Shown here: positions 1 through 64,000 of the stretch, in pieces
How positions within the stretch are numbered: position 1 is the first letter of the stretch
Layout of the letters: each line of letters begins with the position of its first letter
Assembly: GCA_904063045.1 (NCBI GenBank)
Contig: CAJFCJ010000020.1
Span: 1,418,916-1,482,915 of the forward strand
DNA: 64,000 nucleotides
Origin: Dimorphilus gyrociliatus
Lineage: Eukaryota; Animalia; Annelida
Reading direction: 5' to 3'
Made by a program: the position numbers and the translations under genes
The notes under the pieces: model-generated
Seen by the model: the letters and a program-made list of their open reading frames with translations, nothing else
The model's database searches: none
Told to the model about the DNA's origin: nothing

Positions 1-937
1 GTCTATATAGTCTACTCTAAAGGCGTTCTCTAGATACAAACTATTTTGTATTCCCTTCAACAAAAACATTTTTCTAATTTAATTTTTCTTTTATCGATAA
101 ATAAATGAAATAAAATATAAGATAAAAAATAACACTATGACAAACTAACCTGTAAACAAATCTACTAAGATGAGTACTGTTGGAAAACATTTAATTCATA
201 TAATATGAATTAAACGAATTCGTTTCATATTCAACTTTTAAGTATAATTGATTTCGTTTTTCTTTCTTACTTTTCAAAGAAAGAAATAATTGAAATAAAG
301 TTTTTCTTCTTATTAAATCTTAGTAACGACCTCGTGCAGATTATTTTCAATTTCATTATACAACATCGATTAATCGCTATCTTAGTTGATTATTTAAGCT
401 TCTCTCAAAGGACTCGCAAACGCTTTTTTCTTGAAAATTTTACCTCAGAACTTCGTTTTTCGAAACACATATCACAATTAACATTTATCAATCGTGATAA
501 GTATTAATAGCTGACATTTCTTAACCTCATATCTCTCTTGTCGCAATCGTTTTAATATACTTCTTATGATTAATTGATATAAATTTACTTTCTATATCTT
601 GCATTACTTGGAAAGATTTTCTATGCGATTAACAAGCTAATGACAATCTATTAAATCTGTTCAATCTATTTTACACCTTTGTCAATCTATTAGATCATTT
701 CTTTCGTATATTTAACGAAGAGCAAGAGAACTTACCGAAACAAACTTATTCGGTGAAGCAGGCCATAATAAACTATATCTATATCTGTAATTAAATAAAT
801 AGTAATTAATTGAGATAATACATAATGATGTTTCACTCTTACCATCATTTTAAACTGATAATGAACACGGATTACTTGTAATACTAGATGATAGAGATAG
901 AACAATGAAGGGAGATCAAGATAGATGAGTAAGTAGA

Positions 938-975
938 GGCAGAGAGAGAGCGAGAGAGAGAGAGAGAGAGACAGA
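938..975. repeat. (GA)n microsatellite
   Basis: Direct run of ga dinucleotides. Confidence 0.9.
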
Positions 976-2573
976 AAGAAATAGACAGATTGAAGGACAG
1001 ATAGGCAGATAGAGGGAGGAACGGAGAAAAGAAAGAAGGCAAACTACAAGACACAAAGGAGAATGCTTATTTGTTGTCGAAACGGAAACACGTTTATAAA
1101 ACACCGTTAAAAGAATGAAATATTCTAACAAAATATCCAATAAATACGACAGTCATGAAAATTCTTCATATAGCAGAAGCTTTATAGGAAATGAATGGCA
1201 ATCAACAGAGAGCTGTCATGTTTTACTCGCATAGATAATTCCAAGAAAGATACGAATACTAAATTTGCATCATTCTTTTAAACAAGAAGACACTACAGCT
1301 GATACTTATATTCACAAATTTGATAGTTTCTCTTATGAAGAGTTTAAATTTCGCAAAAATAATTACTTCTTAAGTTAAACTTGAAGTAGAGAAACGAGAA
1401 AACAAAGATTTTGCATTTTCTTCTCTAAGGCGTGGTACGAAATTATTGTTTGAACATGAAGCTAGTTATATATACTGTATATACAGTATATTAATTTATA
1501 TGCATGCATATAGCCTATATAGTCTTTTGTTTTCGTGATATCTTACAGAAAATTAGCTTCCTTTCACTCCTTGTAGGGTTTCTTAGTTACTCACTTTACT
1601 TTAATACATAATACGAAAGCTTAATTAAAGTACAAAGTGAGAGAGAAAGAGAGTAAAATTTATCATTGAGGATATTTTCATATTGTAAAAGACTACGGGA
1701 GTGAATGATTTTATTATAAGATTTCTTATATCTGCTAAAATTGACCATGAAAACTTTCATGAGCGATATTAGCACTCCCGCCTATTAATAGTATGTTGGC
1801 AAGATTAGACTGTAAAAGGAAGGATATGGGTACTGGATTGGCAGTTAATTGTGGTACATGAATACGTGTGAACGGATGAAGATAGGAACTTTTAGCATTC
1901 AGTAAATAACAATAAATATCATAGAAAACAAGTAAACTAACTAGTCAATAAAACTAATAAACACTTAAGATTAATTTATATACTTCACTTTACCTTGCCT
2001 TTGTTTTTCTTATATTTCTACTTGAAAAGTGTTATTCGGCGTCTCCTTTAAAAATGACAGAGTTATTGATAAACAACTGAAACGTTTATAGAATTAACTA
2101 TGTCTCCTTTGAAAAATTTTTTTCCTATCCTCTATCTTCTAACACGTAATATAAAATAGAAGACAAGATATATCTTGATCTCTTTCTCTCTTCTATTGAC
2201 AGTTATCAAGATTAAATCATAATTATTCTTTTATTAAAAAGAAAAAAGAAGAGATTAGTTGTGGGATTTGAAATAAAAGAAACTGATTAGCAGAGAAGAC
2301 TTCTTGGAAAATTGGCAGGAATTAATTAGTCTAAATCTCGTTTCTTACAAGATAATTGATTCCTAATTTTTTCTCAATTAAAATCAATGAATAAATTGAC
2401 ACAAAATTCTAAAAATACAGTAAAATCAGGGTGCTATATATAATGTATTAATTACAAACAAACGTTGCATTTATAACATAAATAAAGTAAACTGCAAAAT
2501 TTTGAACGTCATTTAGTATATTTTATTCATTATACAAGCGTTTCCATTAAGTATTACAATTGCGGAAAGAAGG

Positions 2574-2584
2574 AGAGAGAGAGA

Positions 2585-2617
<33 letters not shown>
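2574..2617. repeat. (GA)n microsatellite
   Basis: Direct run of ga dinucleotides. Confidence 0.9.
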
Positions 2618-3606
2618 GGAAACAATAAATAGCATATTTTAAAAAGATATTGTAGAAAATAATAAAAATTACACAAAAATAAAGAAAAACAACAGAAAAA
2701 ATTGTAAAAGATTCATTTTCTATAAATTGCAAAGATTTATAACCCGATTAAAATTGTTTGTAAACAATGCTAAAATTAAACTATAATACTAAAATAACTT
2801 AAAAATTTGTGGAAGCTACAGACGTAAGTCGAATATCGATTCTATCAGAAAAAGAGATACGTGATTTTTTCAAGTGTTTTTCAATAATAACAAACTATTA
2901 TTACAGGTTAAAAGACAAACTAAATTAATAAATAATTACTATTATAACTAATTAAAAGACTTTATATAGATTTTACAGAACTTGACATTGTTTTACATTT
3001 TTCTACACATAGCACATTTCTAAGGAAAACAACTTATACATATATAAAATATCAAGATTTTATATTTAGTTATTTAACGTAGCAGTTATATTAATTGGTC
3101 ATACATATATATAAATATATATTAATGTTCCATATATAGTAATTTCAATTATACTGCTGCTTGGTTTTACACTACCTATAAATAAATGTTTGTTTTTATT
3201 TTAATATAAATAATTTAGTTATGAAATAAATGTAATATTTCGTATTTGAGATGTTAACATTGCTGTATTTCTCTTCAGAGTTTACAAGACTGGCCAAAAA
3301 AAATCATGTTCTCTTTTTTCTGTTTTTTTTATGGTCCTCTTTTTGTACAAACTCTCGATATAGCTATTCAAACTAATAAAACATTACATTCATAGTAACC
3401 AGGATAGAATAAATAAGATGATAGATTTAAATTATTTACAGATGTGAACAAATACACATATCTCTTTAGCAGAAGAGATAATCATTTTTGCTTAAACTAT
3501 ACAATAAATCACTTAACATTTATAGTACCAGATAAAAAAAAAACATAGAGATATAGCCTGTAACAAAGTTTGTTAAATAGTTAACTTTCACTATTTAATT
3601 TATTTT

Positions 3607-6440
3607 TTAATAATGTGGCGCTGAATTACCGTACGTGGCGTACGATTGAGTTTGAGTCATATTACGTAAAATATTCGGTCCAGTTGACATAAGATTATCT
3701 AAAGCTTTTTGCACATTAGCATTTTCCATATTTGTGTTAACCGGTTGAGGAATGTGATGCATATTTACAGCAGCATTGTTGAATAGACTTGAAATATGTT
3801 GTTGTAGATGTAGAGCAGATTTTGATTCGATACCTCCTTTGAAAAAAGTAATTAACTGATTGTCTCCAAAATATCCCAATTATATAAATTAGTATGCAAT
3901 ACTTTTTCTCTTATTCTTAATGTTTTTTATAATTATTATTAATTTCTTTTAATAATAGCAAAGAAACAAGAGCGTAACTTTACAAAAATATTACTTACCA
4001 TTTTTAGCTACCAATCTTGCCCTACGTTCTTGTAAATATTCCATAACTTTATCTATTTCTTCTACTGTTAAAACTCTATCATCGGCTAATAAATTTAATA
4101 AATACTTTGTATGTTCATCCGGTGGTATGAAATCACCTACAGTTTGAGGCAATTTAGAGCCTAGTAAAGAAAAATAAAATATTACAAATATATTTTCTAT
4201 CAAGTTCACTTAATATATGAAAATAATGGAAAAAGCTTTCTTCATTTACCTTCACTTCGTTCTTTTACCCGTCGGACATGTTCGTCAAATGTTCTTGATA
4301 TTAAACCTAGTGCAGCTTCCAATGGCATATTTCTATGTTCTGTTTTCATTCAAAAAACATACAAAAATTATTATTGTTAACTAAAAGAAATTCAGAAAAA
4401 AATATTATCATTCTAGATAAAATTAAGAAGAGTATCAATAAAGAAAAAAAAACCACTGTTTTCTCTTTACCTTGAGGTGAATCTTGGCAAATATTTAATG
4501 TCATCGAATGATGAATTTCATTTTCTTCTTTTACAGTTAAACAAAATAATAACCCTCGCCTCGTTGCGCCCTCTACAGCTAAACGAGGAGACATATCGTC
4601 TGGTAGTAATTTCGCAACAGCTCTGAGGCCTAAAGTATATAGTCGTTCGACGATTGATTCACCATATCGCCTAATAATCGAGAAACAATAATCAATAAAA
4701 GAGAATATAAATCAAAATTCTTTTAAATAAAAAGGTAGAAAAAGTGCGTCATTAAAATAATAAAAGGTAAAGAATTATACTAATAAAATTGTGCCATTCA
4801 CCTTAATTCATGAGATGTATAATAAACTTCACAGTCTAAAAGTTGAGATTGGTTGTGGCCTGATACAGGAACTCCCCTGTAAGCGCTGAAGAAATAAAAA
4901 CAAATTAAAACTGTTTGGTATAGAATTATTGTTAGACTTACGCGTATGGATCAAATCCAGGTGGTGGCATTTTAATTGGAATGTTGGGTCTAGATAAAAA
5001 TAAAAAGAATGCAAAATTTTCTTAATGAATATTTTATGGAAGTAAGTACTCAATACCAATTGAGAAAACAAAGCCTAAACAAACTTTTTTAATAATAAAA
5101 AAAATATCTAAATGAAAACGTAGAATTTGCTTTAAATATACCGTACGAGTATTAATGTCATATATTCTTCAAATCTTATTCTTTAAGATAGAGTTAATCG
5201 GAAAGAAATGCGATTCTATAGCAACATTTTACTATTTTTACATCTGTTGTCAATACTAATCCTATCAAGCAACAGGCGTTGGTTGTAAAGTGAAATATCA
5301 CTTTATCACGTTATAAAATTTTTTATACTAACGAATAAGAGTCAATATTCTTCCGTTCTTGAGAGTCATCGTAATCTTTTCTAGGGAACTGTTTTTTCCT
5401 ATATCCTTTCTTTCCCTCAATTACTATACAAACATCAATTTTTGCACCCTTTATATATTTTCCTGTTTCACCGTCAACGGCGGCTCTTGCATCTCCTTCA
5501 TTGTTATACTGGACAAAACCAAATCCCTTATGAACAGAGACTCCTCTAACGTAGCCATATTTTTTAAATATATCTTCCAAGTCATCTCTTGTTAATTGAT
5601 CAGTTGCTAAATTCCCTATAAATATTCTACTAACTAAATCTTTTGGATCATTGCTATTAGTATCATTCGTTGTACGTCGCATTCGTTTATCGTCGTGATG
5701 CCGATCACGAGGTGACCTCGATCTTGATCTTCTTCTTCCTCCATAGCTAGGTGAAGACGATTGCGATCGACAAGGTGAAATGGATCTAGACGAGTTTTCT
5801 GAGCGGCTACGCTTTCTATGTTGCTGTTCACTTGAAGGGCTCCGACTATGACTATTTCTTCGAGGAGAATCTTCTAGAGAAAATAATATAATTAAATCTT
5901 TGTACAATGGATGAAATGGAAAGACAAAAATAAAAAGTAATAGCAACTATAACTACAATTTTTATAAAGTTTCTATTTTTTTTCAAGTGCTTTAATTATT
6001 ATGATTTTGTCATTTCGCTTTAAATGTTTTGCCGTAAATAAGTATTATCATAAAATTACTAAAAATAACCAACTGCAACTTTCAATTTATAAAAAAAGGT
6101 AACATAATGAAATGAAGGGAAAAGTGTAATGCGTAGAAAATAAAATAAGAAGAGCTCTTTGTCTTAAAAGTAAAACTTAATTTCACTTGAAAAATTTTAG
6201 ATATAGGAAAATAAAACATCATACATTAATCGTCAAGAATCATATAATTATCAGATGCAAAGACATAACTTAGTTTGCAAAACATTATTTGAAGTGAACA
6301 TTTTCAACATCTATGAATTTTTATTCCATAGGTTTCTTAGCGTCACAAGCTGATCATGCACAATAATAGTAAAATACTTGCAAAATCTTTATGATTATAC
6401 CTAGTATCTTTATGCATTCATCCGCCAGGCTTAAACTCAT
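3607..6440 (-). CDS. NCOA5: Nuclear receptor coactivator 5-like protein (SR-rich N-terminus, RRM, NCOA5 core), ~464 aa, 8 coding exons
   Basis: Exons 6440-6401, 5873-5333, 4989-4942, 4885-4802, 4670-4471, 4339-4250, 4160-3999 and 3836-3607 join in frame via GT-AG introns (1395 nt). It has an RRM (RIFIGNL...KGFGFVQY) and NCOA5-like motifs SMTLNICQDSPQEHRNMP and LLNLLADDRVLTVEEIDKVMEYLQERRARL. Confidence 0.88.
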
Positions 6441-6678
6441 GTTCTCCTACTATTAAAGCCAGAGCAATTTATTTAAAGCTTTATCTATATCAGCCAACTC
6501 TAAAATCTCTCAGACAGTAACACTCTTTTACTTCACCAGCTAGGCAAAAACCGAAAAAAATAGCCAAGCCGGAAGTAGTTCGATAACATGGTGGAAAATT
6601 ATTCGGGTGGCCAGTTTATTTCAAACAATAATATGGTTCCGCGTTCGACTCTATTTTGCAGTCCTAAGATTCTGTAAG
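6441..6678. promoter_or_regulatory. Bidirectional promoter region between NCOA5 and DCTN4
   Basis: The two divergent start codons are only 238 nt apart. An ETS-type CCGGAAGT lies at 6569-6576 and a YY1-like AAGATGGCG overlaps the DCTN4 ATG. Confidence 0.6.
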
Positions 6679-9028
6679 ATGGCGACTTACGTGGATTTCG
6701 ACAGGGTGCAATATATGGCTGATTTAGGAGTTAAAGCCCCTTTGTGTCGACTCCATTTTTGTAGGCATTGTATGAAACTCCGTTCAACTGACTGTGTATC
6801 TCATGAAGTATGTAGAAGCCTCCTTGGCAAATATTTTTTAGAAAGAAACAAACTTTAGGCCTATTATTGCAGATCGATTCTCATTACTGCCCCCATTGCT
6901 TTGAAAACATGTCACCAGCTGAAGCAAAATTAAAAAAGAACAAGTACGAAAATTTTCTTGCTTTAAAAATAAAACATCTCATTCTAATGTTTTGTTTATA
7001 GATGTGCCAGTTGTTTTGAGTGTCCGAGCTGCTTTCATACTTTATCTACAAGAGCAACTGGAGCCCCTAACCCGGGTGATGATCCTTCAAGACCAGCAGG
7101 AAGGAAAGTTTATTATATGGGTTGTGGATTCTGTAGATGGACAACAAAAGTTGCCGGAATCCCCAATCAAACAGTTGGTTAGCATATCACGTTATACTGT
7201 ATATTAGTATTCGCAGCTGTTTTTGATGGAGATTCTGTTTTTTTTTCTTAGGGAGCGGAGCTTGGTCTGAAAAAGAAAATACAAACTCTGAGCGGGTACT
7301 AATAAAATAATAAATTTACAAGATAAAGAGATCACATTAAAATTAACAAAAAAATCCGATAATTCTTTTAGATTAACACACTTATGGAATATTTTCAACA
7401 ATTAGCTGCAATTGAGAAACAAGAAAAAGATAAAAAAAAATTTATAAGGAGAAAAAGCTTTATACCTTTTTCTGTAGGTGTCTATTAGAAATACTTGTAA
7501 CAGTTCTAATGTTTTCAATTAATTTAGGAGAAATTCGGCTTGTCTTCAACCAGAAAGAGGGCCAGCATTAATCCAGGACTCTCCAGTTTAAGGTATTTAT
7601 TCAATTGTGAGCTTGATATAAATTAGAAAAGTCTTTTTGATGTCGTGAGTAAGTGTTGTACCTCTTACCGAACTGTAACTAATTTCAGCCGAGTATCACA
7701 ATATTATTTATTTGGGTAAGATTAGTTTGCATGATAAAAGATGACATATTTATAAAGCATTGAATTGATGAAACTAATATATTTATGTACATAAACGTGC
7801 ATTTGTATAATCACTGCCAATGATTCTGCTAATTTTCAAGCGTCGTAGTTACTTTAACTAGATATTTTTTTTTCTACACTTCTACAAATTTAGCTCTTGA
7901 CTTAAACATGTTCAGTAAAATATGAATTAGAATTAAAAAAAAAAATTTAATTGTTTAGTTTGAAAGAAAATCCCAAAGTGATGGATATTGAGCCTGCCGA
8001 AGCTTCTGAACAAATAGAGGAACTTTCTGATGAATTTATAAAAAACCCGTTAAAATTAAATGAAAGTGAGTTTTGTAAATGAAACAAAAATGAAACTGTA
8101 TCAAACAAAAAGATATTTATAAAATTTTTTATCAAACAATTTTAGTGACGACTTTAAAACAAAGGCTTGCTACACCGCATTTTCAACCCAATTTCTTTAG
8201 TGAATTGTATCCTAGGCACAAGAATCTTCTTACTCAAAGATCGCTACGCTGCAAAGAATGTGAACATAATGTTATTAAGCCAGAATTTAATCCTTGCTCC
8301 ATTAAATATCGAATTCAACTTGTTGCTATTTATCACGTGCCGGAAATTAGACTTTTTTCTCAACCGAACTTAGAAATTGGAAAAGAAACCCAAGTTATCC
8401 TTACTTTACTCAATCCATTTGATTATGCTGTAACTGTTACTGTTCATGAGCTAAAGGAAGCTGTTTTCAATGCCGAAGTATGTTAAATAATTAAGAACAG
8501 ACACAACAACTTATTAATCTTTATTCTTATTTACTTCAGCTGTCTCTACCCGAGTGCGACTTGTCTCTGCCAGCTAGGGATGAAACTGCAGAGTTTGACG
8601 ACTGTGCAGCTAATCAAGACTTTCAAGATGACCCGAGGTAAAAAAGTTTATTATAAATATTGAAACTTTTTACGCATAAAGAAATTATATCACTGACAGA
8701 AAAGGAATATTTTCTTAATAATGTTTTTTCCCATAGTGTGGTGACGTTTAGAAAATCAAACAAGTTAGGATTTTTTATCAAGGTCACTCCAAAACCTTCT
8801 GCCGCTGGAGCAAAAGTTGTGGTACGAGTTTAGAGCTAAATTATCGGAATTAGCACCTTATATTCACGAACCCTTTTTCTTTTTTTCCAGATCCCTTTTC
8901 AAATTCGCTACAATTATCGAAACATGACGGCGTCGAGTGCTTTAACTGATCCAACGGCATATGAGACTGTTTCTCTGCAACAAAGCGTGTTTGTTGATTT
9001 GGGTGATTTGAATAGTACTGCAGCTTAG
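6679..9028 (+). CDS. DCTN4: Dynactin subunit 4 (p62), multi-exon
   Basis: N-terminus [12 protein letters not shown]...[19 protein letters not shown]|[23 protein letters not shown]; later [37 protein letters not shown] and [11 protein letters not shown]. Stop TAG at 9026-9028. Confidence 0.93.
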
Positions 9029-9299
9029 ACTTTTTTTAATTATGTATGCTTTTGAAGCAGAAAATTTGTAAGACTACTCCGCTTTTCTTTGGTAATTCGG
9101 CTGCATAGTTAAAAGTTTAATTTATTTTATTTACGGTTTTTGTTTATTTTCGTTCAATATAAAATACGAATTCAACTTCACAGTTCGATCAGACATAAAT
9201 GCTGTGGAAATACTTATTATTATAAAACCAATAAAAAACAACTCATAATGAGATTTTGCTTGAACGATATACAGTATCAAAGAAAGGTTTAAGTTTTGC

Positions 9300-10493
9300 T
9301 CAACATATTGAAGTAAGCATTTCACTTTTTTGACTTTCGTATAAATTGACTATTTCGTTTTTGTCCAGACTCGCATCAAGCACCTATTTCGATTTTAAAA
9401 AGAACCCCTAATTATTTTTATAGTAGATTATGAAACACACGAACCATAACGTCTCTGGCCTCAGCCTTTTTAGTTATAAGCCATTCCTCATGTAGATCAT
9501 GAAGTTTTTCGATAAATGATAATGATATTGTGTTCTCTTCGCTTCTATCCCGTTTTAGAATTCTGTCATAGCAGACTTTCGGTGAAGCTTGAAGGTATAC
9601 TAAAATAAATCAAAACAGTTCTATTATAGAGAATTCTTTAAGTATAGATGTTTTACTATTTACCGTGCAAATCGATGTCATTTCGTTTATCTTTGGCAAG
9701 TTGTTGATACCACTCATCTAAAATATTAAATTCTAAATCTGATAGATCTCCTCTGAATCAATTTATAAATATGTAATTAATTTCTTATTAGAGTAGAAAA
9801 ACGTTTAACTCACTCTCTATAGCTATTTTCAACAAAAATATATCTTGTACTGTAGAGAGACCTTTCCATCAGAATTACCCGTGAATTCTTTAATAATATA
9901 GTAATGACTTTAGATCAAATCATTATTTATGCAAAAACTACCGTTTCCAATTGATGAGCCTCCAATCTCGTTAGTAAAGCATAGTAATTAAACGTAAAAG
10001 ACCATCTTTGAGTGTCCTTGTATAAAAGATCAAGACCATTATGTCCTTTTATATTGCACCACTTGTGTATGGGTTCGCTTACAGACTATATTAAATATTT
10101 TGTTGATAAAAGTAGTAAAATATAGGAAGCAAGTAATATATACTTTAACAGAGCTAAAACGATCAAAATAGGAGAGGAAAGTGGACTTTCCACAGCCAAT
10201 ATTGCCCTCAACTGATATCTACAACGACATATGATATTCGTAGTTTAAATAATGGTATATTTTCTTATATTTAATTTTAGATACTTTAATTTTTTTCGAA
10301 GTATCACTAGACATCACTCGACGTTGAAAACACCCTGAAAATATGAAATAGAAGTTATACAGGCTGTTAAATCCAAATTTAAATGATAATAAAATTTAAA
10401 TACTTTTTACTCACCTAGAAATGATCTTTTTGCAATAGCGGATTCTGTCAGAATGAACCTTGTAATTGTTGATTGCAATGACTTGATGGTCAT
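9300..10493 (-). CDS. TK2: Deoxynucleoside kinase (TK2/dNK family) with a putative mitochondrial presequence; missed by the ORF track
   Basis: Spliced reading gives ISVEGNIGCGKSTF (P-loop), EPIHKWCNIKGHNGLDLLYKDTQRWSFTF, LMERSLYSTRYIFVEN, VYLQASPKVCYDRILKRDRSEE and ends VLDASLDKNEIVNLYESQKSEMLTSIC* (TGA 9300-9302). ATGs at 10493 (MTIKSLQSTITRF...) and 10314 (MSSDTSKK). TK2 versus multisubstrate dNK orthology is not resolved. Confidence 0.85.
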
Positions 10494-11261
10494 TGAGGGA
10501 GCGAAACAAATTACTGAAATTATATTTATTTAACTGTACGATTTCATTATGTTACTTGAGTTATATGATTGTATGAGAAAAACTGGTAAATCTTAGGAAA
10601 AACATTCATCACTTTAGAATTTGAAAACTAATAACTCTTGGTGCATACAGATTATGAAGCCAAAGTATACAAAAATAAGTTCATTAGTTGACTTACATCT
10701 TATGTATATATGTCATTATAGCCTTCTTATGATATTTCATAAAATAGACATAATTATAGTTGTGGGGTAAATTTTTAGTTTGTAGTAGAATAGAACAATT
10801 CGAAATTATAAAAGGATATAAATGTTATGTTATCACCATGGAAAAAATTTTAATAGAAAAAAGGTGTAAGCTGTCGATCATACTATTTAATCAGTAAAAT
10901 CTTAACAATTCCAAAAAAGTTGGTATTTAATTTCAATACGGTTTCTTTTGAAAAAGAGAAGAAAGAAAATCAATGAAACTTCGCTTAGTAAATAGAACGT
11001 GTCTATATATTTTTTCAACAATATGAGTTAATGGTGCAATCATAGAAAAATTTATCAGTTGAATATTTAATTTAAACATAAATTTTATCTCAGTCAATAA
11101 TTTATTTTGAGAGGCAAGTTCTAACCAAATTCGAATTCTATTATCCGAATCGTATTGTGAACTGGACGGGTTCGCCGACTGGTGGGCCGCATATAAACTT
11201 CTGGTTGTTATACTAAAACGCCGGACAAACAGCATTTTAATTCTTGTGGAAATGAGGAGAT

Positions 11262-14200
11262 ATGGAAGAAAGTTCTTTTGACAACAAATATGAAGTAATT
11301 GGCGATGCAATTGGGCAGTAAGTAAAAATTAAACTTATATTCCTATATTATCGTAACATTTGTTTACGCGTATAACTGACATTCATTTCCGTAACTTTAC
11401 TTTATTTACAATCAAATTAAATCATTAAGCCATATAGTCGAACGAATTTTTAAAAAGAAGCGATAATTAACTATTAAATTCTTTTATTTTTTCGCTAACA
11501 ACTCTATAACTTTGATATTGGAAAGTGTTCTATTGTTATTCTTTTTTACGTGTAAAAAATGGTATTGTTAGAGAGAAATTACAATTTGGTATTTCCATGA
11601 TTAATCGTTCAAAAAGATACTATTATAATGCATCTATTCCTAATTAAATAGTCGGTAATGTGTTAGTCACGAATGAAATTTTAGTTTATAAAAATTGAGA
11701 GCACCTAAGTGAAAGGTATTGAAATTTAAATTTATCGTTTTGTCTAACGAGTGTACTTTTATTGTATTTACTATAATTTCGGCAGTAAAACTGACATAAA
11801 TTAATGGATTGGTTTAAGTATGATTCTCTCCAACAATAAATCACATGCATATATAAGAAAATCGGCCAAAATAGCATTAACTGATTGTTATGTGAAAAAA
11901 AATTCCTGTTTTCATTGTATTCCTACATAAAACAGCTCATTATTTATGAAAATAATTCTCTGCCTTTTTATTAGTGATATATATTACAGCATTGTATATG
12001 TATATACATATCAATTTGATAGATAAAAAAAGGCTATTATATAATACGATTGCTCATAATTCTGATTGTTATATTTTTCAGCGGTCATTTCGCCACTGTT
12101 TATAAATGTCGTGAGAAATCTACAAACAACTTCTATGCTGCTAAACGGATACGACATGCAAGAAATACTTTATCTAAATCCGGCGCCCAGCAGTCCGATA
12201 TAGACAGAGAAATAAGCACGTTAAAATCTTTAGATCATCCTAATATTATAAAGCTCTACGATGTTTTTGCTGATGTAAAATCTATTGGTAGAAATGGCAA
12301 AGTTTGTGGTAAAGAGACTATACTTATCCTTGAACTGTAAGTATACTGATTTCCATCTTGCAATGGGACAATTTTCTTAAAACAACTAGGAAATTAAAAT
12401 ACAATTTAATTAAGGAAACGTATCGATTCTGATAGAATTCTTTTTTGAGCACAATATTTAAGCCTCATATAGACTGACTAATTAGGAGACTAAAGTAAAT
12501 CACGATAGCATAGTATTATATTTGTACAAATGAGAAATACGCTGCAATGAATATTAGCTTGAATAACATTTACTCAAAAAGCCTAGTGTTTGATCTTTTC
12601 AACTCGGCAATATAGTACGCACTCTCATAGGTACTTTTATAGTTGAACTTTGACTGAGAAATATGCAAATGCTGCAGCTATTTGCAAAAATATATCTGTT
12701 CTCTAAGTAATATTATCTACAATTACAACATTCTAAATTGTTCATTTTAAAGAATTTAGTTACTTGTGTGAAATTTCTTCCATAATGTCACAGATGAAAT
12801 GTGGACCATTTTATATGTGAAAAGTGAGAGTTTTTTTTTCAATGCCTCGCATGGATGAATTATTTTTTTCATTTATAAAAATTTTTGTCAGCTTTGTAGG
12901 AATTTTATATATTAATTGAACAGGTGATAGGAGTTGCTTTTGAGGTCATTCCTTTCTTTTTCATAGGATCTCATTATAAATAAATTTCTGGTAAATTTGA
13001 CAAGTTCTTTTAAAATAATCTTTGAACTTTTGACAGTAATTTACTATCTTCAAAGAAACGCTGACATATATTTATATCTTTACAGGGTAGAAGGTGGAGA
13101 ACTATTTAAAAAAATATGTGAAGAGGAAGTTGCTTGCGAGGTGGATGCTATTTATTACTTGCGTCAAATTTTGGCAGGTCTCAAGCATATGCATTCAAGA
13201 AATATTATACATTTGGATATAAAACCAGAAAATATAATGCTAGATAAAAATGGTGAAAATGTTAAAATAATAGATTTTGGTTTGGCTAGAGATTTATTAC
13301 ACGATTCAAATATTGATTATCGCATGGCTGGAACAGTTCCGTACTTCGGTATTTTATATTTTTTACATAAATTGGTACCTAATTTTGATTTATATGTAAT
13401 TGTACTTCAGCTCCTGAGAGAATAAATGCAGATCCTGTATCACCTTACGCGGATATGTGGAGTTTGGGTGTTGTTGCTTGCATTTTGTTTGTAGAATAAG
13501 AACATTTTCTAATTGATTATCTTAATTATGATATAATTGTTTTCTAATAGATTGACTGGAGTAAATCCATTCGAATGCACTGATCAAGATTTGCCATTAA
13601 AAACGAGACAACAAGAAACTACATCTAATATAACAAAAGGAGAAATAGATTTAGAATCAGAATATTTTGATTCTACCAGTGAAAATGGACAAGATTTTAT
13701 TAAGAATCTCCTATGCCCAAATGCAAACGATAGAATGTCCGCTGAAGAGTGTTTACAGCATCCATGGATGGTTGATGAAATTCCGACAAATCATAAACGT
13801 CGTAGCTCTCAATTAAATGTTAAGAATCTACGATCTTTTATGGCTAAGGAAAGATGGAAGGTTGTGTTTTCTCTTTTTTATATTTATAAAACATCACAAC
13901 TGTTTGTAGAAAATATTTTTTTAGCGTGTCAAATCAGAAAAGATATTGCTAATCGTAATGAGCAATAGCTGTTATACTTGTTCATTCTCACTACTAGCGA
14001 TTAAAGTAAATGTTTATGATATTTACAGAGTGCTGTCTACTCCATTAGGGAATGTTTAACCATCAATAAACGCCTTAGTTTGCCTACACACCTAATAGAA
14101 AATCATAAGGTAAGTTAAAAAAATTTAAATTTTATCTTATTACGAACGTTTTCGCCATAATTTAGGACTCTGAAAAGCAATAATTGAATTCGAAGGGTAT

Positions 14201-17200
14201 AGACATGTTTGCGATATAAACAGTATATTATTAACATAATATACAGCATTTATTTTATATTCTGTACATGTATTCGCTTTCATAATTTTTTATTAGCATT
14301 TCATGCAATTATTATTGCCATAGTAATTGAATAAAGCCAACTTTGTTTCTGTAATCTTAGCTACAAAAAGCCTCTCTGATTCTACTATTAAAATTCTTGA
14401 TATCAGTCTTCTATTTTGGTGCAGGTAATTTTATCTTTCCTAGTTTGAAAATAATTCATCATACTGGATTAGATAAAAGACTATTAATAATATAACATAG
14501 AAGTAAATTATAATACATATATACATAATTCTTATCTAGTATTCTGTAACTTTTAGTTGTTATAATTTGGTGAAATTCCTGCATCATGCTGCATGAGGTT
14601 ATTTTATTTTATTGACAGTATGTATATATGTATTTAAAGAGGGAAAGTAATATTAATAGTAGACGGATTGTCTGATATATGTGTAATTTATTTTATGTAT
14701 CTTAGACTGGGCTGTAACAGTATATATATAGAATTTTATCGGTAGATATTTTGTATATCTAAATCGATAAATAAATTTATAAAACTAAGATGCTAACATA
14801 ACCAAAATACCTATGTTTTTCGTAAAACGCAAGGGGAAAAGAAAACAAATCATGTGAGTTTTTTTTCTTGAAGCCTTTCAGAAGACTAGAATTTTTCATC
14901 TAACGGTACTTTGATACATATAATCTGGGATATATTAATGAAGAATTATTATAATATCTCCTAACTGAATTTTGGAAATTTAGGTAAATGCGCCATCTAG
15001 ATTTTTCTGAATTAAAAGAGGCAAATATCATATAAGCATTATTGTGAACAAGTAAACAATTCTGTTCAATATGATGCTCTATGTTAAAAGTAGTATTGAA
15101 TACTGCATTATTCACCTGTTTAGCTATGTGTAGGAATTAAAAATATGAAGGAAATGTTATACGTGATTGAGGAAGAAGAAGACTATGATTTGGATGAGGC
15201 AGGAATCGATACGGTCGTATAGCATTTCCTAATTGATTGATAGTCGCAAACGCCCAAAAAGACGCCTAGAGGCGTCTCGCAAAGAATTCCGCGCAGTAAT
15301 TTTCCCATCTCATTCCTACAGGACGACGATGACTGCAACGTAGTTAGTCGGGCTTTATTCAGCGCCGCGCGACAAGGAAATTTGGACGATTTAAAAAACT
15401 TATTGGCGACAGCTACTTCTTTGGATATTCATCAAAAAAATCGACACGGCGAAAGCATTATGCATTTAGCTTGCAGCTCAGGAGGAGTTAAAATCGTAGA
15501 TTTTTTGCGACAGAAAGGTGTCGATTTTGATGTACGTGATCAAAATGGTGACAATTTAGCCTATTGGTCAGCGAGACAGGGCCATGTAGAAATCTTAAAA
15601 TTCTTAAAAGAAAACGGCGTAGATTTGAACGGAGAAAACGATGTTGGAGAGACGCCCTTACATGTTGCAGCAAGATATGGTCATTCTGATGTCGTAGAAA
15701 TGCTTTTAGAAGCGGATTGTGACGTTAATAAGCAAGATAAATTGGGTGAGACTCCTCTTCATAACGCAGTTTTCCATGCCCTTCCATCAATTTGTAGGAA
15801 ATTGATAAAAGGCGGTGCGGAGATTCACATTCCGAATAAAGATTTGGAGACACCCTTACACATAGGATCCTATAGGGGAAATGTTCACTGTGTCGAAGTA
15901 TTGCTTCAAAATGGAGCTAAATCCATGCCAAATGAAGACGGGAAGACGCCATTAGATTTAGCTTGCCATCGCAAGCACGTAAATGTGGCGTTGACTCTTT
16001 TGCATTCTGATTGCGAGTTCGGCGAATCTGCTTTATTTACAGCTATTCAAGAAGATCTTTTGCCTGTTATTCAAACCATGTGCGCTTTTGGGTGTAAAGT
16101 AAATATTCGCAACAAAGAAGGGCTAACTCCTCTCAATCTTGCATCTAAATTAGGTAATGTTGAGGCTGTTAGGTGCCTCCTCTTGTCAGCAGCTGATTTA
16201 GAAGAAGAAATAAAACCAAAAGAATTACAAATTGCTGAATTATTCGATAAGGTCAATACAATCGAGAAGAGGCAATATTTCACACGTCAATTAATGCCTG
16301 GAAAAGAACCTCTCAATAGAATAAAAGTAAAAATATTTGGTAATAATTCTGTCGGAAAAACAACATTGATAGATTCTTTAAAATGTGGACTATTTACTGG
16401 TTTTCTACGACGCTCTAAATTTGTTGTAAGCACAAGAGGAATTGATGTCCAACAGACTTCAATAAATGGTGCTGGAGATGTAAGTTTGTGGGAATTTTCC
16501 GGTAATGAAAGCTATTACCATTATTATGATCATTTTATTGGAGATCCAAATTGTGTACATTTGATCGTCTTTAAGCTAACGGATACTGCAAGCATTTACA
16601 CAAAACAGGTAAACCAATTTTCATAAACACTGAATTAAATCTGTTTCAAGAACCCATTAACCTATAAAACTATGTACTTCAGGTTCTTTTCTGGCTTGAC
16701 CACATCAAATCTCGATTTCCAATTCTCCAACCAATTTTACACTCCGGAAGTCAATTAATACGCGGAAGAGTGGCGCTGGTAGCCACTCACGCAGATCGTT
16801 CACCCGCACCTAAAGCCGTACTTTTTCAAATGATGTCAAATCTCTTATCGACGGTTGACAGACTTTATTCAGCCGATTTCTTGATTCACCCGGGCATTTT
16901 TATGGTTGATTGTTTGTCGGCAAATTCCCCAGGTCTGAAGAATATTCGAACTTATATTGGGGATGCGAAAGAGGACATTACACAGTTGATACTTAGGCCA
17001 AACGCTTTTTACGAAACAGTCTTATCTGTCTTGCCTACTCTTAGAAAAAGTACATCAAAATATGGTTGGAGCGAATTTCTTATGGTGACTAGAGATTTAA
17101 ACCCTTTAGCCAGTGAAGAGCATGTAAGACAAGTTGTAACTCTTTTGCAATTGGCTGGGGAGGTCGTCTATGTAGAAGGAGACGACGATGACTATGTTAT

Positions 17201-18182
17201 TCTTCAGCCGAGATGGCTCTGTGATTTATTGTCATCAGACGCTCATACTGATTTAAAAGCTTTGAAATTTCTTGAGATATTAGGACTTTGTGCCGAAGTC
17301 TCTGAAGATAATTTCGAATTTCCCAATAAAAACTCTTCATGCATTAGATTGGAAGACACATGGAAGAGAAAACAATATGATGTTTACGGGGGTTTGCGCC
17401 TTATACCCACAGGCGTCTTATTAAATCATATGTTCTCTCGAGTACAAGTTGTTCTAAGGAAATTTTGTAAATCATCAGGCCTCGATTTGACTCAATGGTT
17501 AAATAGTTCAAAGGTGTCTTCGGTTGATGTGGAATTGCTAATAACATCTAGAAACAACTCAATAGACTTGCAAATGAGATCCAATGATTACAAATTTTCT
17601 TTCCTAGATGACATTTGCAAAATTGTTGAGAAGACTATACTGTCTATCTGTCCAGGCTGCCATCTCTCAAGAAATCCTCTATCACCACATTCTCTTAAAA
17701 ACTATCAAGAACCCAAGTTTTATCATACATCTGAAATTCTCAAGGCACAGCTAGAAGATTTAGAAGTCTTAAAATACAACAGAATAGAAGAAGATTACGC
17801 TCATGTTGTTTGTCTAGGAGATAGCGTAGTAATAACTCCTGGAGTGCATTTGAATGCTTCAGCTTTACCTTTAATAGCTAAAAGACGATTAGCCCAACTG
17901 CTAGATCCACCGGATAGTCAAGGTAGAGATTGGTGTCTACTAGCTGTTGAACTGGGACTAGAAGAAACTCTGCCATCAATAGACAAGATACCAGGAAAAT
18001 CTCCCCCGTCTAGAACTATTCGCTGTCTTGACGAATGGGTAAAAAATGAGCCACTTTCTGCTACTATTTCCAAACTAATAGAAAAGCTAGTAAAACTCGG
18101 AAGAGAGGATGCTGTGAACACTATTTTACAAATGGCTCCATTGTATAGTGTGTTAGATGACGAGAGACTAACGTATACTTAA
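11262..18182 (+). CDS. DAPK1: Death-associated protein kinase (kinase, CaM-regulatory, ankyrin repeats, ROC-COR, death domain), ~1305 aa
   Basis: Exons 11262-11317, 12082-12336, 13086-13348, 13411-13486, 13551-13860, 14029-14109, 15124-15213, 15322-16608 and 16683-18182 total 3918 nt in frame. Motifs: GHGHFATV, basic loop, HLDIKPEN, DFG, APE, ERWKSAV (CaM region), ankyrin GETPLH repeats, P-loop GNNSVGKTT, WEFSG, death domain LDPPDSQGRDWCLLAVELGL. Confidence 0.93.
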
Positions 18183-19872
18183 CTATTGTGAATACCAATT
18201 TGCTATTAATCTTGCCAGATAGTCAACAAAACTAGAAATTAGTAAATTTCATATACTTCTCAATAATGAATATTTTTATACTGTCCTGTTTGGCCACCAT
18301 ATGTCGAAATAACTACTTGAACAAGGAAAAAGATCACACTTCCAAAGATATTTTAAACAGAAGAAAATTACAACAAGCCTTATATGTATTTTAATTGAAG
18401 ATTTTTTTCCCTATATTAATAACTACTGATTTCTTTTGTACTCCACTATTTTTGTTATAATGCTTTTTTTCTCTTTCACCCCTTTTTTACATTTACCCTA
18501 AGAGCACATTTTGCACTTTTATTTGGATAACATTACTATTTTATTCATTTATTACACTTCGTAAAATGCCATTGCACTGTAATCAATGACAAATCTTCAT
18601 GCCTTGTTTATGTTTCCTCTATTCGTTTATAGGCCATTCACCAATAGTAACCGCGATTTTTTGTGTTCACATTTGTTTAATGAATTTATTTATTTAGTAC
18701 GAAATTGTCAAAAATTTTACATATAAAAAAGCCAAGACTACTTCTCAACGATTATTTTTATGTCCTCTTTACGCTTAACAATTTGGGTTAAAATTATAGG
18801 CTTAAAATATGTGAGCCAAAAACGTCATTTAGGTCTAGAATATTCTCGATAAAATTGAATTTATTTCGACTCCCTCCGGAATAGAAAGATTATAGGACTA
18901 ACGATTAATTTAATTTATCGTATTGTACAGAGAAAATGAAAGAGATAATATTCTAATGGGTAGGATTATCACGTTGTGATATTTTTACTTGATCTGTTAC
19001 CTTTCTTCTACACACTTGTAACATCTCTTATCTCTTTTATCCCATTTTTCTGTAATAAAATCTAATAGAATAGAAATATTTTTATGATAATTTTCCCCTT
19101 GTTAGATATTAACTAAGCAGTATATTCTCTTGGTGGAAAATATGAATTATATGTGTAGACATAAATAGCCCTAAATTATTATTTAGATTTGGCGTTGTAG
19201 TGTTTAACGTGTTAGCCCTTCTTGAAGAAAGTGGCTTAGCCTCAACATATAACAAAAGAATGTCATTCAATTCTCAGGCTGACAATATTCAGCTGTGACA
19301 AGCTCTTTTTTAAGTACGTATTTAAATTAGAACATTCGACCATACGCTGAATAGCCTCTCCTCTGTTAAATATATATATATATATATATATATACAAATG
19401 TATATTGTGTAATAGACCCCTTAAAAATTCCAATATCTGCTTAGTCTCATCAAAATATAAATTACATTTTAAAATAGGCTGTTTCATTCATGAAAAAATT
19501 TATTTTTGTTTGAATAGTTTAACAGTGGAAAAAAGAAGAAAAGGATTATCATGGTATTTATGAGTGGAATAAGCCATATTAACATTTTAGATTGAGAACA
19601 ATCCCAATGCAAGATAAAAAAAATTTTAATAACTATGCATATATTTTTAACTTATTTAAATATCCACCAATCATGAATGGTAGGAAGATTTTTGAATCCC
19701 CGCCCACAATTCAACCAAATATATTGAAATTTTTGTTAAGTTAATAATTATAAACTAAAAAATATCTCTAATTTTTGGGCTAAAATAATAAAATTTTTAC
19801 ATATTTAGATTTTATACGAAAATAATTTAAACGTAAGCCGGCCTTGAAGGATTCGACCTCTGCTATTTCAAG

Positions 19873-20642
19873 ATGGACGCCGACGGATTGAAGTTGATCT
19901 TTCTCGCTTTAGTAGCAACGACTTTCTGTGGACTTGGTAAGATATCATACATTATTTATGTATTTAGTTGATTTAGATACAAATGCGATGTTTTATGGTC
20001 GAAAATGAGCTCACGTTAAAAAATAACTTTCCATTAAAATTGATTGCTTGAATGCAATCATGCATTACCCAGCGCCACAGATCGACACCATGCTTTCAAG
20101 CATGATCGATCAATTTACTACAAATTTTCGAGTATCTTAAGCTATTATTAATATTATTATGTATATATAAATACATATTCGATCTACAGTAAAAATTAAA
20201 AACTTGAAATATGCTATCTTTTACTCTTCAGTATCTTTTTACTGACCTTCAAAGTGTTTCATTTTCAGTTTCTGGAAACGATTTTTCCTGCTACGAATGT
20301 AATAGCAAATACAATAATAATTGTACTGATACCATTGACAAAGGAACACCTACCGTCTGCACGTCATCATCACATAATCATAATGGACAAAATTGGATGA
20401 ATAAACCATTTGAATTGTGCTTCAAGTCAGTACAGTCGTTTGCTGATCAAAGTATAGTTGTTAGGGGATGTGCAGCAAAAATTGATGGTTGGAAAGATGG
20501 ATGCATCGATCGTACAGGAACTCATGGAGTAAAAATTAAATATTGTTATTGTGAGGGTGATAAATGTAATACTGCAACTTCAGCATCGCCGTCTATTCTC
20601 TTTGTGATGTGCTTATTTGGTTTACTGTTCATGATGTTTTAG
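19873..20642 (+). CDS. GPI-anchored Ly6/uPAR three-finger protein (quiver/sleepless-like)
   Basis: Signal-peptide exon 19873-19936 (MDADGLKLIFLALVATTFCGL) is spliced to 20269-20642. CYECNS...CYCEGDKCN cysteine pattern, followed by a hydrophobic GPI-signal tail ATSASPSILFVMCLFGLLFMMF. Confidence 0.85.
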
Positions 20643-21281
20643 CGTAAAAAAATTCCGAATAGCGTAGTTGTTAAACTTTATAAGGCATGCTATATTAATT
20701 GAAAAAATCTTTATATCATATAATGCAAATCTTTTAGATCATTTAACTACCATTACTTCTTATTGTTGTAAATAATAACACTGTGTTTGTCACAATTTCT
20801 ACGTTAGCGTTCATCATACCTTTCCCATATAGTTTATTTCTGCTTATAGCTTCGAAAATTGTCGTTTTAACAAATCCTGTGACCCTTGTTTTATTAGAGT
20901 TATAAATCTTCATGATCATTATTATTGAAATACATCGTTTCACCCTTATAATTTTAAGATGTATTTATTGCTGTAAATGTATGAGTAGTTTGTCTTGTTT
21001 ACGTTAATGAGCATATTAACATATCCAGGGCTACTAATCAACACCTAGTTAAGCACCCGTGAAATATTTAGCACCAGTTTAGTATTTTCAGTGGACTATT
21101 TTACAACAAATAAAGATGTCATTAGAGTGTTTTAGTCTATTTATTTCTTTTTATTGTTAACTTGGTAGAAACATAAAGAAATTTTTAAATTTCAACAATA
21201 CCAATTACTCTAAAAAATAAGCAGTGTTATAACTGCAATAGTTTGGAAAAATTAGAAATTTCATCAATTATCACTCAGGTT

Positions 21282-24167
21282 ATGCCGAAGCGAAATTCTT
21301 CCAATCAGTCTGAATTTGATCGAAAAGCCTCAGGAAAGGCTTCAATTATTTCTTTCTTCCGACAACAACAATCCTCCCTACGAGTTAAAAGACGAAAAAA
21401 ACAAAAACCTATAAATGATATTGATTGCATTATTATCGACGATAGTGACGAAACAGGCGAATGCCCTACAGAAGATTCAAATTTATATAATACTAACGAA
21501 ACTTTAGACGGTAGCTCTAGAGATTCGACAGAAAGTTTTGATAAAGATACAAAAAAAGACACTGATAATGAAAATTTGTTCTTGCGTACCGAACACAATC
21601 AAACTGTAGCGGAAAAAGTTATAATAGAGGAAATTGATAACAATGATAGTCTGGGAGAATCGATTGTTCAAGAGAATGATGATAATCTAGAACATTCGAC
21701 TTCCAAAGATAACGAAGATAGCGTTGTGGAAAATGACTATAGTCCCTACTATCTCCAAAATTTCGTTCGTATAGTTCAGAGCGTTCAGAATGATAACATG
21801 TTTGATAACTTATTCGATGAACCAGATTTAAAGATTATAGAGAAATTTTTTGAATTGTCAGGTACATCTATGACTTTAAACATTTCAAGTACTAATTGTA
21901 TTTCAAATCTTGAACAGAACAATCTAAAAAGTTATACGCTCGATTGTTTTTGAGGCGTCGTAGGTGGATACCACTTCAAAAGATTAAGTACGCCAATATC
22001 TCTGACGATTTAACATCGTTTTTAAATGAATTAGTCAAGGTCAATTTATTATACAATGGTTTGTAAAATTATGCTTATTGACTTAATTTCAACGATTTGA
22101 ACACATTATTTGTTATTAGTCGATAGTTTATCGAATTTAGACGAAGGACTTCGGTGCTTGTTAAGTAGTCAAGTAAAATTGCTGGCAAAATCATTAAAAC
22201 TCAACTACAATGAAAGTAAAACGTCATTAAACAAGGCTATAATAAAACATGCCAAATCCTCTTCGATTTCTTCTTTCTTTACGTCTGGCAAGAGTAGTCG
22301 ATCTGACATGATTCTAAGACGGTAAACTTACTATTTAAAAATCTAAGAAGGATTCTATTAAAATTTCTTATTTACTGAAGAATAAAGGATCTTTTGGGTG
22401 ACTGTTACAAAATTAATGAAATATCGAGTGATGTTTTTATGAGATGCTTTATACTCTATGCTCCGCATTGGTCGAGCGGCGATGACGATTTGACCGGCCA
22501 ACAACTCATGTTTGTTTCTATTATATATGCCTATATGCCTTATTTCTTCAACTTACGAACAAAAAAAAAAACAGCTTCCAAATGTTAAGAAGCGATATCA
22601 ACAAGTCTTTATTTCCAAAGTTCGAAATTGTCAAGCGTAGTCGAATTTTTCACAACAGACAATGTTTAAAGCATTACCAAGCAGCTTTAGCTCATGAAAC
22701 AGATATCAAAGAATTGATTTCACAAAATGCATTCGAAGATGCTTATTCTCTTTTTTCTAAAGTTCTCGAAGAATGGAAGACCTTATTCCAAGAGGATAAA
22801 GAGATGATTAAGTAAAAACTGTTTAGTTAACAAATATATGTATAGTGTACTATCGATTAATGTATTAATTATAGACTAGACGAGAAATTACCGGTATTTT
22901 TAAGAGTATTCAGCGCCGGTACCATCTATACTAGAATAATGGTTATGGGAGTTGAAATATTACAACGTTTAAAACGGTATAAAGATGCGGTCAAACTAAT
23001 AACTAGTATTCTAGATCAAAGTACCTACGGATGGCACGTTAGAGGAGCTATGTACGAAAGATTAACATTAAATTTAGACCAGCATCTCAAACGTTATGAA
23101 GATGTAAGTTTTCTATTATCTTTTAGAAACCATCTCTCTTATTACTCTTTTGATTTTAGGCTTTAAATGCTTGTCAAGACGCGCTAAAGGATGATGGTGT
23201 GAGGGTTGGACGACGATTATCAATATGGCTGAGGGCAAAACGTATTTGCAATTCCAAATCGAAAAGTTTAAGAAAAAGGTGGACAGAATTTAGTGAAGAC
23301 AAACTGCGCCTTGTTAGTGATCCTAGAGAAATTACAATTACAGCAAGCAGAGTACAGAATGCTGGTGTAGGTTATAATTGGATTAGTCAGGAGGCATCCG
23401 ATTCAACTGATGAGAATCAGGTTACCTTTCTCAGGAGAGTTGAAGACGTTGCGCTAGAGCACTATAAAACTCAGAAATATTCGGAAGGCTTACACGGAGA
23501 GTCAGCTCCTTACAGATTTCTTTTCTCGCTATATTTTTGGGATATTTTATTTTCTCCTGTGCCCGACGTATTCCATTCTCCTCTACAGATCTTTCCTCTA
23601 GACATTTACTCACCATCTTTCTATGAAAGTAGAAAAGAGCTTATCGACAATAGAATAGAAGAAATAAAGTTCGCAGGAGAAGATGTAATTAATTTTCTAT
23701 TTTTACCGATTCAAATATTAAAATAACGGAAACAACATAATCCTATTTCAGAAGCTGCTAGAACTGCTAAAAGACTCTTGGAACGACCATGAAAATATGG
23801 AATGCATATATACTAATTGGGAACTGTTTAAAAATGTTGATCATTGCAGTAGCCTAGTCAAATGTATTGGAAGTGAGCATTTAAGCGCAATATTCCACCG
23901 AATAATAACAGACGTGAGGCGAACTTTAGGCGGCATGCCTGATTTAACTATTTGGTCTCCAGAGAGGAAAATTTGGAAACTAGTTGAAGTTAAAGGTCCA
24001 GGTGATAGACTTTCTACGAAGCAAATTCTATGGTTAGATTATTTTTCGACAGTTGGCATAGATGCTGAAGTATGCTATGTTCAAGGTAAAAAGCTAGCTT
24101 TTCAGAATGACATACTTGAAAATTTAATTTTTTTGCAGCCGTTACGTCGAAAAAATTGAAAAAGTGA
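21282..24167 (+). CDS. FAN1: Fanconi-associated nuclease 1 (VRR-NUC), multi-exon
   Basis: YYLQNF...EQSKKLYARLFLRRRRW; TPR region RGAMYERLTLNLDQHLK; GLHGESA; GGMPDLTIW...LVEVKGPGDRLSTKQILWL (PD-(D/E)xK). The last intron 24086-24138 gives CYVQAVTSKKLKK*, with stop TGA at 24165-24167. Confidence 0.92.
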
Positions 24168-24718
24168 TGAAAAGAAGCTCAATATTTTTTATACTTTTAT
24201 TTAAAATAATAAAATGTCAATTGAAAAATTGTACAAATTATTGTTATGGTAGATGCGTAAACTTCCATAGAATTTATCAATGCCTTCAATGTCCATTGAA
24301 GATGGACGGTATCAATTGTAATTTATCCTGTATGAGAAATCTCTCTATGGACTGTCGTAGAAAATGTAGACGAACTAATAATAAGAATATATGTAATTGC
24401 TTTATATTTTCATGCCCCATGTCAAAAAGACATTCCGTAATGGAAAGAGTAACCTTTAGCGGAAGTAGAACTGAAGAGGAAATGGAACATATGCAAAATC
24501 CATTGGTAAGGGAAGCTTGGTCGCTAAAATCTTCCAGATTTGTAACTATTGAAAAGCTAGCCTTTTTGATTATGATTCTCCTAGGAATAACAATTTTACT
24601 CTGCAGTTTTATCTGGTTATTACTAGGTGGAAGTAATAGGAAAGCCTGCGCCCATTGTGCTATTGCGTTAAATCATAAGAAAGATTTAAGAGTAGTTCGT
24701 CTAGACAATATCAGATAG
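24167..24718 (+). CDS. Intronless 183-aa type I membrane protein: signal peptide, Cys-rich EGF-like ectodomain, one TM helix, short tail
   Basis: Open frame MKRSSIFFILLFKIIKC (signal-like), CTNYCYGRCVNFHRIYQCLQCPLKMDGINC (six-Cys EGF-like) plus further Cys, then TM LAFLIMILLGITILLCSFIWLLLGG. This ordered architecture is unlikely by chance in AT-rich DNA. No named ortholog recognised. Confidence 0.7.
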   Translation: MKRSSIFFILLFKIIKCQLKNCTNYCYGRCVNFHRIYQCLQCPLKMDGINCNLSCMRNLSMDCRRKCRRTNNKNICNCFIFSCPMSKRHSVMERVTFSGSRTEEEMEHMQNPLVREAWSLKSSRFVTIEKLAFLIMILLGITILLCSFIWLLLGGSNRKACAHCAIALNHKKDLRVVRLDNIR

Positions 24719-25115
24719 GAAGGAAATAGAGAAGGAAATAAAAGAAAAACATAAAAGATTAAAAGTAAATGTTACATTTATTGTTTTTAAATATATTATG
24801 AGTTTTGTCAATAGTTTTCCTTTTATCTTCTCTTTGCTATTTTTGATTAATTAATTAGAAATCATAGAAAAAGTCGTTTTTTTTTCTTTAAAAAAAAATG
24901 ACCAACCTCTTAAAGGTGGGTCTGATTTTATCAAAGTTATAATAAGATTTTCTTTAAAAAGATTGATTTAATCTGTCAATGTTAACGCTGCATTATCGTA
25001 TAATCAACATACGATAAAGGTGAAGACTATGTCAATAAAGTACGCTGTTAGTACTGGTCTAATAAATTCTTTTGAACGCCATCTATAGTCTTTGGGCGAA
25101 ACATAACTTTGTTGT

Positions 25116-25854
25116 TCAATTGAAGATGAGATTTTTAAAACTTTTATTAAATATTCTAAACGACGGACTTATGTGACGTCGTTCAGTATCTTCTTGAATT
25201 CTTATATTCTTCAAATTAATTGACGCTTCGGCGACACTTTTGAAAACCTGGGCGACGCTTGAGTATTGATCGCAAGCTGATACTTCAAAAAAGGATGTGC
25301 AGGAATATTCTTTAGCTGTTCTCTCACCTGATTGTCTTGCAACATTTCTGTCAAATTCTAAGTCGGCTTTATTACCAACTAACGTTACCGGACATTGGGT
25401 ATGAGAAACAATATCTAAATAAGCTTGGGAGCTGGCTAAACTCTTCCTGTCAGTAATACTGTAAACAACAACGTAGGCGTCCGCCCAGTCAAGATATCTT
25501 TCTGAATTCGTACATTCCTCTTCGTCAAATGTATCCATAACCCTTATTGTTATTTCTTGATTATTAATAACTTCTTGCCTGTTATATGTTCCTTCGTGTT
25601 TCGGATCATATTCGGTAATAAAACGTTTCGAGAGATATTTAACGACGAGAGCTACAAGGAAAGAAACAAAATTTTTAAGTTATCCTCTTTTCTTTTCTAT
25701 AAACAAAGAAGATTGCCAAAAGGTCTTTAGTTCCAGGGAAGGAACCTTTCTATTTATGAGAATTTTTACCTGATTTACCAACCCCTACGGCTCCTAATAT
25801 AGCAACGTTGCAGGAAGGTTGATAGGAAGCGTCTTTGTGCTTCTTTTGGTTCAT
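25116..25854 (-). CDS. Ras-like small GTPase of the RERG/RERGL/RASL11-12 group, ~206 aa
   Basis: Exons 25854-25770 and 25651-25116. Motifs GAVGVGKSA (G1), FITEYDP (G2), VMDT (G3), VVVYSITD, LVGNKADL (G4), EVSA (G5); no CAAX box. Confidence 0.85.
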
Positions 25855-26375
25855 ATCTATCGATGACGCTTATAGCTGGCGGATAATGTAGTGCAGTGAT
25901 AAACGATCAGGCGCTACTGCGTAGTGAGAGATAGAGCGGATGCTCGGGTGCCGACCTAGTTTTCTCACGAAGGAATTTCTTTCGCTTACCACATAAGCTT
26001 TACAGAATTATAGGCCTTCAGATTGTAATAAAAAAAACCTCCCACTCCCTTCCATCAATCAACAGGAACCCGGAAGACGAAATACTATACAGTAAAGGAA
26101 AACTCGTATTCTTCTTCCTTTCTTTCTAATCCAGTTATAATCTTTCATTAGCTTATTAATAAATGATATAAAACTCATCTTAAAAAGAATATTTAAGATG
26201 TGAGAGATTTCTTCAATGTTGTACTAATCAGCCAAATCCCTTTTTCATCTCTGTGTATCTTCTCTATTCTCGTTCACTTCTCAGAATACCAATTTTTATG
26301 ATATTGAGAAGCAAATAAAAGTAATAAAAGACTGTTAAGATTTAATATTTGTAAGGAGAGAGGTGGGCGGAGGTA

Positions 26376-26385
26376 TGTGTGTGTC

Positions 26386-26421
<36 letters not shown>
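26376..26421. repeat. Compound (GT)n(GA)n microsatellite
   Basis: gtgtgt... followed by gagaga... Confidence 0.9.
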
Positions 26422-26422
<1 letters not shown>

Positions 26423-27370
26423 TGAAGATGTAAGGTCTAACCTTAGAAGAGAAATTGTTGACTGTTAAGACCTTGATCTATTCGAGGAAAGTGCGCAAAA
26501 CCTTTTAAAACACATTGGGTTAAAAAGCGTGGAAAAACGTGTTTTTTGTTGGGGGAGAGATTGTTGAAAATAGATGGTTTCTTCCTTAAATGAAAAAAGT
26601 AAACCTTTTGTAAATGTAAAAAGTCTTTTATAATGATAGTAAGAGGTATTCCTGAAATATATAACCATTAAATCAGACTGTACTGTTACATATGTACACA
26701 AATACAACGAGTGTTTTAAAGAAAGTAAAATATTCGGTATAATTTTATGGCGGTTATCTCTCAGCAAAGTTCTTATGCAGCAGCGGAACAATATCCTATG
26801 CCGCTTGTTGTCCTAACGTTCTTCGATGTATTCTAAAGTACATTGAGATTAAAGTACTGACATAGATGTCCTTTCCAACCCTTATCCAATATGAAAAGCA
26901 TGAATACTAAATATAAAAAAATTAGTACCGGATCAGGTTGCATTCCAGGAATATAAGATCATTAGAACAGTCCTTATCCTTATATTCCAACTAAATTAAC
27001 GAGAAATAAAAAAAGTCACATTTTAGTAATTAGTAAAATATACGTCGTAAAAATATACTAAGCCTATCGTCAACAAAGTAATATAAAACGTGATACTGTT
27101 TATCTGAGATAGAGATTAAAACTATTACTTTAGGCCTAGATGAAATTGTTGATAAATATACCGTCGTCATGTTTTGTTTTGTTTTTTACTTTGTATAATA
27201 CTGACGATTAAATGTATATTTTAAATATTTTCAAATCACGTTAATAGTTTATAGAATCTTTTAAAATGATGATTGAATCATCAAACTGTTGTAAACTAAT
27301 TAAAACAATTGGAATATAACGCTGTTAAGAACGCCTGCTTTCCAACTAATGGTATAAACATCAGTACAGA

Positions 27371-27382
27371 ATATATATATAA

Positions 27383-27417
<35 letters not shown>

Positions 27418-27442
27418 TATATATATATATATATATATATAC
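27371..27442. repeat. (AT)n microsatellite
   Basis: Interrupted atat run. Confidence 0.9.
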
Positions 27443-27675
27443 ATTTCAAAACGGAAATAAACATTAAAAATTCAGCGAAATATAATACACGTCATAACCA
27501 TGTATTTATATGAAAAATATACAAATAACAGATTTGTATTAATTTCATAAGACGCGAAATCCTTCACGAAAATCCACGAATATATTATATTATTTGTATA
27601 TCGCCACTAAACGTAGATTTATAATACAGCGCTAAACTGATTCACAAATTGAATATTCAACCAACCAGGATATGT

Positions 27676-30462
27676 CTAAGCCCAGTTGTTTGTATAGAAC
27701 TTGTTCGAGTTTCCTCCTTTTGTCGAACCAGAAGCACTGACACGATCTTGTACTCCCATCATCATATTCATCATTTGGCCTGGTGGAGGTCCGTATGGAA
27801 CTTGTGGGAGCTGTGTATGGGTATGAGGAAGGTTGTATGGTGGAGTTGTCGAACTCTGGAAATTCTTATCGTAAGCGCTCTTTGAACCTCCATAGTGATC
27901 TGCTACACCCCCTGTTCCAGCACCTCCAGCTGAAGTGGTCGATGTCGAATTATAATTGGAATATTGTTTTGGTGCCGCGTTGAACGTATTTGGCGTATTA
28001 TACATGCTGTACAAATGAGGACCATAGCCGGCAGCAGCACTTGGAGCGTAATAATGATGATAGCCTGGTGGAATAGCAGAGCTAGCCATATATTGCAGTT
28101 GTTGGTGGCTCGAGGAAGGTACAGATGCTGATGTACTCATGGCCGGAGATTGCGAATCATGACGACTTAGTTTTTCGGATGCAGTAGCTGCGGCTCCTGA
28201 TTATTTGTATATAAAGCATTAATGTCTCATATAGATTGATGTAACAACAATTATATTTAAATAGAAACAACAAATATGATACCGGTATTGAACTGCTGCG
28301 ATGACGACTCGCCTCGTGGCTGGAATGACATGTCATAGTACTGCTGTTTGAAACAAAAAAGTGCTGTGATGTGGCATGATCGTACCCAAAAATTATTGAA
28401 CACTTTCGAAACGATTAGAAAAGCAAGAATGAATAGTAAAATATAGAAGCGAATGAATTTTTTTTAGCAAGAGTGTAAAATGATAGCACGAAAAATGCCA
28501 AAATTAAACATGCATGTAAAAGGGAATCGCTTTGCGTCGGTTGCCATACCAGCTTCCAGCACCATTTGTTCACATTAATGTACGTCAACTTACCATTGTC
28601 TGCATTCTCTGCAACTGCATCAGATCGTTACTATCATAAGCCGTATTGTATACTTGTTGGTTGGCATGAAGATTAGACTGTTATGTTGAAATAATAGTTT
28701 AAAACATATTGTATCAGTATAGATAAAGCGATGGAGCTTACGTAGTAGGGTATACCAGCTGTTGGAGCATTTGGTTGTCCAACTAAATACCCTGTATTCA
28801 TCAGGGGTGGCTGCATAGCGACGCCAGGAGGTAGTTTAGTTGCGCCCATATAGCCATTTGATGATCTTGAAGCATGCAGACGGTTTGAAGTGGACGCAGA
28901 TCCATCATCAACACTCATTTTTGTTAAATTTTCATTCAATTTTGAAACAGCATTAGCCATAGCCGTTGAAGGTTCAGTTGTACCACTCGTAGTTGGAGCG
29001 TAGCTGAAACTATTGTTCGACGTTTGATACGAAGAAGATATAGTACTTGTTTGGGCGTAAATTGTAGGGTCAGTCGAGTAGGCAGTTGTTGAAGGAGAAG
29101 AGAATCCGCGCGTGTCTGATGTTTCAGGTTTGCTAGCTGATGAGAACATCGTTTGAGTTACTACTGGTGGTTGTTTCATTGGAGATTCTCTTGATTGGGG
29201 AGCCGGAGAGACACTTCCATTGATAATGGGACCGCTGCCAATATCGCCGAAAGTCAATCCACCAGTTGTTGCTGTTCCTTCATTTCCGTCCCTCCATCCA
29301 AAAGAAACGCCCAAATTATACGACGCCGACGGGTTCCCAGATGGCATTTCGACGGCTGACTGTGTTACTTTAGCAGACTGTGGTCCTGGTCGCTTGTTTG
29401 GAGCAGAGATAGGCTTGGCGCTATTCGTTCCAATGCCCATCACAGACTTCAAGTTTTCCGTTGCCTCTTTGTCGAAAACTTCAGTATTAAAGGTATTCGA
29501 ATTAGTATTATCCCCTGATTTGGGTGATTTATTCAGCAACATCCGTATCTTACCAATTTTAGAATCTGGTTGAGATGCCTGATGTGTAGAAAATTCGCCG
29601 CCGAAGTCTCCGCTAGCACCCGTATTCTTCATGGATTTACCTGAAACAGCTGTGACAGAAGGCGTGAAGACTTTTGAATCTTTCAAGTCTCCTTGCCATT
29701 CGTCATCCTCCCATGTATGCTTTGTATCCATACCATTCTCCCACATACCAATCTCCTGTTTCGGACTATTATCGTTTGAAGCATTCGAAATCTTGTTAAC
29801 AGACCTAGCGCCGCCTCGGTTGAATCCTCGTCCTCTTGTTGAGCCGCCTCGCCCTCGTCCTCGACCCCTTCCTCTTTCTTTACCTCCAGTGTCTGATCGA
29901 TTTCTATCATTATTTTGTCGTTCTGAATCTTCATGATTATCCTTCGGTCGTGAACGAGGGACATTTCCTTTTTTTCCACCTCTGGATTTTGAAGGTTTAC
30001 TCATTTCTGCATGATTAACCTCAACAGCTGGGGTCTCATTTTCAGGTGCTTTTGGTTTCTTTCCTCTCTTTTTGCCACTTTCTTGCCATTCACCGAATTT
30101 TGAATCATCCATTGTTTCTAATAACATTGCAACTGTAGTTGACACGCAGCAATCATTTTGTTGAAGAGCGTATATGATATCTTCTTCAGGTATGCCTGGG
30201 ACGATTTCTTGTACCTCACTGAGCTTAGTCTTCATTTGTGATTCTTCGTCGGAGTTTGCTGACATATTGGCCATTCTTATCTGTTCAGATGTAGCTTGGG
30301 GCTGTAAATAGTAAAAATTATAGTTTGATTCTCGAAAAATAATTTTGAATTACTAACCATCTTGGATATCGCATCAGATTTGTTAGTGTGCGAGGATTGA
30401 GTGGATTTACCGGTAGTGCGATCGCTTCGGTGCCTGCTGGCGGGCTTATTCGAAGAACTCAT
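27676..30462 (-). CDS. UBAP2L: Ubiquitin-associated protein 2-like / lingerer
   Basis: PQATSEQIRMANM, a UBA domain, an RGG box (RGRGRGRGRGG), KLPPGV...YDSNDLMQLQRM|QYYDMSF, KLSRHDSQSP, a Tyr/Gly-rich C-terminus ending YTNNWA*. Exons 30462-30358, 30304-28742, 28677-28594, 28343-28283, 28196-27676. Confidence 0.88.
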
Positions 30463-32094
30463 TTCTTTACAAATATTGTACAGTTGAGACTATTATACTA
30501 ATTATTTACAATCGTTCGCTGAAAGACACAAAAATATGCTATTAGTGATTGCCGTAGTTTCGATTATAGCCGGAAAAGTCTGATGAGTCAGGGCATGCTC
30601 ATTATCATACAATCGACGTTTCTACACTAATAAAAAATCGATCGTCAATGGAACACAATTATAAAGAATACAAAAACTATTTTATGTGATTTTCGGGTGA
30701 AGTCTGGGTAAAATAGAAGTACATTGGACAAAAACGCAGTTACAGATTTCAGCCATTGTTATCGGAGCACCTACGAAACGTTTTCTACTCTGCTGGAATT
30801 TTGCGAGAATTACTCGTCTGACCAAGCATTCTAACTGTTTAATTATTTCCTAAACATTCATTAATCAAAAAATTTCATTCGCTGATGTATTCCGAATCAC
30901 TAGGAAGTATATAACAAGAAATTGTAGGACATCTTACCTCCGTTGTCCGAAGAACGAGTAGTAAAAATATCACGTGACTCTCGCGAAAATTCGTCTACGA
31001 TATATTTTTTAAAAATTATATGAATACTATTTTTAAAAACTTGAAGACTGATTTTCAGATTTTCACGAATTATTTGTTATACGAAACTTGATCTGAAAAA
31101 AATGGCGGACTTGGCGGGTGATACACGAGGAAAGGTGGCGTGACAGTCGTATATAAAAGCTTAATCTCTATTGGTAGGACAAAAAAAGGCGGAAAAGATA
31201 AAGCTATGAAATAATCTTTGCCCATCCTTTTAGAGTAAAACCGTTCCTGTTGTTTTACTTATAGCAGCTAGCCAGTAGAGCAAAACCATGACATAATTTG
31301 TTCAGAAGTTAGCTTAATACTACAAAATGTAGCATTAAAAATGTGAATATTTTCTATTTTATTGAAACAGATAAATTGTTTAACCGTAATATTTCATTTT
31401 TAGTAAACTAGTTGCATTGTATTCATAAATTTTACATTGATATACAAAAAATAAATTTTTTTTTCTTTTTTTTATGGCTTATTTTATGGAATATGAAACT
31501 AAATTGTATTATTGACACTGTAAACTTCTAATTGAATTATTTTTTGCTAGAAAAGCTGTGCTTAAATATTTCAACCGTTCACGGTTTTTCTGACCGGTCT
31601 GGTTAAAGTCACAAAATGTCAATAATAAATGCAAAGTTTTTACTTTAAAAAATTATAAAATTTTAACAAAATAATTTGTTAGTTATTAAAAATTAAAATT
31701 AAAATAATAACTAAAAATATATCCCGACATTCAAGTTCGACCAATCAACACATTCATAACTTTATAGGCTAAAGGGTCTCTCAAGTTATTTCGACTTCCC
31801 GTTAACATCGGCGCGGTTTGTAAAGTAAGATGGCTTCGTAATATTTTTATAAGCAATTTTTGCTCCACAACGAAAATGTTGAAATTCCAACTCTTCGTAC
31901 TGGAGTATATTAGTAATTAATAAGTAATATCAGATAGTTTATCTATCATCAGCTATTTACTTTCAAATGATAATTCGCTATTTCTGAATGTCCTTGTCAG
32001 CAGAATGTCATTCTAACGTCGTACTGTATCGACATTGGTCTGATATTCCTATCATTAAATTTGAAGTGATTGTTAACTGTAGTTCATTTCAGAT

Positions 32095-33443
32095 ATGTCA
32101 CGTATGCTAATCAGAGGTAGTGTTGCTGCGGCAGCTGTTATTGGAGCTGGAGTTGCAGTATCAAGTCGCATGAACAGCGATTCCACTGTACAAGCTCGTT
32201 GTTGGTCATCAAATGTCCACCTTCGCTATCCACCAGCATTGAATTACCCTGACTTTAGCAAGCACAACAATCATATGGCTAAAGTTCTAACTCCTGCTGT
32301 AAGTTGAAAAGTATATTTATTGAGCGATAACCAATGTCTTTGAATTGACAGCTTTATGCCAAACTTAGAGATCGTGTAACTCCCAATGGTGTAACATTGG
32401 ACCAATGCATTCAAACAGGAGTAGACAATCCAGGACATCCGTTCATCATGACAGTCGGACTGGTTGCCGGTGACGAAGAGTCGTACGAAGTTTTCGGCGA
32501 ACTTTTTGACAAGGTCATTGATGACCGTCATAATGGCTATGGCCCCAACAGAAAACATCCAACAGATTTGGATTCATCCAAAATCCGTGGAGGAAACCTC
32601 GACCCAAAATATGTTCTCTCTTCTCGAGTAAGAACAGGTAGATCCATTCGTGGTTTAACTTTGCCACCTGTGTGCTCTAGAGCTGAGAGAAGGGAGGTTG
32701 AAAGAGTTGTAACCGATGCTTTGGCCAATTTGGGTGGTGAATTCAATGGCAAATACTATCCTTTATCTAAGATGACCGACGCTGAGCAAGACCAACTCAT
32801 TGAAGATCACTTCCTCTTCGATAAACCAGTATCCCCACTTCTTTTAGCCTCTGGAATGGCAAGAGATTGGCCCGATGCAAGAGGAATCTGGCATAACGAG
32901 AAAAAGAACTTTTTGGTATGGATCAATGAAGAAGATCATACCAGAGTCATTTCCATGGAAAAGGGCGGTAACATGAAAGCTGTCTTCGAGAGATTTTGCA
33001 ATGGTTTGAAAGAAGTAGAAAAAAATATACTTTCAAAGGGTTGGGAGTTTATGTGGAACGACCACTTGGGTTACGTTTTAACTTGCCCATCGAATTTGGG
33101 TACCGGTCTAAGGTGTGGAGTTCACATCAAATTGCCGAAATTGTCTAAGGTTAACATTGTATTTATAAAAAAAATTGAATGTACTTATAAAGTCATATCT
33201 TGACAGGATCCCCGATTCTCACAAGTTTTGAAAAATCTAAGACTGCAAAAGAGAGGAACTGGAGGCGTTGACACAGCAGCCGTTGGTGGTACTTTTGACA
33301 TCTCTAATGCCGATCGTTTGGGAAAATCCGAAGTTGAATTGGTTCAAAGCGTTATTGATGGTCTTGACTTACTTATTCAAATGGAAAAGCGCTTGGAATC
33401 CGGAAAGAAGATCGACGATCTTATTCCAAAACCAATAAAATAA
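32095..33443 (+). CDS. CKMT: Mitochondrial-type creatine kinase (phosphagen kinase)
   Basis: Presequence-like [93 protein letters not shown]. Only two short coding introns (near 32299-32351 and 33150-33205). Confidence 0.9.
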
Positions 33444-33605
33444 ATGAAGGGACTACCAATTTGATATTCGCTCACCATTCACAATCTGTTTGCTTTTCTT
33501 TAAATCTTTATAACATTCACGTTTGATATAAATATCTGAAAAGTTGAAACCAGTGCTATAGTTTATGCAATTGCATTGAATGATAATAGAATACAGAGTT
33601 ATACA

Positions 33606-33666
33606 TCAGAGCGCTGTGAGATGTCGTCACTAAAACTCAGTAGCAGAACTGATCAAAGTTCATCAT
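33606..33666 (-). ncRNA. Box C/D snoRNA copy 1 (SNORD38-type D' guide + SNORD48-type D guide)
   Basis: ATGATGA (C) ... CAGTTCTGCT-A-CTGA (guide + D') ... GTGACGA (C') ... CATCTCACAGCGC-T-CTGA (guide + D). Box D lies ~68 nt upstream of the 3' splice site. Confidence 0.85.
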
Positions 33667-33817
33667 ATATTTAAAATAATGTCCTACAAAATTTATGCAA
33701 AACTCACCTAAACTAGATTCTTCATCGATAAAGTTCCTTGTTCAATTATCTGTTAAAAAAAAAACAGCTTAGTACATGGTTATAGACTATAACTATAGAT
33801 TACAAAAATAATTAAAT

Positions 33818-33878
33818 TCAGAGCGCTGTGAGATGTCGTCACTAGGATTCAGTAGCAGAACTGATCAAAGTTCATCCT
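33818..33878 (-). ncRNA. Box C/D snoRNA copy 2
   Basis: Same guides as copy 1; box C is the variant AGGATGA; box D lies ~66 nt from the acceptor. Confidence 0.8.
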
Positions 33879-34024
33879 TATACCTTAGAATGAAATAAAA
33901 ATTATTGATTACTTGCCTTGTCTATTATTGTTTTTCCTCTAAAGCGTGACTTTTCTTGACCTGTCAAATAATAAACCATTGCGTAAATAATATCATTAAT
34001 TTGGGTATTTGCTATGAAATATAT

Positions 34025-34084
34025 TCAGAGCGCTGTGGGTGTCATCAAAGTTAATCAGTAGCAGAACTGATCAAAGTTCATCCT
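34025..34084 (-). ncRNA. Box C/D snoRNA copy 3
   Basis: Box C variant AGGATGA, D' guide CAGTTCTGCT, C' TGATGA, D guide CCCACAGCGC; box D lies ~62 nt from the acceptor. Confidence 0.8.
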
Positions 34085-34232
34085 AAAAAAAGTGTTCAAA
34101 AATTTGTTTTATCAACTTACCTAGATGTATATCTTTCATTGCATCTTGTCACTTGTACTTGTCACCTACTGAAGACAATTCTTTAAATAAAATGTCGTAA
34201 TTTATTATAAAAACAGCTATTAGAAAGTACTT

Positions 34233-34293
34233 TCAGAGCGCTGTGGAGTGTCGTCAAAGTTAATCAGTAGCAGAACTGATCAAAATTCATCAT
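34233..34293 (-). ncRNA. Box C/D snoRNA copy 4
   Basis: Canonical ATGATGA, D' guide CAGTTCTGCT, D guide CCACAGCGC, CTGA; box D lies ~62 nt from the acceptor. Confidence 0.85.
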
Positions 34294-36044
34294 CTTTAAA
34301 CTACAATACATTTTTAAAACTTTGGAATATTTAACCTTAATACTTTGATTCTTGCATTATTGCCTGTCACAAGGATTCTTTTCTTGGCAAAAATACTTAT
34401 TCGTCCTCTAAGAGTTCGTTAAATTCAAAATTAAGAGAGAAAACGACCTCATTCTAAATCAATTACGAAAAAAGCATCCATCAATTTCACCACGTGGTGG
34501 GCATGTCTGCAGACATCATTCTGTTCTACTTTATCATTCCTATGGGCCTAGCTTCATTATGCTATAAAGTAAATATATTGAAAATTTCTATTTTTGATAT
34601 GAACTTCCACTTATTTAGGTCAGCTTACCTTAAATAACTTCATTTTGTTCTAGCCATACAACACAGGTAGCCTAGTCTTCCCAACTGAAAAGACATGTGC
34701 CCAAGTGACATGAATATTTATAAGGGTGCAGTAAGCTATCGCTGATTGGTCTATCAGTCTGGCGCAACTTACAAACGCTATGAATTTTTTCGACAACAAT
34801 TCCATTTAGAATTAAAGCGAACAAACTTTCCAATTTTTTCACATAAATTTATCACCGTAAATACTTAACAAAACTGTACGTAGAAAATTTTCTGATATCT
34901 ATCTTACGTTAATACGCGTCTTGAAATAAATATTGCACGTATCCCTAATAATTTTACTATATTAAAATATTACTGCTCAAAGAATTACCCATATTATTTT
35001 TAAAGTCAAAGTATAGCATGTATTATTTTAAAATAAATATAAAATGCCGAAATATAGCCGTATTTAAAATATTTAAGAACAGTATACGAAACCACAAAAC
35101 TTTTTTCGATATAACCAATGAGCGCCTCTGTTTCAAATCATGTGACTACAGGAGAAGTCTTGGTATCACGTGATCGATACGACTAAATAGTGGAGAGTAT
35201 TGTGTGACCTCAATAAAAACTTAATTCTAAATCAATTTCGTTGATTATATCTTACTACAATACGCTTTCAATTCACTATTTTAGAGACATATGCGAGAAA
35301 AAGCGAAAGTTGTTTAGTTTATATTTAATTTACAAAAAAAAAGGAGTTTTTACTTTGATAAAAATTTTCGGCTCACCGTCAAGTTCTTGTTCTAGACATA
35401 CCCCGCATAAATTACGGATCCATTATGGTGGGCGCGTGATTTTGAACAAGAAATTTCGACGAATTGTCAAGTGTTTGATTGCGCTAAATCTGGATCGCTT
35501 TTATTCGAGGTACGCGCATAAAATATCGTAATTTCTGTTTAAGTCATTGTGTGACTTGAAAAGCACTTTTTTCTTTCAAAACTTGTTTTAAGCTTGTTTA
35601 GATTTGCATAGAGTAACAGACGTGGAAACCCTGTTACTAAAATATTCTTTTGTGTCGATCATTGCCTTATATGAACCGACGTTAGTAATCTTTATGATAT
35701 GCTAACAGAGGGACATTTCAAAAAGTGATTTGAATTGTTGATGACCTTTTTTCGTCTTTAGACGGCGATATAACGTTGGTTGCGTTTTGAAATTTCGCCA
35801 CGGCCGCCATCTTGAAAGTTGCATGGCGGGTCATTTAAGCAGGGCTGGAAGCTCGACTTACGTTCGAAGTTATTAATTGATACAAGAAGCGATCAACAAA
35901 TAAAATAGTTATTAGACCTTTTCTTGTTATAATAGGCTAATTATTGGTGGTTCTTGACGATTAAGCTAGAGTGTTTACATTTGTTTTATATATAAATAAA
36001 TGTATAACTGATCAACTTTCTCAACCTTGCAACAGGTTTTCGAA

Positions 36045-38101
36045 ATGCGTTCGAATGTTCCATCAACGAATATTATTTTTAACCGTGTTTCCGAAAGTGG
36101 AACTCAGCAACAACATCCAACAATTGTTGGGGTTTTAAACAAACCTGGCACTGTTATATCTCAAGGAAGTAACTTGAAGAGAACCACTGCAATCAGTACT
36201 TCGCTTGGTCCTTCACCAAAAGTTTTAATTCGTCCTGTATCCACCAGTCAACCGATAATTGTGTCAGCCCAACAGCAGCAACAGCCTAAATACCTATTGT
36301 CACCAACTAAAATAATAACTGCTCTACCGACCAGGACTCAAATTCCCATAACCGGATCTCCAACTAAAGTTACAGTTGTCAGAAGCCAGGGACCAACAGC
36401 AGTGAGAACAGGCGGCCAGAATGTCGTTGTTAAGACAATTAATGGAGGACAGATAGAACAGGTCTGTGCTCTTTCTGTTAATATTTCATTAAAAGAATAA
36501 TTAAATATCCTTTTTATGAATTAAATAGAAATCATCTGATTCTCTCGCTACTAAACCTTTAACCGTTGTCGGTCAACCGCAATCTTCTACTTCAGTTTCC
36601 AAAGTACAACTAGTTAGAGTTGTGTCTACTACGGCAACAACCTCCCAACCGACAACGAGTATTTCCTCGACAGTTAGACCTATAGCGCCCGCTACACAAC
36701 AAATTCATGTTAGTTTTTTTTATTCTGGCTTACCATTGTTAAAAAAATGAAATTTAAAGCAATAAGTAAAAATTCATAATTTCTTATCTCTTTCAAAATT
36801 ATTAACAGATTGTTCAAAAGCCGACGTCTTATCATCGAAGAATTCTTTTACCTGCCTCTACCCCAATTGCTATTAAGCCAGCTGTTTCCTCTGGTGAGTA
36901 AATAACTCATTACTACATTTAAAAAAAATCATCCGCCTTTTTTCAAATAGTTGCAAGTGGAAATAGTCTTTTAAAGCCAATTACTACACACTTAACCAGC
37001 AAGGTTTGTTTATCGTGTGATATTTTACCTTTAATCGACATTTGCTTTGAAAACTTATTCCTTAATAGGGTCAATCACCTCACATTTTATCAAGTAGTGG
37101 TGGACCTAGTGCAAATAATGATGCAATGAAAAATCTTTTTAGGAAACAAGAAAATGGGTAAGTGGTCAATACGGAATATAATTCTTTTTATTGGATTTTT
37201 AATCCTTCAGGACTAGTGTATACTTGGAAACCAGTGGACAAAGACCGAGAAAACCTTGTAATTGTACCAAGTCTCAATGTTTGAAACTGTAAGTATTCAC
37301 GTCTTCGTTTATCCTTTGATAGATCAATTGTAATACTTTTATTCTCATCAACGAAGCTTGTGGGTTGTCATTTGAGTTAGTTCTAGAGAAAGAATTTTTT
37401 TAAACACATATTTTAATCGAGAAAAATAATACAATAACTTTTTAAATTTTCCCAGATACTGCGACTGTTTTGCCAACGGAGAATTTTGTCAGAATTGCAA
37501 TTGCTCCAGTTGTGCTAATAACTTAAATCACGAAGAGGAAAGATCGCGTGCCATAAAAGCCTGCTTAGACCGTAACCCTCTTGCCTTTCATCCAAAAATA
37601 GGGAAAGGTAGAAATGGTGGTGGAATCAGAAGACATAACAAGGGATGTAATTGTAAACGCTCAAACTGTTTGAAAAATTATTGTGAGTGCTACGAAGCGA
37701 AAGTGCCATGCTCTATGTCTTGTAGATGTGTGGGATGTAAGAATAGTGAGGAGGCGGCAAGCACAAGGTTGATTCGATCTCTTTCTCATGATTCTCTTAA
37801 TTCTGATGATTTGGCGCCTCTGGCAAGTGTGAATAATTGGACTGTGCCCGAAAGACCAGTGGCGGCAAGTGTTGGACAAGTTGGAACGAGAAGAGAAGTT
37901 CCTGTTGCAGAATTATTGAGCGATAACGACGTCTCCGACTGTATCATGATGTGTATGTTGAATCAAGGAGAAGAAAGTTGTAAATTAGACAATGTTTTAC
38001 TAGAACTACAATTAGCAATTATCCAAGAATTCGCAAGATGTTTAACCCAAGTTTCTTGTGCATCTAGAAAAACAGCGCCCAATCCTTCAATAGCTTGGTA
38101 A
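36045..38101 (+). CDS. LIN54: LIN-54 / tesmin-family MuvB (DREAM) subunit
   Basis: Low-complexity S/T/V/P N-terminus. Two CXC domains: [27 protein letters not shown]...RNPLAFHPKIG...HNKGCNCKRSNCLKNYCECYEAKVPC. C-terminal IIQEFARCLTQV. Confidence 0.92.
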
Positions 38102-38196
38102 AATTAGTGTACTAATTAAGGATATAGTGTATATATGACATTTATTTGCGTATTTATATTGATGTGACGACCCAATGTAACTCTTAACTAGCTTGT

Positions 38197-38285
38197 ATGC
38201 AGTATATATATATACAGTATATATGTATATAAATTTATATATATATATATATATATATTAATATATATATATATTAATATATACA

Positions 38286-38331
<46 letters not shown>

Positions 38332-38500
38332 ATATATTTATATATATATAAATAAGGAATAATGTATGTGTAGGTGTCTGCATATATAAAAGTATATACA
38401 AAGATACGTCAATACGTAAAGAGAGAAATATATATATATATATTTCACGAAATTATATATACTTATATATATATATTAATCTATACCTATTTATATATTA
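38197..38500. repeat. Extended imperfect (AT)n low-complexity tract between LIN54 and the three-finger gene
   Basis: Several long atat runs. Confidence 0.85.
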
Positions 38501-38757
38501 ATGAAAATTTCATTTCATTGGATAGATTTTCATTTTTATGAAATGAATTTGTTTTAAGAATTTTATTGTATTTGTTTATTAAGACTACTCTGGCTTTACA
38601 GCATTCTGTAATTTATAAATGAAAAAAACGGTTGCTTTTTTTCTCATGTTACAAGTTGTATAGAAAATCATAGCAATAAATACGAAACTCTTTGATGATT
38701 TAATGAAATTCGGTGAAAACACCAGCGCCACACAAACCGTTTATTCTTGACTGCGCG

Positions 38758-39164
38758 ATGGCGACAGGAAAATATACTATTCTCTTTCTTATAGTTTGCT
38801 TATTTGCTTCAGGTTTCGTTATTTTTAACATGATTTTTAAAAAATTTTTTTGAAAGTACTAATAAATTACTTTGGACTTTTCGTATATTCAGAAAGTTAT
38901 GGTGAGTTATGTTCTGTATGTTCGTTGGAAAAGGACGGCGATTCCTGCCTTGTCGATCCACCAAAACCCGTTGAATGCAGGGACGTTGTAACAGGAGCTA
39001 ATATGAAATATTGCGCTGTCGTATCTGTGAAAGATTCATCGGAACGATTAATATCTTTCGTGAGAAGTTGTTCTCCCATCTATCTACCATCTTCATGCTT
39101 TTTCGGACGTAATAGAGAATATGTTGTCTGCCAAAAAGTTTGTGAAGGCACTGCCTGTAATTAG
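38758..39164 (+). CDS. Secreted Ly6/three-finger-fold protein without a GPI tail, ~108 aa
   Basis: Signal exon 38758-38812 (MATGKYTILFLIVCLFAS) is spliced to 38893-39164. Ten Cys, starting CSVC and ending CQKVCEGTACN*. Confidence 0.75.
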
Positions 39165-39372
39165 GCTAATTGTTTTATGTAATACTGAACGTAGAACCCC
39201 GTATTCGTCTGGTTTCTACTCTTGTTAGAAAGGTAATGTTAACTAATTGTCCAAAGCATGTATTTTCCAGAGTATAAAACGTCTAAACGCAAACTAACAA
39301 TCCGCATAAGGTTATTGCACAAAAAAAAACACTTTTTCTCATAGTTTTACGAAAATAAAAAATTTAAATCAA

Positions 39373-42300
39373 CTAGTCATCTTTTTCTCGCTTTGCGGCT
39401 GTAGATGGGATGCCACATAAATTACAAGTAAATTTACATCGTTCTAATGCTGAGTTTCTTTGCGCTTCACATATTTTGAACCGATCAGATTCTCGTAAAT
39501 ATACACAGTGAGCTCTACCTCCAGCATCTAAGCATGATGAAGTGCTTGAGGCAGCTGAAAGAGAATATTAATTAGACTCCATTGATTAAATTTCAGTCAA
39601 AAATTTATCAAGAAAAGAAATCTAATATGATAAAACTTACGCAATTCGCAAGTATCCCCGTAGTAACCGGCTTGGCAATGACATCTGGAAGTAGAGTCTT
39701 CTAAAATAATACATCGACCATCATTTCTACATGGGTTTGTTTGGCATGGGCCTGTTCTTGGAGCTGGTGTTTCGCAAGTAAGGCCGCTCCAAGCTCCTCT
39801 GCATTCGCATATAAAAGGCACTTCCTCTTTTGGAAAAACCGTTTCCAAACATGTTCCACCATTTCTACAAGGATTATTTGTGCAGCCAGGCGTTATGCAG
39901 GTTGCTCCGTTTGTCCCTAAAATAGATGCCCATCAATTATTAATGGTAAAGAACGTGATGAAAAACATAAATTAGAGATTATTTTCGTCACTCAGTAGAT
40001 GTCTTTTAAATAGCTTTAATAATTCAAAGTTGCTTACTATCTGGTACGCATGTTCCTGATGAGCAAGGGTTGATTTGGCAAATATCTCTATCGCAAGTTG
40101 AACCGCCAAATCGTCTGTCTCTACAATCGCAAGAGAAGGTACTTCCCGATACAGAACAAATTCCACTGTTTCGGCATGGGTTAGGATTACATACATTTGA
40201 TCCTACGAAAGTTTCACATCTACTTCCAGTATAACCGGAAGGACATTGGCATCTAGGATTCTCGTTTACTACAATTTACAATTTCGAGTTAGTTATTTTG
40301 CTATTCGCTATATACTGTATAGTCAATCTACCTTGTCCTATACATGTTCCTCGGATACATGGATTATTAACATCACAAATGTTCAATGTGCAGGTTGTTC
40401 CAGTGTAACGTCTATCTCTACAATCGCAAGAGAAGGTACTTCCCGACACAGAGCATACTCCACTATTTCGGCATGGGTTAGGATTACATACATTTGATCC
40501 TATGAAAGTTTGACATCTATCTCCAGTATAGTCGGAAGGACATTGGCATCTAGGATTCTCGTTTACTACAATAAACAATTATCAGTTTGTTATTTTATCA
40601 TATGTTATGTATATTCTGAATTCCCCATTTTATAATTGTTTTACGATGTATGAAATAATTTGTGTGTGTCTTAATGAGGAGTACTACATCTCTTACTAAT
40701 TCATAAGCATCAAACGGCTAAGGAATAAACTATTTTAGATTAGTATGTGATGAGAAGCACTTTCACTATTACAATAGATTAGAGACGTACATTTTTTAAT
40801 GATTTGCCACAATTACTTTAGAAGAAAGTAGAGAGACGATCGAAAAAAGTATGAAAGGAAAAGTTAAATTTGCTTTGCTAAGCAGTCACAAAGTGGAAAG
40901 ATAGCAATTTGTGAAACAATATAGCCATTCAATTTCCAACGCCTTTGTGAAAGTGAATGCATTAATAATACGTACAATTGTAGCAGTGGATTACAAATGT
41001 ACCTCACACCGGCATGTCTTAATAAGTAATTTTACATCTACTTTTTTATGCTGTTAGAAGTAAGGAATACCATAAAATTTACATCATGCGACCGATTGAC
41101 CCCAATGTTTAATTTTACATATGAGGAATAAAAAATTATTGTAAACATCATATATATATATATACAGAACAAGGACATCTCTAAGATATCCTTATTCCCG
41201 CTAAAATATTGACAAAATCATTTTACCTTGTCCGATACACGTTCCTCGGATACATGGATTGTTAACATCACAAATGTTCAATGTACAGGTTGATCCTGTG
41301 TAACGTCTGTCTCTACAATCGCAAGAGAAGGTACTTCCCGATACAGAACAAGTTCCACTGTTTCGGCATGGGTTAGGATTACATACATTTGATCCTATGA
41401 AAGTTTGACATCTATCTCCAGTATAGTCGGAAGGACATTGGCATCTAGGATTATCGTTTACTACAATTTACAATTTCGAGTTAGTTATTTTGCTATTCGC
41501 TTTATACTGTATAATCAATCTACCTTGTCCTATACATGTTCCTCGGATACATGGATTGTTAACATTACAAATGTTCAATGTGCAGGTTGATCCTGTGTAA
41601 CGTCTATCTCTACAATCGCAAGAGAAGGTACTTCCCGATACAGAACAAATTCCACTGTTTCGGCATGGGTTAGGATTACATACATTTGATCCTATGAAAG
41701 TTTGACATCTATCTCCAGTATAGTCGGAAGGACATTGGCATCTAGGATTATCGTTTACTGCAATTTACAATTCGAGTTAGTTATTTTGCTATTCGCTATA
41801 TACTGTATAATCAATCTACCTTGTCCTATACATGTTCCTCGGATACATGGATTGTTAACATCACAAATGTTCAATGTGCAGGTTGATCCTGTGTAACGTC
41901 TATCTCTACAATCGCAAGAGAAGGTACTTCCCGATACAGAACAAATTCCGCTGTTTCGGCATGGGTTAGGATTACATACATTTGATCCTATGAAAGTTTG
42001 ACATCTATCTCCAGTATAGTCGGAAGGACATTGGCATCTAGGATTATCGTTTACTGCAATTTACAATTCGAGTTAGTTATTTTGCTATTCGCTATATACT
42101 GTATAATCAATCTACCTTGTCCTATACATGTTCCTCGGATACATGGATTGTTAACATCACAAATGTTCAATGTGCAGGTTGATCCTGTGTAACGTCTATC
42201 TCTACAATCGCAAGAGAAGGTACTTCCCGATACAGAACAAGTTCCACTGTTTCGGCATGGGTTAGGATTACATACATTTGATCCTATGAAAGTTTGACAT

Positions 42301-45300
42301 CTATCTCCAGTATAGTCGGAAGGACATTGGCATCTAGGATTATCGTTTACTGCAATTTACAATTCGAGTTAGTTATTTTGCTATTCGCTATATACTGTAT
42401 AATCAATCTACCTTGTCCTATACATGTTCCTCGGATACATGGATTGTTAACATCACAAATGTTCAATGTGCAGGTTGATCCTGTGTAACGTCTATCTCTA
42501 CAATCGCAAGAGAAGGTACTTCCCGATACAGAACAAATTCCGCTGTTTCGGCATGGGTTAGGATTACATACATTTGATCCTATGAAAGTTTGACATCTAT
42601 CTCCAGTATAGTCGGAAGGACATTGGCATCTAGGATTCTCGTTTACTGCAATTTACAATTCGAGTTAGTTATTTTGCTATTCGCTATATACTGTATAATC
42701 AATCTACCTTGTCCTATACATGTTCCTCGGATACATGGATTGTTAACATCACAAATGTTCAATGTGCAGGTTGATCCTGTGTAACGTCTGTCTCTACAAT
42801 CGCAAGAGAAGGTACTTCCCGATACAGAACAAATTCCACTGTTTCGACATGGGTTAGGATTACATGCATTTGATCCTACGAAAGTTTCACATCTACTTCC
42901 AGCATAACCGGAAGGACATTGGCATGTTGGGTCAGTATTTACTATATAAAATAAAGCACAATGACTCTTAAGCTTTTTCAGTAATTTAGATATTTTATAT
43001 CGTTTACCTTGTGGTATGCATGTTCCCCTTACACATGGATTTAGAATTGTGCAAACAGCATCACTGCAGGTAGGACCAGCCCATCTTCTATCTACACAAG
43101 AACACCTTGTTTCCCTTGTTACATCATCGATATAACAAGTTCCGCTATTTCGACAAGGATTTGGATTGCAAGTAACACCGCCAATTTGAATGTTACATCT
43201 TTCACCTGTATAGCCTGTTGGGCATTGGCAACGAACAGTGTTACCACTAATAACACAGGATCCTCTAGCGCAACCACCGTTTACGATTACACATCTACTA
43301 ACAGAGCAATCATCGCCTGCCCATAGAGGTTGGCATCGGCATGTATAGGTATTGCCACTAATGGAGCAAGTTCCGTCGTTTCTACATGGACTAGACTCGC
43401 ATGGTGCAAAGACTTCACACGTCAGTCCAATGTAACCCCCACGACAGTCGCAAGAGAATGTACCATCAACCAATGGTCTGCATGTTCCATCATTTTTGCA
43501 TGGTCCAGCCGAGCACGGATTCACTCCTAAAAATTATAAAATCAGGCTACTGTTATTCTATTTAGTAAACGTGTTACATTCAAAGCAAAAAATATACAAC
43601 ACGAAATTCGCAACGGGAACCCGAAAAGATATTCAAGCAACGACAACCAAAAGTTGAGCCACCCATGTAACAAGTTCCTCCGTTATAACAAGGATTCGGA
43701 AAGCACAAATCCCCTAGGAAATTTTTTTATAGTTACAAAAGAATTATTCAAAGGGGAATTATCTTTTCAACGGATTACTTTTATTGCATAAATCGCCAAA
43801 CCATCCTCTGTTACATTCACATTTATAGGTGGTAGGTAAATCGATACAGCGACCGTTATTACATTTTGTGCCTGAGCAATAGCTACTTCCTAATAAGGAA
43901 GTTTAATTGTAGACAGATTGAAATTACCAGCGATTTATGTCTAATATCTTACTTTCAGTGCAATCCCGTCCTGTCCATTGAGGGGTACATTGACATGTGT
44001 ATGAGCTCCCTTGAGTAATACAGGTTCCATCATTTCTACATGGTGAATTGTTGCACCCAGTTACTTCTGAAAGAAAAGTTAAATTAATCATTCAAAAAAA
44101 TATGATGATTTTTTAGCACTCACCTGCAATATTGCAAAAGGTTCCTCTCCATCCTGGGTTGCAGACACACTGGAAATTTGTATTTAGATTCTGGCATTGA
44201 CCGTTATTACATTGGACTCCTGAACAATAGTTTCCTGTAATAATGTGACGTTGGTTACTTTTCAAAATTTTTTCATGAATATCAGAATGAATTTGATTTT
44301 ATTACTCCTATTTAAGCGTGCACCCTATTATAAATGTGACGTCGATTTGACTACTGATATACAGTCAATATTATGTATATCTTGACACAATAATTCGTTC
44401 TCACTTGAACAATATTAAGACTTAAATTCAAAATATGGCATATTGTATGATAATCCTAGCAAAGGATTTACATAACAATATGATTGTGCTAGTGGCTCTT
44501 TTTTATTGTGCAGTGTGTGAGAATAATAAATTGAATTATTCTCAAATAGTCCTTCAGGGACATACGTTGCTCACAAATAGGACCAACATAACCCATGGTA
44601 CATATACATCGGTAACCCGTTTTTTCTGGTTGACATACTGCTCCATTTGAACATAGATTACTGTAACACATGTTTCCTGCCACATAAATGAGTATGAAAT
44701 ATATAAATTTATCCTTTAACGTTATGAGTATTCCGCACTTCTGTTTATAAGCGAATACAAAGACTGGAACTTACTTAAATGGCACCTATCTCCAGTCCAT
44801 TGATCACTACAAGTGCACCTATAGCCTGGCGAGCTTGAAATTAGTGTACAATCTCCATTGTTTAAGCAAGGTATCGTTGAGCAAGCATTGCCTGTAGCTG
44901 GAAAAATATTGTAGTAAATATATTCTCAAAAATTCTGTACACCAACTTTCATTACAATAGGTTCCTCTCCAATTTCCAACACATTGGCAGAAAGGTCTTT
45001 GAGTACCGGAATCAATTCGACAAACTCCATTATTTTGACAAGGGAAGTTACTACATTGGTTAACCCGCTGATCACAAAAACCTCCTTCCCATCCACTTGT
45101 GCAAATACAAACTATCCTTCCTGGTATCTCAGATTCCCGGCATTCAGCACCATTTTTGCATAAACTAGCATAAGTGGGACAAAGTAAAACTCTCTGATCA
45201 CATACAGGACCTTGCCACCCTGCCTGACATCTACATGAGACGCTCGTTCCATCATTATTTACTGAACAAGTTCCCTGTTTGCATGGATTTCTACCGTCAG

Positions 45301-48300
45301 TGCACAGACCAGCTGGCGGGATTTCACACCTATCTCCTGTATATCCAGTTATACAGGTACAGGAGAATGTATTTGCCTGATTTGTGCAAGCTCCTCCGTT
45401 AAGACAAGGATTAGCAGCACAGTAGTCACGTCCTGATATTAAGATTACATTATTATTATTTATGTACAAATGCCACCTTAAAGTCATATTCACTTACTAT
45501 CACAAACTTGTCCATACCACCCGGTAGTGCATATGCACGACACGCCTGAGGATTCAACTACGCATTGAGCTCCATTTCGACATGGATTATTGGTACAAGG
45601 ATTTGATACCACTGTCGTACAAGTTCTTCCAGACCATTGAGGAGTGCATAAACAAGTAAATGTATTTCCTTCGGCTCGGCATGTTCCTCCATTCTGACAG
45701 GGATTAACTTGACATGCTGAGGCGGCTATTAATTCTTTTTTATTAATATTTCAAAAAATAGTGCTCTGAATTTGTACTTACAACTCTCACAATATGTCCC
45801 TGAATAACCTGCAGTACACTCGCATCGAAAGTCGATTCCTCCATCAATCAAACGACACTGGCCACCATGGAGGCAAGGATTCGGAGTACAATAATTACGT
45901 ATTCCTGTAAACAATTAATTTTTTAACTCGTTAGCAATTTATGTAAAATACTACGATATTCGCAATTTCTTCCAGAATATCCAGCGGGACAATTGCAAAT
46001 ATATCCATTTCCGGTTAAGGCACAGTTACCGTTGTTCCGGCAAGGACTCGGTGAGCAAGCATTAGAAATGACTAGTTTTTTTAAAATTGAAAAAAATCAT
46101 ATTTTGTAATTGGAAATTAAATTGAGACCTTGTATTACCTAAATTACATAACTGTCCAGTATAACCCGAAAAACAGTTACAAGTATAGCCAGATAAAGTA
46201 TTGGGTGTTACCACGCATTGTCCTGCAATACAGGGACTTGGATTGCAAACTCCTACTAGGCCAATATTACAATTAGTTCCGTTCCATCCAGCGAAGCAGT
46301 CGCAAATGTATCCGGGACTTCGGTCAATGGCATTACAATAACCGTTGAAGCAAGGATTGGGATTACAAACAGTAGCTATAGAGCAAAAATCACCAGTCCA
46401 ACCGCTTGAGCAAGAGCAAGTAAAGCCTCGAGGATATCTGACCAAGTCGGTTTGAACAAGGCATTGGCCATAATAGCAAGGATTCGGTATGCAATTATTA
46501 ATTGCAATGTCGCATCTGGTTCCACTCCATCCGTTAAAACACTGGCATTCGAAGCCTGAAGCTCTAGATATACATCGTCCATTTCGACAAGGATCACCAG
46601 CACAAGTATTTATTGCTTCATTACAAGTTTGACCAGTCCAACCACTTTCGCAAACACATCTGTAACTACCTCCAGTTAAATCAATGCATCTAGCATTGTT
46701 ACGACAAGGATTTGGATTACAAGAGTTACTTATAACAGTTTCACATCGGGTGCCAGTGAAACCAGATTGGCATTGACATCTGAAAGTTGTACTCAAACTT
46801 GTGCAAAAACCGTTATTTAGGCAAGGGGAATCTTTGCAGAAGTTTTCTTTATTTTCACATCTTCTCCCTGTGAATCCTGTTGCACATTGACATGTGAAAG
46901 TGTCTCCTGATAGAGAACAAGTACCACCATTTAAACAAGGATTGTTCGCACAAAGATTAGTTTCTCGAATGTCACATTTTGATCCGACCCACCCTGATAG
47001 ACAGCTACATTTATAGCCACCAAGTTCTGGCTGACATGTTCCGCCATTTAGGCAAGGGTTAGGAGCGCATGCATAGCTCTCGCATTTTGCTCCATAATAT
47101 CCTGGAAGACATTGACACTTGATTTGGTCATTGTTCACAACTGCACAAGTTCCACCATTTGCACAAGTGTTTGCTTGACAAAGTCGATTTTCATTACAGT
47201 ACGTACCACCCCATCCAACGTTACATTCACATCTATAGCTTGCAACCAACGGTACACACCGCCCATTCACACATCTGTTGTTGGAACAACTATCAAGGGT
47301 TTGATTGCAAAATCTACCTTGCCATCCTGCATTGCAACTGCATCTAAATCCATTAGCTTCCGAAATACACTGCCCATTATTACAGATATTTGGTGTACAG
47401 AAAGTTGACCGTTGATCACATAATCTTCCTGTCCATCCGCTATTGCACCGACACTGATAGCTACCCACCAAAGATTCGCACTGTCCATTTACACAACCAT
47501 GGTTGAGACAATAGTCTATGCGTTCGTTGCAAGTATTGCCTCTCCACCCAACATTACACTCGCATCTATAGCCATTAGCTTCCGAAATACACCGTCCATT
47601 ATTACAGATATTCGGTGTACAGAAAGTTGACCGTTGATCACATAATCTTCCTGTCCATCCGCTATTGCACCGACACTGATAGCTACCCACCAAAGATTCG
47701 CACTGTCCATTTACACAACCATGGTTGAGACAATAGTCTATGCGTTCGTTGCAAGTATTGCCTCTCCACCCAACATTACACTCACACCTATAGCTATTAG
47801 TCTCTGAAATACATCGTCCATTATTACATACATTTGCAGAAGGACAGTTGTCTGATTGTTGGTCACATCTTTCTCCTGACCATCCTTGATCGCAGCGGCA
47901 CGAGAAGCCTGAATTTAGAGGAGAACATTGGCCTCTAAAACAAGGATTAGGAGAACAAACATATACATCGCAAATGTTACCCGAGTATCCAAGTCGACAT
48001 GAACACTGAAATCCTGTTGGAAGCGAATTACACCTACCATCATTTCGACAAGGATTAGGGCTACAGAAATTTGTTGTAGTTAGCGATAATATGTTGGTAG
48101 ATTGTGCTTGCCAACCATTTCTTTGACATGAAAAACAACAGAGGGTAGCAACATCATTTCTGGTTATACAATGATGAGGAAATCTAATAAAGTGCTGAGG
48201 ACAGCGTAGACCACTAAATTGCACAACAACGTTTGAATCATCTCTTTGCTATTTAGATAAAAAATGTACTCCTTAGAACTGCATACAAAATATTATCACA

Positions 48301-50105
48301 AAGAGTATACCTGACAAGAAGATTTAATGGTTGTATCAAGATTAACTGACGAGCATGAAGAGGGATTTGTTGATTGCTTCGGGACGCATAATCCATTCTG
48401 ACACCAATTCGAGTTTCCTGTTCCACATCTACTTCCCGGTAGTAATCCAGGTGTGTGTAGAGTACACTGATTACTACTCAGTCTACATTGAAGTTGCTTG
48501 CAATTATCTGGGTTGTTTTCCTGGACAAAAGGACATAGTGGATTTGATGTTAGTCTTCTACATTGTTCATCTGCTGTTGAAAACCCAGACACATCGGGGA
48601 AGCCTGTTGTTGGACTTACACCACCCAATCCAGCGTGAGCACAAGGTCTATTGTATAAACAAACTCTTTCGTATCCGTTGGAGTTGGTGCCTCTTAGAAT
48701 AGTTCTCATTTCATTAATAGAGCATTGGGACCATCTATAACGATTGGCGATAGTGTTTAAATTTCCATCTCCACCTTCGGCAGTCATTATGAAAGACTGT
48801 CTAGAATCACATGTATTGGTACCTGTGCCATCATGTTGACAGCCTAGAGAATGACCCAATTCATGAGCCATTGTAGACCATGTATTTAAATCATCTTCTA
48901 TAATTGTCTGTCTTCCATCGTTTCCACAAATACCAAACGCGTTTTCAGCATATGGCGCAAGTCCGACTATACTTGAACTCATCCTTTGACCATTTGCATA
49001 CGCAGCAAGATTATATTTAGTTATCCAGAACAGATAATCATAATCCGACCAGCTTTGTGCTTTTGAAAATGTTTCAAGATTATTCAGCATCTTCTCACTG
49101 TCGATATACGTTGTTTGAGGAGTGGATTGAATACCTTCAGGTATGGCATTACGATAAACATCTTGTTCAAGTTGATTAAAACGATTTGTTATAATAATTA
49201 GCTCTTTCAACCAAACCGACACTTGAAATTGATAAGTATTCCTATCAATGTTTTTATAAACTGTGTCAACTTGATTCATTTGGGCAACAACGTACAATCT
49301 CAATCCAGATAAGGCTCTTGCTTGATCTTGTCCATTGAGAGTCAAGAAGCGATTATACATTGTAGAATCAGTATAGACTCGGCTTTCGATGTGATAATCT
49401 TCGTATTGGCCTGGTCCAGCTCTGGCAGCTTTAACTTTAGGTCCTCCTTCATTGTCGGATTTCTCTTTTTTTACATAATCCTTGATATCTCCTATGGGAA
49501 TGAATATGAACAAGCAGATAAATATTTATTTAACTTTGTTCGAAAACTGCCTTGTAATTTTTTTTAATATACCTGCTTCGCTTTCAGGTACTATAATTTC
49601 TTCAATATAATGTTCTAAACTGGAATCATCACCAGAGTCAAGAGATGAAGTATCGCAATTACTATTAACAGGCCTAATTTTAAACGGCCCACTTCCGTCT
49701 TGTCTCCTCACCAAACCGTCCTAAGAATTATGATTAATTTATATGTATATGTAAATATTTATTTTAAAAACAGCCCCCGCTTTTTATTTTTAAACTTACA
49801 AGTCTTATACAGGGTCCTTCTTCAGAGGCAACAATTGAACTTCCAGTTTCAGGATGTGAATAGCCCTTGGCACGAAGTGGTCCTAAATCTATATTCTCAG
49901 TTGAATTTAATCCATAGACAGTTGTATTTAAAATGCTGTAATCATATCCATTAAGTCCTAGAGTTATATTCAATTTCAACTTAGTAGATTGTATCTTTAA
50001 TTGCGTTGGCAGGGGATTATATTTTGGAACTTTAAATGTTGTTTTTTGACCAACCGCACTAGCCAAAGGTGATGACAGAAACGCACAAATAAACAACAGC
50101 AACAT
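39373..50105 (-). CDS. ~2740-aa secreted ADAMTS-like M12B metalloprotease: signal peptide, prodomain, catalytic domain, Cys-rich domain, PLAC-like module, ~53 EGF repeats, C-terminal ShKT
   Basis: 26 exons join in frame (8226 nt): 50105-49800, 49720-49573, 49491-48311, 48248-46139, 46071-45955, 45904-45782, 45725-45498, 45432-44947, 44897-44775, 44676-44566, 44234-44124, 44066-43953, 43889-43779, 43713-43603, 43526-43008, seven 234-nt exons, 40268-40038, 39916-39641, 39554-39373. Zinc motif HELGHSLGCQHD, Met-turn FIMTA, ADEQC...WCQNGLCV, terminal CLDAGGRAHC...CKFTCNLC. Confidence 0.85.
40038..40565 (-). repeat. Two further copies of the same EGF exon unit (second copy diverged at its 3' end)
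   Basis: Exons 40565-40332 (234 nt) and 40268-40038 (231 nt) are joined by the same 63-nt intron sequence. Confidence 0.9.
41227..42941 (-). repeat. Tandem array of six near-identical 234-nt exons with 62-63-nt introns (period 296-297 bp)
   Basis: Exons at 42941-42708, 42645-42412, 42349-42116, 42053-41820, 41757-41524 and 41460-41227. Antisense ORF starts at 41405, 41702, 41998, 42294 and 42590 show the period. Confidence 0.95.
47350..47793. repeat. Intra-exonic 222-bp direct tandem duplication (two EGF repeats per unit)
   Basis: ccattagcttccgaaatacac recurs at 47350 and 47572, with a diverged third start at 47794. The protein repeat CTPNICNNG.CISEANG...RIDYCLNHGCVNGQCESLVGSYQCRC is duplicated. 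Confidence 0.9.
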
Positions 50106-50376
50106 ATTTTCCCTGTGGTTTTATACTTTTATTAAGTATGAAGGCAGTTGTTTGCATAGTACAAGCCTTTTAAATACGTTAATTTCAACATATAGCATTA
50201 ATTTCATTAAATTTTAAATAAATGAATAAATGTACACTTAATAAGTTTTTCCCACTTACATTGTTTTATCTTAAGTTCAACCGGTGCTTCTTATAACATA
50301 GCGAGTACACCGAAAGATACGGCTCTAGAACGGCGACTTGAATACGCGTCTGCTCGCCTATGGGGTGTTGTCCCTC

Positions 50377-50385
50377 TTTTATATA
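50377..50385 (-). promoter_or_regulatory. Candidate TATA box of the protease-EGF gene
   Basis: TATATAAAA on the minus strand lies upstream of a 5'UTR exon ending at a GTAAGT donor (50259). The intron acceptor CAG is at 50115-50113, 7 nt before the ATG. Confidence 0.45.
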
Positions 50386-52214
50386 GCAAAGAGGACTATT
50401 CATAGATATAGAAAGGCGCTTCCACTCGGCCAAGCGTGACGCCATATTATAAAAAGTCGGAATTATAGCCCATCAAGGCCTAAATTCTCTCCATATTTTT
50501 CTACGACTTGTAAAAGATAAAAAATCATATTATATTTCATACATAGATATTTGTATCTTGTCTTTTATTCGTTTTTTTATACTATAAATATAAGGAATAT
50601 ATATATTTATAAAGAATATATTCAATTGATTTTAGTCATAAAAAAAGGAAGAAATGAGAATCAAATGTTGCTGTTGGGCGAATTAATTTCAAAATTAATA
50701 AGCTTTTTATAAAACTGTCTACATTCTTGAGTATTAATATATTAATATTATTAAAATCAATTATATTTTATTAGGTAGAATGCTTCAACATATCATTCTA
50801 ACTTCGTTTAAGAAGCTTTTGTAAAAGTATATAGGCCCTGGCTTATTATATCTATAGAATTTAAATATTTCAACAATAGTTGTTAGAGTTTTCATGTCTC
50901 CATTCTTTTTTTTATATAAATAAAAATTTAAGCTATGTAAAATTTATATGAAAAGAAATTGATCTGTTTTAATGAAAAGAAAGAAATTAGTTTTTTATTT
51001 TCTTTAGAAAAAAAAAATTATATTATTCTTATCTATATTTTTATATATAGTTTATACTTCATTTTTAATGATTAATTACTACTTTTAAACTCCTTTTAAT
51101 AGATTTATATAGTCTTTTTTAGAAAAGAATTTTCACAGGATTCAGAAAAGGAAAAAAAATTTTACGTCAATTATACACAGCGGGAGTTTAGCGGGCAAAT
51201 ATTAAGGTCGATATACGGCGAACGTTTTACGTTCGATTGTTCCAGATTTCGAACAATATTCTTAATAAAGTTTAATATTTTTTTTATACTATAAAATTCT
51301 AGTCCATTATTTTTTGAGAAATTGTCTTTTTAATATTTATTTAAGAGAGCTATTAAATTCGCTTAGGTGAAGTAAGAAATACACTTTCCTACTCGTAAAA
51401 TGATCAAATGTCAGCCTTTCTCTCTTTTGTCAAGGTCACTCTTTTCATGTCAAGTCAAAGTTTCTAAAATTCAATAAATTATATATATAGAAATATGATT
51501 CGTAAAATTATATAAGACTCACTTCGGCTATTAGCTCTCTTATAGCAATCTAAATAATTCAAACGACAATGAAAGAAGGTCAAACGGTGCGTCAATTGTG
51601 TTATTCTAAAAACAGAACATTTTTATTAGTAGTCTGTTAATTGAACAATTTTATACAACTCGATTTAGAAATATACCTATTATTAAAACTGCAAGATAGT
51701 GATGAGCTAAGTCTTTCGTTAATTTTATAAATTAAATATTGAACGTCATGCAATATTATCTGATATTAGTATTTGATGCCTTTTTTATTCTTATTTAAAC
51801 ATTGTAGTAAGCGATTGTATTTTATTGTTCGATAGAACATATATATCTAACAACTAAAACTTTGTTGTATCTTTCTATTTAATAGTTTTTCCCTACAGGG
51901 TTATTTAAAGGTATCCAAGCTGTTTAAAAACCCTTTAGCAACTACTTTTGTATTATACCTCTGTAACCTAAACTCTCCCTCTCGCTGTTGAAGAGAAAGA
52001 TTTACCTCCTCAAATGCTATTATTTTCATTTTTCAACTGTCTTCCTTTCAAGACACCCTCTAACTGCGGGGTATAGGTAAATTTTCCCCTTAATTATATC
52101 ACAAGTGCGCTACATGCGGTATTATACAATATATTGTAATATTTTCACATCAGATGGCACTTTAGTCACTATTTTTAAAAGCATAAAACGCCATCTGTAA
52201 TTGACCTTGCAATC

Positions 52215-53018
52215 ATGGCTCTTCGCCGTGTTTTAAGGTCTTCCTTGGGTTTCAGGCGGTATTCAACCCATTTCGGATATGAAACTGTTTCAGAGAATGA
52301 AAAGGGTCAACGCGTAGGCGAAGTCTTTAGTAATGTTGCTGAATATTACGACTTAATGAATGATGCCATGTCTGGCGGTATTCATAGGGTCTGGAAGGAC
52401 TATTTTGTAAATAAGATGAGCCCGAGAAGCGATACCCGCCTTCTGGATGTCGCTGGAGGTACTGGTGACATTGCTTTCAGGTGTTTAAGACACATGAAGA
52501 ATTCTGCCTTACCTGATGAGCATCAATCAGGTGAAATTATTGTATGTGATATCAATGCCGAAATGTTGAAAGTTGGCGAAAAGAGGGCGAAGCAGGATGG
52601 TCTAGAACTTAAATGGGTTCAGGGTAATGCTGAAGAATTACCTTTTCCCGAAAATTCTTTCGATGTCTACTCTATAGCTTATGGAATTAGGAATGTAACA
52701 AGAATACAAAAGGCTTTGGAAGAAGCCTTTCGAGTATTAAAAGTTGGCGGAAGATTTATGTGTTTAGAGTTTTCAGATGTTCAGAATCCCATCATTAATG
52801 ATGTTTACGATTGGTATTCATTTAACATCATACCAGTAACCGGAAAACTACTATCAGGAGATTGGAAGTCCTATCAATACTTAGTAGAAAGTATTAGACA
52901 ATTTCCGAAAGCCGATGACTTTAAAAATATGATAGAAGAAGCCGGTTTCCAAGAAGTTCATTATGAGAAACTCATGTTTGGAGTGTCTGCTATTCACTCT
53001 GGCTTCAAACTAAAGTAA
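52215..53018 (+). CDS. COQ5: 2-methoxy-6-polyprenyl-1,4-benzoquinol methylase, mitochondrial (intronless)
   Basis: THFGYETV, VFSNVAEYYDLMNDAMSGGIHRVWKD, LLDVAGGTGDIAFR, AYGIRNVT, WKSYQYLVESIRQFP, SAIHSGFKL. Confidence 0.95.
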   Translation: MALRRVLRSSLGFRRYSTHFGYETVSENEKGQRVGEVFSNVAEYYDLMNDAMSGGIHRVWKDYFVNKMSPRSDTRLLDVAGGTGDIAFRCLRHMKNSALPDEHQSGEIIVCDINAEMLKVGEKRAKQDGLELKWVQGNAEELPFPENSFDVYSIAYGIRNVTRIQKALEEAFRVLKVGGRFMCLEFSDVQNPIINDVYDWYSFNIIPVTGKLLSGDWKSYQYLVESIRQFPKADDFKNMIEEAGFQEVHYEKLMFGVSAIHSGFKLK

Positions 53019-53110
53019 ATATACTTCAAGTCTTACAAAAACTTAAAATATAACATAGTTATTGTATGGTTTGTAAAAATGTATTTTTTTAGTAAATAAA
53101 ACTTAATAAT

Positions 53111-54765
53111 TCAAGCATCGACAGTTATTTCTTCATTTTCTTCATTCATAAGAATTTCATCCATATGATTAATTTCTAAACACCTAACAATTCTGTGTAA
53201 AAGTGATTGAATAAATCGATAAAGTATAAGTGAAATATTTAATTAGGCTTACGCAATAAAAACAGCTCCAACAAGGCAAAACAAACTGGCTACTAGAAAG
53301 ACAAATCCAGGAAAGACATGTACAGTTTTGGCATAAATCACATCAAATAGGCTTGTCGAAGCTAACTGGGCAATAGCTTCTATGAAACTGACAACTGAAA
53401 ATAAAGCTCCTGCAAGAGAAAAATTAGAACAATTCACTGCTTTCAATAACTTCATATGATTCAGTTATACCTTGGTGAAATCTAGATATAAGGAGTGAGA
53501 GATATCCTCTGATTAGAGGAAACCCAATGAAAGTCCCACTGCCTATAAATGGTGCTGTAGGAATAAATAAAACTTATTTATATTCACATATTGTTTATTA
53601 TTTATTTGTAATGACCTATGAACATCATCCAACTCTTCGTAGAAACTGATTGCACAAGTTGCATTAGAGCTGAAGATATTATTCCAATAAGAGACATTGT
53701 AGAAAGACGTAGAGAACAACATGTCCTAAAGATCTTTGCCCACACTATGCCTAAAATTATAACGAGCATTATAGTAACACCACTGAAAATGCCTATTTCC
53801 ACTGAATTCCAACACAGTGGGGCACTCATCATAAATAAAGTATTTGCATCGTTTCGTCCAACGAATACCATATAATTACAAAGAAAGGCAGCTGTGAGTA
53901 ATCTCAGCACCCATCCTCTTCTACCAGACATAAGAAATAATTTAAATCCCTCCTTGGAATCCTTTAAGTTGAATAAGTCTTTGAGTTTATTGGTCCCTTT
54001 TGGGGAATAAATGGTTTCAGGTACAAAGAAGAATAGGTAGATCATGGATAAGAAATAAATAGAAAACACAGCGAAAAAAGGTTGAGAAAAATTGGTACTT
54101 TTAATCCAATATCCAATTCCTATTTGAGCAGCTCCAGCAACGAGAGCCATCAAACCTTCAGCTGTAATTATTTTCAAGCTTCTTTGATCAGTATCAGTAA
54201 TATCGGCTATATAAGAGAAAGCCCCAAGAGTTAATCCATTGTTCCCACCAAATAAACCATAAATAGTTTTTCCAATATATAAATATAGAATATTTAATTT
54301 TAGTGATACAACTAACACAGTTATCAAAGAGTCACAGAGAGCCCCTATCATAGAGATATACATAATTGGTTTTCGACCAATTCGATCACTCCAGGGTCCA
54401 ATAAAGAGAGCTATAAACATAGCCGGTATATTTTGAACTAAACTCAACCCTAACATAAACTCAGCTGACTTTTGTTGACCTTTATCCTTTTCGTAATTTT
54501 TTTGACATGTTTGGTTTTCTGTTGAATTTGATGGAGAAGTTAATACCGAATTTACGAACTGATTTGTTATTACAGGTGTAGAATAGCAACCAACGAAAAC
54601 CATAATGATCAATGGCTCAACGATAAATGTCCTTTTAGGTTTTATGATTTTTCTTTCCTGAAAATTATCATCTTTATTCACAAGGGGACTTGATTCGCCT
54701 TCGTCCGTGCTGTTATAGGATCGGATATCTGAAATCCCACTCTCTTGAGTTTCAGGATAAACCAT
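53111..54765 (-). CDS. MFS transporter of the SLC46 (PCFT/HCP1-like) family, 4 coding exons
   Basis: FIVEPLII, GPWSDRIGRKP (MFS motif A), FSYIADITDTDQRS, FFVPET, GALFSVVSFIEAIAQL. Stop TGA at 53113-53111. Confidence 0.85.
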
Positions 54766-55160
54766 TTCTTTTCAAGTTCTATATAAGATTGTCAGATAAG
54801 TTAAGGTCTCATTGTAAAAAAAATCATGTGACCATTGGCAGGCTCAAGGGATGAAAATTTAGAACATCGGGTCATTATCTAGGCCTATTCACCTTTATAT
54901 CAATGCAAATTTTTTATGGTAAAATATTATTAATTAATTTTTTTAAATTTTAAATACCTATTTTCACTTAAATCATCAAAAAATCACAATTCCTCATACA
55001 ATGCTGGATATTTTCTAAGAAATGTAAACTAGCAGACGATAATTTTGGCGCCACCTGCCAGGTTTGAAATAGTGGCTTTAGTAAAGTATATTTTTCGAAA
55101 GTTTACGACAGTCAACAATTTAGTAAAAAAATAACAATATATACTGAAATTGAATAAATT

Positions 55161-57482
55161 TCATGTAGAAGCATTCTCTTTGAAGGATTTGGCAAATAAG
55201 CAGAATGATGTTGAAGCTCTCTCCCGACATTCCTTATCCGAATCTTCATTCATAACTTTTTTCAACCACTCCATTACGTCTGTAGCATTTACAATTGTCA
55301 GTAAATTATTAGGATTCAAAGCTGATGCAATAACGCATAAGCCGTATAAAAGAGCTTGTTTGACACTTGGTTCTTCGTGCCACCTTAACAACCATATCAC
55401 TTCCAGCAAGTCAATACACATTTTATCCGACGTTACAACATTCCTTGCAACATTGACAATACTCGATATGGTATAGATGACTCTGGTTAAAACGATATGA
55501 TCTTTTCCTAATAAGTCAAGATAAGATCTTCTAACATCAAGCCCGGTTAAAAGAGGATAAAAAAATAGAGATACACTCGAAGATAATTTGTTTTCTCTCA
55601 CGTCACATTGTTTTGCTTTCGATCCCCAACGACGAGTTTTCGCCTCTAATCTATTCGCAACAAGTGCTCTACAATCTGTAACATTCGATTGCAAAGTGTT
55701 TTTTTTGGATTTGGAGGTGTCCTCTATAGCTTTTGCTGGTTCAGGGAAGGCCAATGACTTGGCTGCTGCTGAGAGAGCGTGCAACATCAGCAAGCGTTTC
55801 TCTATAGTATAATTATATTCGTAAACTTGACTTGTCATATATTTTGTCACTTTAGCAGGTGATACCACTATTAAAGCAACAAGAGCCTGAAATACATGAA
55901 TTTCACCTTCTTCTGTGGTAGGACTAATATGAAGTAAAACTTTAGCCATTTCATCTCCCATTTCGTCAACAGTTGACTTATTTTTCTGAATCAATTTGAC
56001 AGCATATTCTAGGCACGTGTTTGTAAGTTCGACATCTTGTGTCTGTATCAAACCATCTAAGCAATCGCGTAGGTAGTGGGGTACTTTGTTAGATCGTTTC
56101 GGAAGGTCATTAGATTGATCATATGCTGGCAAATCATCATCACTATCCAAATCTTCAGAGTTTATATTTGCTTCAGTTTCAACTTCTTCTTCAACTTTAA
56201 GATTTTTTATTATCTCTGCAATATCTTCTTCATTCTTAGCTAACTTCTCCTCAAGATTCTTTAGCTCTAATGTATATTCATTATCTGAATATTCAAATTC
56301 CAGTTTATCAGTGGAAACTTTAAGTTTACTCGTTAGAATTTCTCCACAACACATTCCCATAGTTCTAAGGTCATTATCTTCGATAGCGAGATGAATTTCT
56401 ACGCCTTGTAATAATGCTTTGCTGTCAAAATACTCTTGTTGAGGACAATTTATGGCGCAAATGACTAGGGCTCTGGTTATATAGAATCTTTGATGAATCG
56501 TTGAATGACGTAAAGCGCTAGCATCTGACCATATTCGGAGTAAGTTATTAACAGCATCTTTAAATAGAGTGAGCCTGGCAGGTGATGTTGTAAAGTGAGA
56601 GATTAGCACATTCAGCGAAGTGAGCGAAAGGTCACTTCGATGTAGTAGTAATTTTACTGTTAGCAAATTCTTTAATGAGGTATTTTCCAGAGCACTATTA
56701 ACTAGAAAACTTGAGAAAAGGCGCTCATTTCTTACATTCTTTAGAAGAGAGACAATAAAGCTTTCCTGTTGGGAAAACTGTAAAGTTGATAATAATTTAT
56801 AATTTATTCGATTCCAGATGCCATCATCAGCCTTTGAAACAAAAGTAGGTAAAATAGTCTTCCAAACATAGTCTCCGTATCCTATAACACACAGTTTACC
56901 TAATAATCTTGTAACTGCTCGAATTTGAAAATCTTTACTATTTTTAATACTTTCAACACCCTGTTTTATAACTATTAATATAGATGAACATACTTTAGGA
57001 ACAAGATTTGAAGGAACAAAAAGATCGGATAATTCTCTCTTTTGAAGATTTGCCATTCGGGATGTAAACGATCCTATAAGATTTATTACACAATCTTGAA
57101 TATCGTTTGGACTGTTGACAATACTTTCTAGTAAATTAGTAATCTTTTTTTGTTCTGTAAATTTTTCTAACAGAGAAGCACATTTTAATCTTTTGAACAT
57201 TGTTCCGGTTGAGCTATTGTTCAACAAAACGATAAAAGCATCTATTTCTGGTCCATCTAAAAATATTGAATCATAGGAGCTTTGACAATGAGCTGATTGT
57301 AGTTTCTTAACGAAGTCGACATCGTAGAGGGAGAGTAGGGAATTTAACGTTTCTGAATAATGCAATCGTTCTTTTGATTCTCGTTTTATTTTTAGAAGCT
57401 CTTCAGCTATTTTTGGAGGATCAAAATCTTTCAAATGCTTAATTTCGCTTTTAGGCTGAATGTGAGGACTAATATCTGCCAT
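55161..57482 (-). CDS. TELO2: Telomere length regulation protein TEL2 homolog (intronless CDS)
   Basis: SEDLDSDDDLPAYDQSND (CK2 motif), PHYLRDCLDGL, helical repeats, LANRLEAKTRRW-like ALVANRLEAKTRRWGS, FFYPLL, LRWHEEPSVKQALL. ATG at 57482 follows an acceptor site. Confidence 0.9.
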   Translation of the reverse strand: MADISPHIQPKSEIKHLKDFDPPKIAEELLKIKRESKERLHYSETLNSLLSLYDVDFVKKLQSAHCQSSYDSIFLDGPEIDAFIVLLNNSSTGTMFKRLKCASLLEKFTEQKKITNLLESIVNSPNDIQDCVINLIGSFTSRMANLQKRELSDLFVPSNLVPKVCSSILIVIKQGVESIKNSKDFQIRAVTRLLGKLCVIGYGDYVWKTILPTFVSKADDGIWNRINYKLLSTLQFSQQESFIVSLLKNVRNERLFSSFLVNSALENTSLKNLLTVKLLLHRSDLSLTSLNVLISHFTTSPARLTLFKDAVNNLLRIWSDASALRHSTIHQRFYITRALVICAINCPQQEYFDSKALLQGVEIHLAIEDNDLRTMGMCCGEILTSKLKVSTDKLEFEYSDNEYTLELKNLEEKLAKNEEDIAEIIKNLKVEEEVETEANINSEDLDSDDDLPAYDQSNDLPKRSNKVPHYLRDCLDGLIQTQDVELTNTCLEYAVKLIQKNKSTVDEMGDEMAKVLLHISPTTEEGEIHVFQALVALIVVSPAKVTKYMTSQVYEYNYTIEKRLLMLHALSAAAKSLAFPEPAKAIEDTSKSKKNTLQSNVTDCRALVANRLEAKTRRWGSKAKQCDVRENKLSSSVSLFFYPLLTGLDVRRSYLDLLGKDHIVLTRVIYTISSIVNVARNVVTSDKMCIDLLEVIWLLRWHEEPSVKQALLYGLCVIASALNPNNLLTIVNATDVMEWLKKVMNEDSDKECRERASTSFCLFAKSFKENAST

Positions 57483-58179
57483 ATTTTTTTTTCTGCAATA
57501 ATAAACAATAGTAGAATATATCATTAACTAAACTGTACGTTATTTGAGTATTGCTATAAAGGTAGTCATATGTAAATAATATTAACATTACCATTTAGAC
57601 AAAAAAATTTCTTAGGAGGTAATAGTAGCTATATACTTGATTAATTCTTACAAGTATTCTCTTGTAATGTTGAATACAACTTGAAGTTCAACTATATCAT
57701 TATAATATCGCTCACAAAATTAGTTTTTATTCAAACGAATTATTCTTTGAAAGAAAGACAAGTTTTTTTATTAAAAAAAACTTCCTTTAAAACCAGTTAA
57801 TCAGCAAAATATGCCTATATGTCTAGTTTTATCTATTCAAAAGAAACGTAATATTCAAGTGTCGTGAATTGAACGGTGTATACTATATCCTTCACCTTTG
57901 TTGACATTATTTTCGTATATTGTGAAATAGGTTTGATTAGTATAACTTCGCCCCTGGTTCACTATTTGGTATCATAGCACTACGAAAATATCTGTGCTCA
58001 CTATAAGGGCGCTTCTACAGATATAATAATTCAAGGGTTTATTGTAATAGTGGGATAACTGACCTTCGTCAGTGAAGGGTATTTTTTGTTTTGATTCCAT
58101 ATCACATGTGAGATTTTGAAAAATCATTGTGAGGACGTAAATTGTCACTGATTCTATTAACTGCGCAAGAACCATTTAA

Positions 58180-59671
58180 ATGTACGCTTCTACCTTTAGA
58201 TTTCTAATTGCCAATAGGCAACAACTAGTCCTGAAGCTTAGACGAGCCATGTCAACAACCAAAAATTATGACCTTTTGGTGCTTGGAGGTGGTTCTGGAG
58301 GATTAGCAGCAGCTAGAAGAGCCGCAGAATTTGGTGCATCAGCAGTTATCTTTGATGGAGCTTATGTTGGCGGTACTTGTGTAAACGTTGGTTGTGTACC
58401 GAAAAAGGTTACTTATTATGCCGCAAATCACGCAGATTTTATAAGAAATAATCTTGATTATGGATTTCATGTAGAGTACAAAAGTTTTGATTTTGCAACG
58501 TTCAAGAAGAAAAGAGACGACTATATTAAGCGATTACATTCTATTTACTTTTCCAATTTGAATAAAGCAAATGTCGATTGGGTTAATGCCTATGGATCAA
58601 TCACCCCTGATGGTTCCATTCAAGCTGATGGTAAAATATATAAAGGAAAACATATTATAATTGCTACAGGATCTACACCAATTCTGCCAACAAATATTCC
58701 CGGATATGATTTAGGTATGACATCTGATGGATTTTTTGAAATGGAAGAATTACCCAAGAAATCAGTTATTGTTGGAGCGGGCTATATAGGAGTAGAATTA
58801 GCTGGAATGCTTCATGGGTTAGGAACTGATGCAACGTTGGTTATAAGAAAGGACAGAGTTTTAAGAAACTTTGACGGAGATTTAAGTAGAGAAGTGACAG
58901 CCTCTTTAGAAACGGAAGGTGTCAATCTAAAACGTAACAGTCAAGTGGCTGAGGTTGTGAAAGACGGAAATAAATTGAAAATCACTCTGGATGATAATTC
59001 TACTATCGATCAAGTTGATAATCTTATTTGGGCTGTTGGAAGAAGACCAAATTCAGAGAAGCTTAATTTGGAATCAGTTGGAATCAAAACAGATAAAATA
59101 GGTTTGTATTATTACCATTTTGTTATTATGGTTGGAATTTTTATCTTACTTTTACTATTTAACAGGGAATATCGTTGTTGACGAATTTCAGAATACTTCC
59201 GTTCCAAACTTTTATTCCATAGGGGATGTTTGTGGGCATGCTCAGTTAACTCCAGTAGCAATAGCCGCTGGCAGGAAGCTAGCACATCGAATATTTAATG
59301 GGGAAAAGAATTCAAAATTGGATTATTCAGCAATACCTACTGTTGTTTTTTCTCATCCTCCTTCAGGTACTATTGGACCATCTGAAGAGGAAGTAAGAAG
59401 TCTCTATCAAGAAGATCAAATAAAAATCTACAAGACCGCATTTACCCCCATGTACAACGCTCTTACAACTCATAAGACTAGAACTTTTATGAAGTTAATT
59501 TGCATTGGCAAAGATGAAAGGGTTATTGGTCTACATATGATTGGTCATGGATGTGATGAGATATTACAAGGATTCGGAGTTGCAATTAAAATGGGCGCAA
59601 CGAAAAAACAATTCGATTCCTGCGTAGCCATTCATCCTACTTCTGCCGAAGAACTTGTAACCATGCGTTAA
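58180..59671 (+). CDS. GSR: Glutathione-disulfide reductase (mitochondrial and cytosolic starts)
   Basis: [46 protein letters not shown]-terminal [15 protein letters not shown]. One intron (59102-59164). Second ATG at 58249. Confidence 0.95.
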
Positions 59672-60240
59672 AATAGTATAAACTATTTGCCGTGTCTTTT
59701 TTGTAGATTGACATCCATAAATTTAAATATAATAAATCAATTTATCAATAACAAACTCTCTAATTGTCAGCTAGATGGCGTTGGTATTGAAATTCTGCAA
59801 AAAAAAAAAACACGAAAGCATATATCAAAAAGTAATAACTGAAAAATATGTTACCTATGTGATAAAAAACTGTTGTTCAATAGTTCAATACTTGTTTTGA
59901 AAAATGGAAAAGAAGCACTAACATCTTCTCTAAAGAGCAATTAATCATTTCTTAACTAAATTCTAATAGAAGTATATTTCTGAAATTTTAAAAGTGAAGA
60001 AATCTTCTATTATGAATTTTTGTTTACTTGGATAAAAAGAGAGATTAATTTCTATTGTAACGGACTTAGGTCGCCTTGAAAGATGATAGGTGATAATGGG
60101 GTAAAAGATAGTTCTCATGAGAAGCCTAAAATACAATTGAGTCAGTTATATTTAGAAACTTAATAACCATCATATACTAAAATAGAAAAATACAATTTCA
60201 TTGATGAGTAGTCGACAGAAGAAAACTTAAGAACTGGAAA

Positions 60241-60699
60241 ATGATAGCATTGGGCGGGCGTCATTTGGCATTCGTTGTCGTTCAATTTGGCTGTCTACTA
60301 ATGGGTATTATCACTGGGGGAGTAGCTATAAACGTCCTTCAAGTGGTTTATACAGATTGGGTGATAAAAGTTTTCTCAGTTACGGATGGAAGGAAATTAG
60401 ATGAGACAACATTTCTTTCTATATCCTTAGTAATTAACATAATTGGTAGCATCATTATGATAGTACTCTCCTCTTTTGGGGCATACGCTGCAAATATTAA
60501 TCAGGGAACAATTTTAGAGATTTTTATCTTGTCCATTAATGGGCTCTTCATGCTACAGAGCACTTCAATAGTTTTTCCTTCCAGATTTTATGCTACATTT
60601 CTAGATAAGCTAGATTGTAGCATGAGATCCCACCTAAAGTCTTACTACATGCGAAAATCAGGTAGCGATTTTTCAGCAGATCTTGAGGGTTTCCCTTAA
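60241..60699 (+). CDS. Multi-pass membrane ORF resembling tetraspanin TM1-TM3 and the start of EC2; 3' end uncertain
   Basis: Three hydrophobic segments, including IIGSIIMIVLSSFGAYAA (tetraspanin TM2-like), then FLDKLDCSMRSHLKSYY. No CCG motif or TM4 was found in any splice path I tried. Confidence 0.4.
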   Translation: MIALGGRHLAFVVVQFGCLLMGIITGGVAINVLQVVYTDWVIKVFSVTDGRKLDETTFLSISLVINIIGSIIMIVLSSFGAYAANINQGTILEIFILSINGLFMLQSTSIVFPSRFYATFLDKLDCSMRSHLKSYYMRKSGSDFSADLEGFP

Positions 60700-61696
60700 T
60701 TGTTAAACGGAATTTAAGCTCCCTGGATAAAGGGCAATATGTAAGTAGAATATTATATTCTTCAATATATAGAGATGCATTACTATAAATAAATCTCTTT
60801 AGTTTAGGCCAAAATTTCCTCCTTCTTCGCGTAAATCATCAAATTGTAAAGCATATTCAAAAACTAGATATCTGAAACACTGAAATTTGACTTTATCTGA
60901 TTTGGAAGGGATGTCTTGCTACAGAAATTTATCAAAAACAGCGACGTAAACAACATCTTCTGCTATGAACCAATCCTTAGTTTAATTGGTTACTGAACTG
61001 AAACAGCTTTAGCCTGTTCGATTTTGAATGTTGTAGTCCAAGTTAAATAAACTTTGTTCATTAACATAATATACTGTATATATACTGTATATATACTGTA
61101 TATATATCACTTGCTTTCATAGATTCTGTCGTTAGTTGTTGGACTTCGATTACTTAGAATAATTCCCTTGTAAATAGATTAGAATTCTGAGATAAATGAA
61201 TCATAGATAAATGACCAAGAGAAAGAAAACGATGATAAAAATATCAAGAAATATATTGTTATAACATTATAAAAAGTAGAGAAGTAGAATTGTTACTTAC
61301 TACTTTTGCTATTTTGCTATAGTGCTTTAGTTCATTTGACTATTTTTTTTTCCTATTCGTTATTGAGTACTTAATAAATTAACTGTTTATCATAAATTTG
61401 ACTCTTTTAAAAAATGCCCGTCAAATCCTTTGTTATAAATAGACTAGTTTAGCTTAGAACAATGTAGAATTTACACTTGTTTCCATTTTCGCTATTTTTC
61501 TCCGTTAAATAATAATTTTACTTAATTAATATAAATTATATGTTTTTAATTGAATTTGTGTAATTTTCAAATTATCCATTATAGGCTTTCTAATAAATAC
61601 AAGTGTAAATAAATAATTGAGAGAATATGATATATAAGGAAGAAGAGTCAAGTGAATGAGAGAATTGAGACTGCTTTTAAGAATTAGACACCAAGA

Positions 61697-63863
61697 ATGA
61701 AATTTATCTCCACTTGTTTGTCACTATACATTTTATTCGGTTGTATAACAGCGCAAACCAACGATGATGTGATTGTATTGTCTCAGGAAGAGAGTAATTA
61801 AATAAATTTGGAAAATTCAATTTATTAACGTTATAAAATTTGCCTTAAAATATCTCGTTTAGGTGAAGAGACGTCTTTCTTTAGTACAAATGACACGCTA
61901 ATGATTGAAATGGACATGAGGTTGACCAAACAACAGTGGGAACGTATGGAAGAAAGTGGAAAGTAATAAAAATTTAGAATCGGTAAAAATCTAGGCGATA
62001 AGCTAGGCATATTTTACTATTTTACAAAGGGTAAAGAAGAGAAAAGCGCTGAGAGATGTTGCAAAATATTGGACAAACGGAGTTGTACCATACGAATTAC
62101 AACCAGGAACTTTTAGTAAGTTAAAAAACATAGTTTACATAGAAATATACATTATATATTAAAATCAGTAAATGGACATACAAAATATATATTTTGACAG
62201 CTTCGAGCGATGCGGCGCAAATTAGAGCAGCGATTGCCGACTACCATAGTCTAACTTGTATAAAATTTCGAAGAGCTAACGGCAACGATAGACGAAAAAT
62301 AAGAATAACAAGTGGACAAGGGTAAAAAAACAACATCAACAATATTTTTGTAATATATAACAATCATCTTATTATATTTTAATAGTTGCTGGTCTAATAT
62401 AGGGATGTTGAGTCGTGGTCAACAAATTTCTCTAGCGCGAGGATGTAGAAGGGTATTATTCAAAACTGAATCTAGCAGTTTAATATATACTATTATATTA
62501 ACGCACACACATATATATATTTACAATAGAAATCTACTATTCTACACGAATTCGGTCATGCTCTTGGTATGTTTCATGAACAATCAAGACCCGATAGAGA
62601 TTCATATATTACAATTAGATTTGGTGTAAGTACACCTTATAATATATTCCATATTTTACATTAAAACAATTACAATTCTATACAATATGCGTATTTAATA
62701 ACAATATCTCCTGTTGTTCTTTTGAGCAGAATGTTCTCAAATCAATGGCGTACAACTTTAACAAGCACGGTAACGATAGAATCAACACCTACAACGTTCC
62801 TTACGATTATCACTCTGTCATGCATTACGGCCAAACCGTAAGTATGAATTGGCAGTAGTATTTTAACATTAGTTGGTCAATAATACGAACTAAATTTTGG
62901 ATATTTATAGATACAACATATCAAAATAATTGAATACTTATGAATAGTTATATAGTTATACCTCTAATTTATCATTTTATATCATAAATATAAATTAAAT
63001 TATAATAATTATCCTTTTTTCGCCTCAGGCCTTTTCTATGAATGGAAAGCCTACTATCATAACTAAAGATAAATCCAAACAATATCTGATTGGAACTGCA
63101 AAGGGTCTAAGTTTTAGAGACATTAAAGTTTTAAATCTTATGTATAAATGTGGAGCTAAATGTAACTTGAAAGCAAAAGATTGTCCAGGTGAAGGCTTTG
63201 TTGGTAAAAACTGCAAATGCCTTTGTCCAGGTTCTCCAATAAAAATTTGTGGTGACACGTCCGTAAAGCCTGATAAAAAATGTAATGACATGCACGGAAG
63301 TTGTTCTTATTGGGCAGCCAAAGGACAATGTAATAAATATCCCGGTTTTATGCTTAAAAATTGTAGGAGATCATGTAAAGCGTGCGATTCAGATGGTACA
63401 GGAACAAAACGTAATGTCACAATTTGTTTTTTCTGTTTATATTAGTTAACTATTCACTTTTCCCAAACTTTTTTGTGTATACAGCAAGCCCTATTCCAAT
63501 TCCAAAATGTGTCGATATGAATAAGTATTGTCCTCATTGGGCTAGAAAAAAATATTGTTTTCATTATCGTTACAAGAAATACATGAAGGCAAACTGCAAA
63601 AAATCCTGTAGAATGTGCGTAAGAGGTAAGTTTGATAAATAGAACAATCAAATATATATATATAAAGTCTTTCGGAATAATTGACATGAAATTAATGTAA
63701 TACAGCAAATGTGAACAGTTCCGGAAAGAAACCACAAAAAAAGATTTGCACAGATTTGTCAACCTATTGTTCTAATTGGGCCAGAAGCAACTATTGTCAT
63801 GCAGCTGCCTATGTTTTATATATGAAGAAAAATTGCCAAAGATCATGTGGATTTTGCTCTTAA
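61697..63863 (+). CDS. Astacin (M12A) metalloprotease with a Cys-rich/EGF-like module and three C-terminal ShK domains
   Basis: Signal [19 protein letters not shown], prodomain ending [59 protein letters not shown], three ShKT units. Stop TAA at 63861-63863. Confidence 0.9.
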
Positions 63864-64000
63864 GAAGAGAAAGAGTGAGAGTAGTGCGAGTAAGAAAGAA
63901 AGAAAGAGAGAGATAAAAACTAGTATAAATGAGTAATTCTTTGCTTAAAATCAATTTCGTCTTATATTTGTTTACTATGCTTGAAAATACATAGATTTTG

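Follow-up and report, generated by a model that had tools for sequence, protein, structure and literature searches.

A lineage-restricted membrane protein gene abutting FAN1 in Dimorphilus gyrociliatus, and the shift of its start codon between two species

The 3' end of FAN1

The window analysed in this work is a stretch of 64,000 nt of the Dimorphilus gyrociliatus genome assembly (77.9 Mb, approximately 32% GC, with very short introns); positions refer to this window, and all features for which window positions are given lie on its forward (+) strand. The upstream gene of the pair described here is FAN1, the name given to it in the sequence-only reading of this DNA. The name is borne out by Pfam matches to VRR_NUC (2.2e-28) and FAN1_TPR (1.6e-14), with weak matches to Fan1_SAP and FAN1_HTH below their own cut-offs, and by PDB sequences, the highest matches of which are human FAN1 structures (2.5e-22), with an alignment reaching to about 10 residues from the chain end. 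The FAN1 exons were searched one by one, and the exon junction alone was joined, for frame reading.

The penultimate FAN1 exon (23752..24085) encodes the VRR-NUC nuclease domain and ends in phase 1. It is followed by the last intron (24086..24138; 53 nt, GT..AG) and by the last coding exon (24139..24167), which together with the carried-over G reads GCC GTT ACG TCG AAA AAA TTG AAA AAG TGA (AVTSKKLKK*). The length of 53 nt given earlier for this intron and the FAN1 end AAA AAG TGA at 24165-24167 were confirmed by direct reading.

The locus was compared with that of one related species present in the Logan assemblies as four independent contigs (L002-L005), which are identical across the junction and all of which (4/4) are colinear unspliced genomic DNA. 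The VRR-NUC exons of the two species share 85% protein identity (dN 0.07, pS 0.79). The last intron occupies the same position in the relative, where it is longer (approximately 112 nt) and not alignable to that of D. gyrociliatus. The spliced C-terminus of the relative reads AVTSKKLKKKL*, and the FAN1 of a more distant animal (L006) reads VCYVKAISGKK... within a single exon, matching the spliced reading. Since the C-terminus is kept in the relative while the intron is unalignable, and since the single-exon reading of L006 agrees, the splice model is right.

The 26 nt following the acceptor are identical at 25 of 26 positions (96%) between the two species, although synonymous sites are saturated; equally conserved windows were found elsewhere in the coding parts in 7 of 1080 cases. 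This conservation at the nucleotide level may be taken as mild evidence that the last exon is under a second constraint, be it as leader, as core promoter or as splicing enhancer, though it could equally come from splicing enhancers or from the FAN1 C-terminus itself. A conserved sequence inside this stretch, CCGTTACGTCG, was also considered as a recurrent genome motif and rejected, with 4 matches against 10 for the reversed control.

The FAN1 stop TGA (24165-24167) shares its final A with the ATG (24167-24169) of a downstream open reading frame (ORF), so that the stop-start overlap with zero spacer, the central claim of the earlier reading, is real. In full the junction reads TGATGA (24165..24170), which comprises the FAN1 stop, the ATG of the ORF and a second in-frame FAN1 TGA at 24168-24170; the homologous ATGA of the relative is at L002:5938-5941. 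The last FAN1 exon (24139..24167) would double as leader of the downstream ORF.

The downstream gene

The downstream ORF (24167..24718) is intronless, opens with the ATG at 24167-24169 and ends with TAG at 24716-24718, giving an uninterrupted frame of 183 codons whose probability of occurring by chance at the local AT content is approximately 5e-7 by a simple calculation. It is single-copy in the D. gyrociliatus genome. In the relative its homologue P0001 has 179 residues (49% identity, E 1e-46), and the frame is intact between the species (dN/dS 0.37, dS approximately 1) despite saturated synonymous sites. The gene order of FAN1, ORF and a convergent Ras-like (Ras-family) gene is common to both. 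Because of the identity, the dN/dS ratio, the conserved cysteines and the shared gene order, comparison of the two species indicates that the downstream ORF is a real gene under selection, as had been supposed; the conserved membrane helix and C-terminal tail described below agree with this.

The gene was found in this lineage only. A word search for further relatives returned none except P0001, and the next-best contigs (L006-L009), which belong to more distant organisms and were found with the VRR-NUC exon, had no such ORF after FAN1. In annotation a gene in this place is easily hidden within the FAN1 3'UTR. What is new here is a previously undescribed lineage-restricted membrane protein, together with a shift of its start codon between species.

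The encoded protein

The product is a single-pass, cysteine-rich membrane protein. Its N-terminus (residues 1-17, 24167..24217) is signal-peptide-like, with a top 9-residue hydropathy window of 2.84, vs 1.17 in the relative. The ectodomain (24230..24415) has 12 cysteines (C22-C83), all of which are present in the relative (12/12; 15/17 for cysteine columns overall), and two N-glycosylation sequons (N21 and N58), also conserved. The transmembrane helix (24557..24631), detected by hydropathy and alignment, has its top 19-residue hydropathy window (2.91) at residue 131 with the more positive side C-terminal, and it is followed by a basic tail with the motif KAC-x-HC (to 24715); helix and tail motif are likewise conserved between the species.

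By hydropathy and charge the D. gyrociliatus protein has the features of a type I membrane protein, namely a hydrophobic N-terminus, one helix and a positive C-terminal side, while the product of the relative is without the hydrophobic N-terminus. The signal peptide proposed earlier therefore holds, as a signal-peptide-like stretch, for the D. gyrociliatus copy and fails for the relative, in which the homologous stretch contains an in-frame TAA. Even for D. gyrociliatus a predicted signal peptide needs caution, since T-rich DNA tends to encode hydrophobic residues whichever frame is read. For both species an outward-facing N-terminus is suggested by the conserved sequons and by the way charge is distributed; single-pass proteins which insert with the N-terminus out and have no signal peptide exist.

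The description of the protein as an orphan holds at the sensitivity of HMMER: a two-sequence profile searched against 1.84 billion representative proteins matched only P0001. The description as EGF-like is not supported. The protein had no match to Pfam domains at E 1 or E 10 and none among PDB sequences, and AlphaFold models of the whole protein and of the ectodomain (pLDDT 44 and 49) were unusable. In the ESM Atlas all neighbours were below threshold (<0.9), with an unnamed mollusc family at 0.89 and EGF-type proteins at 0.83-0.88, and these are leads, not evidence. As a lead only, the protein resembles small membrane-tethered EGF-type ligands in its size, N-terminal cysteine-rich ectodomain, single transmembrane helix and short tail; it differs from them in that its cysteine spacing departs from the six-cysteine EGF pattern, no EGF HMM matches at E 10 and no confident fold was obtained.

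The junction in the related species

The junction is homologous in the two species, reading TGATGAAAA in D. gyrociliatus and TTATGAAAA in the relative. The ATG overlapping the FAN1 stop thus predates the split of the two species, and an ancestral ATGA is its simplest origin. In the relative this ATG opens an ORF of only 11 codons (MKICSIFLYFF) followed by TAA, on which the four independent assemblies agree. The conserved protein begins there at an in-frame ATG 63 nt downstream of the overlapping one, at a position where D. gyrociliatus has ATA, and the spacer between the FAN1 stop and the start of the conserved protein is therefore 0 nt in D. gyrociliatus and 60 nt in the relative.

Conservation of the overlap, proposed earlier as a check, is thus found for the ATG and not for its use. 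As the conserved protein opens at a different ATG in each species, the overlap is not conserved as a coupling device; the near-absence of a spacer has been kept by both species, and the exact stop-start overlap is therefore not what selection kept. The two species amount to a natural experiment: they share the junction but differ in the start codon used and in the signal peptide, which D. gyrociliatus has and the relative lacks.

Signals around the junction

Motif 1 (UGGGA) of the viral TURBS elements is complementary to 18S rRNA. Reinitiation of the TURBS type needs this motif upstream together with local RNA structure (PMC10275272). The motif, searched as TGGGA, was absent upstream of the junction, from 23900-24170 in D. 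gyrociliatus and from L002 5601-5945 in the relative (approximately 270-340 nt), and four folded segments around the junction were no more stable than their shuffles (z -1.27, +0.38, +0.07 and +0.16). Against the TURBS limit of approximately 20-30 nt for the distance between stop and restart, the two are overlapping in D. gyrociliatus (TGATG), while the conserved start of the relative is 60 nt away.

Candidate poly(A) signals are found behind both genes. The AATAAA pointed out in the earlier reading is present inside the ORF (24208..24213), 41 nt after the FAN1 stop, and in the relative an ATTAAA (L002:5986) follows the FAN1 stop by 45 nt; poly(A) hexamers are common by chance in AT-rich DNA, and these two are accordingly regarded as candidates. 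The ORF has its own candidate signals, AATAAA (24737) and ATTAAA (24758), in 24737..24763, at 19-40 nt after its stop.

Upstream of the ORF, ATGs are found at 24030, 24062, 24072, 24077 and 24107, and none within 24108-24166. The one at 24072, which is in the ORF frame in the spliced mRNA, is not conserved, being CTG in the relative. The last FAN1 intron carries no recognisable TATA box or conserved promoter block. In D. gyrociliatus, CAGE, ATAC and 5'UTR k-mer analyses described canonical narrow TATA/DPE promoters and no spliced leaders, and the authors infer the absence of operons and of trans-splicing in this species (PMC7854359).

Comparison with known systems

Similar arrangements are found in several systems. 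Abutting and dicistronic gene pairs are already known in animals, and those independent of trans-splicing include stoned A/B and Adh/Adhr of Drosophila. Human ORFs in the 3'UTR which overlap the main ORF have also been described (Gould et al. 2014, PMC3923131). Like these animal examples, the FAN1 locus has a long conserved ORF followed on the same strand by a second conserved one, which occupies the place of a 3'UTR, and the spacer between them is too small to hold a promoter; it is unlike them in that the FAN1-ORF pair is known here from genomic DNA, a poly(A) hexamer stands just past the first ORF, and the start in the sister species is 63 nt downstream.

With the viruses using TURBS (calicivirus VP2, and UAAUG of influenza B M1/BM2) the locus shares a long ORF whose stop meets a start in the same pentanucleotide arrangement (UGAUG here, with AUGA in the relative), but both species are without UGGGA or upstream structure and the two genes are cellular, not part of a viral RNA. 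The overlap sequences are identical to those of bacterial and archaeal coupling at ATGA or TGATG (PMC6728339), while the setting differs, being an animal nuclear genome with introns, cap-dependent scanning and no mechanism of the Shine-Dalgarno type. The spliced-leader operons of nematodes and tunicates likewise consist of tandem genes that lie almost without spacer in compact genomes, and here too an AG acceptor precedes the second start, by 28 nt; this species, however, is reported to be without spliced leader and operons (PMC7854359), and the acceptor serves as the normal 3' splice site of the last FAN1 intron.

Interpretation of the junction

The sequence-only reading had offered two explanations, coupled reinitiation on a bicistronic mRNA or a second gene with its promoter inside FAN1. 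Coupling as the purpose of the overlap is weakened by the start shift in the relative and by the lack of TURBS motif 1 and of significant RNA structure, and the second explanation is favoured. We tentatively prefer, at somewhat less than an even chance, that two genes have been squeezed together, that the downstream one has its own start site in the 3' end of FAN1, and that the transcripts of the two overlap. Compaction would have brought two separate genes into contact, with the overlap as a by-product. The start site of the downstream gene would lie within the last ~60 nt of FAN1, in the last intron or exon (24108-24166), because this is the sole stretch free of upstream ATGs, from which scanning reaches the ORF start cleanly. 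FAN1 mRNAs would end at the AATAAA at 24208 or beyond it, giving the overlapping transcripts, and the membrane protein would be translated by ordinary scanning from a short leader.

Several observations support a separate start site. The upstream ATGs between 24030 and 24107 would burden a longer leader; each gene has a poly(A) hexamer shortly past its stop; the relative starts the protein at a different ATG, with neither UGGGA nor structure, in a setting where canonical promoters are reported; and the near-identical 26 nt after the acceptor would suit a sequence that serves in addition as leader or core promoter. Against a separate start site we counted that it calls for a leader of at most 60 nt together with promoter elements within a coding exon, an unusual arrangement. 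We likewise counted against it the state of the last intron, in which no TATA box or conserved promoter block was recognised and which is unalignable between the species.

If the downstream gene does have its own start site, the coding 3' end of a DNA-repair gene supplies the leader, and probably also the promoter, of a taxon-restricted gene for a membrane protein, and the locus shows how far intergenic DNA shrinks in an animal with canonical promoters. Taken alone, as another abutting gene pair in a compact genome, the locus is of moderate importance, which only a demonstrated shared mRNA would raise.

Such a shared mRNA is possible, if rather unlikely. It would be a dicistronic transcript reading through past 24208 and ending after 24737, with the ORF reached by reinitiation at the overlapping AUG or by an internal route. 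The zero spacer, which leaves no room for a conventional promoter, speaks for it, as do the ATG overlapping the FAN1 stop, ancestral to both species, and the uncommonly high nucleotide conservation of the last exon. Against it, the protein is under purifying selection, whereas ribosomes that have translated a very long ORF reinitiate poorly, and neither a UGGGA motif nor RNA structure accompanies the junction, at which a canonical AATAAA follows the FAN1 stop by 41 nt. Stop-start pairs such as UAAUG and AUGA are the usual geometry for reinitiation after long ORFs, but in the relative the overlapping AUG gives 11 codons, and the protein start 60 nt past the stop is beyond the viral range of approximately 30 nt (PMC10275272). 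Human 3'UTR ORFs can be reached by reinitiation (PMC3923131); for D. gyrociliatus, on the other hand, the report is of a species without operons (PMC7854359).

A narrower form of dicistronic expression, in which termination-reinitiation independent of TURBS takes place at UGAUG on one FAN1-ORF mRNA and the pair is one of a coupled class in a genome published as operon-free, we regard as improbable. If it were true, unrelated genes could become coupled in a prokaryote-like manner during the evolution of compact animal genomes, with no need of trans-splicing. The locus is in any case a compact and testable one for the question of reinitiation on cellular mRNAs downstream of a long ORF.

A shared promoter with alternative splicing is known from the unc-17/cha-1 locus of nematodes. 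Applied here, the donor GT at 21279-21280 would be joined to the acceptor at 24138, the FAN1 coding region would be skipped, and the product would be a monocistronic mRNA whose first AUG in D. gyrociliatus is the ORF start. A GT is present at -4/-3 of the FAN1 ATG in both species, inside a conserved 5' block, but the donors are weak matches (GTTATG here, GTAATG in the relative) and the GT could be due to chance. The acceptor with the next 26 nt is the best conserved stretch of the region, and no ATG separates acceptor and ORF start in D. gyrociliatus; in the relative, however, the first AUG after the acceptor is that of the 11-codon ORF, and we consider this explanation quite improbable.

Hardly credible, finally, is that the ORF is an extension of FAN1 by a -1 frameshift, or an unexpressed decaying gene: its frame is indeed the -1 frame of FAN1 and in the spliced mRNA extends, without a stop, over a further 15 codons ahead of the ATG, the last exon has A-runs, and the signal-peptide stretch of the relative has been lost to TAA, but the A-run here is out of phase for a canonical slippery heptamer, and decay is at variance with an intact frame of 180 codons, the dN/dS of 0.37 and the conservation of all ectodomain cysteines across saturated divergence. 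A FAN1-ORF fusion by frameshift is ruled out by the relative, whose TAA ends the product before the conserved domain.

Start codon and N-terminus of the 183-codon ORF

The intronless 183-codon ORF for a Cys-rich single-pass membrane protein differs at its 5' end between D. gyrociliatus (24167-24208) and the related species (L002:5938-6003 in one of its genomic Logan contigs). The relative's copy runs for 11 codons up to an in-frame TAA and employs a new ATG, which reads ATA in D. gyrociliatus, both features being concordant in its four assemblies. Because of this early TAA and the new ATG, a signal-peptide-like N-terminus is present in one orthologue and absent from the other. In the spliced FAN1 mRNA the ORF frame extends upstream (24072-24166) for 15 codons without a stop, including an ATG at 24072, from which initiation would add 14 residues, read in the -1 frame over the last FAN1 codons. 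Since the relative has CTG at this position, ATG 24072 is probably not used as the ORF start.

FAN1 5' end and neighbouring genes

Directly upstream of the FAN1 ATG lies the block ATCAATTATCACTCA, conserved between the species (21255-21284 and L002:2838-2868). Each species has a GT at -4/-3 of the ATG, and the block may act as a core promoter or leader element, or else as a weak 5' splice donor. The long first FAN1 exon (21282-21953) has an acidic, low-complexity sequence, and a Pfam scan of this exon gave FAN1_HTH as the sole match, a weak one, and no UBZ-type zinc finger.

The intronless 143-codon ORF at 20211-20642 (plus strand), with both termini hydrophobic and at least 10 cysteines, looks from its sequence like a Ly6/uPAR (QVR-type) GPI-anchored protein. 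A word search found no homologue of it; the neighbouring ORF in the relative matches PF17064 QVR.

A Ras-family GTPase gene on the minus strand (last exon 25116-25538; Pfam Ras, 1.7e-16) is convergent with the 183-codon ORF, and as their stops are about 400 nt apart, the 3'UTRs of the two genes should be very short or overlapping.
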